A stretch of DNA of 55,878 bases from IMG/VR virus record IMGVR_UViG_2839610755_000009; one strand, written 5' to 3'. The stretch's first letter is position 1, and every line of letters begins with the position of its first letter. The stretch comes from a virus. Taxonomy: Duplodnaviria > Heunggongvirae > Uroviricota > Caudoviricetes. Of the stretch, positions 1 to 55,878 are shown piece after piece. The notes under the pieces were generated by a model. That model saw only the letters and a program-made list of their open reading frames with translations. It did not search any database and was not told the DNA's origin. The position numbers were made by a program, and so were the translations under genes.

Positions 1-20427: not shown

Positions 20428-21643
20428 TGCTCTGTTCAGAAGTAAATCACTGGAGAATCCTTCCACCCCGATAACCGGGGATGCCGTTGATACTGATGGG
20501 CTGTTCCGGACAGACGTTTATGTCAGTCCTGAAACTGCGATGAAACTGGCTGCGGTGTATTCCTGTATCTATGTCCTGTCTTCCAGCCTTGCCCAGATGC
20601 CGTTGCATGTTATGCGCAGGCACAATGGGAAGGTTGAGCCCGCACGCGATCATCCGGCGTTTTATCTGGTTCATGATGAGCCCAATACCTGGCAAACCAG
20701 TTACAAATGGCGCGAACTGAAGCAACGTCACATCCTTGGCTGGGGGAATGGGTATACCTGGGTGAAACGTAATCGTCGCGGTGAAGTCATATCCCTGGAT
20801 TGCTGTATGCCGTGGGAAACGACGCTGATGAATACTGGTGGCCGATATACCTACGGTTTGTACAACGAATATGGGGCGTTTGCGATCAGCCCCGACGATA
20901 TGATCCACATCCGTGCGCTGGGTAATAATCAGAAGATGGGGCTGAGTCCGATTATGCAACATGCCGAAACAATAGGCATGGGGATGAGCGGTCAGAAATA
21001 CACAGAAAGCTTCTTCAGCGGTAATGCCCGTCCGGCGGGGATAGTATCCGTTAAAAGCGGACTCAATAAGGACAGCTGGGGCTGGCTTAAAGATCAGTGG
21101 CAGAAGGCATCGCAGGCGTTACGCAGCCAGGAAAACAAAACCATGCTGCTGCCAGCCGATCTGGATTACAAGGCACTGACTGTGTCGCCAGTTGACGCTC
21201 AGATCATTGACATGATGAAACTGAACCGTTCAATGATTGCCGGTATTTTCAATATTCCTGCGCACATGATTAATGACCTCGAAAAAGCCACCTTCTCCAA
21301 TATTTCTGCGCAGGCGATTCAGTTTGTCCGCTACACGATGATGCCGTGGGTAACGAACTGGGAGCAGGAGCTTAACCGTCGCTTGTTTACCCGCGCTGAG
21401 TTAGCCGCCGGGTATTACGTTAGGTTCAATCTGACGGGGCTTTTACGCGGAACTCCGCAGGAGCGCGCGCAATTCTATCACTTCGCTATTACCGATGGAT
21501 GGATGAGCCGTAATGAAGCCCGCGCATTCGAGGATATGAATCCGGTTGAAGGGCTGGATGAGATGCTGGTAAGCGTGAATGCTGCTAACCCGGCAGGAGA
21601 TTTTAAGCCCCCAAAAAATGATGAGGGAAAAACCAATGAATGA
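20417..21643 (+). CDS. portal protein (HK97 family)
   Basis: 408 aa, GTG start; position and size typical. Confidence 0.85.
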   Translation: MLLDALFRSKSLENPSTPITGDAVDTDGLFRTDVYVSPETAMKLAAVYSCIYVLSSSLAQMPLHVMRRHNGKVEPARDHPAFYLVHDEPNTWQTSYKWRELKQRHILGWGNGYTWVKRNRRGEVISLDCCMPWETTLMNTGGRYTYGLYNEYGAFAISPDDMIHIRALGNNQKMGLSPIMQHAETIGMGMSGQKYTESFFSGNARPAGIVSVKSGLNKDSWGWLKDQWQKASQALRSQENKTMLLPADLDYKALTVSPVDAQIIDMMKLNRSMIAGIFNIPAHMINDLEKATFSNISAQAIQFVRYTMMPWVTNWEQELNRRLFTRAELAAGYYVRFNLTGLLRGTPQERAQFYHFAITDGWMSRNEARAFEDMNPVEGLDEMLVSVNAANPAGDFKPPKNDEGKTNE

Positions 21644-22238
21644 CCGTGAAATCCGTTGTTACAGCGGTGAGGTGCGTGCTGAGCGGCATGACGATAACCC
21701 TGCGCACATTATCGGTTATGGATCGGTGTTTGACTGTCGTTCTGAGCTGATATTTGGTTCATTCCGCGAAATCATCCGGCCCGGCGCTTTTGACGATGTG
21801 CTTGGTGATGATGTACGCGCACTGTTTAACCACGATCCTAATTTTATTCTTGGGCGTAGTGCAGCAGGCACGCTGAATCTTTCAGTTGATGAGCGCGGAT
21901 TGCGCTATGACATCCAGGCTCCGGAGACACAGACCATTCGTGATCTGGTGCTGGCCCCGATGCAACGTGGAGATATTAACCAGTCATCTTTTGCTTTCCG
22001 TGTCGCCCGTGACGGCGAGGAGTGGTATCAGGATGAGGACGGGGTTGTTATTCGCGAGATAACCCGCTTTTCCCGTCTGCTGGATGTCAGTCCTGTGACA
22101 TATCCTGCCTATCAGGAGGCTGACTCGGCTGTTCGCTCCATGAAAGCATGGCAGGAGGCGCGCAACAGCGGCGCGCTACAGAAAGCCATTAATCAACGTA
22201 TGGCGCGTGAACGCGTCCTGACCCTTCTTAACGCGTAA
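21636..22238 (+). CDS. prohead protease (HK97 family)
   Basis: About 200 aa from MNDREIRCYSGEV; ATGAATGA overlap with portal. Confidence 0.85.
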   Translation: MNDREIRCYSGEVRAERHDDNPAHIIGYGSVFDCRSELIFGSFREIIRPGAFDDVLGDDVRALFNHDPNFILGRSAAGTLNLSVDERGLRYDIQAPETQTIRDLVLAPMQRGDINQSSFAFRVARDGEEWYQDEDGVVIREITRFSRLLDVSPVTYPAYQEADSAVRSMKAWQEARNSGALQKAINQRMARERVLTLLNA

Positions 22239-22248
22239 AGGAAACATC

Positions 22249-23478
22249 ATGAAACTGCATGAACTGAAACAGAAACGTAATACTATCGCAACTGACATGC
22301 GCGCCCTGAATGAAAAAATTGGTGATAACGCATGGACGGAAGAGCAGCGCACTGAGTGGAACAAAGCAAAATCCGAACTGGAAGCGCTTGATGAACGAAT
22401 TGCACGCGAAGAAGAACTGCGTCGTCAGGATCAGGCGTACATTGAAAGCAATGAGGAAGAGCAGCGTCAGAATCTTGATCCGGAAAACAATCCACAACAG
22501 GATGAGAAACGAGCTCAGGTTTTTGATAAGTGGATGCGTCACGGTGCCAGTGAGCTGACATCAGAAGAACGAAAGGCGTTGCGTGAACTTCGTGCCCAGG
22601 GCGTAGCTCAGGATGAAAAGGGCGGATATACCGTACCAGAAACATTCCTGGCGAAAGTTGTTGAGAAGATGAAATCCTACGGTGGCATCGCCAGTGTGGC
22701 GCAGATTCTTACCACTTCTGACGGTCGCACTATGGAGTGGGCAACAGCTGATGGTACTTCCGAAGTTGGTGTTCTGCTGGGCGAAAATGAAGAAGCCGGT
22801 GAAGAAGACACCGATTTCGGTATGGGAAGCCTTGGGGCGCTCAAAATGACATCGAAAATAATTCGTGTGTCTAATGAGTTGCTGCAGGACAGTGCGATCG
22901 ATATGGAAGCTTATCTTGCCCGTCGCATTGCTGAACGTATTGGTCGTGGTGAAGCCCGTTATCTGATTCAGGGAACTGGTGCTGGTACGCCTAAACAACC
23001 CAAAGGGCTGGTCGCATCTGTGACCGGCACAACACAGACTGCCGCGGCAAATACGGTGAAGTGGCAGGAAATTCTGGCTCTGAAACACAGCATTGATCCT
23101 GCATATCGTCGCGGACCGAAATTCCGCCTGGCGTTTAACGATAATACGCTGAAACTGATCAGTGAGATGGAAGACGGTCAGGGACGCCCTTTATGGTTGC
23201 CGGATATTGTTGGTGTGGCACCTGCTTCAGTGTTGAATGTACCGTATGTCATTGATCAGGAAATTGATGATATCGGGGCGGGTAAAAAATTCATGTTCTG
23301 TGGTGACTTTGATCGCTTCATTATCCGTCGTGTGCGATACATGATTCTTAAACGTCTGGTTGAGCGTTACGCGGAATATGATCAGACCGGTTTTCTGGCC
23401 TTCCATCGTTTTGACTGTATCCTGGAAGACACCTCTGCCATTAAAGCGCTGGTGGGGAAAGGTAGCGTTGGTGGTTGA
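22249..23478 (+). CDS. major capsid protein (HK97 fold) with N-terminal delta/scaffold domain
   Basis: 409 aa; coiled-coil N-terminus then capsid domain. Confidence 0.9.
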   Translation: MKLHELKQKRNTIATDMRALNEKIGDNAWTEEQRTEWNKAKSELEALDERIAREEELRRQDQAYIESNEEEQRQNLDPENNPQQDEKRAQVFDKWMRHGASELTSEERKALRELRAQGVAQDEKGGYTVPETFLAKVVEKMKSYGGIASVAQILTTSDGRTMEWATADGTSEVGVLLGENEEAGEEDTDFGMGSLGALKMTSKIIRVSNELLQDSAIDMEAYLARRIAERIGRGEARYLIQGTGAGTPKQPKGLVASVTGTTQTAAANTVKWQEILALKHSIDPAYRRGPKFRLAFNDNTLKLISEMEDGQGRPLWLPDIVGVAPASVLNVPYVIDQEIDDIGAGKKFMFCGDFDRFIIRRVRYMILKRLVERYAEYDQTGFLAFHRFDCILEDTSAIKALVGKGSVGG

Positions 23479-23556
23479 TTAGTCTTTTTACGTAATACAG
23501 CACGCCGCGTAATGCGGTTTTTTTGTGCCCGCGTTCTGGCGGGCACAGGAGGTTTT

Positions 23557-23880
23557 ATGCTGTTAAAAATGGAAGAGATTAAGCTTCAGCTCCGTCTGGA
23601 TGATGATTTCTCTGATGAAGATGAGTTGCTTGAACTGCTTGGTAAGGCCGCTCAGAGTCGTACGGAAAACTTCCTTAACCGTAAGTTGTATGCAACCGCA
23701 GATGACAGGCCTGCGGATGATCCTGATGGGCTTGTGATATCTGATGATGTGAAGCTGGCACTTCTGCTACTTGTCAGCCATTTCTACGAAAACCGCTCAA
23801 CGGTTACAGACGTTGAGAAAATGGAGTTGCCAATGAGTTTTAACTGGTTGGTTGCTCCTTATCGCCTTATACCACTATGA
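23557..23880 (+). CDS. head-tail connector protein
   Basis: About 107 aa from MLLKMEEIKLQ with AGGAGG SD; preceded by hairpin + T-run. Confidence 0.7.
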   Translation: MLLKMEEIKLQLRLDDDFSDEDELLELLGKAAQSRTENFLNRKLYATADDRPADDPDGLVISDDVKLALLLLVSHFYENRSTVTDVEKMELPMSFNWLVAPYRLIPL

Positions 23881-24287
23881 AAATTCGTCAGGCGCAGACC
23901 AGCGCAACCTACATACTGCCGGACCCCGGCGAACTGAATAAACGCGTCCTGATCCGCCAGCGGGTGGATATGCCCGCGGATAACTTTGGCGTGGAGCCTC
24001 AATACCCGGTTGCGTTCCGGGCATGGGCGAAGGTTATCCAGACCAGTGCCACCACCTGGCAGGAAACCGCGCAGACCGGGGACGCCATCACCCATTACAT
24101 CACCATTCGCTACCGCCGCGGGATCACTGCTGATTATGAGGTGGTCTGTGATGACAGTGTGTACCGGGTGAAACGTCAGCGCGATCTGAACGGGGCGCGG
24201 CGCTTTCTGCTGCTGGAGTGTACGGAACTGGGCGAATTTACGCAGAGTCACGGAGGCAGCAATGGCGACTCCCTTTTTTCACGTTGA
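23877..24287 (+). CDS. head closure / head-tail adaptor protein
   Basis: 136 aa, head-completion position. Confidence 0.65.
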   Translation: MKIRQAQTSATYILPDPGELNKRVLIRQRVDMPADNFGVEPQYPVAFRAWAKVIQTSATTWQETAQTGDAITHYITIRYRRGITADYEVVCDDSVYRVKRQRDLNGARRFLLLECTELGEFTQSHGGSNGDSLFSR

Positions 24288-24768
24288 TGTTCAGCAGCCC
24301 GCCGAGATGCGCTTTAACCGCGCCCGTGTCCGGCGGGCGTTTGTCACGATTGGGCAGCGTCATATGCGTGATGCCCGTCGGCTGGTGATGCGCCGTGCGC
24401 GGTCGGCACCGGGTGAAAACCCCGGTTATCAGACCGGACGCCTGGCTCGTTCGATTGGTTACATGGTGCCGAGAGCCAGTAAAAAGCGAGCCGGTTTTAT
24501 GACACGCATTGCCCCTAACCAGCGCAACGGGAAGGGGAACCGGATGATCTCTGGTGACTTCTATCCGGCGTTTCTGTTTTTTGGTGTCCGGGGAGGAGCA
24601 AAACGTCGTCGTAGTCATCATCGTGGTGCATCCGGTGGCAGCGGCTGGCGGCTGGCTCCACGTAATAACTTTATGGTGGAAACGCTTGAAAAGAACCGCA
24701 GCTGGACACGCTATTTTCTGGCGCGAGAATTACGTAAATCACTGAAGCCTGAGCGACGACGCAGATGA
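24262..24768 (+). CDS. tail-completion protein (HK97 gp10-like)
   Basis: 168 aa basic protein in head-tail joining block. Confidence 0.55.
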   Translation: MATPFFHVDVQQPAEMRFNRARVRRAFVTIGQRHMRDARRLVMRRARSAPGENPGYQTGRLARSIGYMVPRASKKRAGFMTRIAPNQRNGKGNRMISGDFYPAFLFFGVRGGAKRRRSHHRGASGGSGWRLAPRNNFMVETLEKNRSWTRYFLARELRKSLKPERRRR

Positions 24769-25325
24769 AACTGACGCCTGTTATTGCTGCGCTGCGTGCC
24801 CGCTGCCCGTATTTTGAAAACCGGGTGGCAGGCGCGGCACAGTTCAAAAATCTGCCGGAGGTCGGAAAGCTGAGACTCCCGGCGGCGTATGTGGTACCGG
24901 GTGATGACTCTCCGGGAGAAAACAAAAGCCAGACCGACTACTGGCAGGAGCTGAAAGAGGGCTTCTCCGTGGTTGTCATACTGAGTAACGGGCGTGATGA
25001 GCTCGGTCAGTTTGCTTCGTATGATGTGGTGGACGATGTCCGGCAGATGCTCTTTAAGGCCTTGCTGGGCTGGAACCCGGAAGCGTGCGGTAACCCGATT
25101 ACCTATGACGGCGGCACGCTGCTGGATCTGAATCGTCATGAGCTGATTTATCAGTTCGATTTTTCGGTCATCAGCGAGCTGACTGAAGACGATACCCGCC
25201 AGCAGGATGATCTGAACAGTCTGGATGAACTGCAAACGCTGGCGATTGATGTTGATTATCTCGAGCCCGGTAACGGGCCTGACGGCGATATCGAACATCA
25301 CACCGAAATAACCCTTCCTTCCTGA
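24765..25325 (+). CDS. tail terminator-like protein
   Basis: 186 aa, precedes sheath gene. Confidence 0.5.
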   Translation: MKLTPVIAALRARCPYFENRVAGAAQFKNLPEVGKLRLPAAYVVPGDDSPGENKSQTDYWQELKEGFSVVVILSNGRDELGQFASYDVVDDVRQMLFKALLGWNPEACGNPITYDGGTLLDLNRHELIYQFDFSVISELTEDDTRQQDDLNSLDELQTLAIDVDYLEPGNGPDGDIEHHTEITLPS

Positions 25326-25333
25326 GGATCCTC

Positions 25334-25504
25334 ATGTTTGTCAAACCTGTTAAAGGGCGGTCAGTGCCTGACCCTGCCCGCGGCGACCTTTTGCCCGCCG
25401 AAGGGCGAAATGTTGACGAGAACAACTACTGGCTGCGCCGTGAAGCAGCGGGTGATATCCGGCGCGTGAATAAAAAGGTGAACACCGATGACGATAAGCT
25501 TTAA
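25334..25504 (+). CDS. small protein preceding sheath
   Basis: 56-aa ORF overlapping sheath start. Confidence 0.4.
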   Translation: MFVKPVKGRSVPDPARGDLLPAEGRNVDENNYWLRREAAGDIRRVNKKVNTDDDKL

Positions 25505-26984
25505 CACCATTCCGTCGAATACGCTGGTTCCGTTGTTTTATGCGGAAATGGATAACCAGGCGGCGAATACTGCACAGGACAGCGGAGCATCGCTGCTGAT
25601 TGGTCATGCCAATAACGGTGCAGAGATTGTTGCCAACAGTCTGGTACTGATGTCGTCGGCAGACTATGCACGCCAGATTTGTGGTGCGGGAAGTCAGCTG
25701 GCGCGTATGGTCGAGGCTTATCGCCAGACTGACCCGTTTGGCGAGCTGTATGTGATTGCCGTTCCTGAATCCACAGGTGCGGCGGCAACAGTTACGCTGA
25801 CGGTGACCGGGGCGGCAACCGAAACCGGCACGGTGAATGTGTATGTAGGACGTACCCGCGTGCAGGCACCGGTGACTAACGGCGATAACGTCACGATGAT
25901 TGCCAGCAGTATCCAGGATGCCATCAATGCCGTTCCGACCCTGCCGTTTACGGCTTCATCTTTGGCAGGCGTGGTCACACTGACCGCGCGTCATAAGGGG
26001 CTTTGTGGGAATGAAATTCCTGTCAGCCTCAATTACTACGGCTTTGGTGGGGGCGAAGTGCTGCCAGCGGGCGTACAGATTGCCGTGGCGACGGGTACCG
26101 CCGGAACGGGTGCTCCGGTTCTCACCGGCGCGGTGGCTGCAATGGCGGATGAGCCGTTTGATTATATCGGCCTGCCGTTCAACGACACGGCCTCCGTTAA
26201 CACGCTGGTGACCGAGATGAACGATACCAGCGGTCGCTGGAGCTATGCGCGTCAGCTGTATGGTCATGTGTATACGGCAAAGATCGGCACGCTGTCAGAA
26301 CTGGTGACCGCAGGTGACCAGTTTAACCAGCAGCACATTACCCTGGCGGGGTACGAAAAAGAGACCCAGACGCCTGCCGACGAGCTGGCGGCAAGCCGTA
26401 CCGCCCGCGCAGCGGTGTTTATCCGCAACGATCCGGCACGTCCCACGCAGACCGGTGAGCTGGTGGGTATGCTGCCTGCGCCGAAGGGGAAACGGTTCAC
26501 GATGACCGAACAACAGACCCTGCTGTCTCATGGCGTGGCAACGGCGTATGTCGAAAGCGGGGTACTACGCATTCAGCGTGATGTCACCACGTACAGGAAA
26601 AACGCTTACGGGGTTGCGGATAACAGTTACCTCGACAGTGAGACGCTGCATACCAGCGCGTATGTACTGCGCAAACTGAAATCCGTCATTACCAGTAAGT
26701 ACGGGCGTCACAAGCTTGCCAGTGACGGTACCCGCTTTGGTCCCGGTCAGGCGATTGTCACCCCGGCGGTGATCAAAGGGGAACTGCTGGCAACCTACCG
26801 TCAGCTTGAGCGTGCGGGGATCGTGGAAAACTACGAACTGTTTAAGCAGTACCTGGTTGTGGAGCGTGATGCCAGCGATCCGAACCGCCTGAACACGCTG
26901 TTCCCGCCTGACTATGTTAACCAGCTGCGTGTCTTTGCCGTGGTTAATCAGTTCCGTCTTCAGTATTCAGAGGAGTCTGCATAA
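25488..26984 (+). CDS. tail sheath protein (Mu gpL-like)
   Basis: 498 aa; size and order as Mu-type contractile tail. Confidence 0.85.
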   Translation: MTISFNTIPSNTLVPLFYAEMDNQAANTAQDSGASLLIGHANNGAEIVANSLVLMSSADYARQICGAGSQLARMVEAYRQTDPFGELYVIAVPESTGAAATVTLTVTGAATETGTVNVYVGRTRVQAPVTNGDNVTMIASSIQDAINAVPTLPFTASSLAGVVTLTARHKGLCGNEIPVSLNYYGFGGGEVLPAGVQIAVATGTAGTGAPVLTGAVAAMADEPFDYIGLPFNDTASVNTLVTEMNDTSGRWSYARQLYGHVYTAKIGTLSELVTAGDQFNQQHITLAGYEKETQTPADELAASRTARAAVFIRNDPARPTQTGELVGMLPAPKGKRFTMTEQQTLLSHGVATAYVESGVLRIQRDVTTYRKNAYGVADNSYLDSETLHTSAYVLRKLKSVITSKYGRHKLASDGTRFGPGQAIVTPAVIKGELLATYRQLERAGIVENYELFKQYLVVERDASDPNRLNTLFPPDYVNQLRVFAVVNQFRLQYSEESA

Positions 26985-27340
26985 TGGCCCGTATCGGGGG
27001 AACCTGTTATTTCAAAATTGACGGTCAGCAGCTATCGCTGACCGGCGGCATTGAGGTGCCCATGAACAAAACGGTTAACGATGACATCATCGGCCTGGAC
27101 GGTTCAGTGGACCGCAAGGAAACTCACCGTGCGCCTTATGTCAAAGGGACCTTCAAGGTGCCGAAGAATTTTCCGGTAAGCAAAATCACCTCGTCTGATG
27201 AGATGACCATCACTGCCGAGCTGGCGAACGGTCAGGTCTATGTACTGTCGTCTGCCTGGCTGCACGGCGAAGCGAACCATAATGCCGAAGAAGGCACGGT
27301 TGATCTTGAGTTCCACGGTGAAGAAGGGGATTACCAGTAA
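26984..27340 (+). CDS. tail tube protein (Mu gpM-like)
   Basis: 118 aa, ATGG overlap with sheath stop. Confidence 0.8.
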   Translation: MARIGGTCYFKIDGQQLSLTGGIEVPMNKTVNDDIIGLDGSVDRKETHRAPYVKGTFKVPKNFPVSKITSSDEMTITAELANGQVYVLSSAWLHGEANHNAEEGTVDLEFHGEEGDYQ

Positions 27341-27764
27341 TGAAAGAGCTTGAGTTAAAGAAACCGATTACTGCTCATGGCGAGACACTCTCCGTACTGG
27401 AGTTTGATGAACCCACCGGGAAGGATGTCCGCGAGCTGGGGTATCCCTACCAGATGAATCAGGATGAGTCAGTCAGACTTCTGGCGCATGTGGTGTCGAA
27501 ATACATTGTGCGGCTGGCGAAAGTGCCGCAAAGCTCTGTCGACCAGATGTCTCCGGCAGACCTGAATGCAGCGGCGTGGCTTGTGGCTGGTTTTTTCCTC
27601 CAGGCCTGACGGCTGAATACCTCACTGATCGCTTCTTTGACTGCGCCAGCTACTGGCGCATTAATCCTTTCGAATTGCTGAATATGCCGATCAGTGAAAT
27701 TCCCTTGCTGGTCAGTCAGGCAAACAGGATAGAGCAGGAGAAACGCACACATGGCGGAATTTGA
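27340..27764 (+). CDS. tail assembly chaperone with -1 frameshift extension
   Basis: ORF 27340..27609 plus overlapping -1 frame ORF to 27764; slippery T_TTT_TTC at 27591..27597. Confidence 0.7.
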
Positions 27765-29586
27765 GCTTAAGGCGTTGATCACCGGTGTCGACAGGCTTTC
27801 TCCCGCGCTGTCGAAAATGCAAAAGAAAATCCGGGGATTTAAACGCCAGGCGGAAGAAGCGTCACAGGGTGGGCTGGCGCTTGGTGGCGGACTGGCAGCG
27901 GGTCTGACGCTTTCCCTGAAATCTTATGCCGATCAGGAAAACGCCGCCACCGGGCTGAAAGTCGCCATGATGGATGCGAACGGCGAGGTTGGAAAGAGCT
28001 TTCAGGACATCAATAAACTGGCTATTGGCCTGGGTAACCAGCTACCCGGTACAACGGCTGATTTCCAGAACATGATGCAGATGCTGGTGCGTCAGGGGAT
28101 CCCGGCAGAAAACATTCTTGGCGGTGTGGGTAAAGCGACAGCTTATCTTGCGGTACAACTGAAAAAAACACCGGAAGCGGCTGCTGAGTTTGCTGCAAAG
28201 ATGCAGGATGCTACCGGAACGGCGTCAGAAGACATGATGGGGCTGTTCGACACTATCCAGAAGGCGTTTTATCTGGGTGTTGACGATACCAACATGTTGT
28301 CCTTCTTCACTAAAACCAGCTCTGTTCTGAAGATGGTGAACAAGGACGGTCTTCAGGCTGCACAGAGCCTTGCCCCCATCAGCGTCATGATGGATCAGAT
28401 GGGGATGAACGGGGAGTCGGCAGGTAACGCCCTGCGAAAAGTTATCCAGTCCGGATTAAGCGTTAAGAAAATCAGGGACGTCAATAAAATCATGGCCCGC
28501 CAGAAACTCGGGGTACAGCTCGATTTTACTGACGGCAAAGGAAGTTTTGGCGGTCTTGATAACATGTTCAGGCAACTGGCAAAGCTGCGAAAACTGACCG
28601 ACGTTAAGCGAACAGGTGTACTTAAGGCAATATTTGGTGATGATGCCGAAACCCTTCAGGTGGTCAATGCACTAATCGATAAAGGAAAGGATGGCTACGA
28701 TCAGATCCAGCAGAAGATGAATAAACAGGCCAGCCTGAATAAACGTGTTCAGGCCCAGCTTGGTACGCTGTCCAACCTGTGGGAGGCAATGACGGGGACC
28801 GCAACTAACGGCCTTGCGGCTATTGGCGGCGCATTTTCTGGTGACGCCAAAAATATCACGCAATGGCTGGGGGAGTTAGGGGAAAAATTCACGAAGTTTG
28901 CGGATGAAAATCCCCGGGTTATTCGCGGCGTCGTCGGGCTTGCTGCCGGTCTTGCGATTCTGAAACTGGGATTGATGGGCGTTGGCGGTGCCATCAGTAT
29001 TGTCAGCAGGATCATGTCGATGACGCCGATTGGAATGATTGCGACGGCGATAGCCCTGGCTGCGGGATTAATTATCACTAACTGGGATGTTGTCGGACCT
29101 TATTTCAAGAAGCTCTGGGAAACCATTGGTCCTTATTTTGAGGCTGGCTGGGAACTTCTGAAGAAGGTTTTTGCCTGGTCGCCGCTGGGGATGGTAATCA
29201 ATAACTGGGGACCGGTTGTTAAGTGGTTTCAGGATATGTGGGACAAACTGAAGCCAATTATTGAGTGGTTTACCGACAGTTCCGGTGACACGGTCGATGC
29301 CATTAACTCTGCGCAGTGGGGCGCGGGTGCTTATGATGCTTATGGGACGGGAATACCGGCACGGGGATACACACCTTATCAGGCGGTAGATCCGGCTCAG
29401 TCAAACAACGCCTCCGGTGCCACAGGCCCGAATCCCTTCATGATTAACAAAGCTTCTGCGCCAAAAGTTGATGGTGAGATCAAGGTCTCTTTTGTGAATT
29501 CGCCTCCGGGTATGCGGGTTATGGAAACGCGATCCAGCGGTTTTGATGTCAGCCATGATGTTGGCTATACGCGCTTTGGCAGGTAA
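27751..29586 (+). CDS. tail tape measure protein
   Basis: 611 aa, helical/glycine-rich, follows chaperone. Confidence 0.85.
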   Translation: MAEFELKALITGVDRLSPALSKMQKKIRGFKRQAEEASQGGLALGGGLAAGLTLSLKSYADQENAATGLKVAMMDANGEVGKSFQDINKLAIGLGNQLPGTTADFQNMMQMLVRQGIPAENILGGVGKATAYLAVQLKKTPEAAAEFAAKMQDATGTASEDMMGLFDTIQKAFYLGVDDTNMLSFFTKTSSVLKMVNKDGLQAAQSLAPISVMMDQMGMNGESAGNALRKVIQSGLSVKKIRDVNKIMARQKLGVQLDFTDGKGSFGGLDNMFRQLAKLRKLTDVKRTGVLKAIFGDDAETLQVVNALIDKGKDGYDQIQQKMNKQASLNKRVQAQLGTLSNLWEAMTGTATNGLAAIGGAFSGDAKNITQWLGELGEKFTKFADENPRVIRGVVGLAAGLAILKLGLMGVGGAISIVSRIMSMTPIGMIATAIALAAGLIITNWDVVGPYFKKLWETIGPYFEAGWELLKKVFAWSPLGMVINNWGPVVKWFQDMWDKLKPIIEWFTDSSGDTVDAINSAQWGAGAYDAYGTGIPARGYTPYQAVDPAQSNNASGATGPNPFMINKASAPKVDGEIKVSFVNSPPGMRVMETRSSGFDVSHDVGYTRFGR

Positions 29587-29646
29587 TGAAAAATTAATCT
29601 GTTAATGAGTCCCACTCCGGTGGGATTTTTTATGTACGGAGTTTAT

Positions 29647-30975
29647 ATGACGTGGAAAGACAGACTTCAGGACGCGTCATTTCGCGGTGTGCCGTTTAAG
29701 GTTGAAGAAGAAAGTGCGGGAACCGGTCGTCGTGTGGAAACGCACGAATACCCGAACCGCGACAAACCCTATACCGAAGACCTGGGGAAAATCACTTTCC
29801 GCCCGTCCATCACAGCTTATGTGGTGGGAGATGACTGCTTTGACCAGCGCGATCGCCTGATTGACGCGCTGAATAAACCCGGTCCCGGCACGCTTGTCCA
29901 TCCGACTTACGGTGAGCTGAAAGTCTGTGTTGACGGGGAAGTTCGGGTCAGCACATCGAAGAGTGAAGGGCGTATTGTCCGCTTTGACCTGAAGTTTGTC
30001 GAAGCGGGAGAACTCTCTTACCCCACTTCAGGTGCGGCGACGGCGCAGACGCTGATGTCATCCTGTTCTGCACTGGATGACTGCATCAGTGACAGCTTCA
30101 GTGGTTTCAGTATCGATGGCGTGGCAGATTTTGTGCAGAACGACGTCGTCGGTAATGCCAGCACAATGCTTGGGTATGTTTCTGATGCGATGAAAGTGGT
30201 GGATTCTGCCGTATCGGATGCCGCCAGGCTGTTGCAGGGGGATATCTCGGTACTTCTGCCGCCACCATCGTCAGGCAAAAATTTCGTTGAGCAGGTGCAG
30301 AAAATGTGGCGTACCGGGAAACGCCTTTATGGTAACGCCAGCGACCTGGTCACCATGATCAAAACGCTTTCCGGTGTCAGCCTCGGCAGCGATCTGCAAC
30401 CGCGCGGCGTCTGGAAAACGGACAGTAAAACTACCGCCACGGCGACGCAGCAGCGTAACGTGGTTGCCAGCACCCTTCGTACGACCGCAATCAGCGAAGC
30501 GGCGTATGCCGTCACACGATTGCCTGCGCCCACAACTTCCGCGGTGATGCAGAATGCCACAGTAGGGCAGTCAACAACACCCGCGCAGAGCACCGGCTGG
30601 CCTTCTGTCACGCATCCGGCACTGAACAATGCACCGGCGGTGAAAAACACGGTTGACCTGCCAACGTGGGAAGAACTGACCGACATTCGCGACACACTGA
30701 ATACGGCAATTGATAAGGAGTTGTCCCGTACAACCAGTGATGCGCTGTTTCTGGCGCTGCGCCGGGTGAAAGCAGATCTGAATGCGGATATCAACACGCG
30801 CCTTGAACAGTCTGCACGGATCATTCAGCGCACGCCGGATGAGGTTTTACCCGCGCTGGTGCTGGCGGCGACCTGGTTTGATAACGCGGCGCGTGACGCG
30901 GACATTATCCGGCGTAATGCCATTACGCATCCCGGCTTTGTGCCGGTGATCCCTCTGAAGGTGCCAGTGCAATGA
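29647..30975 (+). CDS. DNA circularisation protein (Mu gpN-like)
   Basis: MTWKDRLQDASFRGVPFKVEEE N-terminus. Confidence 0.75.
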   Translation: MTWKDRLQDASFRGVPFKVEEESAGTGRRVETHEYPNRDKPYTEDLGKITFRPSITAYVVGDDCFDQRDRLIDALNKPGPGTLVHPTYGELKVCVDGEVRVSTSKSEGRIVRFDLKFVEAGELSYPTSGAATAQTLMSSCSALDDCISDSFSGFSIDGVADFVQNDVVGNASTMLGYVSDAMKVVDSAVSDAARLLQGDISVLLPPPSSGKNFVEQVQKMWRTGKRLYGNASDLVTMIKTLSGVSLGSDLQPRGVWKTDSKTTATATQQRNVVASTLRTTAISEAAYAVTRLPAPTTSAVMQNATVGQSTTPAQSTGWPSVTHPALNNAPAVKNTVDLPTWEELTDIRDTLNTAIDKELSRTTSDALFLALRRVKADLNADINTRLEQSARIIQRTPDEVLPALVLAATWFDNAARDADIIRRNAITHPGFVPVIPLKVPVQ

Positions 30976-43313: not shown

Positions 43314-43730
43314 GTGTCTCAACCACTTTCGGAAATATTGACATGGGATGATGAACAATGGGAGGTATTTGTCCATGATTGGCTTATTGTCTGTAAATCA
43401 GATGATTACCCGTGGAGCGAACGTTTGGGAGGAGCTGGAGATAAAGGTAGAGACGTTGTTGGATATAAATCGGATCCTAACGTAGAAGGTTATTCTTGGG
43501 ATAATTATCAATGCAAACTGTACAAAAAAAGTTTAGGGTTCTCTGATGTTGTAGTTGAGTTTGGAAAACTTATCTATTTTACTCTGAATGGTGATTATCC
43601 CATCCCTCAGAAGTACTTTTTTGTGGCACCCTATGATTTATCTACTACATTTTCTAATTTATTGAAAAATAAAAACGAGCTTAAAAAAGCAGTCCTTGAT
43701 TCATGGGATTCAGCAATTTCAAAAAAATAA
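43314..43730 (+). CDS. cargo ORF A: PD-(D/E)xK-like nuclease domain (candidate effector N-terminus)
   Basis: 138 aa, GTG start 7 nt after AAGGAG; GGAGDKGRDVVGY ... YQCKLY resembles Mrr/NERD-type motif. Confidence 0.5.
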   Translation: MSQPLSEILTWDDEQWEVFVHDWLIVCKSDDYPWSERLGGAGDKGRDVVGYKSDPNVEGYSWDNYQCKLYKKSLGFSDVVVEFGKLIYFTLNGDYPIPQKYFFVAPYDLSTTFSNLLKNKNELKKAVLDSWDSAISKK

Positions 43731-44320
43731 CTAAAAAGATTGATATTCCATTAGATGATGAAATAAAAAAATATATTGAGGATTTTGATTTTAGTATTTT
43801 TTACTCTCTACCCTTATCATTGATTTTAAATGATATTGCAAATACACACCTTTATTTTAAGTACTTTAACGAGCTGTATGTCGTGAGAATCCCTCCAAAT
43901 GAAATTCCAACATACAATTCAAAAAAAGAGTCTGTATATGTTAATGCACGGCTTCAAGCCTATTCAGAGCATGGAAATAAAACTTATAGTTCTTTCTTAG
44001 AGCTTGATGATCCATACAGACGACACTTTAATAATAGTAGAAATGATTTTTATTTTGCATCTTCGCTTGAGGTTTTTGTCCGCGAAGTATTTAAAGATGA
44101 TGTATTCAAAGCATTGAAATGTTACATTTCATCTTCAATTGAACCCGTCTTTTATGAAGACCATAATTATGCATTTATTAGGTGTAATGCAGTCTTGAAG
44201 CAGGCTGTTCTGACACCAATTGCACATTCAGTACTATCAAAAATATGTGAAGCAAATGATAAAAAAGGAATATGCCATCATTTGGTTAATGATGGTGAAG
44301 TAATTTGGACGGTGAGATAA
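43703..44320 (+). CDS. cargo ORF B: probable C-terminal continuation of ORF A
   Basis: 205-aa ORF overlapping A by 28 nt, no SD; joins A by -1 shift at A7 tract. Confidence 0.45.
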   Translation: MGFSNFKKITKKIDIPLDDEIKKYIEDFDFSIFYSLPLSLILNDIANTHLYFKYFNELYVVRIPPNEIPTYNSKKESVYVNARLQAYSEHGNKTYSSFLELDDPYRRHFNNSRNDFYFASSLEVFVREVFKDDVFKALKCYISSSIEPVFYEDHNYAFIRCNAVLKQAVLTPIAHSVLSKICEANDKKGICHHLVNDGEVIWTVR

Positions 44321-44778
44321 TGGTTAGAATTTATAATTCAAGTTTAGAAGTGGCATGTCGAATGGCGAAAGTGCTCGTCGCTATTTATCCTTCTTCATTA
44401 AGCCTTGAACGGCTTATTTGTTTTGATTTTATTTTAGTAAATCTTAAGGATTTTTTACCTGAAGAGATTAGTCTTCATCCTCCAATACCCCGTAGAGATG
44501 CTCAGTTAGCCCTAAAACGAGAGATTGTTTTAGAATCATTGGCTTTGTTGCAAGGCTATGAACTAGCCTCAAAAATTTATACACATCGTGGTTTTGTATA
44601 TAAAGCTTCTGAAAAAACATATGCATTTACAAATTCTCTACATAATGAATATGTTGCGCAGATGGAGCATAATATAAATTTGGTGGTTAAGTTATATAGT
44701 GATATTCCTGATGAGCAGTTGCAATCAATTATAAAAAATAAAATTGGCAAATATGATATGGAATTTAATTATGAATGA
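44320..44778 (+). CDS. cargo ORF C: small helical protein (candidate middle component)
   Basis: 152 aa from ATG overlapping upstream stop (TAATG). Confidence 0.5.
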   Translation: MVRIYNSSLEVACRMAKVLVAIYPSSLSLERLICFDFILVNLKDFLPEEISLHPPIPRRDAQLALKREIVLESLALLQGYELASKIYTHRGFVYKASEKTYAFTNSLHNEYVAQMEHNINLVVKLYSDIPDEQLQSIIKNKIGKYDMEFNYE

Positions 44779-45403
44779 CAATTTTTTTACGTTCAGAAAA
44801 ATAAAGGTAACCGGATTCAATAAATTAGATGCTATAATTGAATTTGGTTCTAAATTGACTATTTTATATGGTGGTTCTGACTCTGGAAAAACATACATAT
44901 ATTATTTGATTCGATATTTATTAGGGAGTGAAAAACTAAAAAATAAAGATATCGATCATGCTCAAGGTTATGATTTAGCCTATCTGGAATTTAATTTTCA
45001 AGGTAGGGTAATGACAATTGAGAGGTCTCTTCAGGATAGCGCCCATTACAGATTATATGATTCGAGCATTGAAAATGTTAGTGAAGCTAATCTGTTGATG
45101 GTTTTTTCCAAAAGTGCTTCGTCTAAAAAGAGTTTTTCATCATACTTTTATGGTAGGTTGAATTTCAAAGAGGCTAAAGTAAGAACAAACTTAAGTAATA
45201 CTCTTCATAAATTTAATCTTAATAATGTTTTTGAATTTTTTTGTATTGATGAATTAAGAGTGTTAACTGAGAAGTCGTTAATTCTTTCTGATATTCCTAG
45301 CGAGGAGACAAAAAGAAAGTCTGAATTTAAATTCCTTTTAACTCAGAGAGATGATACTAACTCCTTAGCAGAAAAACCAAATAAAAAAGCAAGATATTTT
45401 TAA
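44771..45403 (+). CDS. cargo ORF D: ABC/SMC-like ATPase N-terminal head (Walker A)
   Basis: P-loop ILYGGSDSGKTYIY; ATGAATGA overlap with ORF C. Confidence 0.55.
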   Translation: MNDNFFTFRKIKVTGFNKLDAIIEFGSKLTILYGGSDSGKTYIYYLIRYLLGSEKLKNKDIDHAQGYDLAYLEFNFQGRVMTIERSLQDSAHYRLYDSSIENVSEANLLMVFSKSASSKKSFSSYFYGRLNFKEAKVRTNLSNTLHKFNLNNVFEFFCIDELRVLTEKSLILSDIPSEETKRKSEFKFLLTQRDDTNSLAEKPNKKARYF

Positions 45404-45433
45404 AAAAATCAAATTGCAAATATTTATGAGGAA

Positions 45434-46024
45434 TTGAAAGCGCAATTAATTTATCCTGAATATGATCAAGTCATTGTTTCAAGAGAACTTGAGAAAGTAG
45501 AGCAAGATATTGAATCATCGAAAGATATATTGAAAGGTATTGTTGATGCACTTGATGATAAGAAGCAATTATTAAAAGAGTTAAGTGATGAATTATATTC
45601 AATCAGTGACAGGGAAAAATACTTATCATTACTCATTGAAAGATTTAGTCTTCTTAAAGACCAATACTTTATAGATCTACAAAGAATAGATGTTGTATCA
45701 CAGGCGAATTTCTATTTAAATAATTTTGCAGATATTTATTGTGAGTTCTGTAATACACCGCAAAAAAAAGAAAATGAAATATCATATGATGATTGTTTTT
45801 TGTCGTGTAATGCAGAAAAATTGAAAATCAAAAGCCAGCTGAAAGGATTAATTGAATCAATCGGATCTAATGTTCGCGAACATGAATTAATTATGTTAAG
45901 AAAAAATGATGTTAATGAAATTTATCAATCAGAAAAAAGTGATTTTAAGACGTTAGAAGATAAAAATATAAAACAATACATTCATCTCTTGAATCACTTT
46001 ATGAATATAAAGACAATCTTTTAA
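45434..46024 (+). CDS. cargo ORF E: coiled-coil segment of ATPase (in frame with D after a single TAA)
   Basis: 196-aa heptad-rich ORF without ATG start; same frame as D; CEFC...CFLSC cysteine cluster. Confidence 0.45.
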   Translation: MKAQLIYPEYDQVIVSRELEKVEQDIESSKDILKGIVDALDDKKQLLKELSDELYSISDREKYLSLLIERFSLLKDQYFIDLQRIDVVSQANFYLNNFADIYCEFCNTPQKKENEISYDDCFLSCNAEKLKIKSQLKGLIESIGSNVREHELIMLRKNDVNEIYQSEKSDFKTLEDKNIKQYIHLLNHFMNIKTIF

Positions 46025-46590
46025 TGGATCACACAAAACATAGCATTCTATCTTCATTACAAGATAAAGAAGATGATGTTGACGAACTTAAATACTCCGC
46101 CGAGGACTTTGACTCCTTAACAGTAGCTGATTTGTATGATATAGAAATAGCGATGCAAGACTTTTTGAATGATATAAATTTTGAAAATTCTAAAGATAAC
46201 AAAGTGCGATTTGACGAAGATACATATGACTTTAATATCAATGGGAAACGCCGAGGAATGTTTGGTAAAGGTACCCGTGCAGTAATGCATGCTATATTTA
46301 CCATTTGCTTTGCGGAATTTTTATCAAGAAAAGGGAATCCATTCATTGGATTTGTTGTGCTTGATAGTCCATTAGTGACGCACTTTGATAAAGATAGAGG
46401 GGGTTCTCTATCGGATGTTAATAGCGTCAGTCTCAGTGATTCATTTTATCACGCATTAATCAAAAGGGACTATAATTTCCAGATTGTAATTCTTGAGAAT
46501 AAAGGTCCGACGTTCCAAATAAAAATTAATGATGCAAATAAAATCCATAACTTAAATAAGAATGGAAGCTCTGGTTTTTATCCTGTTTAA
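46024..46590 (+). CDS. cargo ORF F: ABC/SMC-like ATPase C-terminal head (Walker B-like)
   Basis: 188 aa; FIGFVVLDSPL hydrophobic-strand-plus-acidic motif; TAATG junction with E. Confidence 0.5.
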   Translation: MDHTKHSILSSLQDKEDDVDELKYSAEDFDSLTVADLYDIEIAMQDFLNDINFENSKDNKVRFDEDTYDFNINGKRRGMFGKGTRAVMHAIFTICFAEFLSRKGNPFIGFVVLDSPLVTHFDKDRGGSLSDVNSVSLSDSFYHALIKRDYNFQIVILENKGPTFQIKINDANKIHNLNKNGSSGFYPV

Positions 46591-46999
46591 TACATTAAAA
46601 ATATAACTGCTAATTGGGGTGCTCGAAATTATATTTCGTTTCGAGCGCTCAGTTCATTTCTAAATAATTTGCAAAATTATTTTGGGTACTTTCGCCTCTA
46701 CACTTCCTTCGGGTGGTTCCACAATAATGGATCTCACCGGCGTTTGATATTTTATAATCTAACCCCTTAGCGCGCGCAGCCCCCCACGCCTGCTCGCTTC
46801 GCTTAACAGACTGGTTTTCATGCATTCCGCAAATCGTCTCAGAAGCCACCACACAAGGGCTTTCGCGTCAAAAATGGTGCATGAGAATCATGCGTTTTCA
46901 TGCGCTATAGACATGCACTCATGCGCTCTCAGGCCAGCCAGGGAAAAGGCGTAAAAAATCCCAGTACTGGACCGGGATTACGTGGGCTTTTTTTGCTAA

Positions 47000-47272
47000 T
47001 CAGACAGGAATTTGCTGACGGCTTGACAGCTTTGACGCGGAGCCATAGCGATTGAGAGTTTGCTGTTGTTTTTCCGGCATTTGTGCTTTCTCTGATTCCT
47101 GTTCATTGCGCCGGGGCTTCATGATTATCGTATCCACACTTTCCAGTGCGGTAAATGTGTAGGAACATTCAAGATTCTGGCACTGATACCATGAGCGTTT
47201 AACCGATGGTGCTTCATAGGCGGAGGTTCTGGCGTGTGCCGTCGTACCGCATTCGGGACATTTAAGTGCCAT
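47000..47272 (-). CDS. Ogr/Delta-type zinc-finger late-gene activator
   Basis: 90 aa; CPECGTTAHARTS...YQCQNLECSYTF matches Ogr/Delta zinc finger. Confidence 0.85.
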   Translation of the reverse strand: MALKCPECGTTAHARTSAYEAPSVKRSWYQCQNLECSYTFTALESVDTIIMKPRRNEQESEKAQMPEKQQQTLNRYGSASKLSSRQQIPV

Positions 47273-47277
47273 TAATA

Positions 47278-47829
47278 TTACTCCTGCATGCCGTTAATGT
47301 AATCCAGACGTTGCTGAAAGCGCAGTTGTTGTGCAGGGGTGTAAGAGCTCTGGCAATCACGAACCATCATGGGGTCAGGCATCACACCGGATTCATCCAG
47401 AATCATACGATAATCCCCGGCAATTTCAGGCGGTGTTATTGCCAGCTGGCGAACCAGAGCATTGCGTAATATACGGGACGCAACGTCAACCCCTCCGCGC
47501 CCCTTCAGGAACGGAGCCAGTGCAGATGTCAGGGCTGCTCCATTCGCCTGCATAAAATTGCTGAGAGCGTCTTCTGTGCAGGCCTCCATCAGTTGATGCT
47601 GCGAGTAAATGCATTCGCGCGCAGCACAGTTAATTTGCCATTTCAGCACATCCAGATGTTCCCGCTGTAATTCGAGCTGTCGAGCATAATCTGCTGGTTT
47701 TTCCATGGCAGTGAGGAGTGATTCTATCTGTTGTTCAACGGCTTTTCGGCTCTCACTATGTCCAGCCCACAGAATACGGGCATTTCTAAAACTGATAAGC
47801 GCTTGGTCTGGAGTGACTCGGGCCATCAT
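47278..47829 (-). CDS. Psu-like (polarity suppression) protein
   Basis: 183 aa, P4 psu position and size. Confidence 0.65.
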   Translation of the reverse strand: MMARVTPDQALISFRNARILWAGHSESRKAVEQQIESLLTAMEKPADYARQLELQREHLDVLKWQINCAARECIYSQHQLMEACTEDALSNFMQANGAALTSALAPFLKGRGGVDVASRILRNALVRQLAITPPEIAGDYRMILDESGVMPDPMMVRDCQSSYTPAQQLRFQQRLDYINGMQE

Positions 47830-48578
47830 ACTGCTTTCTCCTTCTCAGCACGTTCCTGACGAACCTTCATTTTATGCATAGCTGCTGGAGAGAGTTTATT
47901 ACTGAAATCCAGACGGGCCGCATAATCCGGGGCAACTCCCGCCAGTTTAAACACGGGGTCCTGTTCGGGCATCGCATCGTTAGTCAGAGCCGGTCTGGTG
48001 ATATGTTTATGAATAAAATCTTTCAGCAGTGTGTCCGGGTCATTAACTGAATGCACCACACCGACAACTGCGCTGGCTTCCCTGCCCATTGTTGATTTGA
48101 GCAGGCTTAGTGTCTGGATTAGTGCTTTTCCATGCGACTGCATAAAATCTTCCCAGATTTGTTTTGCGCGAATACCCACAAGGGTGTCGTGCGCGTGGAT
48201 ATACTTTCCGGCTAATTCCGCAGCCTCCTGCGGCAAAAGTGCATTTTCGCTTTCCTGAGCCGCCAGCAGCTCATCAAAATCCTCAAGCGTTTCTCGTCCC
48301 AGCGCAATTTCCGTGCGCAGTTTTTTCATTTCCTTTGAGACTACGCCCTGACTTTCACGAAATAGCGTGCGCCACTCCTCATTCAGGGCGTTCGTCGTGG
48401 CTTCCATTTCAGCGCGGCGCTGGCGGATTGTCGCAATATTATCCGCTGCCGCTTTTTGCTGACGACGTGCTTCAAGCCATGCAGATTTGGTGGCATTCAC
48501 TTTCTCAAGCGCCTGTTGCGTCGAAACAGGGATAGAAATTTCAACGATCGGGTTATTGTTCTGTTCTGGGATTGTCAT
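47826..48578 (-). CDS. Sid-like capsid size determination protein
   Basis: 250-aa helical protein upstream of psu in the same operon. Confidence 0.55.
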   Translation of the reverse strand: MTIPEQNNNPIVEISIPVSTQQALEKVNATKSAWLEARRQQKAAADNIATIRQRRAEMEATTNALNEEWRTLFRESQGVVSKEMKKLRTEIALGRETLEDFDELLAAQESENALLPQEAAELAGKYIHAHDTLVGIRAKQIWEDFMQSHGKALIQTLSLLKSTMGREASAVVGVVHSVNDPDTLLKDFIHKHITRPALTNDAMPEQDPVFKLAGVAPDYAARLDFSNKLSPAAMHKMKVRQERAEKEKAV

Positions 48579-49511
48579 GTCAGCACCTAGTGGTTTGTCG
48601 TGGTGTCAATTGTGCTGTGATGCATACAAAGCTGCCATTGAACGCCATTGTGCGAGCGACAAGACAAAGACTGAACCGCCCCGGACCTCTTTTGGCTAGC
48701 CAGAAAAGGCCTCGTTTAACTAAGGCTGTTTCAGACTTACCTTAACTATTCACTACTATTCACTTAGGTAAAAAAAATAGGTAATACAGAAGGTTATAAG
48801 GTGAAGGGTTGGCATGGCAGTATTCATCGACTGTTCATAACTGTTCACATGGGAATAAAATTATTTATGGTATTTTTTCATAATGGGTGGTTTTTTTATT
48901 CCTCGTAGCTATTTGTTTTTTGCTCCTCACCACTATTCACCCTTATTCAGGAGTATTCAACAGGCACATAAATAGACTGCATGTTTTTGCCGGGGAATAA
49001 CATTTTCGCCTCTGGCCATGGTGTTGCATTTCATACTGATTTTTATAAAACTAGATCTGTCCGGTTCTTTATGGATTCATTCGGATATATTTTACGATTT
49101 AAGGTGATGTTATTTAATATCAAGGTTTTTATGCAGGCCCAATGTTTATAAGTTGGATGCGATTCAAAAATATGCCCGGAAATTGGGGCCTGCAATGCAA
49201 GGCCTCGTGTAGAAGTTGTACTGCCTTGCTGTATTGGCGGTGGGGTTAGCACTATCAGGTGCAATGACCCATAGGATAGTAAACCCTGGGTGAATGGTAG
49301 TTCCTATTAATGCTCCTGTATTTATAGTCCGCAGGCATGGTATTTATTATGTCATTTTATATGGTTTAATCGGGCTTTAAATTCCATAAAATCAATATGT
49401 GACGCTAAATAAAAAATGCGTGCGCAGGTGGTTTATATACACATAATAAGGAACTACCTGAACCCGGATAAATTCATCCGGACTGTTGTGGAAATTAAAG
49501 AGGGTAGATAA

Positions 49512-49772
49512 ATGCGTAATATTTCTGTGTCTGCGCCAGCTCCTGCTGCGCCATTATTTCCTGTATCGAACCATCATGAGCGATTTTTACGCCTGCCTGA
49601 GGTGATGCACTTATGCGGGTTGTCCCGTTCGACCGTTTACGACCTGATCAGCCGCGATGCGTTTCCGAAGCAGATCCCGCTTGGCGGTAAAAATGTCGCC
49701 TGGGCACAGTCTGAGGTCAGCGCATGGATGGCGGACCGCATCAGCGCCCGTGGGCGGGGATGTGATGCATGA
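49512..49772 (+). CDS. alpA: AlpA-family transcriptional regulator
   Basis: 86 aa; [50 protein letters not shown]. Confidence 0.8.
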
Positions 49773-49900
49773 TGATACCTGCATACATTAAATACCTTTA
49801 TTCTGGCTTGCTTACTGTCGTCATTTCCAGGTATAGTTTTTCCGCTGTCGCAAAATCGGCAGCCGGAATTGGCGTTCCGTATAACTTATTGGCGACAATT

Positions 49901-49922
49901 GACGCCCCTTGCGTCTTTTTTT
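49901..49922 (+). terminator. rho-independent terminator after alpA
   Basis: GACGC-CCCTT-GCGTC hairpin followed by T7. Confidence 0.65.
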
Positions 49923-49949
49923 ACGTCGTAGCTCAGGCACAACCATTTT

Positions 49950-50110
49950 CAGGGCTGTGGTGTTTATGCTTACACCATGGTTCTATCGAGATAATGGTAG
50001 TCCGGGCGGGGCAGCCTTCGGGCTGGCCGGTTTCCAATAAGGCCGGTTACGCCAACCCCGTTCGGGCTGCCACCAGTGAAATTGGCGTTTCCGGTGGTAG
50101 CAATAACCGC
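49950..50110 (+). ncRNA. candidate structured RNA (P4 CI/C4-like immunity RNA region)
   Basis: ORF-poor stretch with consecutive hairpins (GCAGCCTTCGGGCTGGC, CCGGTTTCCAATAAGGCCGG, GCTGCCACCAG...CCGGTGGTAGC). Confidence 0.3.
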
Positions 50111-50131
50111 TACTTATTGGAGGCTGCCATC

Positions 50132-50326
50132 ATGGCTACAATCCTCACCCCGTCACACCCGCAATATGTCTTTGTGTTTGCCGCAATCCGCCGTGCTGAC
50201 ACTCACCCCCGCATCTGTATGCTTCGCACTGTCTCCTGCGATGAGCGTTCCGCGCGCCGTTTGCTAGTCCGAGATTATGTACTCTCCCTTTCTGCACGGC
50301 TGCCTGCCGGGGAGGTGACGCTATGA
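50132..50326 (+). CDS. small hypothetical protein
   Basis: 64 aa from MATILTPSH with GGAGG SD. Confidence 0.5.
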
Positions 50327-50544
50327 ACCAGTTTGAGATTTCCTACGACGATGTTGTAAGGCTGAAACATTTACGCAATGTGGGTGAGTATGTAACTGGC
50401 ATGGCAGCCCTGCAGGACTGTTATGAAAAGCCAGCAGGTGCCCAATGCGAACAACTGGTTTCCCTCATTTATCTGATGACAGAGCAACTGGATGGAGTGG
50501 TGCAACGCTGCCATGACGACCTGATGAATGCGGAGGTGGCCTGA
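50323..50544 (+). CDS. hypothetical protein
   Basis: 73 aa, ATGA coupling. Confidence 0.45.
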
Positions 50545-50867
50545 TGATATGCTGTGAATCTCTTCTGGCACTTCGTGCCGCTCTGTATCGCCGTGCCGTT
50601 GCCTGTGCCTGGCTGGCTCTAAGCAATCATCAGGAACGTTATTCCGGCCTGACGCTCGCTGAACTTGAAGATGCCATAGCCCGCGAGCTGGAAGGGTTCT
50701 ATCTGCGCCAGCATGGGCAGCAAAGAGGGCTGGAAATTGCCTGCGCGTTGCTTTCGGATCTGATGGAGTCGGGGCCGCTTAAAGCCTGTCCGGTTCTCTC
50801 ACTGCTCGGAATGACGGTCATGGATGAACTTTGTTCCCGTCACCTCAACAAACCAGCGCTGCACTAA
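50544..50867 (+). CDS. hypothetical protein
   Basis: 107 aa, ATGA coupling, precedes primase. Confidence 0.45.
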
Positions 50868-50880
50868 GGAGGGCCGCACA

Positions 50881-55878: not shown

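What the first reader, a model, noticed from the sequence alone, without database searches (positions are those of the whole stretch)
43314..46590. AT-rich six-ORF cassette in the int-psu hotspot of the P4-like satellite: candidate nuclease + middle component + SMC-like ABC ATPase defence system
Six co-directional ORFs with abutting or overlapping junctions sit between the satellite integrase and the Ogr/Psu/Sid block, in DNA visibly more AT-rich than the flanking genes. ORF A carries a PD-(D/E)xK-like signature (GGAGDKGRDVVGY ... YQCKLY). ORF D opens with a P-loop (GGSDSGKT). ORF E is heptad-rich with a CEFC...CFLSC cysteine cluster, a possible zinc hook. ORF F has a Walker-B-like FIGFVVLDSPL. 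D+E+F together (about 600 aa) give the head / coiled-coil / head layout of SMC/Rad50-like ABC ATPases. The order effector, small protein, ATPase matches Lamassu/ABC-3C-type systems, and the location matches the reported P4 defence hotspot. I cannot tell from sequence alone whether this is a divergent member of a described family or something new.
Basis: partly seen in the sequence, partly recalled or inferred. Interest (0 to 1): 0.9.

Follow-up and report, generated by a model that had tools for sequence, protein, structure and literature searches.

The report
Decayed Lamassu defence operon in satellite
The six small ORFs are the broken pieces of an ordinary three-gene Lamassu anti-phage system (nuclease LmuA, adaptor LmuC, Rad50-like LmuB) carried by the P4-like satellite Sp2 of E. 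coli O157:H7; it is a known system and a known locus, and two one-base deletions plus a stop codon have almost certainly inactivated it.

Summary
Six co-directional ORFs at 43314-46590, with GC 0.27-0.36 against 0.44-0.53 in the flanks, lie between the satellite integrase and ogr/psu/sid. PADLOC and Pfam place A+B in LmuA (Mrr-type PD-(D/E)xK nuclease plus ABC-3C CTD6), C in LmuC (MC2), and D+E+F in LmuB (SMC/Rad50-like ATPase with a CxxC zinc hook).

It is not new, and it is not intact. Intact LmuA(335)/LmuC(152)/LmuB(606) operons in Proteus, Pantoea and Citrobacter differ in reading frame from the window by three lesions:
- a 1-bp deletion in an A-run that splits LmuA;
- TTA>TAA at 45402, making LmuB L211 a stop;
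- a 1-bp deletion in the A-run 45962-45966, which is the true E/F junction.

Both deletions are present in essentially all ~309 complete E. coli records that carry the cassette, all O157:H7 or O55:H7 among those seen. The stop codon is in 295 of them. Different lineages carry further private lesions. Recent substitutions are 8 non-synonymous to 1 synonymous, whereas older divergence has dN/dS of about 0.1. The Sakai RefSeq record already marks the ATPase as a pseudogene. The Domainator paper (NAR 2024) described this locus as 'Lamassu-var' without noting the fragmentation.

Verdict: a known system that has decayed. Interest is low.

The parts
42129..43310 (+). Tyrosine integrase of the P4-like satellite (Sakai prophage Sp2, intS). 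It forms the left border of the hotspot. Its 3' end carries the AAGGAG Shine-Dalgarno sequence (43301-43306) of LmuA.
   Evidence: RefSeq annotations; sequence.
43314..43730 (+). LmuA N-terminal fragment (138 aa). It is an Mrr-type PD-(D/E)xK nuclease domain with D43, D47, Q66-x-K68, E82 and K85. It ends at a premature TAA created by the frameshift.
   Evidence: PADLOC LmuA PDLC03852 9e-41, profile positions 10-140 of 336. Invariant residues. Mrr_cat in 9 of 54 homologues. Fold hits to LmuA, MspJI, Cap4 and FokI.
43719..43727 (+). Lesion 1: a 1-bp deletion (TTTC + A7 where A8 is inferred) that puts the rest of LmuA in the -1 frame. In the ORF A frame the sequence A AAA AAA TAA is also a -1 slippery heptamer followed by a stop.
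   Evidence: DNA alignments with intact Proteus and Pantoea genes. Identical in 309 of 309 E. coli records.
43727..44320 (+). LmuA C-terminal fragment: linker plus the ABC-3C CTD6 domain, which in other Lamassu systems docks to LmuB/LmuC and mediates tetramerisation. The listed ORF B begins at ATG 43703. Homology to LmuA begins at 43727.
   Evidence: PADLOC LmuA 1e-42, profile positions 141-333 of 336. Pfam CTD6 3.3e-28.
44320..44778 (+). LmuC (152 aa, ABC-3C middle component 2). This is the only gene of the three that is still intact.
   Evidence: PADLOC LmuC PDLC03871 2.5e-36. Pfam MC2 6e-30. Same length as the Proteus and Pantoea LmuC.
44771..45400 (+). LmuB fragment 1 (residues 1-210): N-terminal half of the ABC head with Walker A GGSDSGKT (44870-44893, K40).
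   Evidence: PADLOC LmuB PDLC03863 8.4e-50, profile positions 3-199 of 610. Pfam AAA_23 and SMC_N.
45401..45403 (+). Lesion 2: in-frame nonsense codon TAA at LmuB residue 211. O55:H7 and Proteus have TTA, and Leu is invariant in eight homologues.
   Evidence: Present in 295 of 309 E. coli records.
45404..45963 (+). LmuB fragment 2: ascending coiled coil, zinc-hook CxxC (CEFC, 45740-45751) and part of the descending coiled coil. The listed ORF E starts at TTG 45434.
   Evidence: PADLOC LmuB 1.6e-21, profile positions 231-412. C324/C327 invariant. AF2 helices 233-318 and 339-439 with the loop between them.
45962..45966 (+). Lesion 3: a 1-bp deletion in an A-run (A5 here, A6 in Proteus). This is the true E/F frameshift.
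   Evidence: Identical in 306 of 309 E. coli records. Shared by O55:H7 and O157:H7.
45964..46590 (+). LmuB fragment 3 (F frame; the listed ORF starts at ATG 46024): rest of the descending coiled coil and the C-terminal half of the head, with the signature-like GKGTR motif and Walker B FVVLDS (46351-46368).
   Evidence: PADLOC LmuB 5.1e-37, profile positions 428-608. Invariant G499, K500, G501, R503, D532, S533 and P534. The Walker B form hhhhD[Q/S/T/E] is that of short Lamassu.
46617..46650 (+). Terminator-like hairpin (13 pairs) directly after the LmuB stop codon.
47000..48578 (-). Right border of the hotspot: ogr/delta-like (47000-47272), psu (47278-47829) and sid-like (47826-48578) genes of the satellite.

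Best explanation
The cassette is the relic of a canonical three-gene 'short' (type II) Lamassu / ABC-3C anti-phage operon, lmuA-lmuC-lmuB. It is carried as cargo in the int-psu hotspot of the P4-like satellite Sp2 (CP-933I) of E. coli O157:H7.

How intact relatives work (from published structures, not tested here). Two LmuB protomers, which are Rad50/SMC-like and dimerise through a zinc hook, together with one LmuC hold a monomeric LmuA in an inactive state through its C-terminal domain. The LmuB/LmuC module senses DNA ends or phage replication intermediates. ATP binding and head engagement then release LmuA. LmuA tetramerises through its C-terminal domain so that two nuclease domains form one active site, and it degrades DNA indiscriminately, aborting the infection. 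In this family the effector is an Mrr-type PD-(D/E)xK nuclease.

State of the copy in the window. LmuA is cut after residue 138, so the nuclease domain is separated from the linker and CTD6. LmuB is cut at residue 211 by a stop codon and again near residue 399 by a frameshift. No polypeptide therefore carries both Walker A and Walker B, or a head joined to a hook. The two frameshifts predate the O55:H7/O157:H7 split, and the stop codon arose later on the O157:H7 branch.

Shown here: identity, lesions, their fixation and the relaxed-selection signal. Inferred: loss of function, and the mechanism of the ancestral system.
For: Identity:
- The PADLOC LmuA, LmuC and LmuB profiles are tiled end to end by the fragments. 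Pfam finds CTD6 and MC2 of ABC-3C.
- The AF2 model of an intact LmuB homologue best matches solved type II Lamassu LmuB (9uxh_F 1.2e-15, 9hqu, 9hqx, 9nyg), then Rad50/SMC.
- The LmuA model matches solved LmuA (9nxx, 9hqx, 9uxh) and PD-(D/E)xK nucleases.

Lesions:
- The Proteus mirabilis operon is intact (LmuA 335, LmuC 152, LmuB 606 aa) and 89% identical in DNA. Against it the window has only two 1-bp gaps and the TAA.
- The repaired proteins are 335 and 606 aa long and 92% and 88% identical to the Proteus proteins.
- Pantoea alhagi and Citrobacter braakii carry intact versions in the same int-ogr/psu hotspot of P4-like satellites.

Fixation and decay:
- Lesion 1 is identical in 309 of 309 records, lesion 3 in 306 of 309, and the TAA in 295 of 309 complete E. 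coli records.
- Further private lesions: O55:H7 has an A deleted at 45933. CB9615 has a T inserted at 45235 and CAA>TAA at 45410. OkiPb01686 has a T deleted at 44782. Strain 3-5-1 has an A deleted at 45762. Three strains carry IS1203 insertions, and two strains carry partial or near-total deletions.
- dN/dS is 0.07-0.12 against intact relatives. The O157-versus-O55 differences are 8 non-synonymous (one of them nonsense) to 1 synonymous. That ratio has P = 3e-4 under omega 0.1 and P = 0.44 under neutrality.
- The Sakai RefSeq record annotates ECs_0293 as a pseudogene, 'AAA family ATPase'.
- No intact E. coli LmuB or LmuA appeared in the 5.8-billion-protein search.

Mechanism of intact systems: PMC12663957 and bioRxiv 10.1101/2025.03.14.643221.
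Against: - The Domainator paper (PMC11754643) cloned the equally fragmented O55:H7 TB182A version and reported smaller T2, T4, T6 and RB69 plaques. Some residual activity of the fragments therefore cannot be excluded.
- LmuC is still intact.
- The LmuA break lies exactly on a -1 slippery heptamer followed by a stop codon, so a little full-length LmuA could be made.
- N- and C-terminal halves of Rad50 heads can assemble in trans (my own knowledge, not checked here).
- The cassette has been retained in about 300 genomes rather than deleted.
- No expression or phenotype data were available to me.
Confidence: 0.85

Rival explanations
1. A functional split-gene 'Lamassu variant'. The five or six polypeptides (free Mrr nuclease domain, free CTD6, LmuC, and two or three LmuB pieces) assemble non-covalently and still give some phage defence, as the Domainator authors implied.
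For: Small-plaque phenotype on T-even phages for the cloned O55:H7 version. The TAATG stop-start overlap at 46022-46026 could allow translational coupling of F to E. The cassette is retained in about 309 genomes.
Against: - No relative outside the O55/O157 clone has the split layout. Proteus, Pantoea, Citrobacter and more than 25 other homologues are single 594-612 aa LmuB proteins, and LmuA homologues are 324-381 aa.
- The breakpoints are a nonsense codon and homopolymer deletions, and different strains carry different additional breaks. That is not expected of a selected architecture.
- Recent substitutions are 8 non-synonymous to 1 synonymous.
- ORF E has only a TTG start with GAGGAA abutting it at zero spacing.
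- About 20 residues of coiled coil upstream of ATG 46024 would be lost.
- The published clone spans exactly from the ogr ATG to the LmuA GTG. It therefore lacks the native promoter and Shine-Dalgarno sequence. The phenotype was plaque size only, at the highest dilutions.
Confidence: 0.08
2. A phase-variable or recoding-controlled locus. The homopolymer tracts switch the system on and off, or programmed -1 frameshifting sets a low level of LmuA and LmuB.
For: Two of the three lesions lie in A-runs. A AAA AAA TAA at 43721-43730 is a plausible -1 slippery site, and its product would be exactly the ancestral ...SKKITKK... junction.
Against: - There is no length variation at the LmuA tract in 309 of 309 genomes, and almost none at the LmuB tract (306 of 309).
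- Intact homologues encode both junctions in a single frame without long runs: Proteus has TCCAATAAAATA and Pantoea has TCAAAGAAAATA.
- Slippage cannot bypass the TAA at 45401.
- The A5 site at 45962 has no X XXY YYZ heptamer.
Confidence: 0.03
3. The fragmentation is a sequencing or assembly artefact at homopolymers, and the real genes are intact.
For: Two breaks lie in A-runs, which are typical error sites.
Against: The same bases are found in about 300 independently sequenced complete genomes, including EDL933 and Sakai. One lesion is a substitution. O55:H7 retains TTA at that codon.
Confidence: 0.01

Closest known systems
'Lamassu-var', cluster 1 of P4-like hotspot contents in E. coli (Domainator paper, NAR 2024, PMC11754643)
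   Same: It is the same locus. That cluster comprises 259 E. coli genomes, 3-9 CDSs between a Psu-domain gene and an integrase, and PADLOC type II Lamassu homology. The cloned representative, CP038295 4116517-4120474, is O55:H7 TB182A. Its cassette is identical to RM12579 and 99.7% identical to the window.
   Different: The paper treats it as a functional variant and does not mention frameshifts, pseudogenes or splitting. Here it is shown to be a canonical three-gene operon broken by point lesions. The O157:H7 copy in the window carries an additional stop codon that the cloned O55 copy lacks.
Short / type II Lamassu LmuACB (Vibrio cholerae DdmABC; Salmonella enterica LmuACB; PDB 9hqu, 9hqx, 9uxh, 9nyg, 9nxx)
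   Same: Three components. LmuB is about 600 aa with Walker A, a short coiled coil, a zinc hook and the divergent Walker B hhhhD[Q/S/T/E], here VVLDS. There is a small LmuC. LmuA consists of an N-terminal effector plus a C-terminal docking and oligomerisation domain. Intact homologues find these structures as their best fold matches.
   Different: Sequence identity in the structural alignments to the solved LmuB and LmuA chains is only 7-15%. The effector is Mrr-type rather than Cap4. The gene order here is A-C-B. The copy in the window is not intact.
ABC-three-component (ABC-3C) systems: Pfam MC2 (PF20288) and CTD6 (PF20282)
   Same: ORF C matches MC2 and ORF B matches CTD6, both above the gathering thresholds. 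RefSeq already names them in this way.
   Different: None in kind. ABC-3C is the earlier computational name for the same class.
Rad50/SbcC-Mre11/SbcD DNA-end repair machinery
   Same: ABC head, antiparallel coiled coil and CxxC zinc hook. Rad50 structures rank directly below LmuB in the fold search. A published proposal derives Lamassu from SbcCD.
   Different: Much shorter coiled coil, no Mre11-type phosphoesterase partner, and an immune rather than a repair role.

Membership tests
Lamassu (short / type II, LmuA-LmuC-LmuB) | LmuB: SMC/Rad50-like ABC ATPase of about 600 aa with Walker A, coiled coil, zinc hook and Walker B hhhhD[Q/S/T/E] | tested here: met
   This holds at the level of homology. 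D, E and F tile PADLOC LmuB PDLC03863 positions 3-608 of 610. The motifs GGSDSGKT, CEFC and VVLDS are present. The intact homologue P0001 folds like solved LmuB.
Lamassu (short / type II, LmuA-LmuC-LmuB) | LmuC small middle component | tested here: met
   PADLOC LmuC 2.5e-36. Pfam MC2 6e-30. Intact at 152 aa.
Lamassu (short / type II, LmuA-LmuC-LmuB) | LmuA: N-terminal effector domain plus C-terminal domain that docks to LmuB/LmuC | tested here: met
   This holds at the level of homology. A and B tile PADLOC LmuA PDLC03852 positions 10-333 of 336. CTD6 is found. The Mrr-type catalytic residues are invariant. The fold matches solved LmuA.
Lamassu (short / type II, LmuA-LmuC-LmuB) | Each component encoded as one uninterrupted gene | tested here: not met
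   LmuA is split by a 1-bp deletion. LmuB is split by TAA at codon 211 and by a 1-bp deletion near codon 399. Sakai ECs_0293 is annotated as a pseudogene.
Lamassu (short / type II, LmuA-LmuC-LmuB) | Protection against phage or plasmid that depends on LmuB ATP binding and the LmuA active site | not testable with these tools
   The only relevant report is a plaque-size effect of the fragmented O55:H7 copy on T-even phages.
Cargo of the P4-like satellite defence hotspot | Variable genes located between the satellite integrase and psu, within an element carrying sid/psu/delta, alpA and the alpha primase-helicase | tested here: met
   The order is int, cassette, ogr, psu, sid, HTH regulator, Icd-like gene, primase-helicase. 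Pantoea and Citrobacter have the same layout with intact Lamassu operons. Psu here is reported to be only about 31% identical to P4 Psu.
Mrr-like PD-(D/E)xK restriction endonuclease fold (Pfam PF04471) | Catalytic D ... (Q/E)xK motif on an alpha/beta core | tested here: met
   D47 and Q66-C67-K68 are invariant in 54 homologues. Mrr_cat hits 9 of 54 homologues, best 1.6e-6, but Pfam itself does not hit ORF A. The fold search returns MspJI, Cap4, FokI and EndoMS.

The most novel reading that the evidence does not exclude
The fragmented cassette is not dead. A small amount of full-length LmuA would be made by -1 ribosomal slippage on A AAA AAA TAA, and the LmuB pieces would assemble in trans with LmuC. 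This would give a weak defence that is insensitive to anti-Lamassu factors, or a decoy function. It would explain both the T-even small-plaque report and the retention of the cassette in about 300 O157:H7/O55:H7 genomes.
Probability: 0.07. Interest if true: 0.5.

Novelty: already known. Interest (0 to 1): 0.2.

Why it matters
As a discovery it matters little. The family (Lamassu / ABC-3C) has dedicated PADLOC profiles and solved structures of more distant Lamassu systems, the genes are named in RefSeq, and the locus has been published.

There are two modest points of value:
1. The system reported as the most frequent content of P4-like hotspots in E. coli ('Lamassu-var', 259 genomes) is a clonal, frameshift-broken copy of a normal three-gene Lamassu. 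Its abundance reflects how heavily O157:H7 has been sequenced, not success as a defence. Its reported weak activity deserves re-testing against a repaired control.
2. It is a clear counter-example to the recent claim that defence pseudogenes are rare in P4-like satellites. It shows a defence operon decaying in place over the O55:H7 to O157:H7 timescale instead of being swapped out.

Tried and rejected
- Direct sequence searches of repaired LmuA and of intact LmuB against PDB sequences found nothing useful. An eight-sequence LmuB profile gave only marginal SMC/Rad50 N-terminal hits with E of 0.04-0.1. Fold searches on AF2 models were needed.
- NCBIfam has no model for any fragment or for the intact homologues.
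- My first repair of the E/F junction, adding a T in the T4 run at 46019-46022, was wrong. The protein alignment showed the F frame already matching homologues 20 codons upstream, and the DNA alignment placed the deletion in the A-run 45962-45966.
- An 80-bp probe over the TAA site returned no match because of low-complexity masking. A shifted 90-bp probe worked.
- SNP density in the cassette against the flanks (10 in 3277 bp against 2 in 2736 bp) is not significant (P = 0.077). I do not rely on it.
- Promoter-like sites in the cassette are no more frequent than in shuffled sequence.
- The Lamassu variant tested without effect in bioRxiv 10.64898/2026.02.27.708500 is labelled LmuBC + SMEK. By its effector label it is a different system (sequences not compared), and I do not use it as evidence here.
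- A literature search for Lamassu + O157 + pseudogene found nothing specific.


Full report
**What is there.** The window is E. coli O157:H7 chromosome. Bases 43200-46700 are 100% identical to strains F1273 and TX 376-2, and at least 99% identical to 310 complete E. coli records. All records listed are O157:H7, O157 or O55:H7. Their DNA has GC 0.27-0.36, against 0.44-0.53 in the integrase on the left and the ogr/psu/sid block on the right. In the Sakai reference the element is annotated as 'prophage Sp2, P4-like phage', which corresponds to window 41950-54836. The ORFs are ECs_0290 to ECs_0293. In EDL933 they are RS01510 to RS01535, already named 'ABC-three component system protein', 'ABC-three component system middle component 2' and 'AAA family ATPase'.

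**Identity.**
- PADLOC profiles assign A and B to one LmuA model (PDLC03852). A covers profile positions 10-140 and B covers 141-333 of 336.
- C matches LmuC (PDLC03871).
- D, E and F match one LmuB model (PDLC03863), covering positions 3-199, 231-412 and 428-608 of 610. E-values range from 1e-21 to 8e-50.
- Pfam independently finds the ABC-3C domains CTD6 in B and MC2 in C, and AAA_23/SMC_N in D.

The cassette is therefore three genes, lmuA-lmuC-lmuB, cut into six ORFs. This is a Lamassu system, the same class that was first described computationally as ABC-3C.

**The lesions.**
- Searching with a repaired LmuB found full-length homologues of 594-612 aa. The closest are Proteus mirabilis (606 aa, 86% identical to my first repair and 88% to the corrected one) and Pantoea alhagi (606 aa, 74-76%).
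- The Proteus locus encodes LmuA 335 aa, LmuC 152 aa and LmuB 606 aa. Over the whole 3.28 kb it is 89% identical in DNA to the window. The alignment contains only two gaps in the window, at 43719-43727 and 45961-45966, plus the substitution at 45402.
- Lesion 1 removes one base from TTTC+A8. The junction then reads ...SAISKK|ITKK..., which matches Pantoea's SAISKKISKK.
- Lesion 2 is TTA>TAA at LmuB codon 211. Leu is invariant there in eight homologues, and O55:H7 and Proteus still have TTA. D and E are therefore in the same frame and are not frameshifted relative to each other.
- Lesion 3 removes one A from an A6 run at 45962-45966. The F frame is open from 45964 and reads KYKTIHSSLESLYEYKDNLLMDH, against KYKKIHLLLESLYEYKDNLLMDY in Proteus. 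The apparent E/F junction at 46022-46026 is therefore 60 bp downstream of the real break.
- With the three changes reverted, the proteins are 335, 152 and 606 aa, exactly the lengths of the intact relatives.

**Not an artefact, and fixed.**
- 80-90 bp probes centred on each lesion show that lesion 1 is identical in 309 of 309 records.
- Lesion 3 is identical in 306 of 309 records.
- The TAA is present in 295 of 309 records. The 14 exceptions include O55:H7.
- The two frameshifts are shared by O55:H7 and O157:H7, so they predate their split. The nonsense codon is specific to O157:H7.

**Signs of continuing neutral decay.**
- O55:H7 RM12579 and TB182A carry another A-run deletion at 45933.
- O55:H7 CB9615 adds a T insertion at 45235 and a second nonsense codon (CAA>TAA at 45410).
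- OkiPb01686 lacks a T at 44782, and strain 3-5-1 lacks an A at 45762.
- Three strains have IS1203 inside the cassette. One strain lacks the first 376 bp and one retains only 10% of the cassette. Some of the strain-private homopolymer changes could be assembly errors.
- The window itself has a private Leu>Arg change at a Leu that is conserved in O55:H7, Proteus and Pantoea (43950).
- Against the intact Proteus and Pantoea genes, the repaired window genes have dN/dS of 0.07-0.12. Their history was therefore one of strong purifying selection.
- By contrast, the nine substitutions separating the window from O55:H7 are eight non-synonymous (one of them nonsense) and one synonymous. That ratio has probability 3e-4 under omega = 0.1 and 0.44 under neutrality.
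- No intact E. coli LmuA or LmuB was found among 5.8 billion clustered proteins. E. coli entries are fragments, for example P0040, with 197 aa and 692 member sequences.

**Structure and motifs.**
- *LmuA.* An AF2 model of the intact LmuA homologue P0038 (67% identical, pLDDT 94.6) has an N-terminal alpha/beta domain ending at helix 120-138 and a helical C-terminal part. The frameshift therefore falls at the domain boundary. Its best PDB matches are solved LmuA chains (9nxx, 9ny1, 9hqx, 9uxh), followed by MspJI, Cap4 and FokI nuclease domains. Across 54 homologues G42, D43, G45, D47, Q66, C67, K68, E82 and K85 are invariant, and nine homologues hit Pfam Mrr_cat. The effector is an Mrr-type PD-(D/E)xK nuclease, one of the effector classes listed for short Lamassu.
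- *LmuB.* The AF2 model of P0001 (pLDDT 85.9) has a split ABC head, two long antiparallel helices (233-318 and 339-439) and an apical loop carrying the invariant C324-x-x-C327. Its best PDB matches are LmuB chains of type II Lamassu (9uxh_F 1.2e-15; 9hqu, 9hqx, 9nyg, 9ux7), then Rad50, SMC, Smc5/6, JetC and MukB.
- Walker A is GGSDSGKT, with K40 at the same position as the K40A mutant reported to impair defence for the V. cholerae system. Walker B VVLDS fits the published short-Lamassu form hhhhD[Q/S/T/E].
- A zinc hook in LmuB is described in the Salmonella structure paper and is required for defence there.

**How it works, or worked.** The mechanism comes from the published structures and was not tested here. 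A LmuA1-LmuB2-LmuC1 complex sequesters monomeric LmuA through its C-terminal domain near the zinc hook. LmuB/LmuC bind dsDNA ends or phage replication origins. ATP-dependent head engagement releases LmuA, which tetramerises through its C-terminal domain. Two nuclease domains then form one active site and degrade DNA, aborting the infection.

In the window the nuclease domain (ORF A) is detached from the domain needed for both docking and tetramerisation. LmuB ends at residue 210, before the coiled coil. The remaining pieces lack credible independent translation starts: ORF E has only a TTG with GAGGAA abutting it, and ORF F's ATG has no Shine-Dalgarno sequence and lies 20 codons inside the homologous region. 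I therefore infer that the system is non-functional as a Lamassu. I put about 0.98 on the identity and about 0.85 on loss of function.

**Context in relatives.** The family is genuine cargo of this hotspot. In Pantoea alhagi the order is proA, int, LmuA, LmuC, LmuB, ogr, psu, psu-like (sid position), alpA, then the primase-helicase. LmuA there is an intact 335-aa ORF with a GTG start that the gene caller shortened to 201 aa. This is the same proA-side chromosomal neighbourhood as in O157:H7, where proA is followed by thrW. Citrobacter braakii has int, LmuA(334), LmuC(157), LmuB(609), psu, ogr, alpA, then the primase-helicase. In Proteus the operon lies in an island next to smpB that carries an integrase and a DUF927 protein.

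**Literature.** The Domainator paper extracted int-psu regions from 2718 E. coli genomes. Its largest cluster (259 genomes, 3-9 CDSs, Psu about 31% identical to P4 Psu) was 'related to Lamassu systems' and was named Lamassu-var. The authors synthesised CP038295 4116517-4120474 and saw smaller plaques for T2, T4, T6 and RB69 at the highest dilutions.

That record is O55:H7 TB182A. The interval runs from the first base of ogr to the first base of the LmuA GTG, and its cassette is identical to RM12579. The tested construct therefore carried the LmuA frameshift and two LmuB frameshifts, and it lacked the native upstream region. The paper does not mention frameshifts, pseudogenes or splitting. The range of '3 to 9 CDSs' is what variable gene calling on a decaying operon would produce.

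A 2026 preprint argues that defence pseudogenes are rare in P4-like satellites. This locus is a counter-example, fixed in a whole pathogenic lineage.

**Rivals.**
- *Functional split system.* This is disfavoured because the split layout is absent outside one clone, the breakpoints are mutational in nature, strains differ from one another in further breaks, and selection looks relaxed.
- *Phase variation or programmed recoding.* This is disfavoured because the tract lengths are invariant across about 309 genomes and slippage cannot bypass the TAA codon. The LmuA break does sit on a -1 slippery heptamer followed by a stop codon (A AAA AAA TAA), which could yield traces of full-length LmuA.
- *Sequencing error.* This is excluded by the number of independent genomes.

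**Verdict.** The finding is nevertheless ordinary. It is a known family, a known and already published locus, and a pseudogenised copy. Interest is 0.2. Its main residual value is as a correction to how 'Lamassu-var' is interpreted.

Noticed in passing
window 1369-41950: tRNA-Thr (thrW, 1369-1444) is followed by a ~40 kb prophage. It has an integrase at 1459-2577, iss at 15764-16057, IS1203 at 16429-17642, and terminase, portal and capsid genes. This is much larger than the remnant at the same site in EDL933 (about 10.5 kb) or F1273 (about 24.5 kb). The window is identical to F1273 only from 32565 onward. 67 complete genomes cover at least 80% of window 1-25000, which includes the left part of this longer prophage.
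   Followed up: partly
window 43721-43730: The LmuA break reads TC A AAA AAA TAA in the ORF A frame, which is a -1 slippery heptamer directly followed by a stop codon. A -1 slip would restore exactly the ancestral ...SKKITKK... junction. This is probably coincidental, since intact homologues have no long A-run here, but it could produce traces of full-length LmuA.
   Followed up: partly
window 43950: A private G (codon CGG, Arg) where other O157:H7 strains, O55:H7, Proteus and Pantoea have Leu (CTG/TTG) in the LmuA motif VYVNALLQAYSEHG. Among the records listed, only F1273 and TX 376-2 scored as fully identical to the window, which suggests they share this G.
   Followed up: yes
window 40423-41642: An AT-rich stretch (GC about 0.33) lies between the thrW prophage and the satellite. 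It holds an AraC-family regulator gene (40423-41166, +) and a truncated IS integrase-core pseudogene (41208-41642, -). This is junk or cargo at the junction of two tandemly inserted elements.
   Followed up: no
window 38210-39598: A pinE invertase gene (38210-38764) lies next to inverted tail-fibre and tail-fibre-assembly genes. It is followed by a gene for a LEM-3-like GIY-YIG domain protein (38825-39598, -), a possible nuclease cargo at the prophage end.
   Followed up: no
L011 8543-9550 (Pantoea alhagi CP019706.1): The intact LmuA there starts with GTG and was called as a 201-aa protein, so automated annotation makes that system look as if it lacks an effector. The same GTG start is used in the window and in Proteus. 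This may contribute to reports of Lamassu systems 'missing a known effector'.
   Followed up: partly
E. coli genome collection: One of the 312 matching places is on a record labelled as a plasmid, and one genome has two places. I did not inspect these. They could reflect misassembly or mobilisation of the satellite.
   Followed up: no
window 46617-46650: A 13-pair terminator-like hairpin lies directly after the LmuB stop codon. It is followed by about 350 bp of non-coding DNA before the convergent ogr gene.
   Followed up: no

Follow-up and report, generated by a model that had tools for sequence, protein, structure and literature searches.

The two open reading frames that meet at a run of seven A residues (43721..43727, plus strand) in the analysed stretch of 55,878 nucleotides (hereafter the window) are the halves of one broken gene, lmuA, the effector gene of a Lamassu-type cassette. 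The tract very probably results from replication slippage from A8 to A7 that was fixed in the common ancestor of the O55 and O157 lineages of E. coli, as part of the pseudogenisation of the whole operon. The lesion is unremarkable, a homopolymer frameshift within an already known family of defence systems, and it points to ordinary gene decay and not to programmed frameshifting, because an intact version of the cassette survives in Salmonella. The genomes compared show directly the lesions, how these are distributed over the phylogeny, and that an intact allele exists.

The split lmuA gene and its operon

The first frame, ORF A (43314..43730, plus strand; ECs_0290, 138 aa), has a GTG start codon with AAGGAG just 5' of it and forms the 5' fragment of lmuA, with a predicted and complete Mrr-type PD-(D/E)xK nuclease domain according to alignment, Pfam, PADLOC and AlphaFold/Foldseek. 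It ends in ...SAISKK at a TAA (43728..43730, plus strand) lying directly after the seven A residues, exactly where the original prediction had placed them. In the frame of ORF A the tract has the phase A_AAA_AAA, with AAA codons at 43722-43724 and 43725-43727, and thus presents a slippery heptamer of the X_XXY_YYZ type in the 0-frame phase. The second frame, ORF B, opens at 43700 and is shifted by -1 with respect to ORF A, as had been proposed. It contains the 3' fragment of lmuA (43727..44320, plus strand), which encodes residues 139-335, i.e. the linker and the CTD6 domain (Pfam PF20282, alignment). RefSeq annotates it as ECs_0291 (43703-44320, plus strand), with an in-frame ATG at 43703 as the start and an overlap of 28 nt with ORF A, and the 20 bases 5' of this ATG (aaaaaagcagtccttgattc) hold no Shine-Dalgarno-like motif, in agreement with the earlier reading. 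The gene is therefore split at 43721-43730 into pieces of 138 aa and 205 aa. An extra A in the tract, i.e. the A8 of the intact allele, abolishes the premature stop made by the deletion and gives an uninterrupted protein reading ...SAISKKITKKIDIPLDDE...; its length is 335 aa, close to the 330 aa or so that had been expected for a continuous effector.

Since A7 runs are common in this cassette (four in lmuA alone, at a cassette G+C of 33%), such a run means little by itself. Judged from translated alignment, what does exceed chance, unlike the A7 run itself, is homology that abuts exactly at the tract: residues 3-138 of the Xenorhabdus LmuA match frame A and residues 138-335 match frame B (tblastn, E = 3.6e-139). 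The homology to one protein thus changes frame at the tract, which bears out the idea that the two ORFs are halves of a single effector.

The cassette has the gene order lmuA-lmuC-lmuB, with PADLOC matches to LmuA, LmuC and LmuB in sequence, so that an effector, a middle component and an SMC-like ABC ATPase are encoded by three genes in order. Pfam assigns ORF B to PF20282 CTD6 (E = 3e-28) and the next gene to PF20288 MC2 (E = 6e-30), and the third gene codes for an SMC/AAA_23-type ATPase (Pfam AAA_23/SMC_N). The Mrr_cat domain of Pfam is matched by 5 of 18 family members, and ORF A retains the GxGDxGxD and QCK motifs that are invariant in the family alignment. On the basis of the PADLOC matches, the Mrr_cat matches and these motifs, we assign the cassette by sequence to the short, Mrr-type Lamassu (ABC-3C) operons. 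LmuA is not a single polypeptide in the window; once one A is restored, the 335-aa protein matches the PADLOC LmuA model PDLC03852 end to end (residues 3-333 covered, E = 2e-87). NCBIfam has no model for any of the proteins, and a profile search of PDB sequences returned chance-level matches only.

A structure model was made for the orthologue from Xenorhabdus (P0001, 67% identical to the restored LmuA), whose orthologous operon encodes proteins of 335, 152 and 604 aa. This AlphaFold model (pLDDT 92.4) has the fold expected of LmuA, with a predicted PD-(D/E)xK nuclease followed by a helical CTD, and its top Foldseek matches in the PDB are the LmuA chains 9nxx, 9ny1 and 9uxh (E = 8e-5, probability 1.0), with further matches to the nuclease domains of Cap4, MspJI and FokI. 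Differences in domain orientation keep the TM-scores of the model low (~0.3). In the model, residue 138, after which LmuA is broken, closely follows helix 120-135 and belongs to the beginning of an extended interdomain linker (136-148), so that the break would separate two functional halves, the nuclease domain and the CTD. In solved Lamassu complexes the N-terminal domain of LmuA is the nuclease, while its CTD docks on LmuB2-LmuC and drives the activating tetramerisation (PMC12663957).

The second gene, lmuC (44320..44778, plus strand), encodes an ABC-3C middle component 2 of 152 aa and appears intact (PF20288; PADLOC LmuC, E = 2.5e-36). The third, lmuB (44771..46590, plus strand), is a pseudogene of an SMC-like ABC ATPase, matched by the PADLOC LmuB model PDLC03863 and broken into three ORFs (44771-45403, 45434-46024 and 46024-46590) that tile this model at positions 3-199, 231-412 and 428-608 of 610. 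The Walker A (GSDSGKT) and Walker B (VVLDS) motifs are present, yet no uninterrupted LmuB of ~600 aa is encoded. The first break is an in-frame TAA nonsense codon specific to the O157:H7 lineage (45401..45403, plus strand); the same codon is TTA (Leu) in Xenorhabdus, in three O55:H7 strains and in the E. coli contig L094, and the O157 state is found over the 99 bases around it in ~297 of 309 records. The second is a 1-nt deletion reducing an A6 run to A5 (45962..45966, plus strand), common to O55:H7 and O157:H7; the run is A6 in the contig L101 described below. A tblastn comparison with Xenorhabdus bracketed this -1 frame change to 45964-46021. An A4 run at 45970-45973, also considered as the site of the lmuB frameshift, was wrong, the site being the A5 run. 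In RefSeq, lmuB is annotated as a pseudogene in Sakai (ECs_0293), whereas EDL933 and most other genomes list each of its three pieces as a protein.

LmuA homologues and the intact allele

LmuA is encoded by one unbroken ORF in 81 of 81 homologous loci (80 from reference genomes and the Xenorhabdus locus), and nearly all of the best 120 database matches are single proteins of 320-380 aa. The original prediction had named two separate proteins in homologous cassettes as the outcome that would speak against a joined effector, and this outcome was not seen. With the A restored, the junction reads WDSAISKKIT and so agrees with the conserved motif WD.SISKKIT, and the alignment runs unbroken across it. 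By sequence comparison the A-run is not conserved among the LmuA homologues: in 75 of the 81 loci the A-runs around the junction reach at most 2-5 bases, and the corresponding codons in Xenorhabdus are AGT AAA ATA. A search of the same loci for a conserved shift site or a two-ORF layout found no two-ORF locus and, in most, no A-run.

Two homologues show features of their own. The intact lmuA of Chryseobacterium hispalense carries an in-frame A9 run (GAA AAA AAA ATT, EKKIT) exactly at the position of the tract, suggesting that the KKI motif repeatedly makes a slippage-prone run in low-GC hosts. A 211-aa LmuA homologue (P0016, 60% identical), encoded on a 33-kb contig, ends inside a conserved region (...ESVYVG) and may be another, independently broken lmuA in a different organism.

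An exact-sequence look-up found the A8-restored LmuA of the majority allele (P0123, 335 aa) on 434 contigs, the species of which were judged from the named cluster members and from L101. This protein and the majority O157 sequence with A8 restored do not differ (100% identity). For the run at the junction (43721), length variants were found on 434 contigs for A8, 15 for A6 and one for A9, as compared with five contigs for A8 and 24 for A6 at the control run at 43524, and two for A8 and five for A6 at the control run at 43921. The junction A8 lies ~100-fold above this background of length noise and is therefore a real allele. Moreover, partial proteins of Salmonella enterica (P0129 and P0134; serovar Brandenburg and others) cross the junction unbroken (...SAISKKITKKIDI...).

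The partner gene is also found intact. A query made of the window lmuB with the substitutions of L101, TTA at 45401 and an extra A at 45962-45966 matches exactly a 606-aa LmuB (P0172, 'MULTISPECIES: hypothetical protein [Salmonella]') present on 292 contigs, the longest of 4.68 Mb; ten of the 11 candidate intact-LmuB sequences looked up were absent from the collection. P0172 differs from the repaired window LmuB by five amino-acid substitutions, and Klebsiella aerogenes has a 606-aa LmuB relative (P0181). Relative to the intact cassette of S. enterica, the window thus has A7 instead of A8 in lmuA, A5 instead of A6 at 45962-45966 and TAA instead of TTA at 45401-45403. Because the cassette is intact elsewhere, the copy in O55:H7 and O157:H7 is best seen as a decayed derivative, for which the Salmonella allele offers a ready positive control.

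The contig L101 (IMGVR_UViG_2923272612_000005), from a viral collection, carries on one molecule both the A8 of lmuA, with the junction GCAATTTC-A8-TAACT, and A6 at the equivalent of 45962-45966. It shares the integrase side with the window and is unrelated beyond ~46830, past the operon terminator, which suggests that the cassette has moved between elements or satellite backbones. Its quality is poor, as seen from many homopolymer indels across the cassette. A metagenome scan for the A8 pattern returned nothing.

Distribution and decay in E. coli

Among 5,426 complete E. coli genomes, the 3.3-kb cassette was found at 99% identity or more in 310 records (309 genomes), and the cassette-bearing entries inspected all belong to O157:H7, O157 or O55:H7. 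The window itself is from O157:H7. In Sakai the cassette lies within 'prophage Sp2, P4-like phage' (Sp2/CP-933I), with the integrase on one side and delta/psu/sid on the other, and the core genes of this satellite are annotated as intact. The int-psu interval is a defence hotspot of P4-like satellites (Rousset et al., PMC9122126); in the window it is limited on the left by the P4-type integrase gene intS (42129..43310, plus strand) and on the right by delta (ogr-like) and psu (47000..47829, minus strand). A terminator-like hairpin with a 13-bp stem (46617..46650, plus strand) closes the operon. No tRNA gene adjoining int was found in 41500-42300. Upstream of the satellite, at the boundary of the Sp1 and Sp2 prophages, lie a gene coding for an AraC-family regulator (40414-41166) and, on the minus strand, part of a truncated IS3-family transposase (41208-41573), which is listed in Sakai as a partial ISEc48.

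A search of a phage collection for the cassette gave no match. The sole match in a plasmid collection, NZ_CP044147.1 (E. coli O157 AR-0428, a 46.9-kb record labelled plasmid), contains the same prophage region, which is chromosomal, with 99.8% identity and four fewer bases across 3.3 kb. The record probably represents a piece of chromosome, misassembled or unplaced, in which homopolymer errors occur. The P4-hotspot system reported from the O157:H7 strain FRIK944, a two-gene cytidine deaminase system, is a different cassette (Rousset et al. 2022, supplement), and showed no activity when assayed (Rousset et al. 2022).

All 309 E. coli records compared (308 genomes), those of O55:H7 included, have the same 71 bases around the tract, so the tract represents neither a sequencing error nor phase variation. 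The exact sequences of ORF A and ORF B are each found on at least 1000 contigs, and a look-up of the window LmuC returned only neighbourhoods with a split lmuA. The O55:H7 strains share the A7 of lmuA and the lmuB frameshift at 45962-45966 with O157:H7. Their lmuB lacks the nonsense codon and carries a further deletion, from A6 to A5 at 45933-45938, that is peculiar to them. It follows from this distribution that the two shared lesions came first and were followed by independent hits in each lineage. Of the recent inactivating deletion put forward among the possible explanations in the original prediction, the deletion is thus strongly supported, but not its recency, since it is older than the split of O55:H7 and O157:H7.

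One E. coli contig, L094 (GCA_002460865.1, NJVH01000015.1), carries only the two shared lesions, and its LmuB is in two pieces of 417 and 188 aa without the TAA; the 417-aa piece of this type is present on 127 contigs. L094 looks ancestral-like, as its integrase directly follows proBA-like genes with no Sp1 material upstream.

Further lesions are confined to single strains. For example, NE 1092-2 has lost a further nucleotide of ORF A, at the equivalent of 43357, strain 4276 has IS3/IS5 elements in place of int and the 5' part of lmuA, and F3113 has lost nearly the whole cassette. Private decay is also seen in four other loci (L092, L093, L097 and L099), with an IS insertion in lmuB or extra breaks in its middle piece. 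Between DEC5E (O55:H7) and the window, 11 of 12 coding substitutions are nonsynonymous, against a neutral expectation of 0.80; the probability of this count is 2e-6 were only 25% expected, a figure assumed to stand for purifying selection. The pattern fits the neutral expectation, i.e. accumulation without constraint. The substitution density of the cassette showed no significant difference from that of its flanks (Fisher P = 0.10 and 0.32). A G at 43950 is private to the window and replaces the CTG (Leu) of Sakai, EDL933 and O55:H7 with CGG (Arg), changing a residue that is a nearly invariant Leu in the LmuA family (L213R). Among the listed genomes, only F1273 and TX 376-2 are 100% identical to the window.

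We infer slippage as the mutational mechanism, and also the loss of function. One A would have been lost from the A8 run of lmuA by replication slippage in the ancestor shared by O55:H7 and O157:H7, which would have cut LmuA after residue 138 and parted the nuclease domain (ORF A) from the CTD (ORF B). The system affected would be a putative anti-phage and anti-plasmid short Lamassu of the Mrr type in the int-psu hotspot of Sp2. The operon would since have been dead and decaying, with the shared A6-to-A5 frameshift of lmuB, then the lineage-specific hits and the unconstrained substitutions. Two points count against this decay: the break in the model coincides with the beginning of the linker, where a functional split would also fall, and lmuC and the nuclease motifs are still intact. 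Some full-length LmuA may still be made, because a correctly phased heptamer precedes the stop and -1 shifts at C-AAA-AAA are known in E. coli under overexpression (PMC1851650). On A_AAA_AAA, -1 slippage by a minor share of the ribosomes may yield the ancestral protein, which would be adventitious and inconsequential without LmuB.

The loss of Lamassu in the ancestor of O55:H7 and O157:H7 might have been adaptive and not neutral, with residual -1 slippage yielding traces of full-length LmuA, but we regard this combination as improbable. Bearing on it, the two lesions predate the O55/O157 split, and the later decay looks neutral. If the loss was adaptive, it would have lifted a barrier to replicating foreign DNA and so have opened the way for the lineage to gather, later on, Stx prophages, other lambdoid prophages and pO157.

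Alternative explanations and related systems

A phase-variable switch, in which reversible changes of the DNA between A7 and A8 toggle the effector within O157:H7 populations, appears very improbable. Homopolymer runs are hypermutable, the O157-type protein encoded with A8 occurs on hundreds of contigs and A6 and A9 variants exist; however, tract length is not polymorphic among close isolates, all 309 E. coli records having A7 and none A8. Moreover, the named members with A8 are Salmonella and occur together with an intact Salmonella LmuB, the junction A6 (15 contigs) is no commoner than the variants of the control runs (2-24 contigs), and reactivating lmuA would be pointless given the broken lmuB.

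Programmed -1 frameshifting or transcriptional slippage, which the original prediction had listed first among its explanations, would normally make the full-length effector, perhaps alongside a nuclease-only product in a fixed proportion. The heptamer A_AAA_AAA is correctly phased and a stop codon directly follows it, the -1 product is the ancestral protein, and C-AAA-AAA does shift in E. coli (PMC1851650). Nevertheless, neither two ORFs nor a conserved A-run is seen in any of the 81 homologous loci, the closest intact allele, whose protein is 100% identical, simply has A8, and no E. coli copy examined has an unbroken lmuB. Nor was a stimulator of frameshifting found: no GGAGG-like or Shine-Dalgarno-like motif lies upstream of the tract, and the downstream RNA (43728-43800) folds at -5.6 kcal/mol (z = +0.56), with 146 of 200 shuffles folding equally well, which indicates no stimulatory structure. 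As for transcriptional slippage, it becomes significant in bacteria at runs of ~9 A/T or more (8 in some species), selection against it also appears at ~9 nt (PMC1088944), and A7 lies below this length. The proposal is thus unsupported, and we consider it highly improbable.

Known shift sites give the same contrast. Like those of E. coli dnaX and of the IS3/IS1 type, the heptamer of the window is made of lysine codons read by tRNA-Lys; unlike them, it has no stimulator, no conservation and no sign that two products are needed, and it arose through damage to an A8 run. It also resembles the poly(A) runs of frameshifted genes that slippage partly rescues (Baranov et al. 2005, PMC1088944; Citrobacter rodentium tssM, PMC4256274), where slippage would likewise recreate the native protein after a 1-nt deletion in an A-run. 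However, the runs in those cases are of ~9 or more and the partners are intact, whereas the run here is A7 and the partner gene is dead.

A functional split, in which ORF A and ORF B (from its own ATG at 43703) are two subunits, or ORF B and LmuC form an effector-less or decoy Lamassu, is extremely improbable. The break falls at the domain linker in the model of the Xenorhabdus orthologue, ORF B does have an ATG with a 28-nt overlap with ORF A, and some short Lamassu, forming a clade, lack an effector domain (PMC12663957). On the other hand, that clade has an untruncated LmuB whereas lmuB is broken here in two places, no Shine-Dalgarno motif precedes the ATG, and the substitution pattern is neutral. 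Lesions also keep accruing, in ORF A as well, as seen in NE 1092-2 and in strain 4276, which has lost ORF A. Finally, a homopolymer error of sequencing or assembly in a genome that truly has A8, as also put forward initially, has practically no probability left: many homopolymer indels do occur in L101 and in the AR-0428 'plasmid' record, but the tract is the same in 309 of 309 independently sequenced records, Sakai and EDL933 included, and both ORFs recur on at least 1000 contigs each.

With the tract read as an A8-to-A7 deletion in a decaying operon, the cassette can be compared with the short (type II) Lamassu or DdmABC systems, e.g. Vc-Cap4 of V. cholerae (PMC12663957; 9nxx, 9ny1, 9ny5). 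The order lmuA-lmuC-lmuB is the same. As in short Lamassu and the ABC-3C families of Pfam (CTD6, MC2), LmuA combines a predicted PD-(D/E)xK nuclease with a helical CTD and LmuC is of the MC2 type; as in short Lamassu, LmuB is an SMC-like ATPase of ~606 aa with the Walker motifs given above. Unlike the V. cholerae Lamassu, the effector is Mrr-type and not Cap4, with 7-10% identity to the solved LmuA chains. With a split lmuA and a three-piece lmuB, the locus of the window would be a Lamassu by descent and not a working one.

RefSeq presents ECs_0290 and ECs_0291 as two proteins, labelled 'hypothetical protein' and 'ABC-three component system protein'; they would be better annotated, in the O157:H7 and O55:H7 genomes of RefSeq, as one frameshifted lmuA pseudogene. 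Automated tools may score the dead cassette as a Lamassu system, and a conference abstract reports that PADLOC calls Lamassu in O157:H7 (PMC12050774), which may concern another locus. The cassette provides a clear example of a defence system decaying in place within the hotspot of a P4 satellite, and its stepwise lesions can be used as lineage markers. According to a 2026 survey, defence pseudogenes are rare in such elements, making up <1% of P4 pseudogenes (PMC13586616).

Follow-up and report, generated by a model that had tools for sequence, protein, structure and literature searches.

A premature stop codon in lmuB of a degraded Lamassu defence system in prophage Sp2 of Escherichia coli O157:H7

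The defence locus of prophage Sp2

The DNA analysed here (the window, 55,878 nucleotides of IMG/VR record IMGVR_UViG_2839610755_000009) comes from E. coli O157:H7. At 99% identity or more, its 3.4-kb defence locus is found in 309 E. coli genomes (310 records); where these carry a serotype label, it is O157:H7 in almost every case and O55:H7 in a few. A megablast search of the phage collection with the same locus returned zero matches. The Sakai annotation of the region reads "prophage Sp2, P4-like phage". Between positions 43300 and 46700 the window and Sakai differ at a single base (43950), which leaves the TAA codon considered below unaffected, and this TAA is identical in Sakai and EDL933.

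The locus extends from 43314 to 46590 in the gene order lmuA-lmuC-lmuB and has a GC content of ~30%, compared with ~50% in its flanks and mostly ~45-58% in the rest of the window. On the left it is bounded by the annotated P4-type integrase of Sp2 (42129..43310, plus strand) and on the right by the annotated ogr/delta, psu and sid genes of the P4-like satellite (47000..48578, minus strand). The int-psu region of P4-like satellites is a hotspot for defence systems (Rousset et al. 2022, PMC9122126). Like other cargo of this hotspot, the Lamassu locus is AT-rich and occupies the stretch from the P4 integrase to psu/ogr. A 2026 survey (PMC13586616) reports that P4 hotspots seldom contain recognisable defence pseudogenes; compared with the usual cargo, the locus in the window is among the uncommon decayed ones, still preserved because the host clone is young. 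A terminator-like hairpin of 13 pairs (46617..46650, plus strand), recognised by consensus scan only, lies 27 nt past the lmuB stop and is probably the terminator of the operon.

The locus is a short (type II) Lamassu/ABC-3C defence system in a degraded state, an assignment that follows directly from its profile matches; ABC-3C itself belongs within the Lamassu superfamily (PMC10586767). The middle gene, lmuC (44320..44778, plus strand), encodes an apparently intact ABC-3C middle component 2 of 152 aa (PF20288, 5.4e-30; PADLOC LmuC, 2.9e-36), the same length as in intact systems. The effector gene lmuA (43314..44320, plus strand), recognised by PF20282 (CTD6), PADLOC and DNA alignment, is found in two pieces: the first (43314-43730, plus strand) encodes 138 aa with the N-terminal effector domain, and the second (43703-44320, plus strand) encodes 205 aa with the CTD6 domain (Pfam PF20282, 3.3e-28). 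The intact LmuA of Proteus matches the PADLOC LmuA profile PDLC03852 at 2e-87. Scanning all six ORFs against NCBIfam gave zero matches, and the N-terminal effector domain was given no name by the libraries searched, including NCBIfam and Pfam at E<=1; its motif GDKGRDVVGY...YQCK has what we take to be the look of a restriction-endonuclease (Mrr-type) fold.

The ORFs designated D, E and F are one lmuB gene of 606 codons for an SMC/Rad50-like ATPase, and encode in turn its N-terminal head lobe, its coiled coil with a zinc hook and its C-terminal head lobe. On the PADLOC LmuB profile PDLC03863 (610 positions) they fall consecutively at 3-199, 210-412 and 428-608, and the intact Proteus orthologue spans positions 3-608 of the 610 (3.4e-117). 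Fragment 1 (ORF D; 44771..45403, plus strand), delimited by Pfam, PADLOC, annotation and model, holds residues 1-210, the N-terminal ABC head lobe, with Pfam matches to AAA_23, AAA_15 and SMC_N and with Walker A GGSDSGKT at residues 34-41. The true start of lmuB is ATG 44771, so that lmuB and the end of lmuC overlap by 8 nt; the intact orthologues have the same overlap. Fragment 2 (ORF E; 45404..46024, plus strand), placed by PADLOC, alignment and model, holds residues 212 to ~398, which include the two arms of the coiled coil and the zinc hook (CxxC, C324 and C327); it closes with ~19 out-of-frame codons and a stop at 46022-46024, and a plausible independent start is absent. Fragment 3 (ORF F; 45967..46590, plus strand), placed by PADLOC, alignment and a weak Pfam match to DUF3732, comprises the last part of the descending coiled-coil arm and then the C-terminal head lobe, in which GKGxRA (499-504) and Walker B FVVLDS (528-533) are found; the ORF is called from ATG 46024. 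The motifs described for short Lamassu are Walker A Gx4GK[S/T] and Walker B hhhhD[Q/S/T/E] (PMC12663957). Across 28 homologues there is no variation at residues G34, S36, G39, K40, D532, S533, C324 and C327.

An AlphaFold model of the Proteus orthologue (mean pLDDT 86) places the N-terminal head lobe at residues 1 to ~198 and the C-terminal head lobe at 452-606. In this model the coiled coil is formed by helices 233-317 and 339-439, the apex (318-338) holds C324 and C327, and residue 211 lies within 205-224, the earliest helix out of the head. The best Foldseek matches in the PDB are LmuB chains 9uxh_F (4.5e-16), 9hqu_A, 9hqx_B and 9nyg_B, followed by Rad50/SMC heads, with TM-scores of ~0.4 as expected for flexible coiled coils. 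The solved LmuB chains share just 13-15% sequence identity with the Sp2-type LmuB and were found solely by the fold search; phmmer with the intact orthologue against the PDB sequences gave nothing. An earlier note on this DNA, made from the sequence alone, had labelled D an N-head and E a coiled coil, and PADLOC, the alignment and the AlphaFold model bear out both labels.

The short Lamassu systems with which the locus can be compared include Vibrio cholerae DdmABC (LmuACB), Salmonella enterica LmuACB (9hqu/9hqx) and E. coli Lamassu Ec-Lipase. The locus shares with them the lmuA-lmuC-lmuB order, a LmuB of ~606 aa, an MC2-type LmuC and CTD6 on LmuA, and its LmuB has the same two motifs, Walker A Gx4GKT and Walker B hhhhDS, as well as a short coiled coil with a CxxC zinc hook. 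Unlike them, the copy in the window has lmuB in three pieces and lmuA in two. A full-length LmuB profile match, the Walker motifs, the coiled coil, the fold, LmuC and LmuA are thus all found at the locus, and uninterrupted reading frames are not: the frames are broken by the TAA at 45401, by the loss of one nucleotide at 45962-45966 and by the loss of one nucleotide at 43721-43727. These three lesions make the locus a Lamassu pseudo-system and probably no functional member of the family.

The TAA codon and the intact relatives of lmuB

Read on the plus strand, positions 45401-45403 are TAA in the context ...GCA AGA TAT TTT TAA AAA AAT CAA ATT..., where they form codon 211 of the 606 in lmuB. 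The stop straddles the point where five T (45397-45401) give way to seven A (45402-45408), the two runs together making the 12-nt T5A7 tract (45397..45408, plus strand); in the intact and ancestral alleles the tract is T6A6, also of 12 nt. ORF D (44744/44771-45403) and ORF E (45434-46024) share one frame (position mod 3 = 2). The stop is a discrete fact of the sequence, to which a chance statistic is inapplicable. The earliest in-frame start candidate for ORF E past the stop is TTG 45434, directly abutted by GAGGAA at 45428-45433, which leaves zero Shine-Dalgarno spacer. The earliest in-frame Met codon lies ~165 codons further downstream, and ATG 45426 is in another frame than ORF E. Re-reading the sequence thus confirmed what the earlier note had said of the position of the TAA in the T5A7 tract, of the common frame of D and E, and of an E that has no ATG and a TTG that has no spacing to a Shine-Dalgarno motif. 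A promoter scan of positions 43000-47100 found 20 candidates where 18.5 were expected, which is chance level, and an internal promoter for E or F is therefore unsupported.

Homologues were searched with the repaired D+E+F sequence. The closest, from Proteus mirabilis, has 606 aa at 87% identity and 100% coverage, and that from Pantoea alhagi has 606 aa at 75% identity; they are followed by ~25 more homologues of 594-612 aa at 43-48% identity and by a remoter set of 611-621 aa. All 28 full-length homologues (605-621 aa) run continuously across the column of the stop. Homologues at 43-87% identity all have Leu in this column, the two distant ones have Val or Leu, and the column lies in the conserved motif EKPNKKAKxF-L-KxQV. 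A conserved gene boundary at this position with an independent start for E, which the earlier note had named as the observation that would speak against an interrupted gene, was looked for in these homologues and is seen in none of them.

The intact genes belong to the same lmuA-lmuC-lmuB operon, in Proteus (loci L007 and L008) as in Pantoea (L009-L011), and in Pantoea the integrase, the system and then ogr/delta-psu-sid follow one another in the P4 layout of the window. These systems resemble that of the window in operon order, in the 8-nt overlap of lmuC and lmuB and in a LmuB of 606 aa. They differ in that lmuB is uninterrupted and in that lmuA, in L008, L010 and L011, is uninterrupted at 335 aa; relative to them, the copy in the window carries one nonsense mutation and two frameshifts. 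The intact state is taken from other genera because a fully intact E. coli copy was not found in 5,426 complete genomes.

Of the two frameshifts, that in lmuB lies at an A5 run (45962..45966, plus strand), a deletion of 1 nt relative to the A6 of Proteus that shifts the frame of E to that of F. At this junction the E. coli alleles read GAT-AAAAATAT (A5) and Proteus reads GGTAAAAAATAT (A6). When one A is restored, the translation LEDKKYKTIHSSLESLYEYKDNLLMDH aligns without gaps to Proteus LEGKKYKKIHLLLESLYEYKDNLLMDY and the protein has exactly 606 aa; the repaired junction is LEDKKYKTIH, where Proteus has LEGKKYKKIH. Colinearity with the intact orthologues is in this way seen directly. The lmuA frameshift lies at an A7 run (43721..43727, plus strand), where one nucleotide is missing in comparison with the Proteus and Pantoea genes. 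The TAA, which the earlier note had treated as the single defect, is thus accompanied by a second lesion in lmuB and by one in lmuA.

Alleles in E. coli and the order of the lesions

The allele states were read directly from a nucleotide alignment. Proteus, the O55:H7 strains CB9615, USDA5905 and RM12579, O157 493/89 and LSU61 have TATTTTTTAAAAAATC (T6A6, TTA), and the window has TATTTTTAAAAAAATC (T5A7, TAA). The difference is a single T-to-A transversion at 45402 that leaves the tract length unchanged. A 41-nt probe for T6A6 matches exactly in 10 of 309 E. coli records: seven are O55:H7 (RM12579, USDA5905, DEC5A, DEC5B, DEC5D, DEC5E and TB182A), and the others are FDAARGOS_946 (unserotyped, with O55-type alleles), O157 493/89 and LSU61. 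CB9615 is T6A6 too, but has flanking SNPs relative to the probe. The remaining 298 records mismatch the probe, and every sampled row among them is identical to the window; the count of ~298 T5A7 genomes rests on identity bands and ~70 sampled rows, and these genomes are O157:H7 or O157 wherever a serotype is given. ATCC 43888 (L006), a noisy assembly with frameshifts in many genes, has T5A6 and still reads TAA. The T that a MAFFT column shows for it at 45402 was rejected as an alignment artefact of this homopolymer error.

These related alleles are T6A6 exactly as the earlier note had predicted when it proposed alignment to related loci as a check, and its suggestion of a genuine nonsense mutation is borne out. 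It had also predicted that a T6A6 form would fuse D and E, and 493/89, which we take to be the prototype of the sorbitol-fermenting (SF) O157 branch, does encode D and E as one protein of 417 aa, with F as a separate product after it. The sequence comparison shows TAA to be the derived state and TTA (Leu) the ancestral one. The published branching places O55:H7 first, then LSU-61, then SF and non-sorbitol-fermenting (NSF) O157 (PMC3309690), and since the stop column is TTA in O55:H7, LSU61 and 493/89, TAA arose on the branch to typical NSF O157:H7 and was fixed there. Zhou et al. 2010 (PMC2806823) make no mention of ECs0293-0295, Sp2 or CP-933I.

The other lesions are distributed differently. 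The deletion at 45962-45966 is common to all E. coli alleles examined, the TTA alleles among them, and lmuA is split into 138 and 205 aa in O157:H7 and O55:H7 alike, compared with the 335 aa of intact relatives. A neighbouring A-run (45933..45938, plus strand) is variable: it is A6 in the window, 493/89 and Proteus, A5 in O55:H7, with an early stop as the outcome, and A7 in LSU61, with an immediate TGA. The A7 of LSU61 was considered as a +1 compensation for the -1 at 45962 and rejected, as the immediate TGA ends the ORF at 390 aa. CB9615 has in addition a T insertion at 45235, and in FDAARGOS_946 a stop codon interrupts lmuC.

By parsimony, the 1-nt losses in the A-runs of lmuB (45962-45966) and lmuA (43721-43727) would have come first, because O55:H7, SF O157 493/89 and LSU61 share both deletions yet keep TTA. 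The Lamassu system was then probably non-functional already in the common ancestor of O55:H7 and O157:H7, and the TAA would be a later, secondary hit, acquired under relaxed selection on the branch to NSF O157:H7. The shared A-run deletions could in principle reflect recurrent slippage and not common ancestry, given that the neighbouring run varies between A5, A6 and A7; if so, the order of the lesions would be less certain.

The product of the first fragment, 210 aa in length, keeps Walker A and lacks the coiled coil, the zinc hook, the signature-like motif GKGxRA and Walker B. The Lamassu complex has the composition LmuA1B2C1, in which the distal LmuB coiled coils bind LmuC and the CTD of LmuA, and mutations in Walker A or in the coiled-coil interface abolish Lamassu defence (PMC12663957). 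Because the 210-aa product is without elements that this mutagenesis shows Lamassu to need, we infer with some force that LmuB of O157:H7 has lost its function. Repair of the stop to TTA alone would, as judged from the sequence, give a 417-aa protein without Walker B and, with lmuA frameshifted too, would leave function unrestored.

Alternative readings and consequences

We conclude that the TAA at 45401-45403 is almost certainly a genuine, clonally fixed nonsense mutation (Leu211, TTA to TAA) in lmuB of an Sp2 Lamassu system that was probably already inactive. Lamassu/DdmABC targets plasmids as well as replicating phage DNA, and its over-activation is toxic. Decay of the system might accordingly have been non-neutral, which we regard as improbable: its inactivation in the common ancestor of O55:H7 and O157:H7, through the shared lmuA and lmuB frameshifts, might have been selected as permissive for pO157 and lambdoid/Stx prophages, or the retained 210-aa head with Walker A might interfere with other Lamassu systems as a dominant-negative decoy. 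If this were true, selected decay would be a step before the later build-up of pO157 and of many lambdoid/Stx prophages.

It is very unlikely that the gene is a functional split, in which D, E and F would form a working LmuB of several chains or D alone would have taken on a new role. The three CDSs that PGAP lists in most strains would fit such a split, as would the 100% identity of the fragments across the clone and the ATG with which F overlaps the stop of E (TAATG). Against these points, E lacks an ATG or GTG start as well as a spaced Shine-Dalgarno sequence, neither break is a boundary in any of the 28 full-length homologues, and the solved LmuB structures are single chains of ~560-650 residues. 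The identity of the fragments reflects the youth of the clone, not selection, and the differing extra lesions of the sister lineages (A5 or A7 at 45933-45938, the T at 45235, the lmuC stop) bear the mark of neutral decay.

Programmed readthrough or recoding of the TAA, which would yield a full-length ATPase and a truncated N-head in a regulated ratio, has next to no claim on the data. That D and E lie in one frame with the stop alone between them is what such a mechanism would look like, and some phage and defence genes do use recoding. A recoded stop is expected to be conserved, however, and this one has no counterpart in any homologue or ancestral E. coli allele, since 28 of 28 full-length homologues and 11 E. 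coli alleles have a sense codon here; to our knowledge TAA recoding is without an example in E. coli. If readthrough were complete, translation would still stop at 46022-46024, past the frameshift at 45962, and the product would be ~417 aa without Walker B; the effector gene lmuA is broken as well. Readthrough, which the earlier note had offered as one option, was therefore rejected: the stop is derived, and a frameshift lies downstream of it.

The other option of the earlier note, a sequencing or assembly artefact with a miscalled T/A homopolymer boundary and T6A6 as the real sequence, is just as hard to credit. The site is indeed a T5A7 homopolymer junction, and the noisy ATCC 43888 assembly shows T5A6 and many frameshifts. 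Homopolymer errors alter length, however, and what is seen is a substitution at a constant 12 nt, shared by the Sanger-era Sakai and EDL933 sequences and by the sampled rows of ~298 complete genomes from many laboratories and platforms. The alleles moreover track phylogeny (O55:H7, LSU61 and 493/89 versus typical O157:H7) and not sequencing technology. A phase-variable homopolymer switch was rejected on the same grounds, the tract being constant at 12 nt and the change a substitution, and a complete lmuB ORF, the ON allele of such a switch, occurs in 0 of 309 records; an alternative genetic code was dropped, the host being E. coli and the flanking genes reading normally.

Neither the gene family nor the P4 hotspot is new, and the Sakai RefSeq record already lists lmuB as a pseudogene. 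The present analysis adds the exact polarity and timing of the TAA, describes a second lesion in lmuB and one in lmuA, and assigns the locus to Lamassu. As a nonsense mutation the TAA is ordinary gene decay, and the stop codon itself carries no new biology. Its importance is chiefly one of annotation, in that most RefSeq O157:H7 genomes carry the pieces of lmuB and lmuA as separate CDSs. In Sakai, ECs_0293 (313449-315268, exactly D+E+F) is a single "AAA family ATPase" pseudogene, and this curated record is the only one in which lmuB is so marked; in EDL933 and most other strains PGAP lists D, E and F as three CDSs, and the names it gives to the pieces are "AAA family ATPase", "hypothetical protein" and "ABC-three component system protein". 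Censuses of defence systems that count such fragments could wrongly score O157:H7 as positive for Lamassu/ABC-3C, or could miss the locus. The T/A difference at 45402 is a clean lineage marker that separates typical NSF O157:H7 from O55:H7, LSU61 and SF O157. The locus as a whole is a rare documented case of a P4-hotspot defence system part-way through decay, a tidy example and an unsurprising one.

The lmuA frameshift and a subclade-specific base

The Lamassu effector gene lmuA (window 43314-44320) carries its lesion in an A7 run at 43721-43727, which is short by one nucleotide and splits the gene into ORFs of 138 and 205 amino acids; intact relatives encode 335 amino acids. Like lmuB, lmuA is a pseudogene. 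PGAP calls one of its two pieces a "hypothetical protein" and the other an "ABC-three component system protein", and the lesion in the A-run is common to the window and O55:H7. Within 43300-46700 the sole mismatch between the window and the O157:H7 strain Sakai is position 43950. G in the window gives CGG, which encodes Arg83 of the lmuA C-terminal fragment; T in Sakai gives CTG (Leu). Leucine also occupies this site in intact relatives (VYVNALLQAY). As the window allele is found in strains F1273 and TX 376-2 as well, this base represents one more subclade-specific change in a dead lmuA.

Shortened lmuA genes are called in some otherwise intact orthologous systems, with 145 amino acids in the Proteus system L007 and 201 in the Pantoea-type system L009, compared with 335 in their respective counterparts L008 and L010. 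The aligned lmuA stretch shows no length difference (L007 with L008, L009 with L010), and thus the short forms may stem from how the gene was called or from a point change.

The operon end, the adjoining prophage and a "plasmid" copy

A hairpin resembling a terminator, with 13 base pairs in its stem (46617-46650), lies directly downstream of the lmuB stop and probably marks where the Lamassu operon ends. The Sp1-like prophage adjoining Sp2 contains two IS3-family (IS1203/IS629-like) copies as direct repeats (approximately 16176-17642 and 32354-33820), spaced by 16,178 bp. Between them lie the phage genes for terminase, portal, capsid and tail. At window 16387-33820 exactly 16,178 bp are missing from strain F1273, equal to a single IS copy together with the genes enclosed by the pair. 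The gap is consistent with loss of the segment by IS-IS recombination in other O157 strains. Sp1 of Sakai is just 10.6 kb.

The only record labeled as a plasmid that carries the Lamassu locus is NZ_CP044147.1 (46.9 kb, O157 strain AR-0428; positions 35293-36042). Its copy is 100% identical to the chromosomal one, and the plasmid label is probably an error for a contig of chromosomal or prophage origin.

Private lesions in the operon and A-run lengths in lmuB

Individual O55-type strains have further private lesions in the lmuA-lmuC-lmuB operon. The lmuC of FDAARGOS_946 (L014, 1981-2439) contains an internal stop. In CB9615 (L003) a T is inserted in the lmuB head, at the position matching window 45235, leaving an N-terminal ORF of just 159 amino acids.

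The second lmuB lesion is a one-nucleotide deletion (A6 to A5) at 45962-45966, which creates the frame change between ORFs E and F, two of the three lmuB pieces. Since it is present in every E. coli allele examined, this deletion appears older than the TAA parting ORFs D and E. The A-run at 45933-45938 varies in length by lineage. The window shares A6 with Proteus and the early-branching O157 strain 493/89; O55:H7 has A5, and LSU61, another early-branching O157 strain, has A7. This variation indicates recurrent slippage in a gene that is no longer under selection.

What the first reader, a model, noticed from the sequence alone, without database searches (positions are those of the whole stretch)
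46016..46026. T4 run at the E/F junction: one extra T would fuse the coiled-coil to the C-terminal ATPase head
E ends ...KTIF at TAA 46022..46024 and F starts at the overlapping ATG (TAATG). With five T instead of four the frame reads ...KTIFLMDHTKHS continuously. Together with the A/B and D/E sites, all three interruptions of this cassette fall in A/T homopolymers, which argues for sequencing artefacts or slippage-prone phase variation rather than independent decay.
Basis: seen in the sequence. Interest (0 to 1): 0.55.

Follow-up and report, generated by a model that had tools for sequence, protein, structure and literature searches.

The report
Decayed Lamassu defence ATPase gene
The E/F "junction" lies inside a dead anti-phage gene (Lamassu lmuB) carried by a P4-like satellite prophage of E. 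coli O157:H7. The gene was broken by loss of one A about 57 bases upstream of the T run, so this is an ordinary, already annotated pseudogene.

Summary
The T run and the overlapping TAATG are real, and an added T does join E to F. But the T4 run is not where the gene broke.

- **What the cassette is.** Window 43314-46590 is a type II ("short") Lamassu / ABC-3C defence operon, lmuA-lmuC-lmuB. It sits in the int-psu hotspot of P4-like prophage Sp2 of E. coli O157:H7.
- **Comparison with intact copies.** Five intact cassettes from other bacteria encode a single 606-aa LmuB. Against them the window lacks exactly two bases. One is in lmuA (A7, 43721-43727). The other is in lmuB at an A5 run, 45962-45966, which is A6 in Proteus.
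- **The T4 run.** The same sequence, CTT TTA ATG (Leu-Leu-Met), is present in intact genes.
- **The D/E break.** It is an in-frame nonsense substitution (TTA to TAA at 45402), not a frameshift.
- **Not artefact or phase variation.** None of 309 complete E. coli records carries T5 or A6. The lmuA tract is the same in all 309.
- **Stepwise decay.** O55:H7, O157:H- 493/89 and LSU61 share the two old frameshifts, keep TTA, and mostly carry private lesions.

The Sakai RefSeq record already flags the ATPase as a pseudogene. Low interest.

The parts
42129..43310 (+). P4-type tyrosine integrase (intS) of prophage Sp2; left border of the satellite's defence hotspot
   Evidence: Sakai annotation ECs_0289, with window 43300 = NC_002695.2 311978; ORF
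43314..43730 (+). lmuA 5' fragment ('A', 138 aa): N-terminal PD-(D/E)xK / Mrr-like nuclease domain of the Lamassu effector, cut off by a frameshift
   Evidence: PADLOC LmuA PDLC03852 E 9e-41, profile positions 10-140 of 336. D43, D47 and Q66-C67-K68 are invariant in 27 homologues. Three homologues carry Pfam Mrr_cat PF04471.
43721..43727 (+). A7 tract: site of the one-base deletion that splits lmuA. The A frame reads TC A_AAA_AAA TAA.
   Evidence: Single gap against five intact cassettes, which read AAAGAAAA or AATAAAA. The 96-nt flank matches at >=99% in all 309 E. coli records; one covers only positions 14-96.
43703..44320 (+). lmuA 3' fragment ('B', 205 aa as called): CTD6 domain. By analogy with solved Lamassu complexes it docks LmuA on LmuB/LmuC. 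The ancestral reading resumes at 43728.
   Evidence: Pfam PF20282 CTD6 3e-28. PADLOC LmuA profile positions 141-333. Intact homologues are 335 aa.
44320..44778 (+). lmuC (152 aa), middle component MC2; the only gene of the operon still intact
   Evidence: Pfam PF20288 MC2 6e-30. PADLOC LmuC PDLC03871 2.5e-36. Same length as in the homologous cassettes.
44771..45403 (+). lmuB fragment 'D' (210 aa): N-terminal ATPase head lobe with Walker A GGSDSGKT. Ends at the in-frame TAA 45401-45403 created by T>A at 45402 (Leu211 TTA>TAA).
   Evidence: Pfam AAA_23 / SMC_N. D and E share a frame. Homologues read F-L-K here. TTA is retained in O55:H7, 493/89 and LSU61.
45404..45964 (+). lmuB fragment 'E', ancestral-frame part (codons 212-398): ascending coiled coil, CxxC zinc-hook apex (C324, C327) and first part of the descending coiled coil. 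The ORF as called starts at TTG 45434.
   Evidence: Alignment A1 with invariant C324 and C327. AF2 model of the intact homologue: helices 233-318 and 339-439.
45962..45966 (+). A5 run: the true site of the E/F frameshift (ancestral AAA AAA, Lys398-Lys399; one A lost)
   Evidence: Only gap in lmuB against five intact cassettes; Proteus has A6. Shared by all six E. coli lineages compared. 0 of 309 records have A6.
45965..46024 (+). Out-of-frame tail of E (NIKQYIHLLNHFMNIKTIF + TAA). In the F frame the same DNA encodes the conserved KYKTIHSSLESLYEYKDNLL.
   Evidence: Translations and homologue comparison
46019..46026 (+). The reported T4 run (46019-46022) and TAATG overlap. In the ancestral frame these are CTT TTA ATG = Leu417-Leu418-Met419, unmutated.
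   Evidence: Identical sequence in intact L005, L006 and L007. 0 of 309 E. coli records have T5.
46024..46590 (+). lmuB fragment 'F' (188 aa): end of the descending coiled coil plus the C-terminal head lobe (GKG-R signature-like motif 499-503; deviant Walker B VVLDSP 528-534)
   Evidence: Pfam DUF3732. Invariant G499 K500 G501 R503 D532 S533 P534. AF2 model. Short-Lamassu Walker B hhhhD[Q/S/T/E] is described in PMC12663957.
46617..46650 (+). Stable hairpin after the lmuB stop; probable operon terminator
   Evidence: 13-pair stem found by the terminator scan. RNA fold -19.4 kcal/mol, z = -4.5.
47000..48578 (-). P4 core genes ogr/delta, psu and sid; right border of the hotspot
   Evidence: Sakai and EDL933 annotation. 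Same context in L005 and L006 around intact cassettes.

Best explanation
The E/F junction is an internal scar in a pseudogene. Window 43314-46590 is a type II (short) Lamassu / ABC-3C anti-phage operon, lmuA-lmuC-lmuB. It lies in the int-psu defence hotspot of the P4-like satellite prophage Sp2 of E. coli O157:H7.

When intact, the operon encodes three proteins:
- a 335-aa LmuA (a PD-(D/E)xK, Mrr-like nuclease plus a CTD6 domain);
- a 152-aa LmuC (MC2);
- a 606-aa LmuB, an SMC/Rad50-like ATPase.

In solved Lamassu complexes an LmuB dimer plus LmuC holds LmuA as an inactive monomer. When DNA ends are sensed, LmuA is released and assembles into an active nuclease tetramer.

Three lesions are shown here:
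1. lmuA lost one base at the A7 tract 43721-43727.
2. lmuB lost one A from an A6 run, now A5 at 45962-45966 (Lys398-Lys399, in the middle of the descending coiled-coil helix).
3. In typical O157:H7, lmuB also gained a nonsense substitution, Leu211 TTA to TAA at 45402.

After the A5 deletion the ribosome reads 19 wrong codons and stops at a TAA formed from the last T of Leu418 (TTA) and the first two bases... more exactly, from TTA-ATG read one base out of phase. That TAA overlaps the internal Met419 codon, which gene callers then take as the start of 'F'. The T4 run and the TAATG are therefore unmutated ancestral sequence read in the wrong frame.

Inferred, not shown: the indels arose by replication slippage in A/T runs; the lesions were fixed under relaxed selection; the system no longer defends.
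For: **Family assignment**
- Pfam CTD6, MC2, AAA_23/SMC_N and DUF3732.
- PADLOC LmuA 5.7e-85, LmuC 5.4e-35 and LmuB 3.4e-117 over the full profile length.
- A profile of LmuB homologues hits PDB 9hqu, 9ny5 and 9uxl.
- The AF2 model of intact homologue P0001 has mean pLDDT 86. Its best Foldseek matches are Lamassu LmuB chains 9uxh_F and 9hqu_A.
- RefSeq names the products 'ABC-three component system' proteins. Sakai flags ECs_0293 (D+E+F) as a pseudogene inside 'prophage Sp2, P4-like'.

**Lesion mapping**
- 33 of the 37 LmuB homologues found are single proteins of 594-621 aa.
- The whole-cassette DNA alignment with five intact copies shows only two one-base gaps, at 43723 and 45961/62. It shows TTA in place of TAA at 45402, and an identical T4/TTAATG in L005-L007.
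- The F-frame peptide upstream of the ATG, ESLYEYKDNLL, matches the family consensus.

**Not an artefact or a switch**
- 309 E. coli records carry the cassette. 306 are identical over the 96-nt E/F stretch.
- 0 have A6 and 0 have T5.
- All 309 match the lmuA-tract flank at >=99%.

**Decay**
- O55:H7, O157:H- 493/89 and LSU61 share both frameshifts but keep TTA.
- The lineages other than 493/89 carry private lesions. O55 has -A, and LSU61 has +A, in the A6 run 45933-38. CB9615 and 2013C-4465 have +T in the T7 run 45236-42. CB9615 also has Gln214 to stop.
- 14 of the 16 SNPs are non-synonymous, two of them nonsense.
- A further isolate has deleted fragment D altogether.

**Mechanism of intact systems:** bioRxiv 10.1101/2025.03.14.643221, bioRxiv 10.1101/2025.06.23.660979 and PMC12663957.
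Against: - No intact allele of the E. coli version itself was found. The closest intact LmuB is 86-88% identical (Proteus). The ancestral A6 and the ancestral lmuA tract are therefore inferred from outgroups, and at these sites the outgroups differ from each other (AAAGAAAA vs AATAAAA; GGTAAAAAAT vs GAGCTGAAAT).
- Loss of function is inferred from sequence. No expression or phage-challenge data were examined.
- lmuC remains intact. All fragments keep open frames with possible starts, so some residual or altered activity is not formally excluded.
- The lmuA break is a perfect in-frame A_AAA_AAA heptamer before a stop. It could allow low-level -1 frameshifting.
- O157:H7 genomes are nearly clonal, so tract invariance among them is weaker evidence against slow switching than the record count suggests.
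Confidence: 0.93

Rival explanations
1. The T4 run at the E/F junction is one T short because of a sequencing or assembly error, or because it is a slippage-prone, phase-variable tract. T5 would be the functional ON state joining the coiled coil to the C-terminal head.
For: - An added T does produce one open frame.
- All indels seen in this cassette across lineages lie in A/T runs.
Against: - Three intact homologous genes have the very same T4 and TTAATG.
- The T5 repair leaves 19 residues with no homology, whereas the F frame upstream of the ATG matches the family.
- 0 of 309 complete E. coli records have T5. They include independently sequenced Sakai, EDL933 and many other strains.
- A run of four T is far below the length of known contingency tracts (general knowledge).
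- An in-frame TAA 620 nt upstream would still truncate the protein in typical O157:H7.
Confidence: 0.01
2. D, E and F are a naturally split ATPase. E and F would be translationally coupled through the TAATG overlap, and the pieces would assemble non-covalently into a working LmuB.
For: - Stop/start overlaps such as TAATG are typical of coupled genes.
- PDB holds Rad50 head structures made from truncated chains, for example the 149-aa 1f2t_A seen. That separately expressed Rad50 head halves reassemble is general knowledge.
- PGAP annotates the three pieces as separate CDSs in most records.
Against: - 33 of the 37 homologues recovered are single proteins of 594-621 aa. The other four are truncated, partial or fused sequences. 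None shows a natural split.
- Homology continues 20 codons upstream of the ATG in the F frame.
- The Met codon is internal (LLMD) and present only in the closest relatives.
- The breaks fall inside predicted helices 205-224 and 339-439, not between domains.
- Sister lineages have different break patterns.
- The N:S ratio is 14:2.
Confidence: 0.02
3. Residual, recoding-dependent function. Low-level -1 ribosomal or transcriptional slippage at the A7 of lmuA, and at A runs in lmuB, would restore some full-length protein, so the cassette would be a leaky or attenuated Lamassu system rather than a dead one.
For: - The lmuA break is TC A_AAA_AAA TAA, an in-frame X_XXY_YYZ heptamer followed by a stop. 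A -1 slip there gives exactly the ancestral SKKITKK reading.
- lmuC is intact.
Against: - Typical O157:H7 has an in-frame TAA in lmuB that no frameshift can bypass.
- The A5 site (GAT AAA AAT) is not a canonical slippery heptamer (sequence).
- No homologue uses recoding at these sites; they are simply in frame.
- Private lesions keep accumulating.
Confidence: 0.03

Closest known systems
Type II ('short') Lamassu LmuA-LmuC-LmuB, e.g. Salmonella enterica LmuACB (PDB 9HQU/9HQX) and Vibrio cholerae DdmABC (9NY5, 9UXH)
   Same: - Same gene order.
- LmuB of about 600 aa with Walker A Gx4GKT, deviant Walker B hhhhDS, a coiled coil and one CxxC hook.
- A small LmuC.
- LmuA made of a PD-(D/E)xK-type nuclease plus a C-terminal docking domain.
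- PADLOC LmuA/B/C profiles match end to end.
- The best structural matches of the intact homologue are LmuB chains.
   Different: - The sequences are remote from the solved systems: 14% identity in the Foldseek alignment, and no phmmer hit with a single sequence.
- The domain variants differ. Here they are CTD6 and MC2; V. cholerae has CTD7 and MC3. The effector looks Mrr-like rather than Cap4.
- Above all, this copy is broken in lmuA and twice in lmuB.
ABC-three component (ABC-3C) systems of Krishnan, Burroughs, Iyer and Aravind 2020 (Pfam CTD6 PF20282, MC2 PF20288)
   Same: Direct Pfam matches above the gathering score for CTD6 and MC2. RefSeq product names use this nomenclature.
   Different: ABC-3C is the computational name for the same systems. 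Nothing differs except the pseudogenisation.
Defence hotspot of P4-like satellites between int and psu (Rousset et al. 2022, PMC9122126; de Sousa et al. 2026, PMC13586616)
   Same: The cassette lies between the P4 integrase and ogr/delta-psu-sid. An intact relative occupies the same slot of a P4-like element in L006 and L007.
   Different: PMC13586616 reports that recognisable defence pseudogenes are rare in P4 elements (<1% of their pseudogenes) and that systems are usually swapped before they decay. Here a decayed system has been kept through the whole O55:H7/O157:H7 radiation.
Rad50 / SbcC zinc-hook SMC-like ATPases
   Same: Bipartite ABC head, antiparallel coiled coil and CxxC apex. Profile and fold matches to Rad50 and SMC heads.
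   Different: The coiled coil is much shorter. Walker B is deviant. The partner is a sequestered nuclease effector rather than Mre11/SbcD.
Homopolymer contingency (phase-variable) loci
   Same: The frameshifts sit in A/T mononucleotide runs. One run (45933-45938) shows A5, A6 and A7 alleles in different lineages.
   Different: - The runs are short (4-7 nt).
- Alleles are fixed within lineages and nested with phylogeny.
- No repaired allele exists in 309 records.
- Nonsense substitutions accompany the indels.

Membership tests
Lamassu type II / ABC-3C (short Lamassu) | LmuB: SMC/Rad50-like ABC ATPase of about 600 aa with Walker A Gx4GK[S/T] | tested here: met
   The repaired reading is 606 aa. 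GGSDSGKT at 34-41 is invariant in 27 sequences. PADLOC LmuB PDLC03863 scores 3.4e-117 on the intact homologue, profile positions 3-608 of 610.
Lamassu type II / ABC-3C (short Lamassu) | Deviant Walker B hhhhD[Q/S/T/E], as described for short Lamassu in PMC12663957 | tested here: met
   FVVLDSP, with D532, S533 and P534 invariant. The literature definition was read.
Lamassu type II / ABC-3C (short Lamassu) | Antiparallel coiled coil between the head halves, with an optional CxxC zinc hook | tested here: met
   AF2 model of P0001: helices 233-318 and 339-439 with an apex at 319-338. C324 and C327 are invariant. Top Foldseek hits are LmuB chains 9uxh_F and 9hqu_A.
Lamassu type II / ABC-3C (short Lamassu) | LmuC middle component encoded between lmuA and lmuB | tested here: met
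   Pfam MC2 6e-30 against a cut-off of 26.9 bits. PADLOC LmuC 2.5e-36. Gene order A-C-B.
Lamassu type II / ABC-3C (short Lamassu) | LmuA: N-terminal effector domain plus an ABC-3C C-terminal domain | tested here: met
   CTD6 3e-28. PADLOC LmuA covers A (profile 10-140) and B (profile 141-333). The nuclease assignment rests on invariant D43, D47 and Q66-x-K68 and on Mrr_cat hits in 3 homologues. There was no direct Pfam or PDB hit for the N-terminal domain.
Lamassu type II / ABC-3C (short Lamassu) | All three genes intact, i.e. a complete system as defence-finding tools require | tested here: not met
   lmuA has a one-base deletion. lmuB has a nonsense codon and a one-base deletion. So this is a Lamassu relic by descent, not a functional member.
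Lamassu type II / ABC-3C (short Lamassu) | Protection against phage or plasmids, with effector release on DNA-end sensing | not testable with these tools
   It needs cloning of the native and repaired cassettes followed by phage challenge.
Phase-variable homopolymer (contingency) locus | Tract-length polymorphism among closely related isolates, including in-frame ON alleles | tested here: not met
   0 of 309 records have T5. 0 of 309 have A6. All 309 match the lmuA-tract flank at >=99%.
Phase-variable homopolymer (contingency) locus | The ON allele restores a protein homologous to the family along its whole length | tested here: not met
   The T5 reading keeps 19 non-homologous residues and lowers identity to the homologues. 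The upstream TAA remains.
Naturally split or translationally coupled genes, or programmed frameshift | The split or shift site is conserved in homologues | tested here: not met
   Homologues are single ORFs, and five cassettes are colinear without gaps.
Cargo of the P4-like satellite defence hotspot | Located between the P4 integrase and psu/delta in a P4-like element | tested here: met
   Sakai feature 'prophage Sp2, P4-like phage', with int, ogr/delta, psu, sid, alpA and primase around the cassette. The hotspot definition is in PMC9122126.

The most novel reading that the evidence does not exclude
The relic might not be fully dead. The in-frame A_AAA_AAA-TAA site in lmuA could give low-level -1 frameshifting and so some full-length nuclease effector. 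The intact LmuC and non-covalently associating LmuB fragments (more plausibly in 493/89-like strains, which lack the nonsense codon) could then retain an attenuated or altered activity. That would explain why the cassette has been kept in the P4 hotspot throughout the O55:H7/O157:H7 radiation instead of being swapped out.
Probability: 0.03. Interest if true: 0.4.

Novelty: already known. Interest (0 to 1): 0.12.

Why it matters
Mostly as a correction. The apparent "one T short" junction is a reading-frame illusion, and the true lesion was found only by aligning with intact homologues. In AT-rich genes, a homopolymer next to a stop codon is therefore not evidence of where a frameshift happened.

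- **For annotation.** EDL933-type records list D, E and F as three "hypothetical protein / AAA ATPase" CDSs. They should be one lmuB pseudogene, as Sakai already has it. A and B should be one lmuA pseudogene.
- **Biologically.** O157:H7 and O55:H7 carry only a relic Lamassu system. The lesions form a small nested series along the O55:H7, 493/89, LSU61 and typical O157:H7 lineages. This is one of the reportedly rare cases of a recognisable decayed defence system retained in a P4 hotspot.

Tried and rejected
- **Single-sequence PDB searches.** Searches with the intact LmuB homologue, an intact LmuA homologue and the window's LmuC found nothing. Only the LmuB profile reached solved Lamassu chains. 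The LmuA profile gave no meaningful hit. Pfam and NCBIfam gave no model for the LmuA N-terminal domain. Its nuclease assignment therefore rests on motifs and on Mrr_cat hits in a few homologues.\n- **A lead from Rousset et al. 2022.** A P4 system from O157:H7 FRIK944 was synthesised and found inactive. It turned out to be a cytidine-deaminase system from another P4 element, not this cassette.\n- **Apparent truncations of lmuA.** The short lmuA gene calls in L003 and L005 are gene-calling artefacts of the GTG start. Both are intact 335-aa ORFs.\n- **One variant at the E/F stretch.** ATCC 43888 comes from an assembly riddled with frameshifts in every neighbouring gene, so I discounted it.\n- **Promoter scan.** Not above the shuffled expectation.\n- **tRNA scan.** No tRNA gene was found next to the integrase in 41000-43000.\n- **LSU61.** Its +A at 45932 and the shared -A at 45961 sum to zero. 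I considered that this might restore the frame. The RefSeq annotation ends the D+E CDS between the two sites, so lmuB stays split there.
Full report
**1. The observation**

E (45434-46024) ends ...NIKTIF at TAA 46022-46024, and F begins at the overlapping ATG 46024-46026.

Its last T is the first base of the stop.

The run is not remarkable:
- The F frame is open back to 45964, so a one-base insertion at any of 63 positions (45961-46023) fuses E and F.
- That interval contains three A/T runs of four or more bases.
- The cassette is 31% G+C, with 82 such runs in 3277 nt covering 12% of its bases.

D and E are in the same frame, separated by a single in-frame TAA at 45401-45403. So that interruption is not a tract-length problem.

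**2. What the locus is**

The 3351-nt stretch is 100% identical to E. coli O157:H7 Sakai, EDL933 and many other strains. In Sakai it lies inside the feature 'prophage Sp2, P4-like phage', between the integrase and ogr/delta-psu-sid. D+E+F (ECs_0293) is already annotated there as a pseudogene, 'AAA family ATPase'. PGAP records such as EDL933 list three separate CDSs.

Family evidence:
- Pfam finds CTD6 of ABC-3C systems on B, MC2 on C, AAA_23/SMC_N on D and DUF3732 on F.
- PADLOC profiles assign A+B to LmuA, C to LmuC and the intact homologue of D+E+F to LmuB (E = 3.4e-117, full profile length).
- ABC-3C and type II Lamassu are two names for the same systems (bioRxiv 10.1101/2025.06.23.660979).
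- A profile of the LmuB homologues reaches solved Lamassu LmuB chains and Rad50/SMC heads.
- An AF2 model of the intact Proteus homologue has mean pLDDT 86. It shows a bipartite head, helices 233-318 and 339-439 forming the coiled coil, and an apex carrying the invariant CxxC.
- Its best Foldseek matches are LmuB chains of type II Lamassu (9uxh_F) and of Salmonella LmuACB (9hqu).
- The 606-aa length, Walker A GGSDSGKT, Walker B VVLDS and a single zinc hook fit 'short Lamassu' as defined in PMC12663957.
- LmuA homologues are single proteins, mostly 324-381 aa, with CTD6. A few score for Mrr_cat, and D43, D47 and Q66-x-K68 are invariant. This fits a PD-(D/E)xK nuclease.

**3. Where the gene is actually broken**

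Thirty-three of the 37 LmuB homologues found are single proteins of 594-621 aa. The closest are 606 aa, from Proteus mirabilis (86% identical to the search query; 88% to the repaired reading) and Pantoea alhagi (73%; 76%).

I aligned the whole cassette (3277 nt) with five intact cassettes (L003-L007). The window has exactly two one-base gaps.

| Site (window) | Window | Intact homologues | Lesion |
|---|---|---|---|
| lmuA, 43721-43727 | TCAAA-AAAATAA (A7) | TCAAAGAAAATAA / TCCAATAAAATAA | one base lost |
| lmuB, 45962-45966 | GAAGAT-AAAAATAT (A5) | GGTAAAAAATAT in Proteus (A6) | one A lost |
| lmuB, 45402 | TAA | TTA (Proteus) or CTG; Leu in both | T-to-A nonsense |
| lmuB, 46019-46026 | AATCTTTTAATGGAT (T4) | identical in L005-L007 | none |

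At the T4 run, the intact genes L005-L007 read CTT TTA ATG as Leu-Leu-Met.

In protein terms, the F frame upstream of the ATG encodes KYKTIHSSLESLYEYKDNLL. This matches Proteus KYKKIHLLLESLYEYKDNLL and the family consensus LYE.KE.LL. The E-frame tail NIKQYIHLLNHFMNIKTIF matches nothing.

Repair at the A run gives 87.8% identity to the Proteus protein.

So the frameshift is at Lys398-Lys399, in the middle of the descending coiled-coil helix. 'F' merely starts at internal Met419 of the same helix. The nonsense codon replaces Leu211, in helix 205-224 of the model, just after the N-terminal head lobe and before the long coiled-coil helix.

**4. Artefact, phase variation or decay?**

The cassette occurs in 309 records of 5426 complete E. 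coli genomes, always at 99% identity or more.

| Test | Result |
|---|---|
| 96-nt stretch covering both the A5 and the T4 | 306 of 309 identical |
| Query with A6 | 0 records match perfectly |
| Query with T5 | 0 records match perfectly |
| 96-nt flank of the lmuA tract | all 309 match at >=99% (one covers only positions 14-96) |
| 96-nt stretch at the D/E site | 296 identical, 13 differ |

One of the three exceptions at the E/F stretch (ATCC 43888) is an assembly with frameshifts in every neighbouring gene. LSU61 carries a G-to-A change at 45952 inside the query and probably accounts for a second. The third was not examined.

I aligned six lineages with two outgroups:
- Both one-base deletions are shared by O55:H7 (RM12579, CB9615, 2013C-4465), O157:H- 493/89, LSU61 and typical O157:H7. 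They therefore predate the O55/O157 split.
- TTA to TAA is private to typical O157:H7. In 493/89, D+E is still one 417-aa ORF.
- Other lineages have their own lesions. The three O55:H7-type genomes compared (RM12579, CB9615, 2013C-4465) have -A in the A6 run 45933-38. LSU61 has +A in the same run. CB9615 and 2013C-4465 have +T in the T7 run 45236-42. CB9615 has Gln214 to stop.
- Of 16 SNPs among these lineages, 14 change the amino acid (two to stop) and 2 are silent.
- One sequenced isolate (SRR7251010) has deleted fragment D entirely, fusing lmuC to E.

This pattern is nested and lineage-fixed. It mixes substitutions with indels and shows no sign of purifying selection. That is progressive pseudogene decay.

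That speaks to how the mutations arose. It does not show that the tracts are switches or errors.

**5. How it works, or worked**

This section rests on the cited papers, not on tests made here. In intact type II Lamassu, an LmuB dimer and LmuC hold the C-terminal domain of one LmuA, keeping the nuclease monomeric and inactive. Sensing of DNA ends, modulated by ATP, releases LmuA. It then tetramerises into an active nuclease and aborts infection.

In this copy:
- The nuclease domain (A) is uncoupled from its docking and oligomerisation domain (B).
- LmuB is cut into a head lobe with Walker A, a coiled-coil piece, and a head lobe with Walker B.
- 20 ancestral residues (399-418) are missing from every product.

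I infer that the system is inactive. Only lmuC is intact.

Two residual possibilities are not excluded but are unlikely. One is -1 slippage at the in-frame A_AAA_AAA-TAA of lmuA. The other is non-covalent assembly of the LmuB pieces.

**6. Comparison and novelty**

By descent this is a short type II Lamassu (Mrr-like/CTD6 - MC2 - LmuB with one zinc hook) in the known P4 int-psu hotspot (PMC9122126). Intact relatives sit in the same slot of a P4-like element (L006, L007) and in an unrelated island in Proteus.

It fails the 'complete system' criterion. The family, the hotspot and the pseudogene status of the ATPase are all already on record.

One mildly unusual aspect remains. PMC13586616 finds recognisable defence pseudogenes to be rare in P4 elements and argues for swapping before decay. 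Here a decayed system has persisted through a whole pathogenic lineage.

**7. Verdict**

- This is an ordinary, already annotated pseudogene.
- Interest is low.

Noticed in passing
window 45933-45938: An A6 run inside lmuB shows three alleles among E. coli lineages. It is A5 in O55:H7 (RM12579, CB9615, 2013C-4465), A6 in typical O157:H7 and 493/89, and A7 in LSU61. These are independent slippage events at one tract in a gene that was already dead.
   Followed up: partly
window 43719-43730: The lmuA break reads TC A_AAA_AAA TAA. This is an in-frame canonical -1 slippery heptamer immediately followed by a stop. A -1 slip would recreate exactly the ancestral SKKITKK reading. It may be coincidental, but it could allow leaky full-length LmuA.
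   Followed up: no
L014 2383-3417 (Logan SRR7251010); corresponds to window ~44754-45400: A further decay variant. A deletion of about 646 bp between two similar A-rich stretches removes fragment D and fuses lmuC in frame to fragment E (344-aa product P0027).
   Followed up: partly
L008 (O55:H7 CB9615), equivalent to window 45235-45242 and 45410: CB9615 and 2013C-4465 carry +T in a T7 run. CB9615 also has its own nonsense codon (Gln214 to TAA), three codons from the O157:H7 one. These are independent inactivating hits in sister lineages.
   Followed up: yes
window 46617-46650: A 13-pair hairpin lies 27 nt after the lmuB stop (-19.4 kcal/mol, z = -4.5 against shuffles). It is probably the operon terminator, although its T tract is weak.
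   Followed up: partly
E. coli complete genomes: One of the 310 places holding the cassette is on a record typed as a plasmid, and one genome has two copies. This could be a misassigned contig or a mobilised Sp2 copy.
   Followed up: no
L003/L004 (Proteus mirabilis) 6543-9821: The closest intact cassette (89% nt identity) is not in a P4-like element. It is in a different island near smpB, with a DUF927 protein and another integrase. The same Lamassu module therefore moves between unrelated mobile elements.
   Followed up: no
window 41208-41573 (- strand): An IS3-family transposase remnant lies between prophages Sp1 and Sp2. The Sakai record annotates a partial ISEc48 (window ~41171-41640) with a transposase CDS at ~41208-41561. 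No intact tRNA gene was detected next to the Sp2 integrase in 41000-43000.
   Followed up: partly

Follow-up and report, generated by a model that had tools for sequence, protein, structure and literature searches.

A cluster of TCATGC(G/A) repeats lies beside a GC-rich stretch in a noncoding interval of a P4-like element of Escherichia coli O157:H7, which raises the question of what this interval does. The original prediction noted that P4-type elements carry cos at this position and offered two readings, a satellite packaging site or a regulatory array. The packaging reading is supported by synteny with P4 and by homology to the cos of helper phages. From sequence comparison we put at about 85% the probability that the P4-like satellite prophage Sp2 has its cos (cohesive-end packaging) site at positions 46770-46925 of the window (the whole 55,878-nt stretch of DNA that was analysed). 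The GC-rich run is best read as the cohesive-end or cleavage core, and the TCATGC repeats as flanking recognition-type motifs that are common with helper phages. Direct support comes from position, homology, conserved geometry, purifying conservation in the satellite lineage and a sharp border with the variable cargo. A cos between psu and the int-proximal hotspot of P4-like satellites is already published; the four-site GCAT geometry, the two cos flavours of E. coli helpers and the satellite-only core of a common lineage may be new.

Gene order around the repeat cluster

The DNA of the window comes from the E. coli O157:H7 chromosome. Over 13.8 kb around the cos region it differs by 1 base from strain Sakai, in which the counterpart is annotated as "prophage Sp2, P4-like phage" (NC_002695.2 310628-323514). 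The P4-like satellite core set is complete in Sp2 (int, psu, delta/ogr, sid, alpha primase and RNA-based immunity, by Pfam, Rfam and annotation), and int, psu, sid, ogr and alpha are full length. The cargo ATPase is split, and is a pseudogene in the Sakai annotation. Gene order is that of integrated P4, the psu/delta order excepted. The main features on either side of the repeat cluster are:

42078-43310, + strand: integrase gene (ORF map, Pfam integrase domain)
43314-46590, + strand: ABC-three-component (ABC-3C) cargo cassette, the last cargo ORF stopping at 46590
46617-46650, + strand: strong hairpin that follows the final cargo ORF and probably acts as its terminator; outside cos (-19.4 kcal/mol, z = -4.25)
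46651..46766: AT-rich spacer, part of the variable cargo rather than of the cos module, covered only by 310 O157-type records
46927..46952, - strand: conserved block CGCCTTTTCCCTGGCTGGCCTGAGAG in the interval from terminator to array, 80-100% conserved in satellite junctions
46951..46979, - strand: intrinsic terminator of the sid-psu-ogr operon, adjoining cos but separate from it (9-bp stem AAUCCCGGU/ACUGGGAUU plus U-run, from the fold)
47000-47272, - strand: Ogr/Delta zinc-finger gene, 90-aa protein (Pfam Ogr_Delta)
47278-47829, - strand: psu (Pfam Psu)
47826-48578, - strand: sid
49831-50077: C4/isrK-type RNA region (Rfam C4 and isrK)
50824-53214: alpha primase

The sid/psu/delta late operon thus ends on one side of the candidate site, and the int-proximal accessory hotspot lies on the other. 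RefSeq annotates no gene between the last cargo ORF and the ogr/delta-like gene in either O157 record. The region had been described and placed accurately as noncoding DNA between the cargo cassette and ogr/psu. Three Rfam families were found in the Sp2 element (C4, isrK and a1b1), all outside 46600-47000. Block CGCCTTTTCCCTGGCTGGCCTGAGAG had no counterpart in the helper cos comparison. The palindrome of the sid-psu-ogr terminator reads on the + strand too.

We next examined the repeats themselves. The four TCATGC(G/A) copies reported near 46815..46929 are real, starting at 46818, 46888, 46898 and 46919 on the + strand, and so is the GC-rich stretch beside them, GCGCGCGCAGCCCCCCACGCC at 46770-46790. 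An inverted TCATGCR copy is found on the - strand at 46878-46884, and a sixth, degenerate copy (CATGC) at 46912. Across the whole window the 7-mer TCATGCR is not enriched (20 found vs 24.5 expected), and the repeat signal is therefore purely local: 5 copies fall in 110 nt (4 on the + strand and 1 inverted within 108 nt), while in 300 first-order Markov simulations of the window the largest cluster held 3 copies and 0/300 reached 4. When the shorter pentamers CATGC/GCATG were counted, the cluster was not significant against simulations, because palindromic overlaps of the GCATGC type inflate clusters. The motif is better written for the - strand, as GCATG(A).

Homology to helper cos regions and the geometry of the GCAT motifs

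Alignment of the P4 psu-cos-gop junction showed it to be collinear with the - strand of 46770-46850, with 66% identity over 79 nt (P4 ...TGCATTAAAACCGCCCCGCAAAGCGGGCG^GGCGAGGCGGGGAAAGCAC^CGCGCGC, window ...TGCATGAAAACCAGTCTGTTAAGCGAAGCGAGCAGGCGTGGGGGGCTGCGCGCGC; here and below, ^ marks a nick). We then built an nhmmer profile from six helper cos regions only (P2, 186, Fels-2, 500465-1, YpMLG42 and KpVIM1), with no satellite included. It gave a single match in the 55,878 nt, at 46919-46774 on the - strand (E = 3.7e-12, envelope 46927-46770), which spans profile positions 10-159 of 161; similarity to known cos sites, whose absence would have counted against the packaging reading, is thus present. 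A helper profile of the core only found the same place as its single match in the window (E = 3.6e-5). The match includes the ~55 bp conserved core of the family, TGCAT.AAAACC ... AAGCGGGCR followed by a GC-rich cohesive segment and YGCGCGC. At E <= 1e-5, neither the cos region nor 46760-48600 had a BLAST match among 50,697 phage records. With a 60-nt core query at E <= 10, matches were found in Escherichia phage 500465-1, Klebsiella ST147-VIM1phi7.1 and Burkholderia P2-like phages (Peduoviridae), all of them in the noncoding gap from DinI/hotspot genes to the portal gene, which is the P2-like cos location.

The reference ends are mapped ones. The P2, 186 and P4 records start at cos, and both termini of the P4 record are its cohesive ends. 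The Fels-2-type 19-mer GGCGTGGCGGGGATACGAG was mapped by read-start analysis of an E. coli HS prophage (PMC8008629 Table S4). Published work describes cos as the sole region homologous between P2 and P4, and the P4-like defence hotspot as directly adjoining cos (PMC9122126). A 55-bp conserved cos core in the P2 family is attributed to Ziermann and Calendar (1990) in two later papers (PMC5694545, PMC9594776). P4 cos fragments suffice for helper-dependent plasmid transduction, and flanks beyond the 55-bp core influence the efficiency of cosmid transduction (PMC9594776).

On the - strand, the probable cos site divides into the following parts:

46770..46925, - strand: whole putative cos module; from the ogr side to the cargo, a distal GCATG array, a spacer, the proximal TGCATGAAAACC and the GC-rich candidate cleavage core
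46920..46924, - strand: additional GCATG, the fourth, lying 8 nt upstream of the array (the copy at 46919 above), conserved in the satellite lineage
46889..46916, - strand: distal triple GCATG array (46916-46912, 46903-46899 and 46893-46889; start-to-start 13 then 10 nt)
46878..46884, + strand: inverted GCATGA copy, forming with 46888-46893 the palindrome GCATGA-TTC-TCATGC
46869..46874, - strand: TTTTTG run downstream of the distal array
46813..46824, - strand: proximal site TGCATGAAAACC (the TCATGCA copy at 46818 above), invariant in 35 satellite junctions
46770..46807, - strand: GC-rich cosN-like core GTTAAGCGAAGCGAGCAGGCGTGGGGGGCTGCGCGCGC, aligning with P4/P2/Fels-2 AAGCGGGC(G/A)^GGCG.GGCGGGG...^YGCGCGC

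The TCATGC repeats are the reverse complement of the GCAT(G) motifs of the helpers. In 186, P4, Fels-2, Ec500465-1, YpMLG42 and KpVIM1 these motifs stand at exactly -123, -110, -100 and -28 from the mapped top-strand nick, and P2 has the same arrangement except for -122. The window likewise carries three distal GCAT copies with 13/10-nt spacing and one proximal copy on the late-operon side; this criterion of geometry was derived in the present analysis and not from the literature. The T-run and then a ~45-nt spacer separate the distal array from the proximal TGCATGAAAACC, and a comparable T-run is found in Fels-2 type, KpVIM1, P4 (TTTTCTG) and P2 (CTTTTGAC). The inverted GCATGA copy was absent from the helpers compared and is specific to the satellite lineage.

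The motifs are also conserved among the helpers. GCAT at -28 was present in 69/69 unique P2-type helper junctions among the matches listed, and the distal pair YGCAT-N5-HGCRT was kept in 47 of these 69 (vs 0.03 in shuffles), the remaining 22 being mostly one-base variants such as TGAAT or TGCAC. The P2-type junctions have unrelated sequence from about -95 to -40 and upstream of about -125, yet the GCAT pair at -110/-100 survives between them. In 115 unique Fels-2-type junctions among the matches listed, the conserved cassette runs from the first TGCATG to CGCGCGC, and both flanks are variable. TGCAT(T/G)AAAACC precedes the core in the listed Fels-2-type junctions, in P4 and in 186. A full-text search found no published description of TGCAT with cos and terminase (Ziermann and Calendar, 1990, and the P2 review of Christie and Calendar lay outside this search).

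Compared with known systems, the locus resembles P4 cos (NC_001609) in its position (the late operon's last gene precedes it, and the non-essential cargo region and int follow) and in its parts: GCAT at -123/-110/-100, TGCAT.AAAACC at -28, a GC-rich core and a CGCGCGC flank. It differs in that P4 has the exact P2 19-mer GGCGAGGCGGGGAAAGCAC, which the window does not, and in that the distal array of P4 is of the 186/P2 type whereas that of the window is of the Fels-2 type. P4 also has the order sid-delta-psu with a double-length delta, whereas the window has sid-psu-ogr-like with a 90-aa protein. Overall identity to P4 is 61-63%, and 60-64% for the P2/186/P4 type as a group. With P2 and 186 the window has in common the family architecture, the GCAT geometry, the left-nick context AAGCGGGC(G/A)^GGCG and a defence hotspot beside cos, but the 19-mer is another one. 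The side of the variable hotspot differs as well: it lies on the GCAT-array side in P2-type prophages (upstream of about -125) and across the core in the satellite and the Fels-2 type.

The closest sequence match is the Fels-2-type cos (Fels-2, 500465-1, E. coli HS prophage and Yersinia vB_YpM_MLG42), at 67-71%. Its distal array, GTGCATGTCTATGC(C/T)GCATGA.AT.GCATGAT, compares with GTGCATGTCTATAGCGCATGAAAACGCATGAT in the window, and the two are identical in GTGCATGAAAACCA, in AAGCGGGCA^GGCGTG and in the CGCGCGC flank, directly after which variable cargo starts in both. The extra GCAT of Fels-2 at -133 is analogous to the fourth GCATG of the window. The distance from distal to proximal motifs is 70 nt in the window and 72 nt in the Fels-2 type. 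In contrast, the window has AAGCG duplicated before the core, a core that is 5 nt shorter (GGGGCTG vs GGCGGGGATACGAG), and no spacer hairpin GGCCCGCCAG..CTGGCGGGC.

The GC-rich core and the copy in O157

Among 35 unique satellite junctions, every GCATG and TGCATGAAAACC were invariant and the core was invariant or nearly so, while adjacent bases varied. Conservation collapsed within ~10 nt after GGGGCTG, where the differing cargos start, and this border at variable defence cargo agrees with the published pattern of P4-like satellites. The core of the lineage reads AAGCGAAGCG(G/A)GCAGGCGKGSGGGGCTGCGCGCGC, or in the extended reading AAGCGAAGCG(G/A)GCA GGCG(T/G)G(C/G)GGGGC(T/A)G CGCGCGC, and in the window it is arranged as AAGCGAAGCGAGCA GGCGTGGGGGGCTG CGCGCGC on the - strand.

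The core departs from the helpers at the 19-mer. The P2/P4 19-mer GGCGAGGCGGGGAAAGCAC is absent from the window at up to 3 mismatches, and the window holds no 19-mer identical or near-identical to that of a helper (P2/P4 GGCGAGGCGGGGAAAGCAC, 186 GGCGTGGCGGGGAAAGCAT or Fels-2 type GGCGTGGCGGGGATACGAG); the best registers of its core against the P2 and Fels-2 19-mers gave 10-13/19 identities. Identity of the 19-mer marks the P4-P2 pair rather than the family, since the 19-mers of the helpers themselves differ in their 3' halves. Relative to the helpers, the satellite core has 5 nt more before GGCG (tandem AAGCG) and 5 nt fewer after it. The two changes compensate, and P4 and the window therefore have the same 36 nt from TGCATGAAAACC to CGCGCGC. 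A Burkholderia P2-like phage has the same spacing as the satellites, and the arrangement of the core is therefore not unique to satellites.

As a result of the 5-nt shift two nick registers are possible. We infer the following candidates for the cohesive segment, 5 nt apart:

46772..46790, - strand: register A, GGCGTGGGGGGCTGCGCGC if the overhang is 19 nt; top-strand nick after GCGAGCA, at 46791/46790
46777..46795, - strand: register B, GAGCAGGCGTGGGGGGCTG; nicks at 46796/46795 and 46777/46776

Register A would have the best local homology: GCGGGCA^GGCG is exactly what 186 and Fels-2 have around their left nick. Register B would preserve spacing: its nick would lie 28 nt from the proximal GCAT, and its segment would be directly followed by CGCGCGC as in P4/Fels-2. 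GCAT is at -28 in all helpers compared and in register B.

We considered whether the repeats serve some other purpose. Phased direct repeats with the palindrome GCATGA-TTC-TCATGC are typical of protein-binding sites, and the region sits between two convergent transcription units, as might be expected of a transcriptional regulatory array that controls the cargo or sid-psu-ogr and is unrelated to packaging; the palindrome plus T-run even scores as a weak terminator on the - strand. However, both flanking operons have strong terminators of their own, and the promoter scan found 0 sigma-70-like sites in 46400-47400. Helpers with quite different neighbouring genes (DinI, old/tin, TIR, portal) have these motifs too, with identical spacing and at an identical distance from mapped ends, and the motifs mark the edge of a conserved cos cassette. 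This reading, the second half of the original prediction, is accordingly disfavoured and in our view very unlikely. Equally little else points to a separate function: there is no Rfam family in 46600-47000, and the RNA structure of the GCATG array is unremarkable (z = -0.6). As a check on an iteron or origin reading, TGTTCACC, which we take to be the P4 ori repeat, was sought in 46650-47000 and has 0 copies there, a result of little weight since a search that allows one mismatch is not specific. It is hardly credible that the repeats cluster by chance or belong to a short coding sequence that annotation missed: ORFs of 44-67 aa do overlap the cos region (46820-46954 on the + strand, 46649-46852 on the - strand) and the loose pentamer count was not significant, but the 7-mer cluster exceeds all 300 simulations, a profile from unrelated phages matches at the E-value given above, no gene is annotated here in RefSeq, and a 1-nt insertion inside the proximal site region of satellite NIPH17 would break the reading frame.

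A further alternative accepts that the O157 Sp2 sequence is cos by descent and holds that it is a dead relic, no longer cut or packaged on account of a private substitution, the failure to excise and the want of a compatible helper. The O157 copy has a private G to A change (GCGAGCA) near the presumed nick, where conservation among satellites and helpers is at least 90%, and reads GTGGGGGG where most satellite copies have GKGCGGGG. Circularisation, replication and packaging of Sp2 were all scored negative in Sakai, its Xis column is given as '-', and Sp13, the only P2-like prophage of that strain, is without morphogenesis (head) genes (PMC2669165). The cargo ATPase is a pseudogene, as noted above, and the int region is disrupted by IS1203 in some O157 strains. 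Against a relic, the family consensus is kept unchanged in every GCATG motif, in the proximal site and in the remainder of the core, the five satellite genes are full length, and Burkholderia P2-like cos tolerates changes at the very position of the O157 G to A (AAGTCCGCA). The Sakai experiments on Sp2 were run without helper infection, and some O157:H7 strains, among them Rafaela_II, carry alongside Sp2 a complete-looking P2-like prophage (portal, terminase and capsid genes, canonical P2-type cos). We regard loss of function as improbable, though less so than the other two alternatives, and a cos site of the P4-like satellite remains the preferred reading. Ordinary satellite biology would then account for a noncoding feature that stands out in the genome of a much-studied pathogen.

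Proposed packaging route and distribution of the cos types

If the locus is cos, a P2-type helper would supply the late proteins and the satellite circle would be recognised by the helper terminase, made up of the small subunit gpM and the large subunit gpP; the P2 record annotates both gpP and gpM as terminase subunits. Recognition would take place via the phased GCAT sites on the ogr side, in a role like that of lambda cosB. Staggered nicks in the two strands of the GC-rich core (a cosN-like role) would give 5' cohesive ends. The satellite DNA would then be packaged into Sid-reduced capsids, and after injection it would re-circularise through the cohesive ends.

Lambda cos consists of the nicking site cosN and of cosB, whose phased R-sites are bound by the small terminase gpNu1. 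The likeness to the window is functional only (a nicking core with short phased repeats on one side), with no sequence similarity, and the overhangs differ in length (P2 family 19 nt, lambda 12 nt). By this analogy the GCAT motifs are obvious candidate terminase recognition sites, and the protein that would bind them we infer in the same way; no protein-DNA binding data for them were found in the literature. The geometry -123/-110/-100/-28, common to P2, 186, P4 and Fels-2-type phages, offers a concrete candidate terminase recognition site for the family. Cos-carrying phage-inducible chromosomal islands of the SaPIbov5 type are satellites with a copy of the helper cos for packaging by the helper terminase, but those elements, their helpers and their sequences are unrelated to the present ones (PMC5052747).

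One possible, rather doubtful, reading of the divergent core is that, provided these satellites are packaged, terminase places the nicks by measuring from the GCAT sites and CGCGCGC instead of reading the 19-mer, or else that the ends of the satellite differ from those of the helper in sequence or length. If true, recognition motifs that are matched while the cut site diverges would be a satellite-specific packaging solution, and one that could set helper range; the distal array looks Fels-2-like rather than P2-like.

Finally, we surveyed the distribution of the satellite and helper cos types. Matches to the cos region were found in 846/5,426 complete E. coli genomes (~15%). Only the O157-type records (310) cover the full 421 nt, and 537 others match from ~46761-46774 to the ogr gene. 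These match borders indicate that the conserved backbone starts at the GC-rich run and that the sequence to its left is strain-specific cargo, which fixes the border between backbone and exchangeable defence cargo at ~46766-46776. In the same 5,426 genomes the core was found at 824 places, no more than the 880 of the satellite block.

No enteric helper with the satellite core was found in the INPHARED phage collection or in the 5,426 complete E. coli genomes, and the core was absent from 80 P2-type and 120 Fels-2-type loci among the matches listed. A pattern search of IMG/VR for it gave only satellites and GC-rich chance matches. The very common satellite lineage therefore has a cut-site core that matches no sampled helper. 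Among the matches listed, the canonical 19-mer was present in 80/80 IMG/VR prophages that have a P2-like portal, and among the 120 listed loci with the Fels-2 19-mer, 86 encode portal and 0 encode psu or sid. E. coli helpers have cos of two flavours at least, the P2 type and the Fels-2 type, and satellite lineages resemble one or the other. The closer sequence, the near-identical distal array and GTGCATGAAAACCA, together with the genome counts (Fels-2-type cos in 855/5,426 E. coli genomes, P4-type satellite cos region in 1,068), suggest that this satellite lineage may be tuned to Fels-2-type helpers. The GCAT geometry, the cos flavours and the satellite core bear on helper-satellite mobilisation and on the design of P2/P4-based cosmids. 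Among the matches listed, a satellite and a helper shared one IMG genome id in a single case, 2751185936.

Hotspot side and conserved sequence at the cos junctions

Among the loci listed, the two helper types differ in the side of the cos core on which the variable hotspot is placed. It is found upstream of the GCAT array in the P2-type prophages (L035-L114), whereas in the Fels-2-type phages (L143-L262), and also in the satellites, it follows directly after CGCGCGC. On the other side of the satellite site, a 26-nt block at window 46927-46952 (- strand, CGCCTTTTCCCTGGCTGGCCTGAGAG) is flanked by the ogr terminator and the GCATG array. The block is 80-100% conserved across the satellite junctions, and no counterpart was present in the helper phages compared.

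The ABC-3C cargo in Sp2 and in a helper-type prophage

The Sp2 cargo (window 43314-46590) is an ABC-three-component (ABC-3C) system, identified by Pfam CTD6 and MC2, in which the ABC ATPase is split into three ORFs:

44744-45403, first ATPase ORF
45434-46024, second ATPase ORF, separated from the first by an in-frame stop
46024-46590, third ATPase ORF, preceded by a frame change

The ATPase is annotated as a pseudogene in strain Sakai (ECs_0293), and the PGAP annotation of another O157 strain gives three hypothetical proteins for the same region. A P2-like prophage of O157:H7 strain Rafaela_II (L142, NZ_CP076230.1 1930014-1942074) also carries an ABC-3C system in its cos-adjacent hotspot (locus 2217-5906), consisting of middle component 4 and an intact 656-aa ATPase. 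Since Sp2 is present in the Rafaela_II genome as well, a helper-type phage and a satellite in one genome carry differing versions of this defence family, each beside its own cos.

Variant and disrupted Sp2 elements

In a variant of this O157-type element (L003, IMGVR_UViG_2923272612_000005, 3100-3245), the proximal cos half is abutted by the alpha primase gene (718-3108, -). Its match to the window starts only at AAAATTTGCGGAATGCATGAAAACC, and the distal GCATG array, ogr, psu and sid appear to have been deleted or rearranged. The full-length Sp2 integrase (window 42078-43310) is retained in the window and in Sakai, whereas in O157:H7 strain PV15-279 (L002, NZ_AP018488.1, locus 3949-5707) the Sp2 integrase and the Sp1 region have given way to a truncated integrase and a copy of IS1203 immediately upstream of the cargo. 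In some O157 lineages, therefore, Sp2 is immobilised.

RNA immunity region and octamer content

Between sid and the primase operon, window 49831-50077 contains the following Rfam matches:

C4 antisense RNA, 84 bits
isrK, 72 bits
a1b1 target, slightly under the threshold

The stretch corresponds to the P4-type RNA immunity region. In the whole window, 68 octamers matched TGTTCACC with at most one mismatch (45.8 expected), a count above every one of 100 shuffles. They were scattered across the chromosomal part of the window with no clustering in the satellite, and the excess may be a codon-usage effect.

Follow-up and report, generated by a model that had tools for sequence, protein, structure and literature searches.

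Comparative sequence analysis points to a P4-type RNA immunity switch nested in a conserved open reading frame of a satellite prophage of Escherichia coli O157:H7

The hairpin-rich stretch at positions 49923-50131 of the window, i.e. of the complete 55,878-nt sequence of IMG/VR record IMGVR_UViG_2839610755_000009 analyzed here, is, as judged by comparative sequence analysis, the RNA switch that controls immunity in a P4-like satellite prophage of Escherichia coli O157:H7 and a direct homologue of the CI RNA of phage P4 together with its target sites. With a probability of about 0.87, it is part of the immunity cassette of an Sp2-type satellite that is homologous part by part to the PLE-seqA-CI-seqC-kil/eta region of P4 and in which, by analogy with P4, the transcript from an internal promoter would represent an untranslated RNA switch and the transcript initiated upstream of alpA a translated frame that overrides it. 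'ORF or RNA?' would then be the wrong question, since the same DNA would act as an untranslated switch on one transcript and as a translated frame on another. The cassette is an intact, real and well-understood kind of element that has already been catalogued: the system is known from the Sp2-type prophage of strain Sakai, and Rfam lists both C4 and isrK in EDL933. Known P4 biology is left unchanged by these results.

RNA elements of the cassette and their pairing partners

Folding of the region 49923-50131 yielded a minimum free energy (MFE) of -95.2 kcal/mol, compared with -71.3 +/- 4.7 kcal/mol for 200 dinucleotide shuffles (z -5.06), none of which was as stable. The structure is thus real, its stability lying far outside what chance would give, which bears out the initial annotation in its description of GC-rich hairpins extending over approximately 200 nt. 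The MFE fold comprises three elements: a first hairpin (about 49951-49985), a branched structure (49995-50072) and a further hairpin (about 50083-50129) in which the Shine-Dalgarno sequence (SD) of the following gene is buried. All features described below are located on the plus strand. The first hairpin falls into a variable spacer (49923-49989) that is characterized by the highest column entropy of the region and by in-frame indels; as an alifold analysis of 78 distinct rows provided no consensus structure, it was rejected as a functional element for want of a conserved structure in the relatives.

An Rfam scan of the whole window detected the isrK family (RF01394) at positions 49844-49921 with a score of 71.9 bits (gathering score 50), directly in front of the hairpin-rich stretch. 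This isrK/seqA-type leader RNA consists of two hairpins, a linker and an intrinsic terminator, and across 108 loci 93% of the cells are paired, with compensatory changes at seven pairs including the terminator stem. The terminator at 49901-49922, which lies within the isrK model, is composed of a 5-bp G+C-rich stem (49901-49915) and a run of seven T residues (49916-49922); the stem pair 49901-49915 occurs as GC in 74 loci and as CG in 29. The last base of the terminator, 49922, directly precedes the hairpin-rich stretch, just where the initial annotation had placed a terminator. With a permissive scan, the c4-a1b1 family (RF03163, 'a1, b1 targets of C4') was additionally matched at 49831-49883 with 44.6 bits, slightly below its gathering score of 46.7. 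Weak matches to snoU105B, CRISPR-DR22, IS009 and adapt33_3 were far below the respective gathering scores and were dismissed.

Upstream of the leader, a putative constitutive internal promoter resembling PLE of P4 was assigned to positions 49808-49837 by reading of the sequence and by its invariance with P4. The candidate comprises the -35 hexamer TTGCTT (49808-49813), an 18-nt spacer and the -10 hexamer TATAGT (49832-49837), and both hexamer regions are invariant in the pairwise alignment of the window with P4. Transcription is predicted to start at about 49844, which is also where the isrK model begins (position 1). A scan of the window with the sigma-70 consensus did not call this promoter.

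The second element of the fold corresponds to a C4-family antisense RNA at 49990-50077, the homologue of the P4 CI RNA. The match to RF01695 is of full length (model positions 1-87 of 87) and reaches 84 bits with an E-value of 4e-15 (gathering score 45). The Rfam scan that had been proposed as a check of the initial annotation thus placed both C4 and isrK above their gathering scores, in agreement with its suggestion of a small regulatory RNA of the kind involved in P4 immunity. The RNA shows the typical C4 shape, with a long closing stem (49995-50072) enclosing two inner hairpins. Across the 108 loci, 99.6% of the cells are paired over 27 pairs and four stem pairs display compensatory double changes, the inner hairpins being invariant by construction of the data set; the pair 50004-50063 is GC in 63 loci and AT in 40. 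Two recognition segments were delineated, namely the loop 50033-50041 (UCCAAUAAG) and the multiloop junction 50049-50055 (ACGCCAA). A CCACCA-type tail at the 3' end suggests, by comparison, that the RNA is processed like P4 CI and P1 c4.

Each recognition segment has two complementary sites on the same transcript, one on either side of C4, as is characteristic of the P4-type arrangement. The junction 50049-50055 is matched by UUGGCGU in the loop of the second leader hairpin (49869-49875, upstream target 1) and by a seqC-like copy of the same motif at 50082-50088 (downstream target 1), and the loop by CUUAUUGG at 49885-49892 (upstream target 2, complementary to 50034-50041) and by CUUAUUGGA at 50113-50121 (downstream target 2), which overlaps the SD. 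All four complementarities are perfect over 7-9 nt, and the sites are arranged in the antiparallel order that pairing needs.

The conservation of these contacts was assessed in loci retrieved from IMG/VR by means of an exact 23-nt C4-core pattern, which together with the window, P4 and a locus from Phytobacter, the only one returned by a scan of genome contigs with the 64-aa protein encoded downstream, gave 110 distinct sequences; owing to the exact core pattern this set is biased towards close relatives, and since the loci are related to one another the counts do not represent independent events. The set contains 29 loop types and 12 junction types in 47 combinations. In 90-98% of the 110 loci, an exact complement spanning 7 nt or more was present both upstream and downstream, compared with 4-8% of deliberately mismatched RNA/flank pairs. 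Individually, upstream target 1 co-varies with the junction in 98% of the loci (4.5% in mismatched controls) and downstream target 1 in 97% (4.2%), whereas upstream target 2 co-varies with the loop in 90% (6.7%) and downstream target 2 in 93% (7.6%). These data provide strong comparative evidence that the loop, the junction and their targets represent functional contacts.

The kil start site and the long eta-like frame

The third element of the fold contains an SD-sequestering hairpin at 50089-50123, in which the anti-SD UUCC (50089-50092) pairs with GGAG (50119-50122) and the 3' arm holds downstream target 2. At least three quarters of the SD are paired in the MFE fold of 72 out of 73 distinct homologous leaders, and a consensus pairing of anti-SD and SD was found. 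The SD itself, GGAGG at 50119-50123, is located 8 nt before the ATG at 50132, which is aligned in 100 of the 103 homologues and is preceded by a GGAG-type SD among the common contexts listed. The gene starting there (50132-50326) encodes a protein of 64 aa that forms the C-terminal part of a longer, eta-like frame and matches the NCBIfam model NF033153 (phage_ICD_like, 'host cell division inhibitor Icd-like') with 66.9 bits. It shares 81% identity with P4 kil (8365-8177) and 44% with N15 gp32 and PY54 icd. Column entropies of 0.59, 0.53 and 1.08 for codon positions 1, 2 and 3 in the segment 50132-50323 indicate that the coding unit under amino-acid selection starts at 50132, precisely the start, with its GGAGG, that had been predicted in the initial annotation.

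The complete eta-like ORF extends over 185 aa from an ATGATG start (49769-50326) and accommodates the promoter, both RNA elements and kil in a single frame. In RefSeq it is designated 'Icd-like protein' (WP_000973389.1), and its only NCBIfam match is the Icd-like model, running through residues 133-179 within the 64-aa C-terminal part. Codon periodicity is absent upstream of 50132, as positions 1, 2 and 3 vary equally in every sub-segment of 49769-50131. The column entropy of the spacers amounts to approximately 1.0 and is about as high as that of kil third positions, and the conservation upstream of kil is concentrated at RNA stems, loops and targets.

The kil frame is nonetheless free of stop codons from the internal promoter to the kil ATG in 97 of the 102 distinct loci with kil, 96 of which also differ in length by a multiple of three. 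In the other two frames, which contain a mean of 2.2 and 4.5 stops, a stop-free stretch was found in three loci and one locus, respectively, so that both are closed in at least 97%. The depletion of stops pertains to every sub-segment, fast-evolving spacers included, with 4-9 stops in frame 0 and 18-179 in the other frames. The net length difference relative to the window is a multiple of three in 99 out of 108 loci, and those with an out-of-frame length mostly lack a kil homologue or contain a divergent kil; five loci with a kil homologue (35-78% identical) carry stops in the eta frame. The frame is preceded by an alpA/vis homologue of 86 aa (49512-49772; Pfam Phage_AlpA, 70.3 bits; 63% identical to P4 ORF88), the TGA stop of which (49770-49772) overlaps the eta-like start. 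This overlap, which reads ATGA, is present in the window and in 76 of 98 loci.

Thus, what is maintained is the openness of the frame and its coupling to alpA, and the encoded amino-acid sequence upstream of kil is not under selection. According to these alignments the eta frame is conserved as an open frame and not as a protein sequence, i.e. for being translated and not for what is encoded, and the 185-aa ORF is probably a real translated frame corresponding to P4 eta rather than an annotation error. The initial annotation had regarded the first part of this ORF as implausible, which holds with respect to the missing codon periodicity before 50132 but not with respect to the frame being open in 97 of 102 loci, to the in-frame indels and to the ATGA coupling; conservation of the long ORF in homologues, named there as the observation that would speak against this view, was found for the open frame and not for the protein sequence. 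Its assumption of a simply untranslated stretch has to be revised in view of the conserved, alpA-coupled frame and of P4, for which, according to PMC10111431 (citing Forti et al. 1999), translation of eta occurs only on transcripts from the upstream late promoter and in coupling with the alpA homologue. PMC10111431 further describes kil as the terminal part of eta, the constitutive promoter as internal to eta, and translation of eta itself as preventing termination and being needed for read-through.

In the P4 sequence, three ATG codons open an eta frame of 197-199 codons (198 from the middle ATG) that aligns with the 185-aa ORF of the window. Forti et al. 1999 are reported to have given lengths of 197-199 aa for eta and 65 aa for kil, in agreement with the three ATG codons and the 198-codon frame read in P4.

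A model of the switch can be built on the homology, the RNA family membership, the covariation of structure and targets, the frame conservation and the start-stop coupling observed in these loci, when promoter activity, RNA processing, Rho dependence and anti-termination by translation are adopted from P4 by analogy. In the prophage, the constitutive promoter inside the eta frame, with its -10 at 49832-49837, would direct synthesis of an untranslated leader. Part of the transcription would end at the intrinsic terminator and give rise to an isrK-like RNA of about 77 nt, and read-through transcripts would be processed, as in P4, into a stable C4/CI RNA approximately 80 nt long that extends from 49995 to about 50076. 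The hairpin loop and the multiloop junction of this RNA, both of which are exposed, would pair with two bipartite targets, one in the leader (49869-49875 plus 49885-49892) and one before kil (50082-50088 plus 50113-50121) that overlaps the SD. C4 pairing and the SD-sequestering hairpin would keep kil, the first gene to be translated from the internal promoter, untranslated; the naked RNA would then be terminated, at the Rho-dependent timm in the case of P4, and the downstream primase gene would remain silent. Upon firing of a late promoter upstream of alpA, ribosomes finishing alpA would restart at the overlapping ATG of the 185-codon frame and translate through leader, terminator, C4 and targets. 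By analogy with P4, this translation would block RNA structures, pairing and termination, and the replication genes would be expressed despite immunity.

The proposed repression follows the description of P4 in PMC4825925, where the CI RNA arises by processing of a transcript that is not translated and, through pairing with seqA and seqC, brings about premature termination; IsrK and C4 are regarded by Barquist et al. (PMC3632133) as structural homologues of P4 seqA and CI RNA. A PLL-like late promoter is weakly suggested by the motif TGT-N12-AAA at 49398-49415 upstream of alpA, where P4 has TGT-N12-ACA, the spacing to the candidate -10 being 5 nt shorter. Activator sites of the exact form TGT-N12-ACA were not enriched in the window (8 found, 14.3 expected), and none was present directly upstream of alpA.

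Genomic context and recognition specificity

The segment is widely distributed in E. coli, with matches in 989 of 5426 complete genomes. The 15 best-matching genomes carry it at 100% identity, as do many E. coli O157:H7 chromosomes, and an identity of at least 99% was reached by 307 records. Annotation was taken from NZ_CP030767.1, which contains identical DNA at the satellite and is not collinear with the window upstream of it. The RefSeq gene order of the satellite is integrase, defence cargo (an ABC-three-component system), ogr/delta-like, psu, sid-like, alpA-type regulator, Icd-like, small ORF, DUF5375 and primase, and neighbouring cargo genes are annotated as frameshifted. In the window itself, Pfam matches were obtained for integrase, Psu-like, AlpA and DUF5375 proteins and an NCBIfam match for a P4-family primase. 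Around the cassette the order int, cargo, delta/ogr, psu, sid, alpA, cassette, DUF5375 and alpha primase is the same as in P4. The gene set of P4-like satellites (int, delta/ogr, psu, sid, alpA and alpha primase in P4 order) is thus present, with epsilon absent, and the counterpart of the satellite in strain Sakai is the 'P4-like prophage Sp2' (PMC2669165).

A comparison with P4 revealed that positions 49825-50330 match the P4 immunity region at 75% nucleotide identity over 83% of the length, exactly over the DNA labelled 'cI gene product (AA 1-137)' in GenBank. The order of promoter, leader hairpins, terminator, C4-type RNA, downstream target, SD and kil is shared, and the conserved blocks comprise the promoter hexamers, the two leader hairpins with the terminator, the C4 stems, the SD and the kil start. 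P4 likewise yields Rfam matches to isrK and C4, the latter with 74.9 bits compared with 84 bits in the window, its eta also begins with ATGATG over the alpA/vis stop, and the flanking genes are the same. Differences were noted in the spacer, which is 39 nt shorter in the window, in the length of eta (185 codons versus 197-199 in P4) and downstream of the cassette, where the window lacks epsilon and orf151 and contains instead a 73-aa ORF (phrog_10110). Moreover, P4 has different sequences at all six recognition and target places, which are again mutually complementary: its loop reads UCCUGUGAA and its junction UUCUCAC, in place of the loop sequence given above and ACGCCAA in the window. As the recognition segments and the four targets differ, an immunity specificity different from that of P4 is predicted.

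The loop and the junction would be separately varying modules that constitute a combinatorial code among P4-like satellites and some lambdoid phages, with reassortment of a module needing coordinated change at three interleaved sites. Their sequences could serve as predicted immunity types of P4-like satellites. The Pfam family Phage_ASH (PF10554) covers residues 22-132 of the 185-aa ORF with 104.6 bits; it matches exactly the RNA-coding stretch both in the window and in P4, the epsilon protein of which matches PF25738, and several PHROG families named 'transcriptional regulator' cover the same stretch. Amino-acid-level purifying selection was not detected over the PF10554 stretch, where the codon positions vary equally, and the frame of the Ash family appears to be kept open for translation as such and not for a protein domain. 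We consider the odds about even that a two-module heteroimmunity code and an interpretation of PF10554 and the PHROG families as the translated shadow of an RNA cassette hold jointly. Both points are only mildly new, going beyond the statements found in the literature consulted.

For annotation purposes, a survey of P4-like satellites used PF10554 as an 'epsilon' marker (PMC8628076); Phage_ASH matches in satellite and phage surveys probably indicate the immunity cassette instead of an Ash or epsilon protein. The locus, for which RefSeq at present provides one 185-aa 'Icd-like protein' over the whole cassette, should carry a C4/CI RNA gene, an isrK/seqA leader, a short kil/Icd-like CDS and the long eta frame.

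Alternative explanations and related immunity systems

The lack of codon-position periodicity upstream of 50132, the restriction of the sole NCBIfam match to the last 64 residues and the coverage by two Rfam families would fit a purely non-coding region 49769-50131, consisting of a leader and a small RNA, with the 185-aa ORF being a gene-caller artefact that is open by chance. P4 offers a precedent, as the annotation of a 'cI protein' was historically wrong and the immunity factor is an RNA (PMC4825925). This explanation is very improbable, however, with a frame that is open in 97 of 102 loci, the two others being closed in no less than 97%, with stops depleted even in fast-evolving spacers, with indels in multiples of three in 99 of 108 loci and a conserved ATGA overlap with alpA, and with a P4 eta that is reported as translated and needed for read-through (PMC10111431, citing Forti 1999). 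Hardly credible is the converse proposal that the long ORF encodes a functional Ash/Eta domain as its main product and that the RNA-like structure is secondary. It could draw on the 104.6-bit PF10554 match to residues 22-132, on the PHROG 'transcriptional regulator' families over the same stretch and on the N-terminal position of this stretch in a 340-aa protein annotated as Ant/Rha in an Stx1a phage, but the three codon positions vary equally, the spacers (about 1.0) come close to kil third positions (1.08), conservation is concentrated at RNA stems, loops and targets, and a protein function would not explain why loops and targets co-vary as nucleic-acid complements.

Two further alternatives accept the RNA elements and differ in what they do. 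In the logic of IsrK of Salmonella prophage Gifsy-1, the leader RNA (49844-49921) would act in trans or titrate C4 and thereby activate kil, the SD hairpin being opened on the read-through transcript so that kil and the downstream genes are translated. The leader matches isrK over the full length and possesses a terminator of its own; it shares both target motifs with the kil leader and could therefore act as a C4 decoy; furthermore, the SD is sequestered even without C4, and such a mechanism is described for Salmonella (PMC4825925). That this logic dominates is unlikely, since the locus is much closer to P4 (75% at the nucleotide level, 81% for kil), where CI repression is documented, and since the two modes are not exclusive and could coexist with one another. 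It is also quite improbable that the cassette has no present regulatory activity and persists as an inert remnant of a cryptic prophage. The Sp2 element of Sakai showed no excision or circularisation, replication or packaging upon induction (PMC2669165), so that the element may be silent in practice, and the neighbouring cargo genes are annotated as frameshifted. Yet every element of the cassette is intact, including a C4 that scores higher than that of P4 (84 versus 74.9 bits), four perfect targets, the SD and ATG and the eta frame, and the segment is invariant in the 15 best-matching genomes and at least 99% identical in 307 records. The P4-type switch on an untranslated transcript, overridden by translation from upstream of alpA, remains the preferred interpretation.

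Related cassettes are known from other phages and plasmid-prophages. The immI region of P1 and P7 (c4, a1/b1 and a2/b2 targets, icd, ant) includes an RNA of the same RF01695 family, to which the near-threshold a1/b1 match in the window can be added, as well as an Icd-like first gene with a target-covered ribosome-binding site and bipartite recognition by two RNA segments. The loop and junction sites may be mapped onto P1 a' and b' by analogy only. P1 Icd itself gave no tblastn match at E <= 1e-3, the link being provided by the profile match, and no Ant, Rha or Bro domain was found after the Icd-like gene, which is followed by the 73-aa ORF, DUF5375 and the primase. The P1-type immI layout with its ant gene is thus not reproduced, and the output of the window is the primase operon of the satellite. 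The secondary immunity regions of N15 and PY54 (CA RNA, icd and ant genes), annotated as 'cA secondary immunity repressor' or 'icd', were compared through their Kil/Icd homologues (44%); they belong to linear plasmid-prophages with an antirepressor output and are far more divergent.

The IsrK/STnc1160/orf45-anrP region of Gifsy-1 resembles the window in having an isrK-family leader with a terminator, a subsequent processed RNA of about 80 nt and a structured, translationally inactive first ORF (PMC4825925). In Gifsy-1, however, the short RNA acts as an activator, with an antirepressor/antiterminator cascade of a lambdoid prophage as the output; a nested eta-type frame coupled to alpA is not described there. 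Finally, the Stx1a phage LC567819 contains isrK (1399-1475) and C4 (1500-1587) inside an open 340-codon 'Ant' ORF, in which the internal '...EAAIMAT' start is conserved and a Rha-type antirepressor (Phage_pRha) follows instead of Kil. The occurrence of the isrK-C4 pair inside this Ant ORF indicates that the cassette is portable and that the effector behind it varies.

The Phage_ASH match over the RNA cassette

In the window, in phage P4 and in locus L125, the matches of the Pfam model PF10554 ('Phage_ASH') and of PHROGs 6928, 3960, 821 and 995 fall exactly on the DNA for the isrK leader RNA (49844-49921 in the window) and the C4 antisense RNA (49990-50077 in the window). The matched stretch at 49832-50164 corresponds to amino acids 22 to 132 of the 185-aa eta-like open reading frame (49769-50326) and is devoid of codon periodicity. 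Since the matches coincide with the isrK and C4 DNA and codon periodicity is absent there, the PF10554 'protein family' looks like a translated shadow of the RNA cassette. The epsilon protein of P4 itself is matched by PF25738 and not by PF10554, the model that was chosen as epsilon marker in PMC8628076. The eta frame contains two to seven stop codons in five loci (L031, L051, L074, L079 and L107), all of which carry a kil/Icd homolog with 35-78% identity. Accordingly, the RNA cassette exists without a long open frame in some lineages.

Combinations of loop and junction segments

The C4 regions of the IMG/VR loci L004 to L122 yielded 47 combinations of the loop and junction specificity segments (29 loop types and 12 junction types), which are located in the window at 50033-50041 and 50049-50055, respectively. 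The sites of the two modules are interspersed along the DNA: a junction target and a loop target come first, the loop and then the junction follow, and a second junction target and loop target come last; consequently, swapping a single module needs a coordinated change at three separated places.

Genes and sites of the satellite

The position of epsilon and orf151 in P4 is occupied in the window by a 73-aa open reading frame (50323-50544; phrog_10110) that gave no match in Pfam and NCBIfam and the start of which overlaps the kil stop codon (ATGA, 50323-50326). Two TGT-N12-ACA dyads (48611-48628 and 48649-48666), which precede the sid-like gene (47826-48578, minus strand) by 33-88 nt, are similar to the Ogr/delta-activated late promoter sites of P2 and P4, whereas the perfect P4 dyad aligns upstream of alpA with only an imperfect TGT-N12-AAA (49398-49415). 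The cargo separating psu from the satellite integrase (43703-45403) carries the annotation of an ABC-three-component defence system, one gene of which is frameshifted according to RefSeq, and its position matches that of the defence hotspot of P4-like satellites in PMC9122126.

The neighbouring prophage

The P4-like satellite lies in tandem with a largely complete contractile-tail prophage. In this region (1369-41200), a tRNA-Thr gene (anticodon CGU, 1369-1441) precedes an integrase gene (1459-2622, minus strand) and the prophage genes for TerL (18536), portal (20417), capsid (22249), sheath (25488), tape measure (27751), baseplate J (34324) and tail fibres. In strain 2017C-4109, only about 12 kb separate tRNA-Thr from the satellite integrase; the contractile-tail prophage is therefore variable among O157 strains. 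Two identical ALIL pseudoknot matches (17245-17361 and 33423-33539, minus strand, 121.5 bits each), beside 296-aa open reading frames at 16429-17319 and 32607-33497, respectively, are part of two copies of an IS3-family element inserted in this prophage, annotated in RefSeq as IS1203/IS629-like.
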